Source of the DNA: Ranitomeya imitator
Taxonomy: Eukaryota
Direction: 5' to 3'
NCBI RefSeq assembly: GCF_032444005.1
Contig: NC_091285.1
Location: 313,844,001-313,908,000 of the forward strand
DNA: 64,000 nucleotides
Positions within the stretch are counted from its first letter, which is position 1; each line of letters opens with the position of its first letter. The notes beneath the pieces were generated by a model that saw nothing but the letters and a program-made list of their open reading frames with translations, was not told the origin of the DNA and made no database searches. Position numbers and translations under genes: made by a program. Of the stretch, positions 1 through 64,000 are shown piece after piece.

Positions 1-420
1 CCCTGCTCTATCTCCTAGATTAGCCCTTTGTCTGTTCCCTTCCCCCACCCAGGGAAGCGGGGGCGCCACTGTGCACTCAGTACACCAACTCGACAGACAG
101 GGTAACAAAGACAAGGGGAAACTGAAAACTCCACACACAAAATATTCACTCACATATAACAGAGGTATTCACCAGGGTGTGTAGGGAAGTGGAAGAAAGC
201 AAAACAGGGAAGGATAAGGCATTAGCAAGCGTACAAACCAGACAAGAGTCACTAATAAACTCCTCCAGCACTCCTTCTCAAAACCAACTTCTCCCACTCC
301 TATGTCTTGTAGCAATTGCTAACTCAGACAAGGACTTGGTAATCGAGGCCAGATTTTATAGGGAAAAAAAGTGGCTAACCAAGCACAGCTGAATGCAGGA
401 ATTTCCAACATGGCCGATTA
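1..420. mobile_element. Probable LTR or other repeat fragment, truncated by the window start
   Basis: The A-rich/G-rich composition resembles the LTRs elsewhere in the window; no boundary or TSD could be confirmed. Confidence 0.25.
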
Positions 421-805
421 ACCTCTGTTCTGCTGGAATAAATAAATAAACACGTTTAATACACTGGAGAAGTGCTTCTTCTCACCGGTGGAGTAGGAGC
501 CACCAGACACTGCGGTCTTCTGGCTCCACTCCATTGCGGTAACCCCATGACAGGCAGCTTTCTGTGTAAACTGCATAGGCAGAGAGTTGCTAATTAGTGA
601 CACTAAACACAGCAGGAGGACAACATGGCATGAGACAACTAGTCCTCTAGTGATAAACTCTTTCTGCTAAACCACTGATTTTATTGATATTGCAACAAGC
701 AGCCCAGTAAGTGACACATCACTGGTATCAAGGACTCTTCCCCTACTGCATGCTTTTCTCAGCTTAAATAAGAAAAAACCTGCTGACAGATTCCCTCTAA
801 AATAG

Positions 806-1150
<345 letters not shown>

Positions 1151-1644
1151 TAGGATCAGAACACTAGAAAGATTAAAGGATAAGATACATTTACAGCACA
1201 GCGTTTGTTTATATGAGCAGTGAAATCACTCGCTAATCACGATAGTGAGATTTCTCATGCTCAGATGGATGTTTTCCAATATTCTTTACCTTATAGAAAT
1301 AAAAATGGTATAACATGGTAAAAAAAATCATTAAGACAGGTAAGAGGTAAATAGAGTATACTGCAGTACCATGAAAGCTTCCATTGTGAGCACTTATTGA
1401 CATGTCAATGTGACCCATGCCTACTTCATGACCTCCTTCTGTAGCAAAAGTAAGCTGCTTTGTACGGCTTTGTATCTGTACAGACCTAGAGAGGTGCAGA
1501 GTTACAGTATATCACCCTCTCATTATGTCTGTATTAATAAAACATGCATCGGCATTAATTCAGCAAGCTCCACAAATCAAATATGTAACGAGGTGCTACA
1601 CCTGATTTTACTAAGATCTCAGGCGTTTGACTAGTTCTGTAAGG

Positions 1645-2622
1645 CTACATTCACACATCAGGTTTTCGCCGTCAGGCACAATCCGGCGAATTTTGAAAAA
1701 ACGGATCCTTTTTTTTTCCGCCGGATCCGATTTTTCTCATAGAGTAGTATTAGTGCCGGATTGCGACAGATGGCCACATGTTTCATCCGTTTTTTGCATG
1801 ATCCATAGAAAATAACGTTTCCGGCGATCGGAGAAAAGTCCAGAGGAACGTTTTTTATGTCCGGCGAAAAAACGCACAGCGATGGTTCCAGTCATAAACG
1901 GATGAAACGTGGAGTGAAATCTCTCTCTATCTCCGCCCTGGACCAGTAATTAATGCCCGGAAGTCAGCTAGTCGGATCCGGCAAAAAACTGATCCGTTGC
2001 ATCAGTTTTTCACAATTTACAACGGATCCACTTTTTTTCAAGAGTCGACGGATCTAGCATGACGGCGAAAACCTGATGTGTGAAACTTACTCTGGCCCCT
2101 GTTCTGTTTCCGGATCCTGTGCAGATGCCCTGGATCCATTTTTTGGACGGATCCGTCAAAGCAGCTGCCGCAGGAATTTAAAGGAACAGAATTCTGGACA
2201 GAGAGAGATTTTCCATGAATGGAAAAATGGGTTAAATTAAATGAATAGAAATTCTTCCAGGCATGCTCAGTTTAAAAAAACGGAATCCGTCACTGGATTC
2301 CGTCTTTTGACGGACAGCAACGGATCCTGAGCCCATAGGCTTCCATAATAGCCAAAGACGGACGGCGCAGGATCCGTCGCTGTCCGCCTTTTCGACGTAC
2401 ACAAAAACGTTACTAGGTCCGTTGTCTCCGCCCGACGGACAAAGACTTTACGACGGATCCGTCAAACCGTTTGACGGATGAAACGTGAGGCCATCCGTCA
2501 CAATTGCTAATACAAGTCTATGAGAAAAAAATGGATCCAGCAGCAACATTTGCTGGATCCGTTTTTTTCTAAAAAAACACGGATTGTGAATGATGGCAAA
2601 AAACTGATGTGTGAAAGAGGCC
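1645..2622. mobile_element. Cluster of PIF/Harbinger-type palindromic MITEs
   Basis: ggctacattcacacatcaggttttcgccgtc at about 1645 is mirrored by gacggcgaaaacctgatgtgtgaa near 2062-2084; a second end ctgatgtgtgaaagaggcc|tta lies near 2622; repeated internal acggatcc motifs. Confidence 0.6.
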
Positions 2623-3519
2623 TTAGACATAAGGATTTTACTAGATGTTAATGGGTTGTCAACTTTTAGGAACTTTTTTTTTTAATTGGTTGACTGGGAC
2701 TTTAACATTGATGAGCAGTTGTGGTTGTTGCTGACATCGGGAACAGGTGATCAGCAGATTTGCCAGATGTCGCACCCCCACCGATCAGACATTGATGACC
2801 TATCCTAAGAATAGAACCATGTTTGTCTCGCTGTCACACTGATGATCGGGCCCCCATTCATCTGAATAGGGTTTGAGTTTGGGTACTGTTCTTGTACCTG
2901 AACCAAACTTTTTTAGATGTTCAGCCTAACCCGCCAGACCCGAACATCCATGTGTTCACCCATCACTACTCAGCTGATTTCTGATCATGGACCACATCAA
3001 AATTTAATATGCAAGGAAAGAGAAAGCCTGTAAAAGCCAAACTGTTCCAAATTTTTAATGAAACCCAATTGAAAATTTATTTTAATATCCACATACAAGC
3101 ATTTAAGTAAAAATAAGTAAATACACAAAGTTCTCCGAAAGGTAGACAGCGCCTCCAAGGCAGACAGAAACTTAGGCAAATATAGGCAAATTTAGAAGGT
3201 TATTCTCATCTTCATAGACTAGTATTGTCAGATAGTGCTGGTAACATTTTCAGCCATTCTAGAGATATTGACATGTTTCTTTTCTTGCATTTACAGCTTC
3301 TTGCCTAGAAGACCAAAAAGCACTGCGGCCTAGCTGTGGTGATCAAACATGTGCAGTACTGATCTTTTTTTAGCTTGTAAGCACTGTTGTGAAGCTGGTC
3401 ACAACCGCTGGAGCACATTGTTAGCATTTAATCGTGGCCAGCTTCAGTGCCTGCAAGAACTGACTGCCTAAAAGTGTTAGCGCAAGAATGGCTGCAAATT
3501 TTGAAAATAAAGCAATTAA

Positions 3520-3972
3520 AGCAAACTTGTCAGCAGGATTTTGCTAAGTAAACTACATGCATTGTCAGGTTTCCACTGTTATACTGATTAAAATGAGACC
3601 TGGGATGAAAAAATCCATCTTGTGGTTCTTGTGTAATCAGTGTTGGATGTTTTCAGTTAATGAGATGCCTGTGTTTCGGGGCAGGACTGTAGGCAGAGTG
3701 TTATTATTTTCTTGCTCCAAGCCAGGGAAACCAAGGAAAGACCTGCCCACAGTCCGCCCCAAACATGTTCCTTAGCATAGAGGCAGACAGACTGTTTGTG
3801 CTTCAGGGTGGCCTGTGGGCAGGAAGATAAGACTCTCTCATTAACTGAACACTTCTAACACAAGAACCACAAGACGGATTTCTTCACCCCATGTATCATT
3901 TTAATCAGTGTAACAGCGGCAACCTGACAATGTCTGTAGTTTATTTAGCAAAATCCTGCTGACAGGTTCGCT
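3520..3972. mobile_element. T2/Kolobok-type MITE
   Basis: TTAA|agcaaacttgtcagcaggattttgctaagtaaactac ... gtagtttatttagcaaaatcctgctgacaggttcgct|TTAA; a related, interrupted copy lies at about 44294-44760. Confidence 0.8.
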
Positions 3973-4045
3973 TTAATAGCAAAAGTGCTTGGCCTTCCAA
4001 ATTCAAGTCTGCCAAATGTCAATCTATAAAAATGGAGATAACCCT

Positions 4046-4465
4046 TAAAGGGAATCTGTCAGCAGGTTTTTGTTATGTAATACAAGAACACCTTGATGTA
4101 GGGGAAGAGACCATTATTCCAGTGTTATGTTTCTTGGCTGTGTGTTGCTGTTTTATCAGTAAGCTATTATCACTACAGGACTAGGTGATTCTTAGTCGTC
4201 TGCTTATATGAACTGACCCCACCACTGATTAACAACTTTTTGTGAATGTACAGTGTACACAGAAAGCTGTCAATCAGTGGTGTGGGTCGGGCTATACAGC
4301 TCAGCATTCTGAGCACTGCTACATCTGCAGCAGAGAAAATTGTGATTGTATTAAAAGGACAGCAAGCAGATCAGCAAGTCACATATTGCTAGAATCAGGG
4401 TCTCAGCCTCTACATTATGCTGCTCTCAGCTTAGAAAGCAAAAACCTGTTGACAGATTCCTTGGC
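4046..4465. mobile_element. T2/Kolobok-type MITE (degenerate right end)
   Basis: ttaaagggaatctgtcagcaggtttttg at the left; aaaacctgttgacagattcctt at the right. Confidence 0.6.
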
Positions 4466-5005
4466 TGGTTATGCCAACCATTGAGATAATTATGTCAAAG
4501 CTTGATTGAAAACAGTAATGTATTTATACAAAAACCTTTTTAATGACGGTTACTTATTTGCTCAGGATATTTGTATAGCTACACTTTTATTTTTTATTTT
4601 TGAAATCAGTTGTACAAGCAAGTGGAGATAAGAAATATTGTAATATATGTTATTAGAGAAATATACTTCTTCTTCCAGGTGGCATTTTTTGTCTCTGGCA
4701 TTGATCATTCACTCTCCAAATCTGCTTAAATCTGTCTACAAATTTGTCTTCAGTGTTTGATCAAAATACACCTTCTGCCTATAAAGCTATGCGGAGGTGA
4801 AGGGGAGAAACTGAAGAGAGAAAAAGGCAAAGCATGCAAAAATAACTGACAAGTCTCTAGTGAAAAGAGAAAAACTGATAAAAAGCAGGAGAAAGTCATA
4901 AGATTATCAGAAACAAGGTTGTTCATAATATATGTAAGGAGAGGGATATTCCATCCACATTCCCCCTTGAAGACAACCATATTTTTCTACTGTTGTAATA
5001 TGTAA

Positions 5006-5819
5006 TGTGACATGCTTTATTGGTGATGGTATTGTATTCTGCTCGACAGTAGGGCGAGTTAGGATTAATAAAATAATAAATGCTTGGGACTAGCCCAGAG
5101 TGGGAGGGGCTGCAATGAAGGGACAGAAAGTTTCCTGTCAGGACGTCAGATAGGGCCCAGTGTGTGTAAGACGCAGTCCTAAGGTATGGACAGTAAGCAG
5201 TTAACACTTGACGTGGTTGTCCCAAAGTGAGCGGAGACTGAAGCACTGTGATACGAAATAAAGAGGAAGGAAAACTGAGAGAAGGACAGAGTTGTCAAGC
5301 AAAGATGGGTCCTGGTAGAGGACGCCTAGCAGTATGGCCCATAGTTTATAACTCAGAGAGGTAACGTGCCAGGACGACGCAGAAAAAGTGAGATGAGAAT
5401 TCCCCAGTTGAGAGTTCCAAGGCAGAGAAGCTAAGTATCGGCCTTAATGGCAAACTAGTTATCTTGAGCGGAATGAAGACGTTGGTAGAGAATAGGGCTC
5501 TCACTAAATGGACTGTAGTATTGAGCTGGGTTGTGGTGAAGGAAGGTGAAACACTGGAGACCGAGGCCAAGTGCGTTTAGACAATGTTATTGAGATTGTG
5601 TGTGAAAATGCTCTGTATTGTGAAGGAAACGTTCCTCTAGCTGTGTACTCGCTATCTGTTGTACATAATCCCCACCAAGATATTGTTCAGTAGAAAGTTT
5701 ATTTTTGACTGGCGGTCTTAATCATTGAACTGCTCAACGCAAGGTCCTGGTCAACCGAAGCCATTGGTAACATGCTAGGTCGTTACGAAGTCCACACCTA
5801 GCCAGGACCCCCGCTATCA
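5006..5819. mobile_element. Probable solo LTR
   Basis: TG...CA termini (tgtgaca...ctatca) flanked by near-identical 5-mers tgtaa/tgcaa; internal AATAAA; no coding capacity. Confidence 0.4.
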
Positions 5820-6289
5820 TGCAACATAAGAGATGAGCACCTCACTCACTGCTAACGCCCCACGCCACTTTACCTATACACACACATTCTAGCTTATTCT
5901 TAAAAAAGTACCACTTTGAATAGGAGTTTTTAAGTAAATACTTGCATTCCCCATAAAAATGAAACACATTCTTGCCCCTCTGTTTTGGAACACTGTCTTG
6001 TACTATACCTCACTTATTCTTCTTGGAAACATGTCAATACATTGAGTGTGTCACTCTACCTACTGCCTGACACTATTCCGTCTAAGAAACATTCAGCTAC
6101 CAAGATTCTCCACTTTTGTTCCATGGAGATGACAACCAGGAATGACTCCTGACATTGCTCCTAATCCGAGACCTCGGCAACAACCTTATTGTCAGAAGTA
6201 ATCTGCAGGGCTGTTTGGATGACATTTTGTTTGATGATATTGATTTTTGTATGAAATAGATAGCACCTAATATATTTCAATATGTTTAA

Positions 6290-6502
<213 letters not shown>

Positions 6503-6699
6503 TGATGGTCAATATCATGCTGTAATCTCACAGATGTCATTCTGCCCTGGCTGTAGTACAGGTCACTCATAGTATATGCATTGACGGCAAACACGGAGTT
6601 ACAGCCGGAAATCTCTCTAAGAATGTATAAGAAAGCTGTTTCACCCAATTACAAAATCCCAGCACTAAAATGGTAATTTCTTGCATTATTTTCATACAG

Positions 6700-6879
6700 G
6701 GAATTGGAGAAGCCTTTGGAAAAGCCATGCTTCAAAATGGGGGCAATACTTCTAAGGAAGACCCCAATGTGTTTTTCAGTAACTTTACGTTGCACGTCAC
6801 TCCGGTGCTTTCTAATATCAGTTTTAGTCTGGATAAGGCACAACTTCTGGCAGTGGCGGGCTCTACAGGATCTGGAAAG
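6700..6879 (+). CDS. cftr: CFTR coding exon equivalent to human exon 10 (legacy 9); regulatory insertion and Walker A of NBD1
   Basis: GIGEAFGKAMLQNGGNTSKEDPNVFFSNFTLHVTPVLSNISFSLDKAQLLAVAGSTGSGK; acceptor ttcatacAG, donor GTattg; 180 bp (human 183). Confidence 0.97.
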
Positions 6880-9298
6880 GTATTGTTGTTTTATAATATT
6901 TCTATTATTTAGCACAAAATATATACAAAACAGATCTAAGTACCCAATGTACAGGAGGCAAACGTCTGTTCTTTATTGTGCCAACATTTTCCACAGCAAT
7001 GTACATAGCGATCATTCACAGTAGTCTGTGTCTGAGAAGTCTACAACATCAGATCACGTTTTTAGTGGTACCAGAAAGATGTAGGCTGCTGTAAAAAGGG
7101 CCATGTTGAAATGTATGTCAGTGGAAGACAGATCTGAACGTGGGTTAAATGGTACATTCATCTTTAGAGTAGATCATTGGATCTGTCTGATGTCAATAAC
7201 TGTACTTTATATGGATCAAGGTTCTGCTTTTTCACCTAAAAATATCCAGATTACCAGCAAAGAAGTTAGGCTATGTGCATACAGAGTATTCCGAGGAGTT
7301 TTTGGAGCTGAAACGAAGCAGAAACGCTCTAAATCTTCCTTTAAAACTCCTCAAAACCTTGAAGATTCTGCTCAGTTTCTGCTCCGAAAATACAGCAAAA
7401 CGACTGTGTGTGCACATAGCCCGCAAGGGGTGTTCTGTTTGTGGAAAACCTCTTTTTTCCCAGATTAATTTTAAAACAACAAACTGTGCGCTATACTCAA
7501 CCTCTTCAGGCCTAGTGCAGAGTATGCGCTGCTGCTCCTGGTGTCTATTATTGTCTGCAGCGCTGACATCACACCGACAGCGCTGCAGCCAGTCACTGAG
7601 CTCAGCGGCTCCACACAAGTCAATATGCTAAGCTCAATGATTGGCTGCAGCTGCCGGACGGGACATCAGTGCTGCCGACAATAAATGACAAGGAGCAGCA
7701 GCAGGGACTCGGCACCGGAAACAGATAGGGAGTAAACAACAGTTGTATTTTTTGTTTTTTTTAAACAAACCATGTCCTGGGATCAAACGAAGAACTCCTC
7801 TAAAACATAAAATTCTGGTTCCTTGGAGCCACCATTAATATGCAGCTACATTAATTAATTTGATGTATAGACAGAATGCAGTAAGCTCATTTAATAATTT
7901 TATTACTGTAGCGTTGATATATTCCACATCCCTTTACAATTTAGAATGTGCTGACTTGTAGCACAGATCCACATGTATACAATGTGGTCTAATTATTTAT
8001 GATGGGTTAATGAAAAAAAGGAAAAACGGATGTTTTTGTTGTTCCAAATCTCAGATTTTCTTTTTACTAAAAAAATATAAAAGAAGTAATATCTGGTAGT
8101 TTAAGGCTTTATGTGTTTTGTCCATATCAGTGGCTTCCAACAAGTGATTGTTAGAGGTAACGATCTGTTGCGATCAGTTCTGTTAGGTGGCCCTCACTTT
8201 ACTAGAAGACATTGCACACAAGTGTCTGCACTCATTTGTATATACATGTGATATCTTACGTTAGTTTATGACGTCTAATATTATGCTAAATTGTTTTCCC
8301 CGAATGATCTGCGATTTACTCCTAAACCTTTGGCTCGTTACTGACCTCAGAAAGGAAGCCGGTGATAAGCCTGGCACTGAGCTGATACATGTAACACCCT
8401 CGCTGCATTTCTCAACTCCTAGTTTTGATCAAGGTTGCTGTCTACTAATTAACTAAAGAATTATTGCCGCTTTCAGCGTGTGAGCTGTAGTCAATCCTCC
8501 GATTATCTGCTGATGTGAGACCTGGGAATATGATTCTACAAGGTGATATGTGGAGTCATTTGTCACAGCGCTCGGTATTAACCGCCGACAAGGACAGTGA
8601 GGAGACTTTCCCACACAGGACCGTGTACGTCTCACTATGACCTTTTTACCGCTTTTACAATTGGTTGTTGCGCTTACCACTAGTTAGAACTAATATTTGT
8701 TCAATTAAAAATATGATAAAATGATTATTTCCTGTATATGATTATAAGTGGATGTATTTTGGAAATTAGAACCAATGTTTCCATAGTGTGCTAAAATCCC
8801 TACGATAAGTAAATATCCAAATCTTCTAGATACGGCTTCAACTACACCATGGACAGAAATAAGGCAACTCACGAATTAAAAAAAAAGCAGAAAATAAATT
8901 TGTAGCTAAAAACAAAGTCCTTAATTTTATTTTAAATAAAATCATATGCAGTGGCTGAAAGTGAAGGGAACCCTTACAACTCCACAAACGTTCCTAGGAT
9001 AGCAGTGGGGCCCGTTATTTGACTCGCTCCAATGGCGTGGTAGTCATTTTACCTTTATAGAGTTTAATATCTGCTGAAATAATACATTAAGTATAAGATA
9101 CTCCTTGATAGCACCAAAAACCTGAAGAGCAGCTTATTGGAAGTTTGGTACATAACTGAAGGCATCTACTATACATTGTTTGTCAGCTCGCACTACTGCA
9201 GACTGCAATGACCTACACACATTGTGAGATCATTTCTCTAATCACTTAACCCATATACACTGAAATCTCTATGTGATGGCTTCCCAAATTTGCTTTAA

Positions 9299-9934
9299 AG
9301 GGAACCTGTCACCCCGAAAATCGCGGGTGAGGTAAGCCCGCCGGCATCAGGGGCTTATCAACAGCATTCTGTAATGCTGTAGATAAGCCCCTGATGTTAC
9401 CTGAAAGAGGAGAAAAAGACGTTATTTTATACTCACCCAGGGGCGGTCCCTCTGCTGGTCAGGTCAAACGGGCGTCTCTGGTCCGCTGTGGCGCCTCCCA
9501 TCTTCATTACAAGAAGTCCTCTTCTGATCTTCAGCCACGGCTCCGGCGCAGGCGTACTTTGCTCTGCCCTGTTGAGGGCAGAGGATAGTACTGCAGTGCG
9601 CAGGCGCCGGAAAGGTCAGAGGCCCGGCGCCTGCGCACTGCAGTACTTTGTCTGCCCTCAACAGGGCAGAGCAAAGTACGCCTGCGCCGGAGCCGTGGCT
9701 GAAGATCAGAAGAGGACGTCTTGTAATGAAGATGGGAGGCGCCGCAGCGGACCAGAGACGCCCGTTTGACCTGACCAGCAGCGGGACCACCCCTGGGTGA
9801 GTATAATATAACGTCTTTTTCTTCTTTTTCAGGTAACATCGGGGGCTTATCTACAGCATTACAGAATGCTGTAGATAAGCCCCTGATGGCGGTGGGCTTA
9901 CCTCACCCGCGAATTTCAGGGTGACAGGTTCCCT
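9299..9934. mobile_element. T2/Kolobok MITE, whole-element palindrome
   Basis: TTAA|agggaacctgtcacc ... ggtgacaggttccct|TTAA; the arms are near-perfect reverse complements over about 300 bp each, and the ORF track shows mirror ORFs on both strands. Confidence 0.92.
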
Positions 9935-11154
9935 TTAAAGAACCACTCTCATCATAGTTTTTATCCCTCTAATATATTGCAATCATCACATTATATAGCA
10001 CTGTGTACTTACAATTGCTCATTTTGCCTTTCTACCCTGATAATTCTTTTTTCCATTAGATCTATGACATCAGGACTTAGGGACTTTGCAGTGAGTAAAA
10101 TTATAGTTCTAATGACGAATCATTCAGTGAAAAGAGATTTCTTGTTTTTACATAGAGCTTAGAAGGATTCAGCTAGTCAGTTTTTAATAACATGATGTCA
10201 CAGATCTAATGGAGAGGAGAAGAATTAGCTGGAAAGAAAGGCAAAATGAGCATTTGTAAGTGCACAGTGCTATCTTAATATATACTTACCTTGTAATGTC
10301 TTCACATTCTGTTCCGTTCAGATGTGTCCAGATCCCAGCCTCTTGCGCGGTACCACCAGCAGAACACCGTCGTACCACACACACACACTGTATACGCCAT
10401 ACGCACCACACACACACACAAACACACACTGTATACACCGTACACACACACTGTATAAGCTACCAAGCTGGGGTACCTCTTTCAGTACCACCCCGTGTTT
10501 CAGGAGGTCCATTCTGCTTTTGCTGGATTCTGAATGAAGGACGCTGGCTGGAATTCCTTGATTACATGGGAGCATATAAAAGCTGACTGCTACTCCAGGT
10601 ATTTCCAGTCTAAAAGAACAAACTTTATTTACAACACACAGAATATATAACACAGATACACAGGGCAGGCCAATAGAAAAAACAGGCCAGACATACATTA
10701 CAATAGCCGCAGGGGGCCAGAGCCTGCTGTTATTTACTGTGGGAATTACAAAGGTGGGGGAGGACAGAAGGGGGATATCGTGTCCTCTCTGCCCAGGGGC
10801 GCAGCCTGTGGACTGATGCATTTCACATGGAACCTATTATACATAATGTATACTGCATAACATATTCTTGGTGCTGGGGGTTCTGTAACACCATACGCAG
10901 CCTCTTGCATTGTATCACCAGCGGTACACCGTCGCAAACACGCTGCCGCCGAGATCAGCCAAATGATTCAATGACCGCTGCCATCTTTGTACAGGAGGAG
11001 TGCATGCGCAGTTTTAATGTGACCGCCGCTATCTGTTTGCACAAAGATGGTGGCGGTCTGATTTACTGCGCCTGCGCGAATTCCGCGTAGGCGCAGTGAA
11101 TCATTCGACTGATCCCGGCGGCAGATGCACAACATGTCTACAGGCAGAGGAAGC

Positions 11155-11572
11155 TGGTCACATTAAAGGGGTTTTCCCGGAAACAAAAGATCATTTTAAA
11201 AATTGTCTGTGTCTGACCTTGTACGGAGCATACCACATCTCTGGGCAGGGGAGGAAGCAAAAGACAATACTGACATTACAGCAGGGGATCACAGTGGATT
11301 TTTTTTGTCAGGTAACATATTTCACTGACTGCTTTTAAACAATATTTTACCTCATAAAATGTATACTTTGCGATCTCCTGCTGTATTGTCAGTATTGTCT
11401 TTGAGGGGAGAACACAGCACAGGAAGGAGATAGACAGCAGACAAGGGGGATAGCACATGAGGTAGACAGGACAAAGAAGGCACATGGGGAAAGACAGAGT
11501 GGAGAGGTGGGTGAGCATCATATGATGACTGCAATACTTTAAGAGGATGAAAACTGGGAGGGCATCTTTAAT
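11155..11572. mobile_element. T2-like MITE with internal inverted repeat
   Basis: Starts ttaaaggggttttccc; aagacaatactgacattacagcagg is mirrored by cctgctgtattgtcagtattgtctt; ends near ctttaa at about 11570. Confidence 0.5.
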
Positions 11573-14021
11573 AATCTGGTCTTCTTAAAGAAATGGTCTA
11601 TTCAAGCAGTTTCACTGTATTGAAATGGTAACGACAGAAAAGAATAACATATACAATGGGGAAAATTGCAGATTTTGCAAGTTTTCCCACTTACAAAGAA
11701 TGGAGATGTCTGTAATTTTTATTACCACCTTATGATGTGGTGTTCTTAATTTTTCATGAATTGTCTGTGCTGCTTACTAATTTCTAAATTTGCTTTCAAG
11801 CCTAACTCATAAATATGAGACAATAGCTAATTTTTAATGCATTTTAGTATTTGATGACACAGTCATGTGTTGTTCCCTGCTGCAGCCTCTATTTTGTGAG
11901 GCACTTCAGCTATAAATGTAAAAGGTATATTGGAACTGCACTTATTCAAGTCATTTCCCCGGCCTCTCCCTTTTTTTTTAAACTACTTTTCTCCTATAGT
12001 TTTGGCTTCCTTTTTTTTCATTTCTCCTTTGTTTCTATACGTCTTCCAGTTACTTCTACTCTTACTCTCTCTTTTTTCTCTTTTATTAGTTTTATCTTCT
12101 GCATTTTTGTATATACAGATGGGACTCTTACCTGAAAAATATGAATTATTTTTAGTATACTGGAATAAAGACGTGTTTTAGAATTTCTCTATGTCCCTGG
12201 CTTCCTTTTTCTACACATTAGGGAACATAGACATCATAGACTCTGGTCATGGCTTCATCAGGCAAAATCAGCTGTTCCTAGGATAGACCTATCCTTATGA
12301 TAGGTCATCAGTGTCTGATCCGTGGGGGTGCAAAAGCCAGCACCCAATCGATGAGCTGTTCCAGGTGTCGACTGGAACTGCTCAGTTACTGAGCTGCACA
12401 GCACAGCTTTGTCAACTGTATAGCAGCTGCACATCCACCAATTCAAATCAGTAGAGCTGTACATGGCCACTATTCTGTCAATAGAGCTGTACTGTGCAGC
12501 TCGGTAACTGAGCAGTCCTGTCTGCCGCCGACACAGGAAGGAGCTTATCTGTGGGGGTGCTGGGTGTGGCACCCACCGATCTGACATTGATGACCTAACC
12601 CAAGGATATGTCAGTGTTAAAGTAGTGGACAACCTCTTTAAACACTATGTAGATTTTTGACTTTATGCAAACCAAAAACTGAAACAGATTACCTGTATGT
12701 GGGCTTTAGAAGTTGAAAAAGGTATGTTCATAATTATGTTTTGCTTTTCTAGTTTTTTTCTTCTGTTCCTCAGCTATGAGCTTTAACTTCCGCATATCTG
12801 CAGTCTGTAATGGGAGTCTGAGACACACCCCCTGTCTCCACATTGGTCCAGGCCGCTGTTCCCGCCCCCTTCCCACAGTTCTTCCCTCAGTTTCTGTCTT
12901 GATCAACACCAGGTTGCATTCTGAAAAGTCTTCTATTACAGCAAGGATAAAATAATAATACTAATACTAGTTTTGGTTTGTATAAAATTGGAACGTTACC
13001 AGAACAGTGTATGTCCCCTTTTACAGTACTGAATGCATAGCGATTGCTTGTTTAGTCAATTATTTCCAGAGCTACCGTGTCTTGGAATAAAAAATCATCT
13101 TAGATTTCACAAATGTTTCCCAACATACTGATGCATCTTCTTATCTAACTTTTGCCGATATAACCTTATCAGAGGTCCAGTGTTGGGTCAGAATTCCTGC
13201 ATTCTGACACTGAAATAATATTGCAATATATTCACTCACAAACACCAAGATTAATGTATACGTTGTCAAGTCCTTTATAAATAATGATTTAAGGTTGGCA
13301 GCATTTTACTATATCAATAAATTGTTTGCTAACCGTATGAATAGGCTTTAAGAAAGGCCATTCTTCCGAGGGAGACAGACGCCTGGAGTGTATAGACAGG
13401 GACAGGCGGGCAAACACTTGAAATGCTTCACAACATTTCACATGGCCCCCACATGTCCGATCATTGTGTAGACACACAGAAGTACAGTATTTTGACCACT
13501 TCAGTGTTAAAGTGAACCTGTCATCTGATTCATGCTTATTGTGAAACGCTGTGAAAATGTACTTTGTAAAGCTTGCCGGCCCACTCCCCTAGACTGACAG
13601 GTCTCTCCATATAGAGAAAGGCTTGTCAATGGGATCACGATGGATGTAGGTCACCGAGGACCTTCTTCAGACTAGTCAGCCAAGATAGTCTTTAGATGGC
13701 TTTTCAAAGTATGTTTTCCTTAAAGTGTCACAACCTATGATTCGGGCTGCATGAATAAGACGTCACCAAGTCTCCACTACTCTCCATATAATTTTGCATT
13801 CTAACTTCTCTTTATATGCTGTATGTACATAAGGGGGTTCAGTTTATTGGATTCAGAGCTGGAACAAGGATATTGAGTAGCTATATCGTGATGTCACAAA
13901 TTCTAGGTTGTGTATTTGTATATTTGTACTAAAAGTGTTATTAGCTATTTGACAGATTATTCGTGTCTACTTACTATATATGATAATGAGTTGCACATGA
14001 TATCATGTATATTTCACTTAA

Positions 14022-14366
<345 letters not shown>

Positions 14367-15020
14367 TAGCACTGGCTGCAGCTAGATATAAGCATTGGAC
14401 GAAGCAGCACTGCACAGCTCCATTCAGTTCAAATGGACAGGACCTGATCTGCAGCACCTGGCAGCGGCAGCTGCACTTTGAACAGAGCTGACCAGTGTAG
14501 CTCCATTCAGTACTTTCATCTAGCCGCCGCCAGCGCCCATAGCAGGTGAGCGGTGTGGGTGGCAGGTATTGGATCTCCTCCGATCTGACACAGATGACCA
14601 GTCCTAAGGATAGGTGATCAATTTAATATGACTGGACAACCATAGGTTTGAAACACTAAACATACAAATATCGATTATAAAGGAGGTATACCTTAACATT
14701 ATTTTATTATTTAGTGCCAACCTATTCCAGAAGACTGTACAGAGACTGTCATCAGTTACATTAATCCATATGGGCTTACAATCTAAACTAAGAATAAAAC
14801 TACAGTATTAATATATTCTTTTTCCTTTGGAGTGTGCACAGGCAAGCATGGGGAGCACATAGAAACTCCAGGCAGATCTTGTCCTTGCTCAGCACTGCAA
14901 GGCAGCAGTATTTTACTAAGGAATATGCCATGCTGCACTGTTTTAAAGGCAGGTTGGGAGAATTTTCAAAAGTTGCAATAGCATAAAGGATGTTATATAA
15001 TCAAGAAAAAACCTTCACAT

Positions 15021-15596
15021 TGTAATAAACTTAGTGCTAAGTGCAGTGGAGATCAGTATCATGGGTCAGAAAAGAGGCCGAGAGTCAATAGGTTAAGAGT
15101 TCAAGAATATTTATAATGATATGCAGGTAAACAGCTATGACACAGCAGGTTAGTAGCAGACAGAGCTGGATAGGCAGTAAGCACGTGTACAGACCGTGGA
15201 AGTCCAAGTATGTGAGATCCAGAGACCTGGAGACCAGGCTAGGCCTCCTAGCAGGGAGCAGTCCAGCAGCAGAGACGGGTGCAGAGCGGATCCAGGGAAA
15301 CAAGTCTTTGCAATGAAGAGATGTAGAACCGGAGACAGATGGGGTATCCCAAAGTAACGAAGAAACCAGCAAGATAGCAGTTCTTCCAGCTTGATCACAA
15401 GTCAGGAACAAGATACTCAAGCAATGAGTATATATTCAGAGCTCCCTTAAATACACCACAGACAGGAACATGGAAAATCTGACAGGAAACAAGATGGCCC
15501 CCGTGAGGCCAATGACTCCATCTTAGGTAAGGGCAAAAGTAACTGAACTGAGGGCAAACAGCAACTAGAAACAGATATACAGTCCAAGTCCTTACA
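15021..15596 (-). repeat. 3' LTR of element A
   Basis: Direct repeat of 20082-20657 (offset 5061). Confidence 0.97.
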
Positions 15597-18467
15597 TTAC
15601 TCCCTTCTTAAAAAACGTCCTCTGGACGATCTCAAGTCTGGCTTATTGGGGTATCTGCTGTGAAACATTCTGATCAGATGGGGAGCATGGATGTTCTCCA
15701 GAGGTTCCCAGGAATTTTCTTCAGTCGAGTATCCCTGCCATTTCACCAGATACTGAAGACGTCTCCTATGAATCCGTGAATCCAAGATTTTCTCCACGAC
15801 GAATTCCTCTTGCCCGTCAATGAGGACTGGATCAGGAGGAGCAGAGGTGCGTCCGGGAAAAGAATTAGGCACTGCTGGTTTAAGCAGGGAAACATGGAAA
15901 ACAGGATGAATTCTTAGAGAGTTAGGCAACTTGAGTCGACAGGCTACAGGACTCACAATACCGCTGATCTTATATGGGCCAACATATTTTTGCCCCAACT
16001 TGGAAGTCGGAATTCTGAGTTTCAAGTTTTTTGTTGAGAGCCAGACCATGTCTCCTACCTTGTATGTTGGTGCTGGCTTACGGAATCTGTCTGCTGCCTT
16101 TTTAAATCTTTCCTGTGCTGAAACTAAAGTATTCTTTAGAACGTCCAAATTTTGCTGTAAAGATGCAATGCGGTCAGCAACCGCAGGCACAGACATGTCT
16201 ATGGGGAGTCGAGGGAGAATACTGGGATGATATCCCTTGTTAGCAAAGAACGGAGATAATTTGGTTGAAGCATTCTGAGAGTTGTTATACGTGAACTCAG
16301 CCAATGGCAGTAGACTCACCCAATCGTCTTGAAGATGACACACGTAGCAACGCAGATACTGCTCCAAAGTTTGGTTGGTTCGCTCTGTTTGGCCGTTAGA
16401 CTGTGGATGAAAAGCAGATGATAATTTTACTTTGATGTCCAGAGCAGCACAGAAGCTTTGCCAGAACCGTGAGGTGAATTGAACCCCACGATCAGATATT
16501 ACTTCATCCGGAGCTCCGTGTAAACGAAAAACATTTTGCACAACAAGATCCGCTGTTTGCTTAGCTGTTGGGACACCAGCACAGGGAATAAAATGAGCAG
16601 CTTTAGTCAACCGGTCAACTACTACAAGAATCGTGGTTTTTCCCTGTGACAAAGGCAACTCCACAATAAAATCCATTGAAATAGAGCCCCAGGGACGGGA
16701 TGGAACAGGCAGAGGTTGCAACAGTCCAGTAGGTGAAGAACGAGGAACTTTTGACTTGGCACATACCTCACATGATGAGACATACCGAAGAACATCTTTC
16801 CGAAAAGTCGGCCACCAGAAAAAACGAGACAGAAATTCCTGAGTCTTCTGAACTCCCCTATGACCGGCAACCTTAGAGTCATGCATTAATTTCAACACAC
16901 TCAGTTTTACTGTTTCTGGGATATACAAACGCTGTCCTTGAAACCAAAGTCCATTCTTGAAAGTCAGATTTACCTGAGTGGGTGGCTGACTCAAAAGCGA
17001 ATCTGCAGCATAAGCTTCCTTAATCTCAGTTAGAAGATCCTGATTATGCAAGACGCTTACAAAGTTTTTCTCAGATAGAATGGTCCTTGAAGATGAAGCT
17101 GAAATTGCTTCATCTGAATGAATCCTGGATAGTGCATCAGCCTTCTTATTACGCGAGCCCGGCCTATAGGAAATGACAAAATCAAATTGATTAAGAAAGA
17201 GATTCCACCGAGCCTGTCTAGGTTTCAGACATCTTGCCGACCTCATGAATTCAAGATTCCGATGATCCGTGAGTATAACAATCTGTTGGGATGCTCCTTG
17301 TAACAGATGTCTCCATTCCTTAAATGCGGTTATGATGGCTAACAGTTCCTTATTGCCAACGTCATAATTCCTTTCTGCGGGTGACAATTTTTGCGAGAGA
17401 AAGGCACACGGATGCAAGAGATCTTTCTCACCTGTTCTTTGCGAAAGTATGGCCCCTACAGCACAGTCCGAGGCATCCACTTCCACTATGAAGGCCTTGT
17501 CTGGATCAGGGTGGACAAGAATGGGAGCTGTCGTAAATCTAGATTTCAACGTAGAAAATGCTGTTTGAGCTTGAGGAGACCAGACGAATGGCGTCTTCTT
17601 CTGGGTTAACTGAGTGATGGGTGCAACGATCGCTGAAAAATTTTTAATAAAGCGTCTGTAAAAATTGGCGAATCCGATGAATCGCTGTACTTCCTTCACC
17701 GACTTAGGAGTTGGCCACTCCTGAATGGCTTGGGTCTTGCTTGCATCCATACTGAGACCCTGGGGAGAAATAACATATCCCAAGAATTGAATTTCTGTTT
17801 TGTGAAACTCACATTTCTCCAGTTTGATGTATAAGTGATTCTGCCGTAGACGATCCAAAACCATTTTCACGTGTCGCTGGTGGTACTCGATATTGCTGGA
17901 AAAAATCAAAATGTCATCCAAATAAATCACAACAAAAATATCGAGTATATCCCTGAAAACATCATTCGCCAAATGCTGGAATGTAGCCGGTGCGTTACGA
18001 AGGCCGAAAGACATAACGAGATACTCGAAATGCCCATAACGTGACCGAAACGCCGTTTTCCACTCATCGCCAGGACGAATCCGTACTAGATTGTACGCTC
18101 CACGAAGATCCAATTTTGTGAAGATTTTGGCATGTCGCACTCTCTCAAGTAATTCGGGAATTAGTGGAAGTGGATAAGAGTTTCTGATTGTGATTTTGTT
18201 GAGCTCCCGGTAATCAATGCATGGTCGGAGTGAGCCATCTTTCTTTTTGACAAAGAAGATTGGAGCACCTGCTGGGGAGGAAGATGGTCGTATAAACCCC
18301 TTAGCTAGGTTTTCATCTATGTATTCCTTGAGAGCTTTTAATTCTGGCCCAGACAATGGATAAATACTCCCGAAAGGAATCGCGGCACCAGGCAATAATT
18401 CCACGGGACAGTCATAAGGCCGATGTGGCGGTAATTTATCCGCATTTTTTTTTGTCACACACATCAC
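15597..18467 (-). CDS. Element A pol: reverse transcriptase, RNase H, integrase, chromodomain
   Basis: LPPHRPYDC, RT VIYLDDILIFS, RNase H DASD, HHCC zinc finger, integrase SMDF/SDRG/GQTER, C-terminal chromodomain EFVVEKILDSR...YLVKWQGY; the stop codon abuts the 3' LTR. Confidence 0.95.
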   Translation of the reverse strand: MMCVTKKNADKLPPHRPYDCPVELLPGAAIPFGSIYPLSGPELKALKEYIDENLAKGFIRPSSSPAGAPIFFVKKKDGSLRPCIDYRELNKITIRNSYPLPLIPELLERVRHAKIFTKLDLRGAYNLVRIRPGDEWKTAFRSRYGHFEYLVMSFGLRNAPATFQHLANDVFRDILDIFVVIYLDDILIFSSNIEYHQRHVKMVLDRLRQNHLYIKLEKCEFHKTEIQFLGYVISPQGLSMDASKTQAIQEWPTPKSVKEVQRFIGFANFYRRFIKNFSAIVAPITQLTQKKTPFVWSPQAQTAFSTLKSRFTTAPILVHPDPDKAFIVEVDASDCAVGAILSQRTGEKDLLHPCAFLSQKLSPAERNYDVGNKELLAIITAFKEWRHLLQGASQQIVILTDHRNLEFMRSARCLKPRQARWNLFLNQFDFVISYRPGSRNKKADALSRIHSDEAISASSSRTILSEKNFVSVLHNQDLLTEIKEAYAADSLLSQPPTQVNLTFKNGLWFQGQRLYIPETVKLSVLKLMHDSKVAGHRGVQKTQEFLSRFFWWPTFRKDVLRYVSSCEVCAKSKVPRSSPTGLLQPLPVPSRPWGSISMDFIVELPLSQGKTTILVVVDRLTKAAHFIPCAGVPTAKQTADLVVQNVFRLHGAPDEVISDRGVQFTSRFWQSFCAALDIKVKLSSAFHPQSNGQTERTNQTLEQYLRCYVCHLQDDWVSLLPLAEFTYNNSQNASTKLSPFFANKGYHPSILPRLPIDMSVPAVADRIASLQQNLDVLKNTLVSAQERFKKAADRFRKPAPTYKVGDMVWLSTKNLKLRIPTSKLGQKYVGPYKISGIVSPVACRLKLPNSLRIHPVFHVSLLKPAVPNSFPGRTSAPPDPVLIDGQEEFVVEKILDSRIHRRRLQYLVKWQGYSTEENSWEPLENIHAPHLIRMFHSRYPNKPDLRSSRGRFLRRE

Positions 18468-20057
18468 TAAAATCCCGATACTCTACCGGCAATGTCGAGT
18501 CGACCGTGACTGCAGTCTTCACTGGAGCCAGCTCTCCAGACAATGCTGATTCATTTGGAAACTGTAATTCTTTTGTTGTCCAATTGATAGTCGGATTTCG
18601 CAGCCGCAACCAAGGCAAACCTAAAATAATAGGAAAATTGGGAGAAGAAATCAACAAAAAGGACATATTTTCAGAATGATCCGCGCCCATACGGATCTTT
18701 AATGGGACTGTTTCAAGTTTCACAGGCCCAGAAATTAGTGGAGACCCGTCCACGGTTTCCATAAACACCGGAGAGTCTCTTTTTCGTGAGCGAATGCCAT
18801 GTTTTTCAGCAAAAGAGATGTCCATAAGATTGCTGCAAGCTCCAGAATCTATCATGGCGGAGCAGGTGATCCAGCAGGAACACACCTGAATTTTGATGGA
18901 AATGCAACAGAGCGAATCCCTCCTCGCTGTGGTAGAACTAACGGAAAGTAAAGCTATGTCCACAGGTGATGATGTTACTGATGAGTCATCAGGAAAATCA
19001 AAGTTTTCAGCAGATATTTCCTGTCTGTGCGGAAGAGAACACACTGAAGATAAATCCGAAAAATCAAGTCCAGTTACCGCAGCTGCGGACTTGCGATTTT
19101 TCCCGGGGCACTCTGAAATATAATGACCCGATTTACCGCAGTAAAAACATAAATTCTCTTTAAAGCGATATTCTTTACGTGCATCGATGGGTTTCCTCCG
19201 TACTGCGTCAATCTGCATAGGTTCCAGCTCTGTCTGAGATAAAGTCTTAGTCAGCGTTTCCTTGGTGGATGGAAAAGGCATAAAGTTATTACGATTAGCA
19301 TCGGCCCATTTTTCTTGGCGACGTTCGGTAAGACGAATATCAATCCGAATGCAATGATGTATAAAGTCAGCCAAGTTAGTAGGTGATTCACCTCGAGCTA
19401 GTTCATCTTTGATGGAAGCAGATAAACCTCTCCTGAACACTGCATATTTCGCTGAATCGCACCATGTTGTATCCAGCACCCATTTCCGAAACTCCATTGC
19501 GTATTCCACAACAGGACGCTTCCCCTGACGTAGTGTCAGTAATGCGGTTTCAGCTGTGATACTCCGATTAGGGTCATCAAACATCTGACACATTGCTGCA
19601 GTAAAGTCTTTCAGGGAATTCAAGCACACATCATTAGTCTCAATCAGTGGATTAGCCCAGGCTAATGCTTTGTTTGTTAGCAACATAATTATAGTCAATA
19701 CTTTATCCCGATCAGTTGCAAACTGGGCTGCACGTGCAGAGAAATACAGCTGACATTGATTCAAAAACCCCCGAAATTTCTCTCACCACCAAACCTGAAT
19801 GGTGGGAGTTTAGGAAAAGCTGGACCAGGAGCCGGGATTGGAGCAGATACCATGTTTGCAGCTGTAATCTCCACATTTGAAAGTCGAGACGCTAAGGCCT
19901 GAATAGACGTATCAGCTACATTCGCATTGTGATTAGTTTGCGATTCTAATGTCCCAAGTTTAGTTTTTATAGCCTGCAGCTCCACATGAAGTCCAGAGAC
20001 AAATGAGCAAAGTTTTTTCATTCGCACCTCCATAGAATCTGACCCAGAGATCTCCAT
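18436..20057 (-). pseudogene. Element A gag-protease, split by a frameshift (19761-20057 and 18436-19764)
   Basis: Gag motifs NQCQLYF and CFYCGKSGHYISEC zinc knuckle, protease MIDSGA; reading-frame breaks near 19775 and at the A9 run near 18445-18453. Confidence 0.88.
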
Positions 20058-20081
20058 TTTTTTTTTTGGGCTTGAGTATTA

Positions 20082-20657
20082 TGTAATAAACTTAGTGCTA
20101 AGTGCAGTGGAGATCAGTATCATGGGTCAGAAAAGAGGCCGAGAGTCAATAGGTTAAGAGTTCAAGAATATTTATAATGATATGCAGGTAAACAGCTATG
20201 ACACAGCAGGTTAGTAGCAGACAGAGCTGGATAGGCAGTAAGCACGTGTACAGACCGTGGAAGTCCAAGTATGTGAGATCCAGAGACCTGGAGACCAGGC
20301 TAGGCCTCCTAGCAGGGAGCAGTCCAGCAGCAGAGACGGGTGCAGAGCGGATCCAGGGAAACAAGTCTTTGCAATGAAGAGATGTAGAACCGGAGACAGA
20401 TGGGGTATCCCAAAGTAACGAAGAAACCAGCAAGATAGCAGTTCTTCCAGCTTGATCACAAGTCAGGAACAAGATACTCAAGCAATGAGTATATATTCAG
20501 AGCTCCCTTAAATACACCACAGACAGGAACATGGAAAATCTGACAGGAAACAAGATGGCCCCCGTGAGGCCAATGACTCCATCTTAGGTAAGGGCAAAAG
20601 TAACTGAACTGAGGGCAAACAGCAACTAGAAACAGATATACAGTCCAAGTCCTTACA
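20082..20657 (-). repeat. 5' LTR of element A
   Basis: Direct repeat of 15021-15596; TATTTAA on the minus strand at 20514-20508. Confidence 0.97.
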
Positions 20658-21714
20658 CACATATTCTTTGACCTTCCCCCAACACTCCATCCCTGTCACT
20701 TGGGTGGTGCCCGCTGGTGTAGCAGTGATGATGGTTAAGCAAATTCTTATCACTACTTCACCTCTGAGGCCAGTGATTAGCTGCAGCGTTCACGTGAATG
20801 ATTGACATCATCAGTGTAGGATAGATGTGGACCAGTGGAGTGTTGGTGCCTGAGCGGCAGGTTATTTATGGGGAAAGTAATGACTATTTCTACATTTACA
20901 ACATTCTCAGCTCTTTTGCAACTTTGGAAACATCTTGGAAAGCCTCTTTAAATGTTAGACGATGTTCAAAATATTTCCCAGTTATTGTGGCTCACTTCTA
21001 AGCCAAATTTCCGTTACAATATTGATGAATGTCAGAAACATTTTGAAAAGAAACAGTAGTTTCATTGTTTTTATGATTGGAGGTAGAGTTAAGTCCACTG
21101 AGTTCAACCTATATCCTAATATAAAACCAATAAATATCCTAATATGTTGATCCAGAGGAAGGCAAAAAGCCTGTGGGCTGACACTAATATTAGGGTAAAT
21201 ATTCATTCCCAAGCAATTATTAACTTTGCGATAGAAAATAATGTGGAGCGGTAAAACAGGACAGATGGAAGAACAATGGGCAAGGCTGTCATCATAAGGC
21301 TGTGTGTGCTGGTGTAAACCCGGAGGAAAGGTATGGTCCTGTTTAATCTTCACCATTCCATCTCATCTGTTATATGTACACAAAACAATAATTACCGTAA
21401 TGAAATCACATGACGTGCTCATAAATGAGTCTTTTAATTGAAACATGTTGTACAATTGAGCTGTAAAGTTAGAAGCCTCTTCCTCATCATGCCGGGAATC
21501 AAACTTTTTAACCTGAACTTGAGAATGTACAACAAAGAATATGAGTGTATTGATTTGTTAACCAGGGGCGTAGCTATGGTATTCTGGGGTGGGATTAGCT
21601 GCAGTATCTAAATGAAAGGCTAGGAAAGCAAACAGAATCATTGTTGCGCAAATGAAAATCTTGCCATGTTGGACCATCAATGTGTTGTAATTGAGATATT
21701 GCTGATGATTAAGG

Positions 21715-22035
21715 CAGGGGTGGGGAACCTCGGGGCCCAGGGCCATTTACAGCCCTCGATGACCCTTTATCAGGCCCCCGAGCAGATTCTCAGGGACCGC
21801 ATTCTTGCGCAGGAAGATGTATTTTGATTGCCACCAGCTCATTAATTTTTTCTTGCTCTGTTAGCACACACATGCAGTGTTCCCTACTGAACATTGAAGG
21901 GCATGCAATGAAAGATTACGTCCTGACACCAGTGCCAGAGTCAGGATGTACTTTGTGGGCGGAGTTTGTACGGCCCTCGAGGGATGGTATAAATATCCAA
22001 ATGGCCCTTGCAGAAAAAAAGATTCCCCACCACTG
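21715..22035. mobile_element. Short hAT MITE
   Basis: TIR caggggtggggaa / ttccccaccactg; 8-bp flanks gattaagg / gcttaagg (1 mismatch). Confidence 0.7.
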
Positions 22036-22985
22036 GCTTAAGGGGTTAACAGCATGAACTGCTATCCACTTTGATTTTTGACGTTTCCATTTTGGAAATG
22101 TTCTAAACATATCTGGGAGGAAACCTGGCGTAAAAGCTACATTCTTCAAGAGAAATCTGTTTTTACTATGAGATAAAATGCGTCAAAGATCTTCTCACAT
22201 TTTGGGCGTTAACGTAATGATACCTACAACTGTATTTGTATGTTTTCTCAAAAGATAACGGAATCCTATACAGTCAATATGAGATCATTTTAGTATATTG
22301 TATATATTGGACCTGAAATACTTGAGAAAAACTTTAAAGAGTTATTTTGAGAATTGTAAGTTATCCCCTATCCACGAGATAAACAATTTACTGATCACTG
22401 AGAGTCCAACGACTGGAAGCCCTGAAGATACCAAAAACAGGGTTCAGGATTCCAGGAACATCGGTCTTCAGAACTCCGTCTTAGGCCCTCTTCACAGGTC
22501 TGTTTTTTGTTTCCATTTGTGGTTTGTTTTTACACGCACACCCGTTGCATTCAATGGTGGTGCACACATGTCAGGTATGTGTCTGTGTGAAAACCCGCAG
22601 ATATGCCAATTTTTTACGTTCACCACGGACAAATTGCATGCCGCAAATGTGCACACTGATGACATCCATGTGCTGGTATGTGTCACGGGTGCTAGAGACA
22701 GCTCTGATCATTATCTTTCCATCTGGTCTCTCTGAGATTAGCGTGATCAGGCAACAATAATGAACATTGTATTCAGCACCCACTGTGTAAATCGTGTGTA
22801 AAATAAATAATTAAATAAGCAAATTAGGGTGGGCTCCAGCATAATTTCGCTATTCAGATATTCACAGTTCATATCGTGCCCAGTTAGCTTATAACAGGGA
22901 GAGAAAATAACCATAGACGTGTGTCCCCAAAATGTCTCATGATGGAGGCTCCCAGTGAGAGAGGCTTCAGCGTTCTCTGTATATA

Positions 22986-23555
22986 CAGTTGTGCTCAAAA
23001 GTTTACATACCCGGGCAGAATTTTTGTTTTCTTGGCCTTTTTTCAGAGAATATGAATGATAACACCCAAACTTTTTCTCCACTCATGGTTAGGGGTGAAG
23101 CCATTTATTGTCAAGCTACTGTGTTTTCTCTTTATAAATCATAATGACAACCCAAAACATCCAAATGACCCTGATCAAAAGTTCACATACCTCATTTCTT
23201 AATACTGTGTATTGCCCCCTCTAACATCAATGACAACTTGAAGCCTTTTGTGGTAGTTGTGGATGAGGTTCTTTATTTTCTCAGATGGTAAAGCTGCCCA
23301 CTCTTCTTGGCAAAAGCCTCCAGTTCCTGTAAATTCATGGGCTGTCTAGCATGAACTGCGCTCTTGAGATATCCCCAGAGTGGCTCAATGATATTGAGGT
23401 CAGGAGACTGAGATGGCCACTCCAGAACCTTCACTTTGTTCTGCTGTAGCCAATGACAGGTCAACTTGGCCTTGTGTTTTGGATCATTGTCATGTTGAAC
23501 GTCCAAGTACGTCCCATGCACAGCTTCCGGGTTGATGAGTGGAAATTTGCCTCCA
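22986..23555 (-). mobile_element. Truncated Tc1 element (one end plus transposase C-terminus)
   Basis: TA|cagttgtgctcaaaagtttacatacc terminus; minus-strand peptide [11 protein letters not shown]...[15 protein letters not shown]; breaks off at a tandem repeat. Confidence 0.85.
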
Positions 23556-23944
23556 GTGTGCATGGCTTCCCAGTTCCTGTCCTGGTGTGCATGGCTTCCC
23601 AGTCCCTGTCCTGGTGTGCATGGCTCCCCAGTCCCTGTCCTGGTTTGCATGGTTCCCCAGTCCCTGTCCTGGTGTGCATGGCTCCCCAGTCCCTGTCCTG
23701 GTGTGGATGGCTTCTCAGTCCCTGTCCTGATGTGTATGGCTTACCAGTCCCTGTCCTGGTGTGGATGGCTCTCCAGTCCCTGTCCTGGTGTGCATGGCTT
23801 CCCAATCCCTGTCCTGGTGTGCATGGCTCCCCAGTCCCTGTCCTGATGTGCATGGATTTCCAGTCCCTGTCCTGGTGTGCATGGCTTCCCAGTCCCTGTT
23901 CTGGTGTGCATGGCTACCCAGTCCCTGTCCTGGTGTGCATGGCT
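23556..23944. repeat. 29-bp minisatellite, about 13 copies
   Basis: Unit gtgcatggcttcccagtccctgtcctggt in head-to-tail copies. Confidence 0.92.
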
Positions 23945-24508
23945 CATTATTCCTATGTATGATTCCTGATAAAAAAAAAAACATTTTATGTACCTGCCTG
24001 CGCTCCCTTGGTGGCACTGCATCTTGTTCCGGCTTCCAGCAGCTCTTCCTGCTGAGCGCATATGTGGCTCCGCTTATTAAGGTAATGAATATGCGTGCCA
24101 CGGCTATTGGAGTGGAGAGGCATGCATATTCATTACCTTAATGAACGGTGCCACGTCATCGCTCGGCAGGAAGAGATGCGGGCGCTGGCGGCCGGAACGA
24201 GATGCAGTGCCAGCACCGTGGGTGCGCTGGTAGGTGAGTATGAGTGCTGGAAGCCGGCACTGTGCGCTATTGCAGCAGCAGCACAGGCTTTAGCCGTCTC
24301 CTGCCTGTGTGACCCGCTGCTCCGCCGCTCCCCCTCCTCCGCTGGCTTTCTGGGATTGTGACTCGTGTATAAGCCGAGGGGGCGTTTTCAGCACAAAAAA
24401 ACGTGGCTGACACTCAAGGTGGCACATGACAGCAAGTATGCAAAGTGCCTCCTCGTGGTTACGTGATAACTGCTTGAACTGGCAGAGTCCGGCCATGTAT
24501 ATATTATA

Positions 24509-25871
24509 CTAGATGGTGGCCCGATTCTAACGCATCGGGTATTCTAGAATATTCATGTCCACGTAGTATATTGCACAGCCCACGTAGTATATTGCCCAGT
24601 CACGTAGTATATTGCCCAGCCACGTAGTATATTGCCCAGCCACGTAGTATATTGCCCAGCCATGTAGTATATTGCCCAGTCACATAGTATATTGTCCAGC
24701 TACATAGTATATTGCCCAGTCACGTAGTATACAGCACAGAGCCACGTAGTATACAACACAGACACATAGTATATTGCCCAGCCACGTAGTATATTGTCCA
24801 GCCACATAGTATATTGCCCAGCCACATAGTATACAGCACAGAGCCACGTAGTATACAGCACAGACACGTAGTATATTGCCCAGTCACATAGTATATTGCC
24901 CAGCCACATAGTATATTGCCCAGCCACATAGTATATTGCCCAGCCACATAGTATATTGTCCCGCCACATAGTATACAGCACAGAGCCACGTAGTATACAG
25001 CACAGACACGTAGTATATTGCCAAGCGACGTAGTATATTGCCCAGTCACGTAGTATATTGCCCAGCCACATAGTATATTGCCCAGCCACGTAGTATATTG
25101 CCCAACCACGTAGTATATTGCCCAGCCACGCAGTATATTGCCCAACCACATAGTATATTGCCCAGTCACGTAGTATACAGCACAGAGCCACGTAGTATAC
25201 TGCCCAGTCACGTAGTATATTGGCCAGTCACGTAGTATGCACCATATCCCATACTCACCTTCCGGAGCGGATCGAAGTGGCCGGTTACCGATGCTCATCG
25301 CGCGCTCTGGTCTGAAGAGTGCATTGCGGTCTCGCGAGATGATGACGTAGCGGTCTCGTGTGACCGTACATCATCATCTTGCGAGATCGCAATGCATGGA
25401 GCGGTCACTGGGGCGTCGTGAGGAGCATCGGTAACCGGGCGCTTCGATTCGGGGGCTCCAGAAGGTGAGTATGTAACTATTTTTTATTTTTTTATTATTT
25501 TTAACATTAGATCTTTTTACTATTCATGCTGCGTAGGCAGCATGAATAGTAAAAAGTTGGTCACACAGGGTTAATAGCAGTGTTAATCGAGTGCGATACA
25601 CCGTGGTCAACGCTGCCATTAACCCTGTGTGAGCGCTGATCGGAGGGGAGTACGGAGCGGGCACTGACTGCGGGGAGGAAGGAGCGGCCATTTGTCCGCC
25701 GGACTGTGCCATTGCTGATTGGTCGCGGCAGCCATGACAGGCAGCTGGCACGACCAATCAGTGACTTGGATTCCATGACGGACAGAGGCCGCGACCAATG
25801 AATATCCGTGACAGACAGAAAGACAGAAGGACAGAACGACGGAAGTAACCCTTAGACAATTATATAGTAGA
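24509..25871 (-). mobile_element. Non-autonomous Helitron carrying a tandem array
   Basis: Minus strand reads A|TCTACTATATA ... cccgat-gcgttaga-atcggg hairpin, 7 nt, CTAG|T: canonical 5' TC, 3' hairpin plus CTAG, A-T target and no TSD. Confidence 0.85.
24560..25240. repeat. 20-bp minisatellite with longer variant units inside the Helitron
   Basis: Unit cacgtagtatattgcccagc, interspersed with cacgtagtatacagcacagagc. Confidence 0.92.
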
Positions 25872-26171
25872 TTACATTATATGTCTGGTATCTGCTCTAT
25901 TCATTGTCTGCAAAACTGATGGAAATAGCCAAGCGCAGTGCTCAGCAGCTCTATGGATAATGAATAGAGCAGAGGCCAAGCATCTGTTCCATCTAGGATG
26001 AGACTACAGACCGCTGTTCTCAGAATTTCTGGGGGGGAGCGCAGTGGTCGAATCCCCAGTGATCAGCAAGTTATCCACAATCCGATGGATCATACATACA
26101 TCGTACATATACTGTACATACACACACATACAGAGCACATACATATACCATACATACATATACCGTACATA

Positions 26172-28651
26172 CAGCGTCGGACTGGAGTAGCTTGGGCCCA
26201 CCAGAGAACATCATTCTAAGGGCCCACCATGCTTAAGGGCTACTAGCTGCAGAGTCTTCCCTTAGCTTCCATCTAGTCAAGCACCCTTATCTGCAGCAGA
26301 TAATTATGGGTACACAAGACAAGTGCTGCCGAACACAATGATATTCTGTAAGAACAAAGATTTTATTATTTAGACATGTGCCACATACACACACAAGTCA
26401 CACCCTAGACACAGGATAAATACACGTGACACACACCAGTCACACACTAAACACAGGATGCATACACGTGACACACACCAGTCACACACTAGACACAGGA
26501 TACTAACACGTGACACACACCAGTCACATGCTAGACACATGACACACTTACAAAGCATACAAACACCAGTCACACACTAGACACAGGATTAGAGATGAGC
26601 AGACCCTTGGATGTTCGGGTCCAGCCGAACAGTTAAAAAAAAGTCCAGGTTCGGGTACAGAACAGTACCCAGACCCCATTCATTTGAATGGGGGGCCCGA
26701 ACTTCCAGTGTTTACCACTCTGTGAGTTGCAAGACAGAGTGGCAAACACTGCTTCTGATCGGCGGTAAAATCATCCTCGCCAGTCAGACAGCTGAGGTCC
26801 ACATGCTGTCAAATGATCTGAACCCGCAGCTGTTATCGGAGGTATAGTTTACCTCCGGTTACTGGCGTCGGCTAACCTCATCGAGGTTACGGCAGGTCAC
26901 TGAGGCTGTGTTCCCAGCTGGGCCCCTGAACTGCAGTGGCCCTCATCATCCCTCCTTCTCCACACAGCCTCATCATCCGCCCTTCTCCACACGGCCTCAT
27001 CATCCCTCCTTCTCCACACGGCCTCATCATCCCTCCTTCTCCACACGGCCTCATCATCCCTCCTTCTCCACACGGCCTCATCATCCCTCCTTCTCCACAT
27101 GGCCTCATCATCCCTCCTTCTCCACACGGCCTCATCATCCCTCCTTCTCCACACGGCCTCATCATCCCTCCTTCTCCACACGGCCTCATCATCCCTCCTT
27201 CTCCACACGGCCTCATCATCCCTCCTTCTCCACACGGCCTCATCGTCCCTCCTTCTCCACATGGCCTCATCATCCCTCCTTCTCCACACGGCCTCATCAT
27301 CCCTCCTTCTCCACGCGGCCTCATCATCCCTCCTTCTCCACATGGCCTCATCATCCCTCCTTCTCCACGCGGCCTCATCATCCCTCCTTCTCCACGCGGC
27401 CTCATCATCCCTCCTTCTCCACACGGCCTCATCATCCCTCCTTCTCCACACAGCCTCATCATCCCTCCTTCTCCACACAGCCTCATCATCTGCCCTTTTC
27501 CACACAGCCCCTCGTCATCCCTCCTTCTCCACACAGCTCCTCATCACCCTCCTTCTCCACACGGCCTCATCATCCCTCCTTCTCCACACGGCCTCATCAT
27601 CCGCCCTTCTCCACACAGCCCCTCGTCATCCCTCCTCCTCCACACAGCTCCTCATCACCCTCCTTCTCCACACGGCCTCATCATCCGCCCTTCTCCACAC
27701 AGCCCCTCATTACCCCCCCTTTTCCACACAGACCCTCATCATCCCTCCTTCTCCACACAGCCCCTCATCATCCCTCCTTCTCCACACAGCCCCTCATCAT
27801 CCCTCCTTCTCCACACAGCCCCTCATCATCCCTCCTTCTCCACACAGCCCCTCATCATCCCTCCTTCTCCACACAGCCCCTCATCATCCCTCCTTCTCCA
27901 CACAGCCCCTCATCATCCCTCCTTCTCCACACAGCCTCTCATCATCTTCCCTATACAAGCCCCACTCTAGTTACATCAACCCTTTCCAAAACACATCCTC
28001 TCACCACTCACTGAATCCTGGGTCTTCATTCCTATTTGTTCAGGGGTTCATTGCGCAGCCCCTTGGTCCTCTCCTCACGGGGCTCCATGTGCAGCCTCTC
28101 ATTTCATTCCTCTCCAGCAGCCTGAGCCTCAGAACAACGCTGCTTCCTGGTCACTGGTCTGATGGAGGCCCCGCCCCTTCCAGTGACATCATGCCATTGC
28201 CCTCAGGCTCTAAAAATCAACTCCGCTCTAGAGGCTGTGTGCTGTGTGCAGTCTCACAGCCTGTGGCTCTGTGCTGTGCGTGGTGTGTTATTCCACACCC
28301 AGTGCCGGCCGTCTGCACTGCTCAGTAACAAGTGATGTGAGGTGAGCGCTTTCTCATCACCTGCTGCTGCCGCTTCTATTGATCTCATTCAGCACACCAC
28401 AGCTGATAGAGTGGTGAGTGCCACTAGATCAGCAGAAGCCGCAGCAAATGATGACAAAGCGCTCACATCACTTGTTACTGAGCAGTGCAGACGGCTGGCA
28501 CTGGGTATAGAATAAAGAACTAACCGCTGGGTGCAGGCACTAATAATGAATTGAATGAGGCAGGAGTCTGCTGCTGGTGAGGGGGAGGGCCCACTGGGAG
28601 GCGGGCCCACTGGAGGATTCTCCGATCTCCCGGTGGGCCAGTCCGAGCCTG
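26172..28651. mobile_element. Non-autonomous hAT element with internal minisatellite
   Basis: TIR cagcgtcggactgg / ccagtccgagcctg; exact 8-bp TSD CGTACATA (26164-26171, 28652-28659); inserted into a TACA/CA low-complexity tract. Confidence 0.88.
26937..27945. repeat. 27-bp minisatellite, roughly 37 copies
   Basis: Unit ggcctcatcatccctccttctccacac; variant cagcccctcatcatccctccttctccaca units towards the right end. Confidence 0.93.
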
Positions 28652-29100
28652 CGTACATACACATACACCGCACATACCTATACCATAAATACATATACTA
28701 TACATACACACACAGATACACATACATATACCATACATACATACACATATATACCGTACATATACACACAGATACACACACATATGCCGTACATACACAC
28801 ATACACCGAACATACATACACACACATATACCGTACATACATAAACACACTTATAAACACATATAGTATGCACATACCATAAACACATACATACACATAT
28901 ACCGTATATACACACATACATACACACATATTCATATACTGTAAATAGATACACACATAGATACATACAGATTCACACACGTAGATACACATACACATAT
29001 ACTGTACATACATACACACAGATACACACATATATACACAGATGTACACATACACAAACGAATACACACATATACATATACTGTACGTATATACACACAC
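28652..29100. repeat. CA/TA-rich low-complexity tract
   Basis: Degenerate tacacacata repeats, continuous in character with 26090-26171. Confidence 0.85.
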
Positions 29101-29316
29101 TGGAGGAGGTCGGCCTCATTACAGAGATCAGCTGGATAGGGCTGCACGCCCCACTTTGGGGGATGGGAACACAGCAGAGAGCACTGATATCAGGCTTCCC
29201 CCTGTCCTGTGTTGCCCCTTGCAGTGAGCCTCCTCCCCCGACCTCTTCTCTGAGATGCTGCAGCCTGCTGGTAATAAAACAGTGGAGTGAGCAGAAAACA
29301 CAATGTAAGTGACTTA

Positions 29317-30063
29317 GGGTACCGTCACACTATACGATTTACCTACGATCACGACTAGCGATACGACCTGGCCGTGATCGTTGGTAAGTCATAGTGTGGT
29401 CACTGGAGAGCTGTCACACAGACAGCTCTCCAGCGACCAACGATGCCGAGGTCCCCGGGTAACCAGGGTAAACATCGGGTTACTAAGCGCAGGACCGCGC
29501 TTAGTAACCCGATGTTTACCCTGGTTACCAGCGTAAAAAAAACCAAACAGTACATACTTACATTCTGGTGTCTGTCCCTTGCCGTCTGCTTCCCGCACTC
29601 ACTGACTGCCGGCCGTAAAGTGAAAGCACAGCACAGCGGTGACGTCACCGCTGTGCTCTGCTTTCACTTTACGGCCGGCAGTCACTGAGTGCGGGAAGCA
29701 GACGGCAAGGGACCTGACGGACACCGGAATGTAAGTATGTACTGTTTGTTTTTTTTTACATTTACGCTGGTAACCATGGTAAACATCGGGTTACTAAGCG
29801 CGGTCCTGCGCTTAGTAACCCGATGTTTAACCTGGTTACAAGCGAACGCATCGCTAGATCGGTGTCACACACACCGATCCAGCGATGACAGCGGGAGATC
29901 CAGCGACGAAAGAAAGTTCCAAACGATCTGCTACGACGTACGATTCTCAGCAGGATCCCTGATCGCTGCTGCGTGTCAGACACAGCGATATCGTATGGAT
30001 ATCGCTGGAACGTCACGAATCGTACCGTCGTAGCGACAAAAGTGCCACTGTGTGACGGTACCC
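29317..30063. mobile_element. PIF/Harbinger-type MITE with nested internal palindromes
   Basis: TIR gggtaccgtcacac / gtgtgacggtaccc, flanks tta/ata; repeated aacatcgggttactaagcgc...gcgcttagtaacccgatgtt hairpins. Confidence 0.8.
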
Positions 30064-31448
30064 ATAGTCTTGCTCTTCCTCCACTCTTGTTCCCTGTGTA
30101 CTCACCATTGGGACGCACTATGCAAGAGGACAGAGACGGCAGGAAGTGAGCGCTCTCATCAGTCTGGTGAGGGAAGCGTTCATTGGCCAGCATCTCTCCC
30201 TGCATAACACGCCCCCTTTCTGAACTCCCTCATTCAGCACACTGCTCTCTCCGCAGCTCTGGGTAGTTGCAACTTGCATGATTACATCCTGTAGGGGCCC
30301 CCCTCCACCTTCGGGCCTCGGTGCAGTTGACCTTACCTCTGGAACTCCCACTGACTTTGAGAGTCATAGAGATAGTGCCATTTTTAGCACTGAGTTTCTT
30401 CTAGATTCTCTGTTCATTTTCAGGATTGGTGGAGCTTCCAGTGGTCCAACAACCACCCCACCCTTCCCTGCCCCCCAGTGATCGTGAAGTTATGGCTTGT
30501 CACAATGAGGTATCTAAATATGTTTTATGGGCAAAAACACAAAAATTGAGCTTGGTTTAAGTTGGTATACATGCAGTACATAAACACATGTTCACATTGG
30601 CCATAAACATACAAAACCTACAACAAACAAAATAAACATAAACCCTGCTGTAACTAAATAAGTAAAAAAGCAAAAGTGCATTTAAATCACTCATAGTAAT
30701 ACTGTTTTTGATCAAAAATAGTATAAAAGCCATCCCACCACGTCAAGGTGACACTAATCAGGATGGTCCTACGCTGTCTAATATTGAAAACCTTAACATG
30801 TGCAGAATTGACCTCGGAGTGTGAATAAGGACAGATAAAACATAATTATGTTTATTATGTATATTTTGTTTCTTGCAGGTTTTGTTTTATGTGCAATTAG
30901 AGCTGGTCACTTATGTGAGATTGCAACATTACATATCATGAGAGCATCTTAAGATGATATTCTAAAAGGTGGGATATTTTAGTGCCTCCTTCCAGTTCTC
31001 CAATTACAAGTATAGGTAATTTTACGGTGTGTTTCAGAACTGGATTTTCTTTAACTAGAATTTGTACTTTCTGATTTGAGGGTTCTGTTAATAGTATCAT
31101 TTTTTGTTCTGCTAAATTTTGAAATACACGTTGTCGTTTGTGCAGCACTGTGTGCACTAATGATACAGTTGTGTTATTATAATAATACTACTGATGTGTC
31201 GTAACAAACAGCATTACCGGAAAATCACACTACTCTTAAAATATAATCCAATTTGTATGGATTATATTTCTGCTGCCAATTACTTTAGGGTGTGTTTGCA
31301 CAGGGCATCTTTTATCCATCATGGAATATATGATGTCACAGGGACAGATGGACAAACACCCACAGTTTATACAACACTTTTAAATGGAAATAGATATTTT
31401 TTGTTTTGGGTTGCGTTTTAGATGAATACGTTAACATGATTATAGTTG

Positions 31449-31450
31449 TG

Positions 31451-31512
<62 letters not shown>
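31449..31512. repeat. (TA)n microsatellite
   Basis: About 30 TA units at the TA insertion site of the adjacent Tc1. Confidence 0.95.
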
Positions 31513-31516
<4 letters not shown>

Positions 31517-33054
31517 GCATGTAAACGTTTGGGCACCTCTGGTTAAAATGACTGGTAATGATAACAGTTAGCAAGTTGAAGATTAAATGATTTCTTAAAA
31601 AACTAAAGTTAAAGTTGACACATTCCCTTTTTAGGCAAAACACATATACAGTATATTGTCATTTTTTACTCTTTCAAAATTACAAAAGGGAAAATGGGCC
31701 AATGCAAAAGTTTGGGCACCCAGCATAGTTAGTACCTAGTAGCACCCTTTTGCAAGTATCACAGCTTGCAAACGCTTTTTGTAGCCAGCTAAGAGTCTTT
31801 CAAATCTTATTTGAGTGATTTTCATCCATTCTTCCTTGGAAAAGTCTTCCAGTTCAGTGAAATTCCTGGGGTGTCTTGCATGCTCTACTATTTTGAGGTG
31901 TAACCCCAGATTTTCAACGATGTACAGATCAAGGGACTGTGAGGGCCATTGAAAAACCTTCAGCTTGCACATTTTGAGGTAGTCTTTTGTGGATTTTGTT
32001 GTGTGCTTAGTATCATTATCCATTTTTGGAAGCCATACGATTTTCATTTATAGATGGTGTTATGTTTGCATCAAGAATTTGTTGAAATTTAATTGAATCC
32101 ATTCTTCCCTCTCTCAGTGAAATGTTCCCCATGCCATTGGCAGCTACACAACACCAAATTCTCTACGCTTTTTTGTCCACACATATCTTTGGTCATTGTG
32201 GCTAGAGTTCTATTTTAACCTCGTCGGTCTAGAGGATTTGCTTCCAAAATGTATAAGGCTTGCTTAGGTGATCTTTTGCATACTTCTGATGATGAATTTT
32301 GTGGTGAAGACGCAGAAGATCTTTTCTTCTGATGACTCTTCCACGAAGGGCATATTTTTGCAGGTGTCTCAGAACAGTAGAACAATTTACCATAACTCCA
32401 GTGTCTGCTAAATCTTTCTGAAGGTGTTTTGCAGTCAAGCAGAAGTTCTGATTTGCCTCTCTATAAATCCCACGAGCAGCCCTCTCTGAAATTGTGCTTG
32501 GTCTTCCAGACCTTACCTTGACCTCCACTGTGCAGGTGTCTTCGAAAAACTCCAGAGTCTGCTAAATCTTTATGAAGGTCTTTTGCAGTTAAGCAGGGGT
32601 TCAGATATGCCTTTTTAGCAATCCTACAAGCAGCTGTCACTGAAATTTTGCTTAGTCTTCCAAACCTTATCTTGACCTCCACTGTTCCTTTTAGCTGCCA
32701 TTTCTTAATTGCATTTCGAACTGAGGAAAGGGCAACTTGAAAACGGGCAACTTCAAAACTCTTTGCTATCTTCATATAGCCTTCTCCTGCTTTGTGGGCC
32801 TCCGCCATTTTCATTTTCAGTGTACTAGCCAGCTGCTTAAAAGAACCCATTGCTGCTGTGTTTTGGCACAATTTGGCTGGGTTTAAAAAAGCTGGGACAT
32901 TTGCATCACCTAGCCTTTCCTAACGTTGATAGTGAGCAAGCCATAATCATAACAGGCTAATTAAGGTTTGAAACTTTAGTCAAAGATATATGACCACACA
33001 AATCTCTAAGGGTGCCCAAAATTTTGCATGGGCTCATATGCCTTTTTGTAACTT
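31513..33054 (-). mobile_element. Decayed Tc1 element
   Basis: Terminus agtggcatgtaaacgtttgggcacc; minus-strand fragments MAEAHKAGEGY..., VRSGRPSTIS..., DNDTKHTTKST...WPSQSLDLYIVENL with frameshifts; the other end is cut by a TTAA element. Confidence 0.85.
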
Positions 33055-34138
33055 TTAACCCCTTCCCAACATGCGCCGTACTAGTACTGCTCTGGGGGAA
33101 TGTATAAAAAAAATTTTTTTTTAAATCCCCAAATAAAGAAAAAAAATTAAATATTTTTCCAATAAATCCATTTATTTATGTAAATTAAAAAAAACAATAA
33201 GAGTACACATATTTGGTATCGCAGCGTCCGTAACGACCCGCTCTATAAAAATATCCCAGTAGCAGAGGCGTAGCTAGGGGTTCAGCTCAGGGGGGGCGAA
33301 ACATGTGAGTGGGCCCCTAACAGGCGGACATATCATTAGTGCAAACTATGCGGCAGCACATGGGCCCAAGAGTTAAGGGGGGCCTTTTCTACCTCTAAAT
33401 AAGGTGCAATTTTGTATTTTTAGAAGTTCTTGGGCTGCACAGGGCCCATATATTGTTCTTGCACATGGACCCTTTTCTGTCTGTGTCCACCTGTGGCCCT
33501 TAACTAGGTAACCATGATTGTAACTACGGTGGTATAGGGGAACCTCAGGAGATGACCGCACTGTTATTGAAAATAAATCTCTATACAATAACCAGCACTG
33601 ATATTACCGCCATACGGTAATACCATATAGTGGTAGAGACCAGTCCTGCATGACATAGAGAGATCACAGTACAGTTATAGATGGTGACTTATAGATGACG
33701 TTCTTTCCGGTGGAGCCATTCACTTTTCCCATCTGTGTATACTATTACTTCCACATTTTTCAGTCACCGCTCTGTGCATAGAGAGCGGCGGCTGTAACTG
33801 ATGCCCCGGGACAGACTGACAGCCGGTACAGCACTATCTGCCACCCAGTAGTTAGGCTTCAATGCTTCGTAAGTGCCTACTTAATATTTAGGAGTCCCCC
33901 TATGTACAGTAATGATGGCCCCAGCATCGCTGATGAGAGCAGGAGGTCATGTGACGATTTTCTTCTATTGAGAGAAGTCAAACTTGTCTAGTGAACACGT
34001 GCAAATAGCAAACGTGGTCGCATGACCGCCTGACCACACCAGTGGTCTTGGGGTCTCATGACGGCAGGTGCACCACATCATGGTTTGGCAGTCTGTAGAG
34101 TGACTGCAGACAATTATCCCAAGCCTTTAATAACTTAA

Positions 34139-34866
34139 AGGGAACCTGTCACCCCCCAGGGCCTATTAAGGTAAAAGAGCCACCTTCTTCAGCACTAAGG
34201 CTGCATTCTGTGAAGGTGGCTCTTATGTTTATCCCTTATAATAACGCTGAAATATTCACTTTTATAAATTGTGCGCCATACCCGTATTGTTGAGTCCGGG
34301 GGGTACGTTTTCTCCCCCTGACTCAGCCGCCTCGCAGCCGTTCATCATCCCACCGAGCACTGCCTCCTCTCTGTCTTGTGCCGTCACCGGCGCTCTGCAA
34401 TTATTTCTCGGTCATGCGCAGTGCGCGCTGCCCTGGAACTTATATCAAGTGATGTAAGTAGATCGCACCTGCGCACAGCGCCAGATTCCCAGCCCCGCAA
34501 TGTGAATACACCATAACACACTGCGGGGCGGGATCTCGGTCCTCCGCTACACGCAGGCGCGATATCAGTACATCAGCTGATGGGAGTTCCAGGGCAGCGC
34601 ACACGGCGCATGCCCGAAAAATGAGAGCCCAGCCCAGGCATCGGCGCCCGGTGGGATGATGGACGGCTTGGAGGCGGTTGTGTCCGGGGACAAAAGACGT
34701 ACCCCCAGACTCAATACAGGTATGGCACGCAATTTATAAAAGTGAATGTTTCAGCGTTATTAGGGAACAAAAACATAAGAGCCACCTTCACAGAATGCAG
34801 CCTTAGTGCTGAAGGTGGCTGGCTGTATTACCTTAATAGGCCCTGGGGGTGTGTGACAGGTTCCCT
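34139..34866. mobile_element. T2/Kolobok MITE nested in the hAT element
   Basis: TTAA|agggaacctgtcac ... gtgacaggttccct|TTAA, with long imperfect inverted arms. Confidence 0.88.
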
Positions 34867-35829
34867 TTAATAATTTAATTATAAGCAATTTATTCTTATA
34901 ACATAGAATACAGCCCGTGGTTACTGTATTGTTATACTTGTTAGGGGGCAGACAGACGGACATATTTCTCATGTGAGGATCGCATTGCAATCCTCGGACT
35001 GACTGTCGGCTCTCCTGACCTGAGGCTGACAGTTGCATAGTAATCTATCATGCTGTCAGGAGAGGTGTCAGGGCCAGTCCGAGGATTGCAATGCGCTCGT
35101 TGCATGAGTTATACAGTGTCTGTCTGCGCCCTTATGTTAATACTTATCCTTGTTATAGTAATATTAACCTTCTTTGCTATGCTTGTTTTACTAATACTTA
35201 TAAAAGACCCAGCTCGCAATAATAAAAAGCCCCCGACCTCCCCATCTCCAGCCCCCAAGACAGCAACTATTAGGGTATGTTTCCAAGGGGCGTATTGCTT
35301 GGGGTTTTGCTGGGGATTGGATGCTGTGTACATCCGCAGCATCGAAATTGCAGCTTCCAGATGTTACAGCATAGTGGAGAGGATTTTATTAAATCCCGTC
35401 TCCACTATGCGTACATAGACGCAGGTGGCAGGCATGCGTAACCGGACATGTGGCGCGTTTTTCTAGACAGCAGCATGTCTATTGATCTTGTGGAGATGCT
35501 CCGTCTCCACAAGATAAATAAAACAGTCTATGAATAGGATGTGGTGATTCCACCTGTGTTCAATGAATATATGCGGAATCACCGTGCGTACAACAGGGGG
35601 CAGCGCTTTAGGCAGAGCGGGGTATCTGCTGCTTCCAAAGCGCTGCCAATACACCTCGAGGACACATACCCTTACATATGATAGAGTGAATATCTCATAA
35701 CATTAAACAGTATAATAATAATCAGCCCCCAGTGCCCCCTCACCCACGTCAGCCCTCATAATACCCTCAAACTCTCCCATTCACCCCCAGTACACTGTCC
35801 CCCTCCCAGAATACCACCATCCTCTCTCA

Positions 35830-36535
35830 TTCAGCCCCACAGTGCCCTGTTCCCCTGCGCACCCACAATAACCCCCATCGTTTCACATTTACCCCACAGT
35901 GCCCTGTCCCCCTGCACACCTACAATAACCCCCATCGTTTCACATTTACCCCACAGTTCCCTGTCCCCCTGCACACCCACAATAACCCCCATCGTTTCAC
36001 ATTTACCCTACAGTGCCCTGTCCCCCTGCACACCCACAATAACCCCCATCGTTTCACATTTACCCCACAGTGCCCTGTCCCCCTGCACACCCACAATAAC
36101 CCCCATCGTTTCACATTTACCCCACAGTGCCCTGTCCCCCTGCACACCTACAATAACCCCCATCGTTTCACATTTACCCCACAGTGCCCTGTCCCCCTGC
36201 ACACCTACAATAACCCCCATCGTTTCACATTTACCCCACAGTGCCCTGTCCCCCTGCACACCTACAATAACCCCCATCGTTTCACATTTACCCCACAGTG
36301 CCCTGTCCCCCTGCACACCTACAATAACCCCCATCGTTTCACATTTCCCCACAGTGCCCTGTCCCCCTGCACACCTACAATAACCCCCATCGTTTCACAT
36401 TTACCCCACAGTGCCCTGTCCCCCTGCACACCTACAATAACCCCCATCGTTTCACATTTACCCCACAGTGCCCTGTCCCCCTGCACACCTACAATAACCC
36501 CCATCGTTTCACATTTACCCCACAGTGCCTTGTCC
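35830..36535. repeat. 57-bp minisatellite, about 12 copies
   Basis: Unit ccccacagtgccctgtccccctgcacacctacaataacccccatcgtttcacattta, highly homogeneous in the centre. Confidence 0.93.
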
Positions 36536-37652
36536 TCCTCTCCCACTTCAGCCCCTACAATAACACAATCCTCTCACATTCACCCCCACAGTGACCATGA
36601 TATGCCTAAACCGAATTACTCTAATAAACCCCATCCCCACTTACTGATGAAGTTTTCAGGCAGTGAGGAGAACCAGGAAGTGTCCAGATAGATGCAGGAG
36701 GGCACTAGGACCCAGCGTGCCTCAGCCAAACCAAACATAAGTAACTGCATCTGCTGCTGCCAGCCAGGAAGAGACTCCTTGGGTGAGACCACATCGCACT
36801 CTGCAGGAGGGGGGCTCTGCAGCCGGCATTGTGCTGCTCTCTCCCTGACACTTCGGCAGTGGATCTCCCAGTGGGCCCCTTCAGGTGACCGGGCCGGGGG
36901 CAATGGCCCCCTCTGCCCCCCCAGTAGCTACGCTTCTGCCCAGTAGTTAACCCCTTCAATGAACACCGTAAAAAAAATAAAAAACAATGCTTTAGCATCA
37001 TACTGCCTAACAAAAAGTGCAATAAAACGCAATGAAAATGACGGATGTAAATAAAAATGGTGATGAAAACGTCATCTTGTCCTGCAAAAATAAAAGCTGC
37101 CACACAGCTCCATCAGCAGAAAAATAAAAAAGTCATAGCTCTCAGAATAAAGATGCAAAAACAATGATTTTTATATATAAAATAGTTTTTGTGTAAAAGC
37201 ACCAAAACATAAAAAAAGATATAAAGTATATAAGTGTCACTGTAATCGTACATAATAAAACTTCTTTATCAATTTTACCACACGCAGAACGGAAAATTCA
37301 GGAATTGCTGCTTTTTGTTCATTCTGCCTCCCAAAAATCTCAATAAAAAGCGATCAAAAAATTGTCATGTGCCCAAAAATAGTACCAATAAAAACGTCAA
37401 CTCGTCCCACAAAAAACAAGACCTCACATGACTTTGTGAGCCACAATATGGATAAATTATAGCTCACAAAATGTGGTGATGCAAAAACTATTTTTTGCAA
37501 TAAAAAGCGTCTTTTACTGTGTAAGGGTAGCCAAACATAAAAACCCGCTATAAAACCCGCTATGAATAGTTAATCAAACCACCCTTTATCACCCCCTTAG
37601 TTAGGGAAAAATATTAAAATTAAAAAAAGTATTTGTTTCAATTTTCCCATTT

Positions 37653-37960
37653 GGGTTAGGGTTAGGGTTGGGGCTAAAGTTAGGGTTAGGGTTGGGGCTA
37701 GAGTTGGGGTTAGGGTTTGGGTTACATTTACAGTTGGGGTTAGGGTTGGGATTAGGGTTAGGGGTGTGTCAGGGTTAGGGATGTGATTAGGGTTATGGTT
37801 AGGGTTGGGATTAGGGTTAGGGGTGTGTTGAGGTTAGGGGTGTGTTTAGGGTGGGGATTAGGGTTAGGGGTTTGTTCAAGTTAGGGGTTTGGTTAGGGCT
37901 ATGGTTAACATTGGGATTAGGGTTAGGGGTGTGCTGGGGTTCGGGTTGGAGTTAGAATTG
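37653..37960 (+). repeat. Degenerate telomere-like (TTAGGG) array, interstitial
   Basis: About 20 exact TTAGGG hexamers mixed with TTGGGG and GGGGTGTGT variants. Confidence 0.85.
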
Positions 37961-38586
37961 GGGAATTTACACTATTTAGGCACATCAGGGGCTCTCCAAA
38001 TGCGACATGGTGTCTGATCTCAATTCCAGCCAATTTTGCTTTGAAAAGTCAAACAGCACTCCTTCCCTTCCGAGCTCTGCCGTGCGCCCAAACAGTGGTT
38101 TACCCCCACATATGGGGTATCAGCGTACTCAGGACAAATTGCACAACAATTTTTGGGGTACAATTTCTCCTGTTACCCTTGGTAAAATAAAAAGTGTGAG
38201 GTGGTCCCTGAAAAAAAGGGTTTTGAAAATGTTGTTGTGAAAATGAGAAATCACTGGTCAACTTTTAACTCTTATAACTTCCTAACAAAAAAATTATGTT
38301 TCCAAAATTGTGCTGATGTAAAGCAGACATGTAGGAAATGTTATTTATTAACTATTTTGTGTGATATGACTCTCTAATTTAAGGGCATAAAAACTAAAAG
38401 TTTGAAAATTGCGACATTTTCGCCAAATTTCCGTTCTTTTCACAAATAAACGCAAGTTATATTGAAGAAATTTTACCACTATCATAAAGTACAATATGTC
38501 ACGAGAAAATATTCTCAGAATCACCAAGATCCGTTGAAGCGTTTCTGAGTTATGACCTCATAAAGTGACAGTGGGCAGAATTGTTA

Positions 38587-38970
38587 GGTTATGTGCACAC
38601 GTTGCGGATTAGCCTGTGGAATTTTTTGTGCGGATTCTGCACCTCTTGGCAGAAAACGCAGGTGCGGATTTGATGCATTTTTTATGCGGATTTTGTGTGG
38701 ATTTACTGCAGATTTTGTGCGGATTTCATGCGTTTTTTACCCTTGCGGATTTCTATAATGGAATGGGTACAAAAACGCTGCAGATCCACACAAAAGAAGT
38801 GACATGCTACTTCTTTTAATCCGCAGCGTTTCAGCACGGAATTTTCCGCACCATTAGCACATCATTTTTTTTTTCATTGATTTACATTGTACTGTAAATC
38901 ACTTGCGGATCTGCAACATTTCTGCATGGTAAAAAACGCTGTGGATCCGCAGGAAATCTGCAACATAGCC
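38587..38970. mobile_element. Harbinger-type MITE
   Basis: tta|ggttatgtgcacacgttgcggatt start, caacatagcc end, internal gcggattt / aatccgc repeats. Confidence 0.55.
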
Positions 38971-39153
38971 AAAAAAATGGCCTGTCAGGAAGTTAAAATC
39001 ATGCTTCGGGGTGAAGGGGTTAAATTGTTAAAAATGACAATATACTTTTTTTTGCATAAAATACAAAGGAAATAAATCATCTCTACTTTTTGCCCTTTTA
39101 AAGATCATTTCATCTTCAACTTGCTTAACTGTTCACAATAAGGGTAAATTTAA

Positions 39154-39893
39154 AGGGAACCTGTCACCCCGTTTTTTCAGATTGAGATATAAATACTGTT
39201 AAATAGGGCCTGCGCTGTGCGTTACAATAGTGTATGTAATGTACCCTGATTACCCACCTATGCTGAGAAATACATTACAAAAGTCGCCGTTTTCGCCTGT
39301 CAATCAGGCTGGTCTGGTCAGGTGGGCGTGTTCACAGCGCTCTTTTCTTCCCCAGCTTTACGTTGGTGGCGTAGTGGTGTGCGCATGTCGCAGTGACGAA
39401 TCCGCGCATGCGCAGAAGAGATCGCGGCGGCCATTTTCCCAAAGCCGAGATGCAAACTCGGCTTTGGGAAAATGGCCGCCGCGATCTCTTCTGCGCACGC
39501 GCGGCATCCCGCCGCCATTTTCCTGAAGGCCCGTGCAGCAGAGCACTCCATCTGCGCACGCGCGGCCCCAGGAAGATGGCCGCCCCCACCGATGACAGGG
39601 ATAACAGCGCAGATCGCGCGCTGCTTCTTCACGTGCGCGCAGGGAATTCGGAACTTGGACATGCGCACACCACTACGCCACCAATGGTAAGCTGGGGAAG
39701 AAAAGAGCGATGTCACCACGCCCACCTGACCTGACCAGCCTGATTGACAGGCGAAAACGGCGACTTTGGTAATGTATTTCTCAGCATAGGTGGGGAATCA
39801 GGGTACACTACATACACTATTGTAACGCACAGCGCAGGCCCTATTTAACAGTATTTATATCTCAATCTGAAAAAACGGGGTGACAGGTTCCCT
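39154..39893. mobile_element. T2/Kolobok MITE, palindromic and CpG-rich
   Basis: TTAA|agggaacctgtcaccccgttttttcagattgag ... ctcaatctgaaaaaacggggtgacaggttccct|TTAA. Confidence 0.92.
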
Positions 39894-41335
39894 TTAACCA
39901 GGGATTTAGCGTGCTGGTAGTTGGCAGCATTCACACATGCACGCAATTTCTTGTCTAAAGAGGAAAGTTTATTATCTCCATAAACTTCCAGCAGATTGTA
40001 ATAATAAAAACAGTCCATACAGCAGTATGAGAAACAGAGTGGTTCAGCTGCTCAATATTAAAAATCCAATACTCTGCCTCTGGAAGAGTCTAAGGAACTT
40101 AGGCCTGTCCCACACATACAGATAATTCCGGTACCGGAAAAATCCGTACCGGAGTTATCCGTGTCTGTGTGTCCGTGTGCTTATGTGGCACATCAATGTG
40201 GCACACGTGCGGCAGCCGTGTGCCGTCCGTGTGCCGACTGGGTACCACACGCACCATGCAGGGGACAGTGCTAGAGTTAAGTGCTGTCCACTGCTTTGGG
40301 TGCTGAATCCAGAATTCATTCCTTCTTCCCAGTAGCGTTCGCTGGAGCGAAGGAATGAAAAATCATTTTTTTTTAAATTTTTTGTTGTTAAAAAAAAGTT
40401 CCCGGTAATCTCCCCCCTCCCTCCCCCTGTGCGCCCGCCCGCTGGCATTAAAATACTTACCCAGCTCCCCCGATGCTTCCTCTCAGAGTCGCAGCTCTTC
40501 CTGTATGAGCGGTCACGTGGTGCCGCTTATTACAGTGATGAATATGTGGCTCCACCCCATGGGGTTAAAACTTGTGGAACAAGCACTGCTTGCTATACTT
40601 CTACCATATGGATGTTAACTTTTTTTCTTTCTCGCTATTACCTGCTGTTAGCATCACAGGGTACATTGATTTATACTTACCTGCTAACGAGATTGTTTCT
40701 ATCTAATACCGGTATATGTAGTTATTGGATATGTGTGTACTGGTTAATGACTGGCATATGTTATCTACTTATGTTAATATTACTCTATTATAATTTGGCT
40801 GTTTAGTGATATGTATCTCTTGTTGGTGTTTACCTGTTATCTATGTGGAACCATTACCCTAATTTATGTTATGGGTTTTTAAGTGTTTTTAAAATTTTTT
40901 TGTGTACTGTTCCCAAATAAAGATTGTATACATATTCTTATAATTGTTGTGGTGATCCTAATTTCTATGCATACACTTTTTCTTGTTTGGTTGTGTGCAG
41001 TACTTGTACGGCGCATGTCGTGAAGGGGCTAAGGAAGTGAAAAGATTCTTGTTACATTTTTGAAAATTGTGTAATGTAAATGGAGATTGTTCGCTCATTC
41101 ACTGATTTGATTAACAAGAAGGAGGAATCAAAATTCAAGTCCTAAATAGATTTGATCGTGTCCCAAGGCAATAAACAGTTCTGTAACAGTTGGAGCATTG
41201 GAACAAGTACATATATTCGTAGATAGCAACAAAAATTGTTTTGTTAAATTGATTAAATATTCTTTTTACAGTATCAACAGAAATGTAGAAATATTGGCTC
41301 AAAACTTTCTGAATTGATGCATTCAGTATAATTTA

Positions 41336-42941
41336 CAGTGGGGCAAAAAAGTATTTAGTCAGTCAGCAATAGTGCAAGTTCCACCACTTAAAAAGATGAG
41401 AGGCGTCTGTAATTTACATCATAGGTAGACCTCAACTATGGGAGACAAACTGAGAAAAAAAAATCCAGAAAATCACATTGTCTGTTTTTTTAACAATTTA
41501 TTTGCATATTATGGTGGAAAATAAGTATTTGGTCAGAAACAAAATTTCATCTCAATACTTTGTAATATATCCTTTGTTGGCAATGACAGAGGTCAAACAT
41601 TTTCTGTAAGTCTTCACAAGGTTGCCACACACTGTTGTTGCTATGTTGGCCCATTCCTCCATGCAGATCTCCTCTAGAGCAGTGATGTTTTTGGCTTTTC
41701 GCTTGGCAACACAGACTTTCAACTCCCTCCAAAGGTTTTCTATAGGGTTGAGATCTGGAGACTGGCTAGGCCACTCCAGGACCTTGAAATGCTTCTTACG
41801 AAGCCACTCCTTCGTTGCCCTGGCGGTGTGCTTTGGATCATTGTCATGTTGAAAGACCCAGCCACGTTTCATCTTCAATGCCCTTGCTGATGGAAGGAGG
41901 TTTGCACTCAAAATCTCATGATACATGGCCCCATTCATTCTTTCATGTACCCGGATCAGTCATCCTGGCCCCTTTCCAGAGAAACAGCCCCAAAGCATGA
42001 TGTTTCCACCACCATGCTTTACAGTAGGTATGGTGTTTGATGGATGCAACTCAGTATTCTTTTTCCTCCAAACACGACAAGTTGTGTTTCTACCAAACAG
42101 TTCCAGTTTGGTTTCATCAGACCATAGGACATTCTCCCAAAACTCCTCTGGATCATCCAAATGCTCTCTAGCAAACTTCAGATGGGCCCGGACATGTACT
42201 GGCTTAAGCAGTGGGACACGTCTGGCACTGCAGGATCTGAGTCCATGGTGGCGTAGTGTGTTACTTATGGTAGGCCTTGTTACATTGGTCCCAGCTCTCT
42301 GCAGTTCATTCACTAGGTCCCCCCGCGTGGTTCTGGGATTTTTGCTCACCGTTCTTGTGATCATTCTGACCCCACGGGGTGGAATTTTGCGTGGAGCCCC
42401 AGATCGAGGGAGATTATCAGTGGTCTTGTATGTCTTCCATTTTCTAATTATTGCTCCCACTGTTGATTTCTTCACTCCAAGCTGGTTGGCTATTGCAGAT
42501 TCAGTCTTCCCAGCCTGGTGCAGGGCTACAATTTTGTTTCTGGTGTCCTTTGACAGCTCTTTGGTCTTCACCATAGTGGAGTTTGGAGTCAGACTGTTTG
42601 AGGGTGTGCACAGGTGTCTTTTTATACTGATAACAAGTTTAAACAGGTGCCATTACTACAGGTAATGAGTGGAGGAAAGAGGAGACTCTTAAAGATGAAG
42701 TTACAGGTCTGTGAGAGCCAGAAATCTTGATTGTTTGTTTCTGACCAAATACTTATTTTCCACCATAATATGCAAATAAATTGTAAAAAAAACAGACAAT
42801 GTGATTTTCTGTATTTTTTTTCCTCAGTTTGTCTCCCATAGTTGAGGTCTACCTATGATGTAAATTACAGACGCCTCTCATCTTTTTAAGTGGTGGAACT
42901 TGCACTATTGCTGACTGACTAAATACTTTTTTGCCCCACTG
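41336..42941 (-). mobile_element. Full-length Tc1 DNA transposon (1606 bp), terminus resembling the Passport/Eagle-Glan group
   Basis: TA|cagtggggcaaaaaagtatttagtcag ... ctgactaaatacttttttgccccactg|TA with long TIRs of about 200 bp. The family name is from memory and is less certain than the Tc1 call. Confidence 0.93.
41552..42574 (-). pseudogene. Tc1 DD34E transposase, 340 codons, one in-frame premature TGA at 41960-41962
   Basis: [19 protein letters not shown]...WSDETK...[16 protein letters not shown]...FQHDNDPKH...[11 protein letters not shown]; both track ORFs share one frame; D-to-E spacing is 34. Confidence 0.92.
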
Positions 42942-42947
42942 TACATA

Positions 42948-43601
42948 CAGTACAGACCAAAAGTTTGGACACACCTTCTCATTTAAAGATTTTTCTGTAT
43001 TTTCATGACTATCAAAATTGTACATTCACACTGAAGGCATCAAAACTATGAATTAACACATGTGGAATTATATACTTAACAAAAAAGTGTGAAACAACTG
43101 AAATTATGTTGTATATATAGGTTCTTCAAAGTAGCCACCTTTTGCTTTGATGACTGCTTTGCACGCTCTTGGCATTCTCTTGATGAGCTTCGAGAGGTAG
43201 TCACCAGGAATGGTCTTCCAACAATCTAGAAGGAGTTCCCAGAGATGCTTAGCAGTTGTTGGCCCTTATGCCTTCACTCTGCGGTCCAGCTCACCCCAAA
43301 CCATCTCGATTGGGTTCATGTCTGGTGACTGTGGAGGCCAGGTCATCTGGCGTAGCACCCCATCACGCTCCTTCTTGGTCAAATAGCCTTTACACAGCCT
43401 GGAGGTGTGTTTGGGGTCATTGTCCTGTTGAAAAATAAATGATGGTCCAACTAAACGCAAACCGGATGGAATAGCATATAATTCCACATGTGTTAGTTCA
43501 TAGTTTTGATGCCTTCAGTGTGAATGTACAATTTTCATAGTCATGAAAATACGGAAAAATCTTTAAATGAGAATGTGTGTCCAAACTTTTGGTCTGTGCT
43601 G
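42948..43601 (-). mobile_element. Internally deleted Tc1 element
   Basis: TIR cagtacagaccaaaagtttggacacac / gtgtgtccaaacttttggtctgtgctg; residual FQQDNDPKH...SPDMNPIEMVW. Confidence 0.85.
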
Positions 43602-44293
43602 TTTAAAGTAAGTATAATCATTTATGGGATTTGAACATTGAACACAAATACTCTTCAGATTATCTGTCTGTGTGATCCCAGCGCACGATGTTCGATATTA
43701 TGATGAAACTCTCACTATTCAACTATTTCATTCACGTTTGTCATCCTGTGTAAACAATTGTCTGACATTGTTTGATCGTTATGAGTTACAATTGCATGGT
43801 TCATCGTTCAACTATTGTATGCCTGTATAATCCCTAACTGTATTGCTTCCCCGTTTTTATTAGACATGCATGGAGGTTATCCACAGGATAGATGATAAAT
43901 GTCGGATCGTCAAGTCTGTACACTTTTACGTTTGGTCTGTCAGTTACCTTCATGGTGTCCATCATTTTGCAAGTGGAATAACCCTGCATGCTGCACTATT
44001 CTTACATTAAAAGATGACAAAACTGACAGAGCCTTTGACCTTAATCTCTCCTTAAAACATATCTGTCTTATATACGAGAGACATGTTTTTCCTTGTGGAT
44101 GCTGTCTGTCTCATTAGCACACAAATCCATAAGCAGAACATTCCTCAAGGCAGTTATAAGACAAATGTGGAAGGATTTCCTCACACATACAAAGGTACGA
44201 ATTTTGTACCTGTCGCCTTCTTTTATGAACCAAATGTATGAATGGGCTCTGATGATATTTAGAAAAAAAAATAGGATTTTCTTAAACTGTTAA

Positions 44294-44760
44294 AGTGAAC
44301 CTGTCAGCAAGATTTTGCTAAGTAAACTACATACAGTTACGTCCATATATTTTTGAACAGACACATTTTTCTAATTTTGGTTATAAACATTACCACAATG
44401 AATTTTAAACAAAACAATTCAGATGCAGTTGAAGTTCAGACTTTCAGCTTTCATTTGAGGGTATCTACATTAAAATTGGATGAAGGGTTTAGGAGTTTCA
44501 GGTTGGAGCCGTTATACTGATTAACATGATACTTGGGGTGAAGAAATCCGTATTGTCGTTCGTGTGTAATCAGTGTTAGAAGTTTTCAGTTAATGAGGTG
44601 CCCGTGCTCCGGGACGGGACTGTAGGCAGAGTCTTATCTTTCTTCCAAAAGCCAGAAAAACCAAGAAGAGACCTGCCCACAGGCCATCCCGAAGCACAGT
44701 CTGTTTCTCTCTCTGTCTCTATGATGGGGTACATGTTTGATAGATGCTGCTGCACAGACG
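44294..44760. mobile_element. T2 MITE (same family as 3520-3972) interrupted by a Tc1 end fragment
   Basis: ttaaagtgaacctgtcagcaagattttgctaagtaaactac, then TA|cagttacgtccatatat insert, then homology resumes near 44508. Confidence 0.65.
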
Positions 44761-45696
44761 CCACCGCCATATTGCTGTAGATAAAAAAAAAAATTTCAAA
44801 TCCTGAAGGTTGTGTGGGCTCCTTCTATGAACTCTGAGCTTCAGTTCCATCCATATATTTTCTATTGGATTTAGATCAAGTGATTAGCTGGGCCATTCTA
44901 GCAGCTTTATTTTTTTTCTCTGAAACCAATTGAGAGTTTCCTTGGCTGTGTGTTTGGGATCATTGTCTTACTGAAATGCCCACTCTTGTTTGATTATCAT
45001 CCTGGTAGATGGCAGCAGATTTTTATCAAGAATGTCTTGGTACATTTGTACATGGTTTGTATTATGGCATCCAAAGAGTTCAATTTTGGTCTCATCTGAC
45101 CAAATCATAATCTTCCAGTATATCAAACGCTTGTCTAAATTTAAATGCTGTTGAGCAAGCTTTGCATGAACTTGAGCATTATTTTGCTAGGAATGGAGTC
45201 TTGAGTGGTGAGCGTGTACACAGGCACTGGAAGTTGAGTGCATTACTTATAGTTTTGTGAAACAATTGTACCTGCTTATTCCAGGTCTTTCTGTAGCTCT
45301 CCACAGGTGGTCCTTGGCTCTTGAACAACTCCTCTGCTAATTCTTTTTTACTCCTTTGTATGAAATCTTGCAGGGAGCACCTGGTTGTAGCTGGTTTATG
45401 GTGAAATTATGTTCTTTCCATTTCCTAGTTATTGCCCCAACAGTGCTCTTTGGAACCTTCAGTAGTTTAGAAATTCTTCTGTAACGAATGCCATCTGCAT
45501 GTTTTTCAACAATAAGTTTGCAAAGGTCTTGAGACAGCTTACTGTTTTTTTCCCATCATCAGATGTTTCTTGTATGGTATCTTGGAAACGAGGCACCTTT
45601 TTATAGCACAACAGTTGAAAGAGTTGATATTATTTTTCACTAAGTGCCAGGATTGCTTTCTAGTAATTACTGATAGATTCATAGTGGTGTCATGAC

Positions 45697-46507
45697 TGTT
45701 ATGAAAGGTAATTCAGTACCAAAATGGACATAGAGGTCAGCGCACATACAGTGACCTGGCAATAACCCAAAAAACAAGAACGAGCTCTGAGACGTGGGAA
45801 CTCTGTTGACCGCAATCCCTAATCCTCTCCAATCACACTAAAGGCAGCCCTGGATTGCGCCTAACGCTCCCTATGCAACTCGGCACGGCCTGAGAAACTA
45901 GCTAGCCTGAAGATAGAAAATAAGCCTACCTTGCCTCAGAGAAATACCCCAAAGGAAAAGGCAGCCCCCACATATAATGACTGTGAGTTAAGATGAAAAG
46001 ACAAACGTAGAGATGAAATAGATTTAGCAAAGTGAGGCCCAACTTTCTGAACAGAGCGAGGATAGGAAAGGTAACTTTGCGGTCAACACAAAACCCTACA
46101 AAAACCACGCAGAGGGGGCAAAAAGACCCTCCGTACCGAACTAACGGCACGGAGGTAAACCATCTGCGTCCCAGAGCTTCCAGCAAGCAGAAAAAAACAA
46201 ATCGACAAGCTGGACAGAAAAAAACAGCAAACAAATAGCAAAGAGGAACTTAGCTATGCAGAGCAGCAGGCCACAGGAACGATCCAGGAGGAAACAGGTC
46301 CAATACTAGGACATTGACTGGAGGCCAGGATAAAAGCACTAGGTGGAGTTAAATAGAGCAGCACCTAACGACTTCACCACATCACCTGAGGAAGGAAACT
46401 CAGAAGCCGCAGTACCACTTTCCTCCACCAACGGAAGCTCACAGAGAGAACCAGCCGAAGTACCCCTTGTGACCACAGAAGGGAGCTCTGCCACAGAATT
46501 CACAACA
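45697..46507 (-). repeat. 3' LTR of element B
   Basis: tgttatgaaagg...gaattcacaaca; direct repeat of the interrupted right LTR. Confidence 0.96.
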
Positions 46508-49500
46508 GTACCCCCCCCTTGAGGAGGGGTCACCGAACCCTCACCAGAGCTCCCAGGATGACCAGGATGAGCCATATGAAAGGCACGAACAAGATCGGGA
46601 GCATGGACATCAGAGGCAAAGACCCAGGAATTATCTTCCTGAGCATAACCCTTCCACTTAACCAGATACTGGAGTTTCCGCCTTGAAACACGAGAATCCA
46701 AAATCTTCTCCACAATGTACTCCAACTCCCCCTCCACCAAAACCGGGGCAGGAGGATCAACAGATGGAACCATAGGTGCCACGTATCTCCGCAACAATGA
46801 CCTATGGAATACGTTATGTATGGAAAAAGAATCTGGAATGGTCAGACGAAAAGACACAGGATTAAGAACCTCAGAAATCCTATACGGACCAATAAAACGA
46901 GGTTTAAACTTAGGAGAGGAAACCTTCATAGGAATATGACGAGAAGATAACCAAACCAAGTCCCCAACCCGAAGTCGGGGACCCACACAGCGTCTGCGAT
47001 TAGCGAAACGTTGAGCCTTCTCCTGGGACAAAGTCAAATTGTCCACTACATGAGTCCAAATCTGCTGCAACCTGTCCACCACAGTATCCACACCAGGACA
47101 GTCCGAAGACTCAACCTGCCCTGAAGAGAAACGAGGATGGAACCCAGAGTTGCAGAAAAACGGTGAAACCAAGCTAGCCGAGCTGGCCCGATTATTAAGG
47201 GCGAACTCAGCCAAAGGCAAAAAGGACACCCAGTCATCCTGATCAGCAGAAACACAGCATCTCAGATATGTTTCCAAGGTCTGATTGGTCTGGCCATTAG
47301 TCTGAGGATGGAAAGCCGAGGAAAAAGACAAGTCAATGCCCATCCTACCACAAAAGGCTCGCCAAAATCTTGAAACAAACTGGGAACCTCTGTCAGAAAC
47401 AATATTCTCAGGAATGCCATGCAAACGAACCACATGCTGGAAGAACAAAGGCACCAAATCAGAGGAGGAAGGCAATTTAACCAAGGGCACCAGATGGACC
47501 ATTTTAGAAAAGCGATCACAGACCACCCAAATGACTGACATCTTTTGGGAGACGGGAAGATCTGAAATAAAATCCATAGAGATATGTGTCCAAGGCCTCT
47601 TAGGGACCGGCAAGGGCAAAAGCAACCCACTGGCACGAGAACAGCAGGGCTTAGCCCGAGCACAAATCCCACAGGACTGCACAAAAGTACGCACATCCCG
47701 CGACAGAGATGGCCACCAAAAGGATCTAGCCACTAACTCTCTGGTACCAAAGATTCCTGGATGACCAGCCAACACCGAACAATGAACCTCAGAGATAACT
47801 TTATTCGTCCACCTATCAGAGACAAACAGTTTCTCCGCTGGGCAACGATCAGGTTTATTAGCCTGAAATTTTTGCAGCACCCGCCGCAAATCAGGGGAGA
47901 TGGCAGACACAATTACTCCCTCTTTGAGGATACCCGCCGGCTCAGATACACCCGGAGAGTCGGGCACAAAACTCCTAGACAGAGCATCCGCCTTCACATT
48001 TTTAGAGCCCGGAAGGTATGAAATCACAAAGTCAAAACGGGTAAAAAACAACGACCAACGAGCTTGTCTAGGATTCAACCGCTTGGCGGACTCGAGATAA
48101 GTCAAGTTCTTATGATCAGTCAAGACCACCACGCGATGCTTAGCTCCTTCAAGCCAATGACGCCACTCCTCGAATGCCCACTTCATGGCCAGCAACTCTC
48201 GATTGCCCACATCATAATTTCGCTCAGCAGGCGAAAACTTCCTGGAAAAGAAGGCGCATGGTTTCATCACCGAGCAATCAGAACTTCTCTGCGACAAAAC
48301 AGCCCCTGCTCCAATCTCAGAAGCATCAACCTCGACCTGGAACGGAAGCGAAACATCTGGTTGACACAACACAGGGGCAGAAGAAAAACGACGCTTCAAC
48401 TCTTGAAAAGCTTCCACTGCAGCAGAAGACCAATTGACCAAATCAGCACCTTTCTTGGTCAAGTCGGTCAATGGTTTAGCAATACTAGAAAAATTGCAGA
48501 TGAAGCGACGATAAAAATTAGCAAAGCCCAGGAACTTTTGCAGACTTTTCAGAGATGTCGGCTGAGTCCAATTATGGATGGCTTGGACCTTAACAGGGTC
48601 CATCTCGATAGTAGAAGGGGAAAAGATGAACCCCAAAAATGAAACCTTCTGAACACCAAAGAGACACTTTGATCCCTTCACAAACAAAGAATTAGCACGC
48701 AGGACCTGAAACACCGTTCTGACCTGCTTCACATGAGACTCCCAATCATCCGAGAAGATCAAAATGTCATCTAAGTACACAATCAGGAATTTATCCAGGT
48801 ACTCTCGGAAGATGTCATGCATAAAGGACTGAAACACTGATGGAGCATTGGCAAGTCCGAATGGCATTACTAGATACTCAAAATGGCCCTCGGGCGTATT
48901 AAATGCAGTTTTCCACTCATCGCCTCGCTTAATACGCACAAGATTATACGCACCACGAAGATCTATCTTGGTGAACCAACTAGCCCCCTTAATCCGAGCA
49001 AACAAATCAGATAACAATGGCAAGGGGTACTGAAATTTAACCGTGATCTTATTTAGAAGGCGGTAATCTATACAAGGTCTCAGTGAACCATCCTTCTTGG
49101 CTACAAAAAAGAACCCTGCTCCTAATGGCGACGATGACGGGCGAATATGCCCCTTCTCCAAAGACTCCTTCACATAACTCCGCATAGCGGCGTGCTCAGG
49201 CACAGATAAATTAAACAGTCGACCTTTTGGGAATTTACTACCAGGAATCAAATCGATAGCACAATCACAATCCCTATGCGGAGGTAGGGTATCGGACTTG
49301 GGCTCATCAAATAAATCCCGGTAATCAGACAAGAACTCTGGAACCTCAGAAGGGGTGGATGACGAAATAGTCAGAAATGGGACATCACCATGTACCCCCT
49401 GACAACCCCAGCTGGACACAGACATGGATTTCCAATCTAATACTGGATTATGGACTTGTAGCCATGGCAACCCCAACACGACCACATCATGCAGATTATG

Positions 49501-50673
49501 CAACACCAGAAAGCGAATAACCTCCTGATGTGCAGGAGCCATGCACATGGTCAGCTGGGTCCAGTACTGAGGCTTATTCTTGGCCAAAGGCGTAGCATCA
49601 ATTCCTCTCAATGGAATAGGATACTGCAAGGGCTCCAAGAAAAAACCACAGCGCCTAGCAAACTCCAAGTCCATCAAATTCAGGGCAGCGCCTGAATCCA
49701 CAAATGCCATAACAGAATAGGATGACAAAGAGCAGATCAGAGTAACGGACAAAAGAAATTTCGACTGTACCGTACCAATGGTGGCAGACCTAACGAAACG
49801 CTTAGTGCGCTTAGAACAATCGGAGATAGCATGAGTGGAATCACCACAGTAAAAACACAGCCCATTCTGACGTCTGTGTTCTTGCCGTTCAGCTCTGGTC
49901 AAAGTCCTATCGCACTGCATAGGCTCAGGTTTAAGCTCAGGTAATACCGCCAAATGGTGCACAGATTTACGCTCGCGCAAGCGTCGACCGATCTGAATGG
50001 CCAAAGACATAGACTCATTCAGACCAGCAGGCATAGGAAATCCCACCATGACATCCTTAAGGGCTTCAGAGAGACCTTTTCTGAAAATAGCTGCGAGCGC
50101 ACCTTCATTCCACTGAGTGAGTACGGACCACTTTCTAAATTTCTGACAATATACCTCTATTTCATCCTGACCCTGACACAGAGCCAGCAAATTCTTCTCT
50201 GCCTGATCCACAGAATTAGGCTCATCGTACAGCAATCCGAGCGCCAGGAAAAATGCATCGATATTACTTAATGCAGGATCTCCTGACGCAAGAGAAAATG
50301 CCCAGTCCTGAGGGTCGCCACGCAAAAAAGAAATAACGATCCTAACTTGTTGAACTGGGTCACCAGAGGAGCGAGGTTTCAAAGCCAGAAATAGTTTACA
50401 ATTATTTTTGAAACTCAGAAATTTAGTTCTATCTCCAAAAAACAAATCAGGAATAGGAATTCTCGGTTCTAACATAGAATTCTGAACCACAAAGTCTTGA
50501 ATACTTTGTACTCTTGCCGTGAGCTGATCCACACATGAAGACAGACCTTTAATGTCCATTGCTACACCTGTGTCCTGAACCACCCAAATGTCTAGGGGGA
50601 AAAAAAGGCAAAACACAGTGCAAAGAAAAAAAAATGGTCTCAGAACTTCTTTTTTCCCTCTATTGGGAATCAT
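46339..50673 (-). CDS. Element B gag-pol polyprotein (1444 aa as called; likely start Met39 at 50559)
   Basis: CFYCGDSTHAISDC knuckle, FVDSGA protease, IVYLDD RT, DASE RNase H, HHCC, integrase core, chromodomain EYIVEKILDSR...YLVKWKGY; runs into the 3' LTR. The integrase catalytic Glu is deleted (see findings). Confidence 0.93.
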   Translation of the reverse strand: MIPNRGKKEVLRPFFFLCTVFCLFFPLDIWVVQDTGVAMDIKGLSSCVDQLTARVQSIQDFVVQNSMLEPRIPIPDLFFGDRTKFLSFKNNCKLFLALKPRSSGDPVQQVRIVISFLRGDPQDWAFSLASGDPALSNIDAFFLALGLLYDEPNSVDQAEKNLLALCQGQDEIEVYCQKFRKWSVLTQWNEGALAAIFRKGLSEALKDVMVGFPMPAGLNESMSLAIQIGRRLRERKSVHHLAVLPELKPEPMQCDRTLTRAERQEHRRQNGLCFYCGDSTHAISDCSKRTKRFVRSATIGTVQSKFLLSVTLICSLSSYSVMAFVDSGAALNLMDLEFARRCGFFLEPLQYPIPLRGIDATPLAKNKPQYWTQLTMCMAPAHQEVIRFLVLHNLHDVVVLGLPWLQVHNPVLDWKSMSVSSWGCQGVHGDVPFLTISSSTPSEVPEFLSDYRDLFDEPKSDTLPPHRDCDCAIDLIPGSKFPKGRLFNLSVPEHAAMRSYVKESLEKGHIRPSSSPLGAGFFFVAKKDGSLRPCIDYRLLNKITVKFQYPLPLLSDLFARIKGASWFTKIDLRGAYNLVRIKRGDEWKTAFNTPEGHFEYLVMPFGLANAPSVFQSFMHDIFREYLDKFLIVYLDDILIFSDDWESHVKQVRTVFQVLRANSLFVKGSKCLFGVQKVSFLGFIFSPSTIEMDPVKVQAIHNWTQPTSLKSLQKFLGFANFYRRFICNFSSIAKPLTDLTKKGADLVNWSSAAVEAFQELKRRFSSAPVLCQPDVSLPFQVEVDASEIGAGAVLSQRSSDCSVMKPCAFFSRKFSPAERNYDVGNRELLAMKWAFEEWRHWLEGAKHRVVVLTDHKNLTYLESAKRLNPRQARWSLFFTRFDFVISYLPGSKNVKADALSRSFVPDSPGVSEPAGILKEGVIVSAISPDLRRVLQKFQANKPDRCPAEKLFVSDRWTNKVISEVHCSVLAGHPGIFGTRELVARSFWWPSLSRDVRTFVQSCGICARAKPCCSRASGLLLPLPVPKRPWTHISMDFISDLPVSQKMSVIWVVCDRFSKMVHLVPLVKLPSSSDLVPLFFQHVVRLHGIPENIVSDRGSQFVSRFWRAFCGRMGIDLSFSSAFHPQTNGQTNQTLETYLRCCVSADQDDWVSFLPLAEFALNNRASSASLVSPFFCNSGFHPRFSSGQVESSDCPGVDTVVDRLQQIWTHVVDNLTLSQEKAQRFANRRRCVGPRLRVGDLVWLSSRHIPMKVSSPKFKPRFIGPYRISEVLNPVSFRLTIPDSFSIHNVFHRSLLRRYVAPMVPSVDPPAPVLVEGELEYIVEKILDSRVSRRKLQYLVKWKGYAQEDNSWVFASDVHAPDLVRAFHMAHPGHPGSSGEGSVTPPQGGGTVVNSVAELPSVVTRGTSAGSLCELPLVEESGTAASEFPSSGDVVKSLGAALFNST

Positions 50674-50695
50674 TAGTACTTTAGGCCTCCAGTAC

Positions 50696-52534
50696 TGTTA
50701 TGAAAGGTAATTCAGTACCACAATGGACATAGAGGTCAGCGCTAGGGTTGAGCGACCTTTACTTTTATAGGATCGGGTCGGGTTTCACGAAACCCGACTT
50801 TTGAAAAAGTCGGGTCGAGTGAAATCGGCCGATCCTATAAAAAAGTAGGGGTCGGGGTCGGACGAAACCCGAAACCCAATGCAGTGCATTGGGTTTCCAT
50901 GGTTCCCAGGGTCTGAAGGAGCGGAAACTCTCCTTCAGGCCCTGTGATCCATATTTTAGTGTAAAATAAAGAATTAAGATAAAAAATATCGCAATACTTA
51001 CCCTCTGACGCGCCCTGGTACTAACTGGGAACCTTCCTTCCTTAGAATCAGCCTTCCAGGACCTTGCGGTGACGTCGCGGCTTGTGATTGGCCGCGCGGC
51101 CGCCCATGTGACCGCTCGCGCGGCCAATCACAAGCCGCGACGTCACCGAAGGTCCTGGAAGGGCTGATTCTTAGGAAGGAAGGCTGCCGGAAAGAAGCAG
51201 GGCGCGTCCGAGGGTGAGTATATACCTAATAGGAATATACTCACCCTCGGACGCGCCCTGCTTCTTTCCTATTCCTATTAGGTATATACTCACCCTCGGA
51301 CGCGCCCTGCTTCTTTCCGGCAGCCTTCCTTCCTAAGAATCAGCCCTTCCAGGAACTTCGGTGATGTCGCGGGTGACGTCGCGGCTTGTGATTGGCCGCG
51401 CGAGCGGTCACATGGGCGGCCGCGCGGCCAATCACAAGCCGCGACGTCACCGCGACGTCACCGCAGGGTCCTGGAAGGCTGATTCTAAGGAAGGAAGGTT
51501 CCCGGTTAGTACCAGGGCGCGTCAGAGGGTAAGTATTGCGATATTTTTTATTTTAATTCTTTATTTTACACTTAAATCTGAATTCCGATACCAATTCCCG
51601 ATATCTTAAACATATCGGGAATCGGTATCGGAATTCCGATTCTAGATTCAAAAGATCGCCGACTTCATGGCCGACCCCACACTGGGGTCGGGTTTCATGA
51701 AACCCGACCTTGCCAAAAGTCGGCGACTTTTGAAAAATTTCGACCCGTTTCGCTCAACCCTAGTCAGCGCACATACAGTGACCTGGCAATAACCCAAAAA
51801 ACAAGAACGAGCTCTGAGACGTGGGAACTCTGTTGACCGCAATCCCTAATCCTCTCCAACCACACTAAAGGCAGCCGTGGATTGCGCCTAACGCTCCCTA
51901 TGCAACTTGGCATGGCCTGAGAAACTAGCTAGCCTGAAGATAGAAAATAAGCCTACCTTGCCTCAGAGAAATACCCCAAAGGAAAAGGCAGCCCCCACAT
52001 ATAATGACTGTGAGTTAAGATGAAAAGACAAACGTAGAGATGAAATAGATTTAGCAAAGTGAGGCCCAACTTTCTGAACAGAGCGAGGATAGGAAAGGTA
52101 ACTTTGCGGTCAACACAAAACCCTACAAAAACCACGCAGAGGGGGCAAAAAGACCCTCCGTACCGAACTAACGGCACGGAGGTAAACCATCTGCGTCCCA
52201 GAGCTTCCAGCAAGCAGAAAAAAACAAATTGACAAGCTGGACAGAAAAAAACAGCAAACAAATAGCAAAGAGGAACTTAGCTATGCAGAGCAGCAGGCCA
52301 CAGGAACGATCCAGGAGGAAACAGGTCCAATACTAGAACATTGACTGGAGGCCAGGATAAAAGCACTAGGTGGAGTTAAATAGAGCAGCACCTAACGACT
52401 TCACCACATCACCTGAGGAAGGAAACTCAGAAGCCGCAGTACCACTTTCCTCCACCAACGGAAGCTCACAGAGAGAACCAGCCGAAGTACCACTTGTGAC
52501 CACAGGAGGGAGCTCTGCCACAGAATTCACAACA
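50696..52534 (-). repeat. 5' LTR of element B, interrupted by a hAT MITE
   Basis: Matches the left LTR once 50743-51770 is removed. Confidence 0.95.
50743..51762. mobile_element. hAT MITE inserted in the LTR
   Basis: TIR TAGGGTTGAGCGA / TCGCTCAACCCTA; exact 8-bp TSD GTCAGCGC (single copy in the intact LTR). Confidence 0.95.
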
Positions 52535-52776
52535 CATGACTTTCCATGGCTTTTATAATCTATTTCTTTCTTTGTGTTCAATAATTTTTTCTTGTGTCAT
52601 TTCTCATTATTACACATAATTTGATTTATGGACATGTGTGGTTTGATTTCTTTGCCTATGTGGTATGGATAAGGTGTTACCGACACTTGGTGAGACTTTC
52701 ATGTCAATAGCACCTTTAGAAATATATTTTACTAAGAAAATTGGTGACATGTTCAATGCTTATTTCACCTGATGTA

Positions 52777-54562
52777 CAGTTGAACCTAGAAGTTTACATA
52801 CACTATATAAAAAGACACATATGAATGTTTTTCTCTATATATGACATGAAACCAGAATAAACCTTTTCTGTTTTAAGTCAATTAGGATTAGCATCATTTT
52901 TAATATTTGCCAAATGCCAGAAAAATGAGAGCGAGAGAATGTTTTAAGGCATTTTTATTAATAGTATTTGGTACCATTGCACTTAAACTGAATGACTTGG
53001 GTCAAAGGTTTGGGATATCCTTCCACAAGCTTCTCACAATAGTTGGTCAGAATTTGGGCCCATTCCTCCTGACAGAACTGGTGTAACTGATCCAGGTTTG
53101 TAAATAATAAATTTTATAAATTTTCAATATGATTGAGGTCAGGGCTTTGTGTTGGCCACTACAAAACATTGACTTTATTATCCTTAAGCCACTTTGTTAC
53201 CATTTTGGCACTATGCTTCGGGTCACTGTCCATTTGGAATAATTATAAATAACAAAAAACTGACTGGCACATCCAAAAGTGTGAATAGGTGCATACGAGG
53301 GTCAGCTACCTCCATATACAACATACAAAAAAAAAGGTTGAACTCTGTCGTGCAATGTGAAGTATATGAAATATGAATAGCAATATGGCTTCTGAATATT
53401 AGGAAAAAAATGAGACGCTTTGCACATAATTTGGCCAAATCATGCCTATCCATCAACCATTGTCAAGGTGATCTCAAACAACTGCTGGGTCCCTACGTAT
53501 CAATATGAATACCTCTCTTAGGCTGATGACTGAATTTTTGGGTGAATGTGGACACCTCTCAGAAAAGCCTGCATTTATGGGTAGGTAGGAAATTGCTGTA
53601 ATTAAAATCACCACATGTTGAAGGCTGGAGTGCTCAGTCAGTAAGCTAACATACAAATAAGAAAAAAACTGACTGGCACATCCAAACTAGTGTGTATATG
53701 TGGGTACCAGGAGCAGCTACCTCCTGATCGGCAGGCATGATTTGGCCAAATTATGTGCAAGGCGTCTCATTTTTTTCCTAATATTCAGAAGCTGTATTGC
53801 TATTCATATTTCATATATTTCACATTGACACGCTTTAGCACGATAGAGTGCAATTTTCATTGTAACGATGGTCATTATGGACAAAAAGTTCAATTTTAGT
53901 TTCATCAGACCACAGGACATGTCTCCAAAAATTAAGGTCTTTGTTCATGTGTGCATTTGCAAACATAAATCTGGCTTTTTTTATGTTTCTTTTGGAGTAA
54001 TGGCTTCTTCCTGACTAAATGGCCTTTCAGCCCATGTTGATACAGTACTTATTTCACTGTGGATATTGACACAATCTTAACAACTTCTGCTATCATCTTC
54101 ACAAGATTTTGATATGCCACAATCCAAAGCACATTCATCTCTGGGACACAGACCCCTTCTTCTTCATGAGCAGTATGATGGCTGGAAATTCACATCTTGT
54201 TTGTACTCGCGTACAATTGTTTGTACAGGTGTGCATTAAAATACATCCACAGGCGTGTCTCTAATTAACTCAGATGTTGCCAAAAAAGCTTCCAAACACA
54301 TGATATCATCATATGGGCAGTCCCAAATTATTTAAAGGCATAGGAATCTTAGTGTATGTAAGCTTTTGACTTTGCAGTAAGTAATTGAAATACCTTAAAA
54401 CATTCTCTCTCTCATTATTCTGGCACTTGGCAAATATTAATAATTATGGTAATCCTAATTTACCTAAATCGGGAAACGTTTATTCTGATTTCATATCAGA
54501 TATTGAGAAAAACATGCTTATGTGTCTTTTATATAGTGTATGTAAACATCTAGTTTCAACTG
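52777..54562 (-). mobile_element. Decayed Tc1 with Sleeping Beauty/Tdr1-like termini
   Basis: TA|cagttgaacctagaagtttacatacact ... agtgtatgtaaacatctagtttcaactg|TA; antisense transposase remnants; unrelated insert at about 53248-53860. Confidence 0.8.
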
Positions 54563-55254
54563 TATATAGTTATGATTTAAAATGAAAATCTGTTTTCCCT
54601 AAGATCTGTAAGAAGCACAACAGATGGGGGATATTCCCTGTGAGCTGATAGGACAGTCTTTGTCAACAACAAAAAAAAAGGAAAAGCATTATAGCTGTCA
54701 TAATATGACAATGCAAAAACATTTTTTGCAATTAATAGTAGCTAATGTGCAAAAGTAAAAAAAAATACCTGCAAAAAAGGAAGGGATCATCCAACAATAG
54801 TAGAGACTAAGTAAATACATTTTATTAACAAACCAAAAAGATCAAAACATATAAAATACAGATATGCCAAATGCAACATACAGGAGAAGAAAAAGACACT
54901 GAACGAAAATGTGTCCAGAATGAGGTCTGTATAATGTACTGCTACGTACATATAAAGAAAGTCAAAGCCATCAGTAGCATAGGGAAAGCAGAAGTTATTA
55001 ATGTTTTTTAAAGCATTTATGTAACTCAATTGTGTTATATAGGGCTGGTTAGGGCTGGAGTTTAATAATACATATGTGAATTCTGGTGGATTGGAGGGCA
55101 CAAGGCAACTGACAGGCTCCCTGTGTGCTTATCTGGTGAGGTGCATTTTTTAAGCAGTATGTCTGAGCAACATAAATGGAGGCGACAGGGCAGCAGAAGT
55201 GGGTCTTGCTAGATGACACATGGATATGTGAGGAGCGGGACAGAAGTGTATGTA

Positions 55255-55876
55255 GTCTACCACCCTACCCATGCCCTCCGCTCCGCTAATGACCTCAGGT
55301 TAGCATACTCAATAATCAGAACCTCCCACTCCCGTCTCCAAGACTTTACACTGCGCCGATTCTTTGGAATGCACTACCTAGGTTAATACGATTAATCCCC
55401 AATCCCCACAGTTTTAAGCGTACCCTAAAAACTCATTTGTTCAGATTGGCCTATCGCCTCAATGCATTAACCTAACGATCCCTGTGTGGCCTATTTAAAA
55501 AAGAAAAAAAAAACAATCAGGTTCCTCGCATCATGTTCTCATTCACTTTATGCAGTTAATAGCCCTCTGTGTCTGTACTGCTACATACTTAGGCAGTTAA
55601 CTGGTTCATGCAGCTTTACATGAACACCCGAGCCTTACACTATGGCCGGTCCGAATAACTATAGTAATTGTTACCATCCACCTCTCGTGTCTCCCCTTTT
55701 CCTCATAGTTTGTAAGCTTGCGAGAGGGCCCTCATTCCTCTTGGTATCTATTTTGAACTGTATTTCTGTTATGCTGTAATGTCTATTGTCTGTACAAGTC
55801 CCCTCTATAATTTGTAAAGCGCTGCAGAATATGTTGGCGCTATATAAATAAAAATTATTATTATTATTATTATTAT
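55255..55876 (+). mobile_element. 5'-truncated L2-type LINE (ORF2 C-terminus, 3' UTR, (ATT)n tail)
   Basis: Reads YHPTHALRSANDLRL...SRLQDF / APILWNALPRLIRL...SFKRTLKTHLFRLAY; ends tgtaaagcgctgcagaatatgttggcgctatataaataaa(att)n. Confidence 0.8.
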
Positions 55877-57453
55877 GATGCAGGATAAATTAGCAGACAG
55901 GTTAGCAGATTATGTAACACAGATGCAGCAGAACCAGGTGTGATACGCATGAGTATAGCAACAATATAGGAGCTGGCAATCTTCCTGCAGAGAAGCAGTT
56001 GTCTGGTATCTTTCAGCTACAAAATGGTTGAACACAGAAATAACTGAGAAGTAAATACAATTTGGTATCTTTCAGCCTGGCAGTGGTTAGTACCAGCAAT
56101 GGACAGAGAAGTAAGTGCAGTCTGGAGTCAGCTTGGAAACCATACAAATTGTAGCATGGAAGTGAGGTGTACCTTAGGAATTGATATACACCTTGCTGGA
56201 ACTCAGTCAAATGAAGTAGACAAAATCTCCTGACCAACGTGACGCAACTGTGGACAATGCTACTTAGGTAAACAATAAGAGTTAGTTGGGTGGCGGCCAA
56301 TTAGTGAAGGAAGGTAGACAAAGAACTTGACAGGACATGAGAATAACAGTTGTCCAAAAAATCATTGCTCATACTGCTCCGTTTTATGAAGACACTGCCT
56401 CTTCACACATAAGGCTATGTTGGTGGGGGACAGAGAGGAGCTGTAGGGTGGGTGGGCCAGCTGCATATGTAGGGTGGGTGGGCCAGCTGCATTGCCAGCC
56501 TCATGACTTATGTAATTGGAGATTGGGTTTGAGGTGGCCTTTGATAATAACTGATTTCATGAACAGTGGGCTTCTTGACTGACACTATCCGCTGCACACT
56601 GGAGCGTGGTAGTGGGCCCCTTTTTTTGCACATTTTCTTTTAGCCCTTAATGGCAGTGCTGCCGGTACTACCCTGATAGTGGTGCTGTTGTCCTCTGTTG
56701 TGGCTACTATCATTAGAAGGGATGCTAAGATGTAGCAGACCCACCGAGTCTAATCTATGTCACTACAGAACCTTATTGTTATCAAAATTCTTTTTGGTGT
56801 CCACCGTGAGCACCATCTGAGAACAATTCATCAATCAGTATCCCAAATCATAGATTTCTTGACCCCTTTGTGATTTAAGAGTAAGTCCATTACGTTACAT
56901 TAGGAGCTGATCATTATGTTTTTATTTACTTTCTTGAGCCAAGTCTAAATTGTGTAAAACCAGAATAAAAACAATTTACAACATGTAAAGTGAACTCTTA
57001 TCTTACTAAATAAATCTGCATTGCGAAATAGACTGTTGGACAGTTAAAGCAGTTCTGGTGTGCGACACTTGTGTGCCGAGTGCAAATATTTACTGCTATT
57101 CATTACACTTCCCTAATCTGCTCATAAAGCAATTTATTTATTTGAAATTTGTAACTCTGAGTATTATATTGGTGTCGGGATTGATAGAAATTCTAGTGAA
57201 TTATTATGTATTCACTGTCTTGTCACTTTTGGCAGCTCAGCCTTCTTTTGATGATGCAAGTGTCGCTGTCATTAGCTGCCAATGCCATTTCTTTGTAATT
57301 ACATTTTCTTTGAACTTTTTGTGGCCTAGCCTATGATGGCATTATGCCAATGTATCAAAAGGAACAACATAGTAATGTGCAAAACATTCATTATGGCACC
57401 TCAAGTTTTCTTTAGTATATACAGACCTCATGGACTTTGCATTACATGATCTA

Positions 57454-59059
57454 CAGTGGGTACGGAAAGTATTCAGACCCCTTTAAATTGTTCACTCTGT
57501 TTCATTGCAGCCATTTGGTAAATTCAAAAAAGTTCATTTTGTTCTCATTAATGTACACTCTGCACCCCATCTTGACTGAAAAAAACAGAAATATAGAAAT
57601 TTTTGCTAATTTATTAAAATAGAAAAATTGAAATACCACATGGTCATAAGTATTCAGACCCTCTGCTCAGTATTGAGTAGAAGCACCCTTTTGAGCTAGT
57701 ACAGCCATGAGTCTTCTTGGGAATGATGCAACAAGTTTTTCACACCTGGATTTGGAGATCCTCTGCCATTCTTCCTTGCAGATCCTCTTCAGTTCCATCA
57801 GGTTGGATGGTTAACGTTGGTGGACAGCCATTTTCAGGTCTCTTCAGAGATGCTCAATTAGGTTTAGGTCAGGGCTCAGGCTGGACCAGTCAAGAATGGT
57901 CACAGAGTTGTTCTCAAGCCACGCCTTTGTTATTTTAGTTTTGTGCTTAGAGTCATTGTCTTGTTGGAAGGTGAACCTTCGGCCAAGTCTGAGGTCCAGG
58001 GCACTCTGGAAGAGGTTTTCATCCAGGGTATCTCTGTACTTGGCTGCGTTCATGTTTCCTTCAATGGCAACCAGTCATCCTGTCCCTGCCGCTGAAAAAC
58101 ACCCCCATAGCACGATGCTGCCACCACCATGTTTCACTGTTGGGATTGTATTGGGCAGGTGGTGAGCAGTGCCTGGTTTTCTCCACACATACCGCTTAGA
58201 TTTATCACCAAAAAGGTCTGTCTTTGTCTCATCAGACCAGAGAATGTTATTTTTCATAGTCTGGGAGTCCTTCATATGTTTTTTAGCAAACTCTATGCAG
58301 GCTTTCATATGTCTTGCACTGAGGAGAGGCTTCCATTGGGCCACTCCATAAAGGCCCGACTGGTGGAGGGCTGCAGTGATAGTTGACTTTGTGGAACTTT
58401 CTCCCATCTCCCTACTGCATCTCTGGAGCTCAGCCACAGTGATCTTGGGGTCCTTCTTTACCTCTCTCACCAAGGCTCTTCTCTCATGATTGCTTAGTTT
58501 GACCTGGCCAAGTCTAGGAAGACTTCTGGTGGTCCCAAACTTCTTCCATTTAAGGATTATGGAGGCCACTGTGCTCTTAGGAACCTTGAGTACTGCAGAA
58601 ATTCTTTTGTAACTTTGGCCAGATCTGTGCCTTGTGATCTGTTTCTGAGCTCCTTGGCCAGTTCCTTTGACCTCATGATTCTCATTTGGTCTGACATGCA
58701 CTGTACTGTGAGCTGTGAGGTCTTATATAGACAGGTGTGTGCCTTTCCAAATCAAGTCCTATCAGTTTAATTAAACACAGCTGGACTCCAATGAAGGAGT
58801 AGAACCATCTCAAGGAGGATCACAAGGAAATGGACAGCATGTGACTTAAATGTGAGTGTCTGAGCAAAGGGTCTGAATACTTATGACCATGTGACCATGT
58901 GACCTTATGACCATGTGACATTTCTGTTCATTTCAGTCAAGATGGGGTGCAGAGTGTACATTAATGAGAAAAAATTTACTTTTTTAAATTTACCAAATGG
59001 CTGCAATGAAACAAAGAGTGAAAAATGTAAAGGGGTCTGAGTACTTTCCGTACCCACTG
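57454..59059 (-). mobile_element. Full-length but decayed Tc1 transposon
   Basis: TA|cagtgggtacggaaagtattcagacccc ... ggggtctgagtactttccgtacccactg|TA; transposase pieces 58075-58701 (WSDETK) and 57844-58053 (FQQDND...SPDLNLIEHL). Confidence 0.9.
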
Positions 59060-59908
59060 TATATTTTGTGTCTACAAGTTCAAAAAACAATAGTAATGCA
59101 AAAAGTTTGTAACACAATTAGGCTCCTACTAGGTAGATTTGCTGGAATTGTCTCTTAATACATATTCCTAATGCAGAGAGAGTGGGGACTTTCTGTTTCC
59201 GCATAGCTCTTGTCGCTAACATTTTACTAGCTCCATATGTTCATATTAGTCATCCGGGTGAAGTGCTAATGAGTGTCATTTTTATTCTTTGGGAATGTGC
59301 TCATATGTTTACTCAGGTATGGGAGTACAATAAATTAAATCAGATGCCACCTTGGAGGTTGATTATTTAACAGAAAGACAAGTACATCAGTTATTAGTCC
59401 CTAGAAGCGAAGGGCAAGTTGACCTTTATGTGCTTTAGAACAATAGTGAAAATAATAAGTATTTAAGGCATGGAGTGCCCAGCATCTGGCAATGACTTCT
59501 CTTGTGTAATATATACTGTAAGGCATGTTGAAATGTTCACATGCTGAAAAAGTAATGCATCTAGTTTCTATTGTCTTTTCTGTCACTTGTTATCTTGATT
59601 TTGTACAAAGGCTGTAATTTATATCAGACTGTACATTGCTTTGTAATATAAGCAGCAGTAGCTATCCCCTTTATATATGTAAGTGTTCAGCTATGCTTTG
59701 TAGTAGCATTGAGTTCATTCCTAAAAACTCTGCCACAGCTGAGACCATTGTTTCAAACAGTATCGTACATTTTTCTAGCGGAGTAAGTATTTGAGGGGTG
59801 CATTTTTTTTAAATAGTATCACTTTTGGAGTTCCCAATATATATGCCCCTCAAGGTCCATTGACATTTTATAGAAACAGGTTTTGTAAATTTGTTGAAAA
59901 AATTAGAA

Positions 59909-60183
59909 AAATATTTAGAATTGAGAGTCCTCAGTGGTTGATACCTTTTCATGGCTAACTGAAAAGATGGTAACAAATTGCAAGCTTTCGAGACTACTCC
60001 AGCTCCTTCATCAGGCATAGACTGACTTCAGAATTTCTTTTAGTCTTTGCCTGATGAAGGGACCGGAGTAGTCTCGAAAGCTTGCAATTTGTTACCATCT
60101 TTTCAGTTAGCCATGAAAAGGTATCAACCACTGAGGACTCTCAATTCTAAATATTTGTCTATCCACTGGCTAACAGTTTTTCC
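59909..60183. mobile_element. Penelope-like retroelement terminal fragment in inverted (head-to-head) duplication
   Basis: Arms 59909-60023 and 60042-60156 are reverse complements; 18-bp flanking duplication tgttgaaaaaattagaaa (59892-59909, 60184-60201); each arm has a CTGATGA...GAAA motif. Confidence 0.75.
60047..60087 (+). ncRNA. Minimal type I hammerhead ribozyme motif
   Basis: Stem I TTGC/GCAA, core CTGATGA, stem II GGGAC/GTCTC, GAAA, palindromic AGCT in place of stem III; mirror copy on the minus strand at about 59978-60018. Confidence 0.65.
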
Positions 60184-60613
60184 TGTTGAAAAAATTAGAA
60201 ATTACTGCAAAAATTTTAACCCCTCTAACATCCTTGCAAAATAAAATTACTTTTGAAAAATGATGCAGATGTAAAACAGACATATGGGAAATGTTATTTA
60301 TTAATTATTTTGTAAAGCATGACTAACGTTTAAGAATATAAAGATTGAAAGTTTGAAAATTATGATTTTCTTCAAAGTTTTCACCAAAATTGCGATATTT
60401 TCACAAATAAGCGAAAGTCATATAGAACAAATTTTACCTCTATCATGAAGTACAATATGGCACTAAAAATTTTGGGATCCATTGAAGCGTTCCAGGGTTA
60501 TTACCACATAAAGTGAAACTGGTCAGATTTCTAAAATGTGGTCTGGTCATTAATGTCAAAATTGGCTCCATCACTAAGGGGTTAAAAGTCATCATATTTA
60601 TTTATCGTTATAG

Positions 60614-60709
<96 letters not shown>

Positions 60710-61087
60710 TAAGGCTAAGATTATATTTTCAGCTTCCAGCACCATATCTTATAACAGCTATTACCTTGCTTTGAATAAATGTCACGCAGAAAATCCACTG
60801 CAATAATAAAGTCACTGTCTGTGGTGTTGGTAAGTAATCCTTCTGTATATGTCAATTTTAGTATTAGCTTGCAGCCATCTAAAAGGTCACCTACCTTGGT
60901 TTTTCATGGCTCCATATGCCATAAAACATATTTTCTATAGAAGATATATTGTATCCATACATACTTTGCACATGGGGCAGCTTAAAAAAAGAAGCAGATT
61001 AGCTTTTATTTTATAGGCTGAACCCTAACTTCAGAGTGAAAAATATTTACAACCATAATATTATTTCTCCTTTCAAAACAAGACTAA

Positions 61088-61491
61088 GGGTACCGTCTCA
61101 CAGTGGCACTTTGGTCACTACGACGGCACGATCCGTGACGTTCCAGCGATATCCTTACGATCTCGCTGTGTCTGACACGCTCCTGCGATCAGGGACCCCG
61201 CTGAGAATCGTACGTCGTAGCAGATCGTTTGAAACTTTCTTTCGTCGTCAAGTTTCCCGCTGTGGCGGCATGATCGCATCATGTAACAAAGGTGTGCACA
61301 ATATTGTATACGATGTGCGCATAGTAACCAACAGCTTCTACATTGCAAACACGTCATGAAATTATCGCTCCAGCGTCGTGCATTGCGAAGTGTGACCGCT
61401 GTCTACGACGCTGGAGCAATAATGGAGCGATGCTGGAGCGTCACGGATCGTGCCGTCGTAACGACCAAAGTGCCACTGTGAGACGGTACCC
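61088..61491. mobile_element. PIF/Harbinger MITE
   Basis: TAA|gggtaccgtctcacagtggcactttggtc ... gaccaaagtgccactgtgagacggtaccc|TAA; related to 29317-30063. Confidence 0.9.
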
Positions 61492-62923
61492 TAAGACCCA
61501 CAACAGGCCTGAGCTAGACCACAAGCCTTTGTGCAGTTTCATTGATAGATTAGATTTGAGGGGAAGGATTGGAGGCTAAGGTCCGTACCGTCTCACAGTG
61601 GCACTTTGGTCGCTTACAGTCCTGAGTTGGTTTGGGTACTTAGCCAGGACCTAATTCATTAGATTCCTTGAACAACGTAATATAGGTCCTCACTTCCCGC
61701 ATCGGTGCTGTTTCAGCTATATCGGCATCAGGTCTTCCTTCGCTCTCATTACGACATTGTTGTAATGGCACCAATGTGAGAAGTGAGTATCTATGTTTTT
61801 TGTTTTTTTTTACACAAAATTTAAGAAGGAGTTGACTGAGTGGTGGAAAATCTGTCTACGATCTCGGATAGTCAAGAGCAACTACAAAGCTGTAAAATTA
61901 GAGTCAATCTTTTCCCTGGAGATAGAGAAAGAAATATGTTTTGTAAGGTATTCCCTAATTTGCAAGGAGTGGTCTGATTCCGAAAGAGAGTTGCATTTGC
62001 CCTTATTAAAGTTATATAAATTCTCATAAATTCCTCAAGTAGGGCTACAAAGTTCCTGTTCTAATCACCAAATTCCTAATAGAGACACTGAAGGTTGTCC
62101 CCAGCTTGGTAATTTTTCCAGCTTGGTCATTTTTCTGGTCTAATAACAGGGCTGTCCGAGGTTTGCTTAGTTCTGCATATGTAGTAGTGGTCATAGCATG
62201 CTTATGAGGGGACTCCATTGTTAAGTGCAACTTTATGTTGTGCCAAAATTGCACTTTTTTGTCTACGTCTGAAGCTAAGACATTAGGCTTTACTAGGACT
62301 GGTCTCGATAATCACAGTTTTGCAGTTACTTGCAAAGGGACAGCTATATGGCATACACTCCATTAGTATGTAAGGAGTCCAGGAGGCCTCTCTGCCGCAA
62401 AGACACCATTATTGTAAATAATGCATTTTACCTCTGTGGCCTGTTACATATTTTACATTGGTGCCCAGGGACTCAAGTGAAATTACAGCTTGTTGCAGAG
62501 TAGCACAAACATGACAAGGTTTCAGTGCCTCAGTAACAAAAGGATGCAGAGAAGTTGCATTGTAATTGCCAATAGTCACAGTATACAGAAATAAATCAGA
62601 CTTTTGCCATTCACTCACAGGGTAGGGTCAGCTGCATGTGACCATAACTTTGCCCACTTTGATGGCCAATTGATACAAGATTTTGTTTCGTCATTGGCCT
62701 GTTTGTCACTTGGTATTCATACTTTGAAAAAGGCGCCGGTCTGATGCAGATACGCGCTGGTATTAATAAACAATGATCTAGAATCCCATGGCTCTTCATT
62801 TCCGCAGCACCGCCTGCCTAAATGTGACCATTTTCATTTTTCCTTTATACTTTAATACTTTTTGTAATAGCTCATAAAGAATGTAACATGCAAATTAAGA
62901 ATTAAGTATCAGTGTATTTCTGA

Positions 62924-63345
<422 letters not shown>

Positions 63346-64000
63346 TTGTCTAATTTTTCTTAATAGCAACCTAAACTTACAATAACAGTATAGATAATTA
63401 AGTATCATATCATATAAATATAAGAATACAAAACAACAAAATATGAAGATACAAAAATAAGAGGGCAAAACAGTAATTGCCTGAATCATTAGAATAAGAA
63501 AGTTGACCATGATATCAAGTTAAAATTAGTTATATCGCAAATTGTAAAGACGTGCGTGAAAGAACAGATAAAAAAAATTGTAAAGCTACGGAAGAAAAAC
63601 AACTTTTAAGTGCTTTTCTAAGCATATTACCGGATTGTAAGGTTCTGTTCACATTGTGTTGCAGTTTTGGTTAAGAAGGGAAACAACAATCCTATATTGG
63701 TTGAGTTAAACAACACCAAACCACAACAAAAATATCTGTATTGAGATTTTCTCGCAACCATAAACTCTGGCAATGCCCAATAAACCTACTAAATCATAAT
63801 GGGGTTTTACACAGATGACGTTCCATTACTGGATGATACTGCATGTAGTGCTACTTTTTCCTATCAAAAATAATTACCGTACATCTTATAAAGCCTCCAG
63901 CTCAATCAAGCCTCTAGCTCAATCTAATAAAGTGAGAGGGGCTGAGCTACAGTACCTGGCACATTTACATTCATGAGTATTTCATGGGTCATGGTATTAT

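What the first reader, a model, noticed from the sequence alone, without database searches (positions are those of the whole stretch)
20068..20514. Retrotransposon A appears to self-prime: its PBS is complementary to its own transcript start, not to a tRNA
Seen: after the 5' LTR the minus strand reads TA-ATACTCAAGC (20079-20070), with no TGG to pair with a tRNA CCA end. The exact 10-nt complement GCTTGAGTAT lies inside the LTR (20483-20474), 25 nt downstream of a TATTTAA box (20514-20508), i.e. where the transcript should begin. Established: fission yeast Tf1 primes from its own mRNA 5' end, and this mechanism has been proposed for vertebrate Tf1/sushi-group elements. Inference: this very young frog element uses tRNA-independent priming.
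Basis: partly seen in the sequence, partly recalled or inferred. Interest (0 to 1): 0.75.

Follow-up and report, generated by a model that had tools for sequence, protein, structure and literature searches.

The report
Self-priming frog LTR retrotransposon
A recently inserted frog jumping gene carries, at the spot where DNA copying must start, a 10-base match to the predicted start of its own RNA, so it most likely primes its own copying as its yeast and fish relatives are already thought to do; a sound but ordinary case.

Summary
Element A (15021-20657, minus strand) is a 5.6-kb Ty3/gypsy chromovirus with identical 576-bp LTRs and a 5-bp target duplication. Two bases after the LTR's terminal CA lies ATACTCAAGC (20079-20070). 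Its exact complement (20483-20474) starts 31 nt after a TATTTAA box, at a pyrimidine-purine step. The 24-nt leader has no TGG.

Comparison supports function:
- Element B in the same window (49% pol identity) has the same layout with a different 10-mer.
- About 15 relatives from metagenome contigs also show CA + 2 nt + a 9-12-nt site whose complement sits 29-34 nt after a TATA box. Each family has its own sequence, with paired changes between close families.

Tf1-type self-priming is therefore well supported. It is already described as common to the Tf1/sushi group, vertebrates included, so this is a new member of a known kind.

Host tRNAs could not be searched. As assembled, A has two frame breaks. 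A possibly new detail is a copy of the site's sequence just upstream of the predicted start, forming a hairpin in three lineages.

The scan had already noted element B here and a self-priming by-product on another piece of this genome.

The parts
15021..20657 (-). Element A: complete LTR retrotransposon, 5637 bp (LTR, PBS, gag-PR-RT-RH-IN-chromodomain, PPT, LTR)
   Evidence: Direct repeat at a 5061-bp offset. Pfam domains: Retrotrans_gag, zf-CCHC, aspartyl protease, RVT_1, RT_RNaseH, Integrase_H2C2, rve, SH3_Tf2-1, Chromo.
20082..20657 (-). 5' LTR, 576 bp, TG...CA
   Evidence: 100% identical to 15021-15596. Contigs from other runs break or switch flank exactly at 20082 and 20657.
15021..15596 (-). 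3' LTR, 576 bp
20658..20662 (-). Target-site duplication ATGTG, upstream copy; the downstream copy is at 15016-15020
   Evidence: Read directly.
20508..20514 (-). TATTTAA box, first T 31 nt upstream of the self-primer motif
   Evidence: Family copies in four other runs read TATATAA here (position 20511).
20486..20492 (-). U3 arm ATACTCA, identical to the first 7 nt of the PBS. It forms a 7-bp hairpin (5-nt loop) with motif bases 4-10 and straddles the predicted start.
   Evidence: dG -6.7 kcal/mol. Stronger analogous arms occur in L037 and in the L055 group.
20474..20483 (-). Predicted self-primer GCTTGAGTAT, the first 10 nt of R (3' LTR copy at 15413-15422)
   Evidence: Exact complement of the PBS. 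Starts at a T|G pyrimidine-purine step. Unchanged in diverged family contigs while flanking bases vary.
20080..20081 (-). 2-nt spacer TA between the LTR's terminal CA and the PBS
   Evidence: The same 2-nt spacing is seen in B and in all relatives with the geometry. It reads GA in two diverged copies.
20070..20079 (-). Primer-binding site ATACTCAAGC
   Evidence: Unchanged in diverged family contigs, while the adjacent A-run varies by 4-5 nt.
20055..20057 (-). gag start codon, 24 nt after the LTR
19764..19782 (-). First frame break, inside gag
   Evidence: The single-ORF relative P0001 aligns to A in three frame pieces; three-frame translation.
18442..18452 (-). Second frame break, at the protease/RT junction within an A-run
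15600..15609 (-). Polypurine tract AAGAAGGGAG, followed by the pol stop codon TAA and then the 3' LTR
   Evidence: Read directly.
45697..52534 (-). Element B: second chromovirus with 49% pol identity to A and a 1452-aa gag-pol ORF. LTRs are about 811 bp and about 99% identical; the 5' LTR is interrupted.
52376..52382 (-). Element B TATTTAA box, 29 nt upstream of its motif
52344..52353 (-). Element B predicted self-primer GGCCTCCAGT (3' LTR copy at 46317-46326)
50684..50693 (-). Element B PBS ACTGGAGGCC, 2 nt (GT) after the LTR's terminal CA

Best explanation
Element A is a vertebrate chromovirus (Ty3/gypsy, Tf1/sushi-type, like the frog 'Amn-san' elements) that starts reverse transcription with its own RNA instead of a tRNA.

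Inferred sequence of events:
1. Pol II starts at about G20483, 31 nt after the TATTTAA box.
2. The first 10 nt of the transcript (GCUUGAGUAU) fold back over about 400 nt of R-U5 and pair with AUACUCAAGC, which begins 2 nt after the LTR.
3. The element's RNase H cuts after the paired stretch, by analogy with Tf1's cut between bases 11 and 12.
4. The freed 3'-OH primes minus-strand DNA through the 2-nt spacer, U5 and R.
5. The plus strand later copies the attached primer. The PBS is therefore re-made from the transcript's own 5' end in each cycle, which keeps the two sequences complementary within a family while they drift between families.

Shown here: the sequences, their exact positions, their conservation and co-variation, and the predicted fold.

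Inferred: the transcript start, the cleavage and the priming itself.
For: - **Exact complement.** The 10-nt complement is present, and the window holds only the three expected copies.
- **Chance.** P about 0.005 for a random 21-nt window.
- **PBS position.** It starts exactly 2 nt after CA, as in B and all relatives showing the geometry.
- **Promoter geometry.** The motif starts 29-34 nt after a TATA box in 9 of 11 elements. It starts at a pyrimidine-purine step in 16 of 17, against 25% expected.
- **Constrained scan of 80 loci.** 18 hits against 2 in a plain-reverse control; without the TATA condition, 103 against 107.
- **Frequency.** 8 of 21 elements with full LTR pairs have an exact complement of 10 nt or more.
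- **Co-variation.** A has GCTTGAGTAT and B has GGCCTCCAGT. Close families show paired changes: ATCGAGTTCT / ATTGAGTTCT / AACGAGTTCT, and AGTCTGTAAAT / AGTCTGAAAT / AGTCTGATAAT. In each, the PBS changes to match.
- **Conservation within family A.** Motif and PBS are invariant in diverged copies from four runs, while the neighbouring bases, the spacer and the A-run vary.
- **Fold.** The minimum-energy fold of RNA 20483-20040 contains the 10-bp duplex, with pair probability about 0.49.
- **No tRNA-type site.** There is no TGG in the leader, no tRNA gene in the window and no Rfam match.
- **Domains.** The architecture includes SH3_Tf2-1 and a chromodomain.
- **Literature.** Self-priming is described as a common feature of Tf1/sushi elements, vertebrates included (PMC10085805, PMC6317226, PMC4600332, PMC7175516). 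[quoted passage not shown]
Against: - No transcript start was mapped. All available runs were contigs and none was on record as RNA.
- The two flanking duplexes of the Tf1 'pretzel' structure are not better than shuffles in A (z -1.2 and -0.3).
- The duplex is 10 bp and AU-rich (-13 kcal/mol), and closes a loop of about 400 nt.
- Host tRNAs and tRNA fragments could not be compared with the PBS.
- No canonical AATAAA was found to delimit R.
- This copy has two frame breaks, so it may depend on proteins from other copies, or the assembly may be wrong at homopolymer runs.
Confidence: 0.8

Rival explanations
1. The pairing is real, but the primer is not the capped 5' end of the same RNA. It would instead be the motif copy in the 3' R, a read-through transcript, or the partner RNA in a packaged dimer (priming in trans).
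For: Every genomic RNA carries a second motif copy in its 3' R (15422-15413). An unchecked note from another piece of this genome (s1-274983) describes an LTR-PBS-inverted-U3 product, which would need a motif with U3 still attached to pair at a PBS.
Against: The motif start coincides with TATA+30 and a pyrimidine-purine step in nearly all families. That coincidence is only expected if the 5' end itself matters. In three lineages a U3 arm would mask the U3-linked copy.
Confidence: 0.08
2. The complementarity serves another purpose, such as cyclising the 5' leader for packaging, dimerisation or translation control. Priming would use an unidentified host RNA, for example a tRNA fragment or an internal tRNA region.
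For: Host tRNAs could not be searched. Half-tRNA and internal-tRNA primers exist in other LTR elements (PMC6317226).
Against: The site begins exactly 2 nt after CA in every family, which is where a primer must end. A host primer predicts a few shared PBS sequences, yet each family has its own, matched to its own LTR.
Confidence: 0.07
3. The 10-nt match in element A is a chance match with no function.
For: A permissive shuffle that included the A-run gave P = 0.03. The duplex is short.
Against: The stricter null gives 0.005. The match also lands at TATA+31, at a pyrimidine-purine step and at CA+2. It is conserved in diverged copies and mirrored in B and many relatives.
Confidence: 0.03

Closest known systems
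Tf1 / Tf2 of Schizosaccharomyces pombe (with Tj1, Tosmo and Tcry elements)
   Same: Both are Ty3/gypsy chromoviruses with a chromodomain on the integrase. The PBS lies just after the 5' LTR and is complementary to the first bases of the element's own transcript. The LTR ends in CA before the PBS (PMC7175516, PMC10085805, PMC4600332). Relatives of A, and element B, have a single gag-pol ORF like Tf1.
   Different: The primer is 10 nt here against 11 in Tf1. R-U5 is about 400 nt, so the fold-back loop is much larger. The flanking 'pretzel' duplexes are not detectable above chance in A. The host is a vertebrate. Nothing has been tested experimentally.
sushi-ichi (Takifugu) and the vertebrate Tf1/sushi group (Butler et al. 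2001, as cited in PMC6317226, PMC10085805)
   Same: These are vertebrate chromoviruses for which self-priming and a pretzel-type fold were proposed from sequence. That is the same kind of evidence as here.
   Different: This is a distinct family in a poison-type frog; the nearest named hits are Ranitomeya, Xenopus and Leptobrachium proteins.
Amn-san-type elements of frogs (PMC4131045)
   Same: These are about 5-kb Ty3/gypsy elements and the only frog LTR elements with a chromodomain. They are the most abundant and most transcribed LTR elements in frogs, with very similar copies that imply recent activity. Element A fits this description.
   Different: That paper does not discuss the PBS or priming; a search of its text found no mention.
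tRNA-primed LTR retrotransposons and retroviruses (e.g. Ty3)
   Same: LTR ends, the 2-nt spacer, the PPT and the enzyme set are the same. Ty3 Gag-Pol is the best solved-structure match (7q5b, E 1e-149).
   Different: The PBS does not start with TGG and matches the element's own LTR instead of a tRNA 3' end.

Membership tests
Tf1/sushi group of chromoviruses (self-priming LTR retrotransposons) | Ty3/gypsy domain order (PR-RT-RH-IN) with a chromodomain at the integrase C-terminus | tested here: met
   Pfam finds RVT_1, RT_RNaseH, Integrase_H2C2, rve, SH3_Tf2-1 and Chromo in that order, with gag, zinc knuckle and protease upstream. Element B has the same order.
Tf1/sushi group of chromoviruses (self-priming LTR retrotransposons) | A PBS directly downstream of the 5' LTR that is complementary to a sequence in the element's own LTR rather than to a tRNA 3' end | tested here: met
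   The 10-nt exact complement begins 2 nt after CA, and the leader has no TGG. The internal-window null gives P = 0.005.
Tf1/sushi group of chromoviruses (self-priming LTR retrotransposons) | The complementary sequence is the very 5' end of the transcript | tested here: inconclusive
   This is predicted only. TATTTAA lies at -31 and the motif starts at a pyrimidine-purine step, a pattern shared by 9 of 11 and 16 of 17 relatives. No reads could map the start: the runs were contigs only and none was on record as RNA.
Tf1/sushi group of chromoviruses (self-priming LTR retrotransposons) | A three-duplex 'pretzel' RNA structure: a central primer-PBS duplex plus two duplexes between PBS-adjacent sequences and LTR sequence downstream of the primer (PMC10085805) | tested here: inconclusive
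   The central duplex is in the minimum-energy fold. The best flanking duplexes (-10.0 and -9.6 kcal/mol) are not better than shuffles (z -1.2 and -0.3).
Tf1/sushi group of chromoviruses (self-priming LTR retrotransposons) | RNase H cleavage of the RNA duplex, releasing the primer | not testable with these tools
   This needs biochemistry. An RNase H domain is present.
Tf1/sushi group of chromoviruses (self-priming LTR retrotransposons) | Phylogenetic placement of RT-RH-IN with Tf1, sushi-ichi and Amn-san reference sequences | not tested
   No reference sequences could be obtained. Indirect support: pol relatives at 38-54% identity carry the same priming geometry, and the literature equates vertebrate chromoviruses with this group (PMC6317226, PMC4131045).
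tRNA-primed LTR retroelements | A PBS within a few nt of the LTR that begins TGG and is complementary to the 3' end of a host tRNA | tested here: not met
   There is no TGG in the 24-nt leader. The first TGG is inside the gag start codon, 25 nt from the LTR. The host tRNA set was not available for a full comparison, and the window holds no tRNA gene.

The most novel reading that the evidence does not exclude
In three separate lineages a copy of the PBS-sense sequence sits in U3 just upstream of the predicted transcript start. The lineages are element A, locus L037, and the L055/L049/L071/L072 group. The copy forms a hairpin with the self-primer only where U3 is attached, that is, in the 3' end of the genomic RNA and in plus-strand strong-stop DNA.

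This could be an 'anti-primer' arm. It would mask the non-productive motif copy, so that only the U3-less 5' end can pair with the PBS. It would also suppress snap-back of plus-strand DNA onto its own R. I found no description of such an arm in the papers I could read.
Probability: 0.2. Interest if true: 0.55.

Novelty: new member of a known kind. Interest (0 to 1): 0.3.

Why it matters
This is a clean, very recent vertebrate example of tRNA-independent priming. Together with element B and the metagenome relatives, it gives a simple and specific sequence signature for annotating self-priming elements: CA, 2 nt, then a 9-12-nt site whose complement starts about 30 nt after a TATA box at a pyrimidine-purine step.

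Self-primed elements should escape host defences aimed at tRNA-type primer sites, such as the 3' tRNA fragments discussed in PMC7472051. That may bear on why chromoviruses are the most successful LTR elements in frogs. This last link is my inference and was not tested. The mechanism itself is not new.

Tried and rejected
- **Mapping the transcript start from public reads.** The look-up of sequencing runs gave 15 holders, none on record as RNA and all kept as contigs. Read laying therefore showed no starts or ends, only family variation and contig breaks at the LTR edges.
- **Fetching genomic context of frog, lizard and fish protein relatives.** Metagenome contigs were used instead.
- **Pretzel flanking duplexes.** Not above shuffles.
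- **Rfam on the element.** No match at E up to 1.
- **tRNA genes in the window.** None, so the host-tRNA refutation test could not be run.
- **The sigma-70 promoter and terminator scan.** This is a bacterial model and irrelevant here; disregarded.
- **Primary Tf1 papers and Butler et al. 2001.** Not held. Their content is taken from later open papers that cite them.
- **Poly(A) signal to delimit R.** No AATAAA or ATTAAA downstream of the motif, only TATAAA at 20176. The end of R is left undefined.

Full report
**1. What is there**

Element A occupies 15021-20657 on the minus strand.
- It has two 576-bp LTRs (20657-20082 and 15596-15021) that are identical at every base.
- The LTRs begin TG and end CA, and are flanked by a 5-bp duplication, ATGTG (20662-20658 and 20020... 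corrected: 15020-15016).
- Between the LTRs lie gag (Retrotrans_gag, CCHC knuckle), an aspartyl protease, RT, RNase H, integrase (zinc, core, SH3_Tf2-1) and a C-terminal chromodomain.
- The pol stop codon abuts the 3' LTR and is preceded by the purine tract AAGAAGGGAG.
- The best solved-structure match is Ty3 Gag-Pol.

This makes A a chromodomain-bearing Ty3/gypsy element, a chromovirus, of about 5.6 kb. It fits the 'Amn-san' type that one survey found to be the only chromodomain-bearing, and the most abundant and transcribed, LTR element in frogs (PMC4131045). The nearest named proteins are from frogs (Ranitomeya, Xenopus, Leptobrachium, Lithobates), then lizards and fish.

**2. The observation**

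Read on the minus strand, the LTR ends ...TTACA at 20082. Then come TA, ATACTCAAGC (20079-20070), CC, an A-run, and the gag ATG at 20057. The leader has no TGG.

The exact complement GCTTGAGTAT is at 20483-20474, LTR position 175. The window contains only this copy, its twin in the 3' LTR and the PBS itself, against 0.18 matches expected. TATTTAA lies at 20514-20508, so its first T is 31 nt before the motif. The pairing is exactly 10 nt.

As a null I took 300 random internal 21-nt windows from each of 21 related elements. A complement of 10 nt or more in the element's own LTR occurred with P = 0.005. A looser LTR shuffle gave 0.03 because the A-run inflates it.

**3. Does it look functional?**

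Four lines of evidence say yes.

(a) Position. The site starts 2 nt after the terminal CA. A minus-strand primer must end there for the finished DNA to carry the two extra bases that integrases trim; this is established retroelement biology.

(b) Promoter geometry. The complement starts 31 nt after a TATA box and at a T|G step.

(c) Family conservation. Contigs from four other runs (three coded organisms) carry diverged copies of this LTR and leader.
- The motif and the PBS are unchanged in them.
- Nearby bases vary: 20463, 20491/2, 20497, the spacer base 20081, and the A-run length.
- The box reads TATATAA in those copies.

(d) Fold. The minimum-energy structure of the predicted 5' RNA (20483-20040) closes with this 10-bp duplex, at pair probability about 0.49.

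**4. Independent replication and co-variation**

Element B (45697-52534, minus strand) shares only 49% pol identity with A. It has a 1452-aa gag-pol ORF with the same domains.

Its 5' LTR is split by a 1020-bp insertion. Once that is recognised, the LTR ends ...AACA. Then come GT and ACTGGAGGCC (50693-50684). The complement GGCCTCCAGT lies at LTR position 182 (52353-52344), 29 nt after another TATTTAA. The geometry is the same and the sequence is unrelated.

I then fetched 80 metagenome contigs encoding pol relatives at 37-54% identity.
- Among the 19 with full LTR pairs, plus A and B, 8 of 21 have an exact complement of 10 nt or more between the post-LTR window and the LTR.
- I ran a constrained scan requiring CA, 2 nt, then at least 9 nt whose reverse complement lies 40-1400 nt upstream with a TATA box at -37 to -22. 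It gave 18 hits against 2 for a plain-reverse control.
- Without the TATA condition the counts were 103 against 107. The specific signal is therefore the coincidence with the promoter.
- The motif starts at a pyrimidine-purine step in 16 of 17 cases.
- Each family has its own sequence, and close families show paired changes:
  - ATCGAGTTCT / ATTGAGTTCT / AACGAGTTCT, with PBS AGAACTCGAT / AGAACTCAAT / AGAACTCGTT.
  - AGTCTGTAAAT / AGTCTGAAAT / AGTCTGATAAT, with matching sites.
- The closest relative with a readable 5' end is L037 (54% identity). It has ACA, GT, TTGTTCACCTT and the complement 31 nt after TATAAAT.

A host primer would predict a few shared sites. Self-priming predicts exactly this family-specific matching, because the site is recopied from the primer in every cycle.

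**5. Comparison with what is known**

[quoted passage not shown] Self-priming is described as a common feature of the Tf1/sushi group, which includes vertebrate elements (PMC10085805, PMC6317226, PMC4600332, all citing Butler et al. 2001).

Tf1 also needs two flanking duplexes, the 'pretzel' (PMC10085805). In A the best candidates are no better than shuffles, so that feature is inconclusive. Placement on a tree with Tf1 and sushi-ichi was not possible, because no reference sequences could be loaded.

I therefore file A as working like, and very probably belonging to, the Tf1/sushi self-priming group. It is a new member of a known kind.

**6. What remains open**
- The transcript start is inferred.
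- Host tRNAs could not be compared with the PBS. The window has no tRNA gene.
- The end of R is undefined.
- As assembled, A is not coding-intact. A 77%-identical single-ORF relative aligns to A in three frame pieces, with breaks near 19782-19764 and 18452-18442, both at homopolymer runs. These may be real mutations or assembly errors.

**7. A possibly new detail**

In A, the 7 nt ATACTCA (20492-20486) just upstream of the predicted start repeat the PBS and form a hairpin with motif bases 4-10 (dG -6.7 kcal/mol).

Much stronger versions exist in L037 (11 bp, -17.6) and in L055/L049/L071/L072 (8-9 bp, about -11 to -12). These are as stable as the primer-PBS duplex. B and eight other families lack the arm. 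Cross-pairing motifs with other elements' upstream regions never reached 7 nt (0 of 104).

The arm lies in U3, so only the 3' end of the RNA and plus-strand strong-stop DNA would form the hairpin. It could mask the unproductive motif copy. This is a hypothesis only.

An unchecked note from another piece of this genome (s1-274983) describes an integrated LTR-PBS-inverted-U3 product. That is the kind of snap-back such an arm would oppose. I could not examine that DNA.

**8. Verdict**

Novelty is low and interest about 0.3.

Noticed in passing
window 19764-19782 and 18442-18452 (minus strand): Element A has two frame breaks at homopolymer runs despite identical LTRs. Single-ORF relatives such as P0001 (77% identical) and element B read straight through. 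The breaks are either real inactivating changes or assembly indel errors.
   Followed up: partly
window 50743-51762: A 1020-bp insertion lies inside U5 of element B's 5' LTR. It has 12-bp terminal inverted repeats (TAGGGTTGAGCG), an 8-bp target duplication (GTCAGCGC) and a largely palindromic interior (50947-51583 self-inverted at 88%). It looks like a hAT-type non-autonomous DNA transposon.
   Followed up: partly
window 20486-20492; loci L037, L055, L049, L071, L072 just upstream of their motifs: A PBS-sense copy in U3 immediately upstream of the predicted transcript start forms a hairpin with the self-primer. It is present in three lineages and absent in B and eight others.
   Followed up: partly
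window 23498-24040 and 24538-25307: Two tandem-repeat arrays, with periods of 29 nt and about 20 nt, lie a few kb from element A.
   Followed up: no
protein P0067: A protein annotated in the frog-killing chytrid Batrachochytrium dendrobatidis is 52% identical over 98% of A's pol. This is as close as many vertebrate hits. It could be an ordinary fungal Tf1/sushi member, contamination or transfer.
   Followed up: no
window 20057-20067 and 20511: Family copies in other runs have an A-run between the PBS and the gag ATG that is 4-5 nt shorter. They read TATATAA where this copy has TATTTAA.
   Followed up: no
loci L009, L013, L021: Three related contig elements share the leader ATAATCTTGATCTC but have only an 8-nt exact complement in the LTR (AAGATTAT, about 91 nt before the LTR end). 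This may be a shorter or imperfect self-primer.
   Followed up: no
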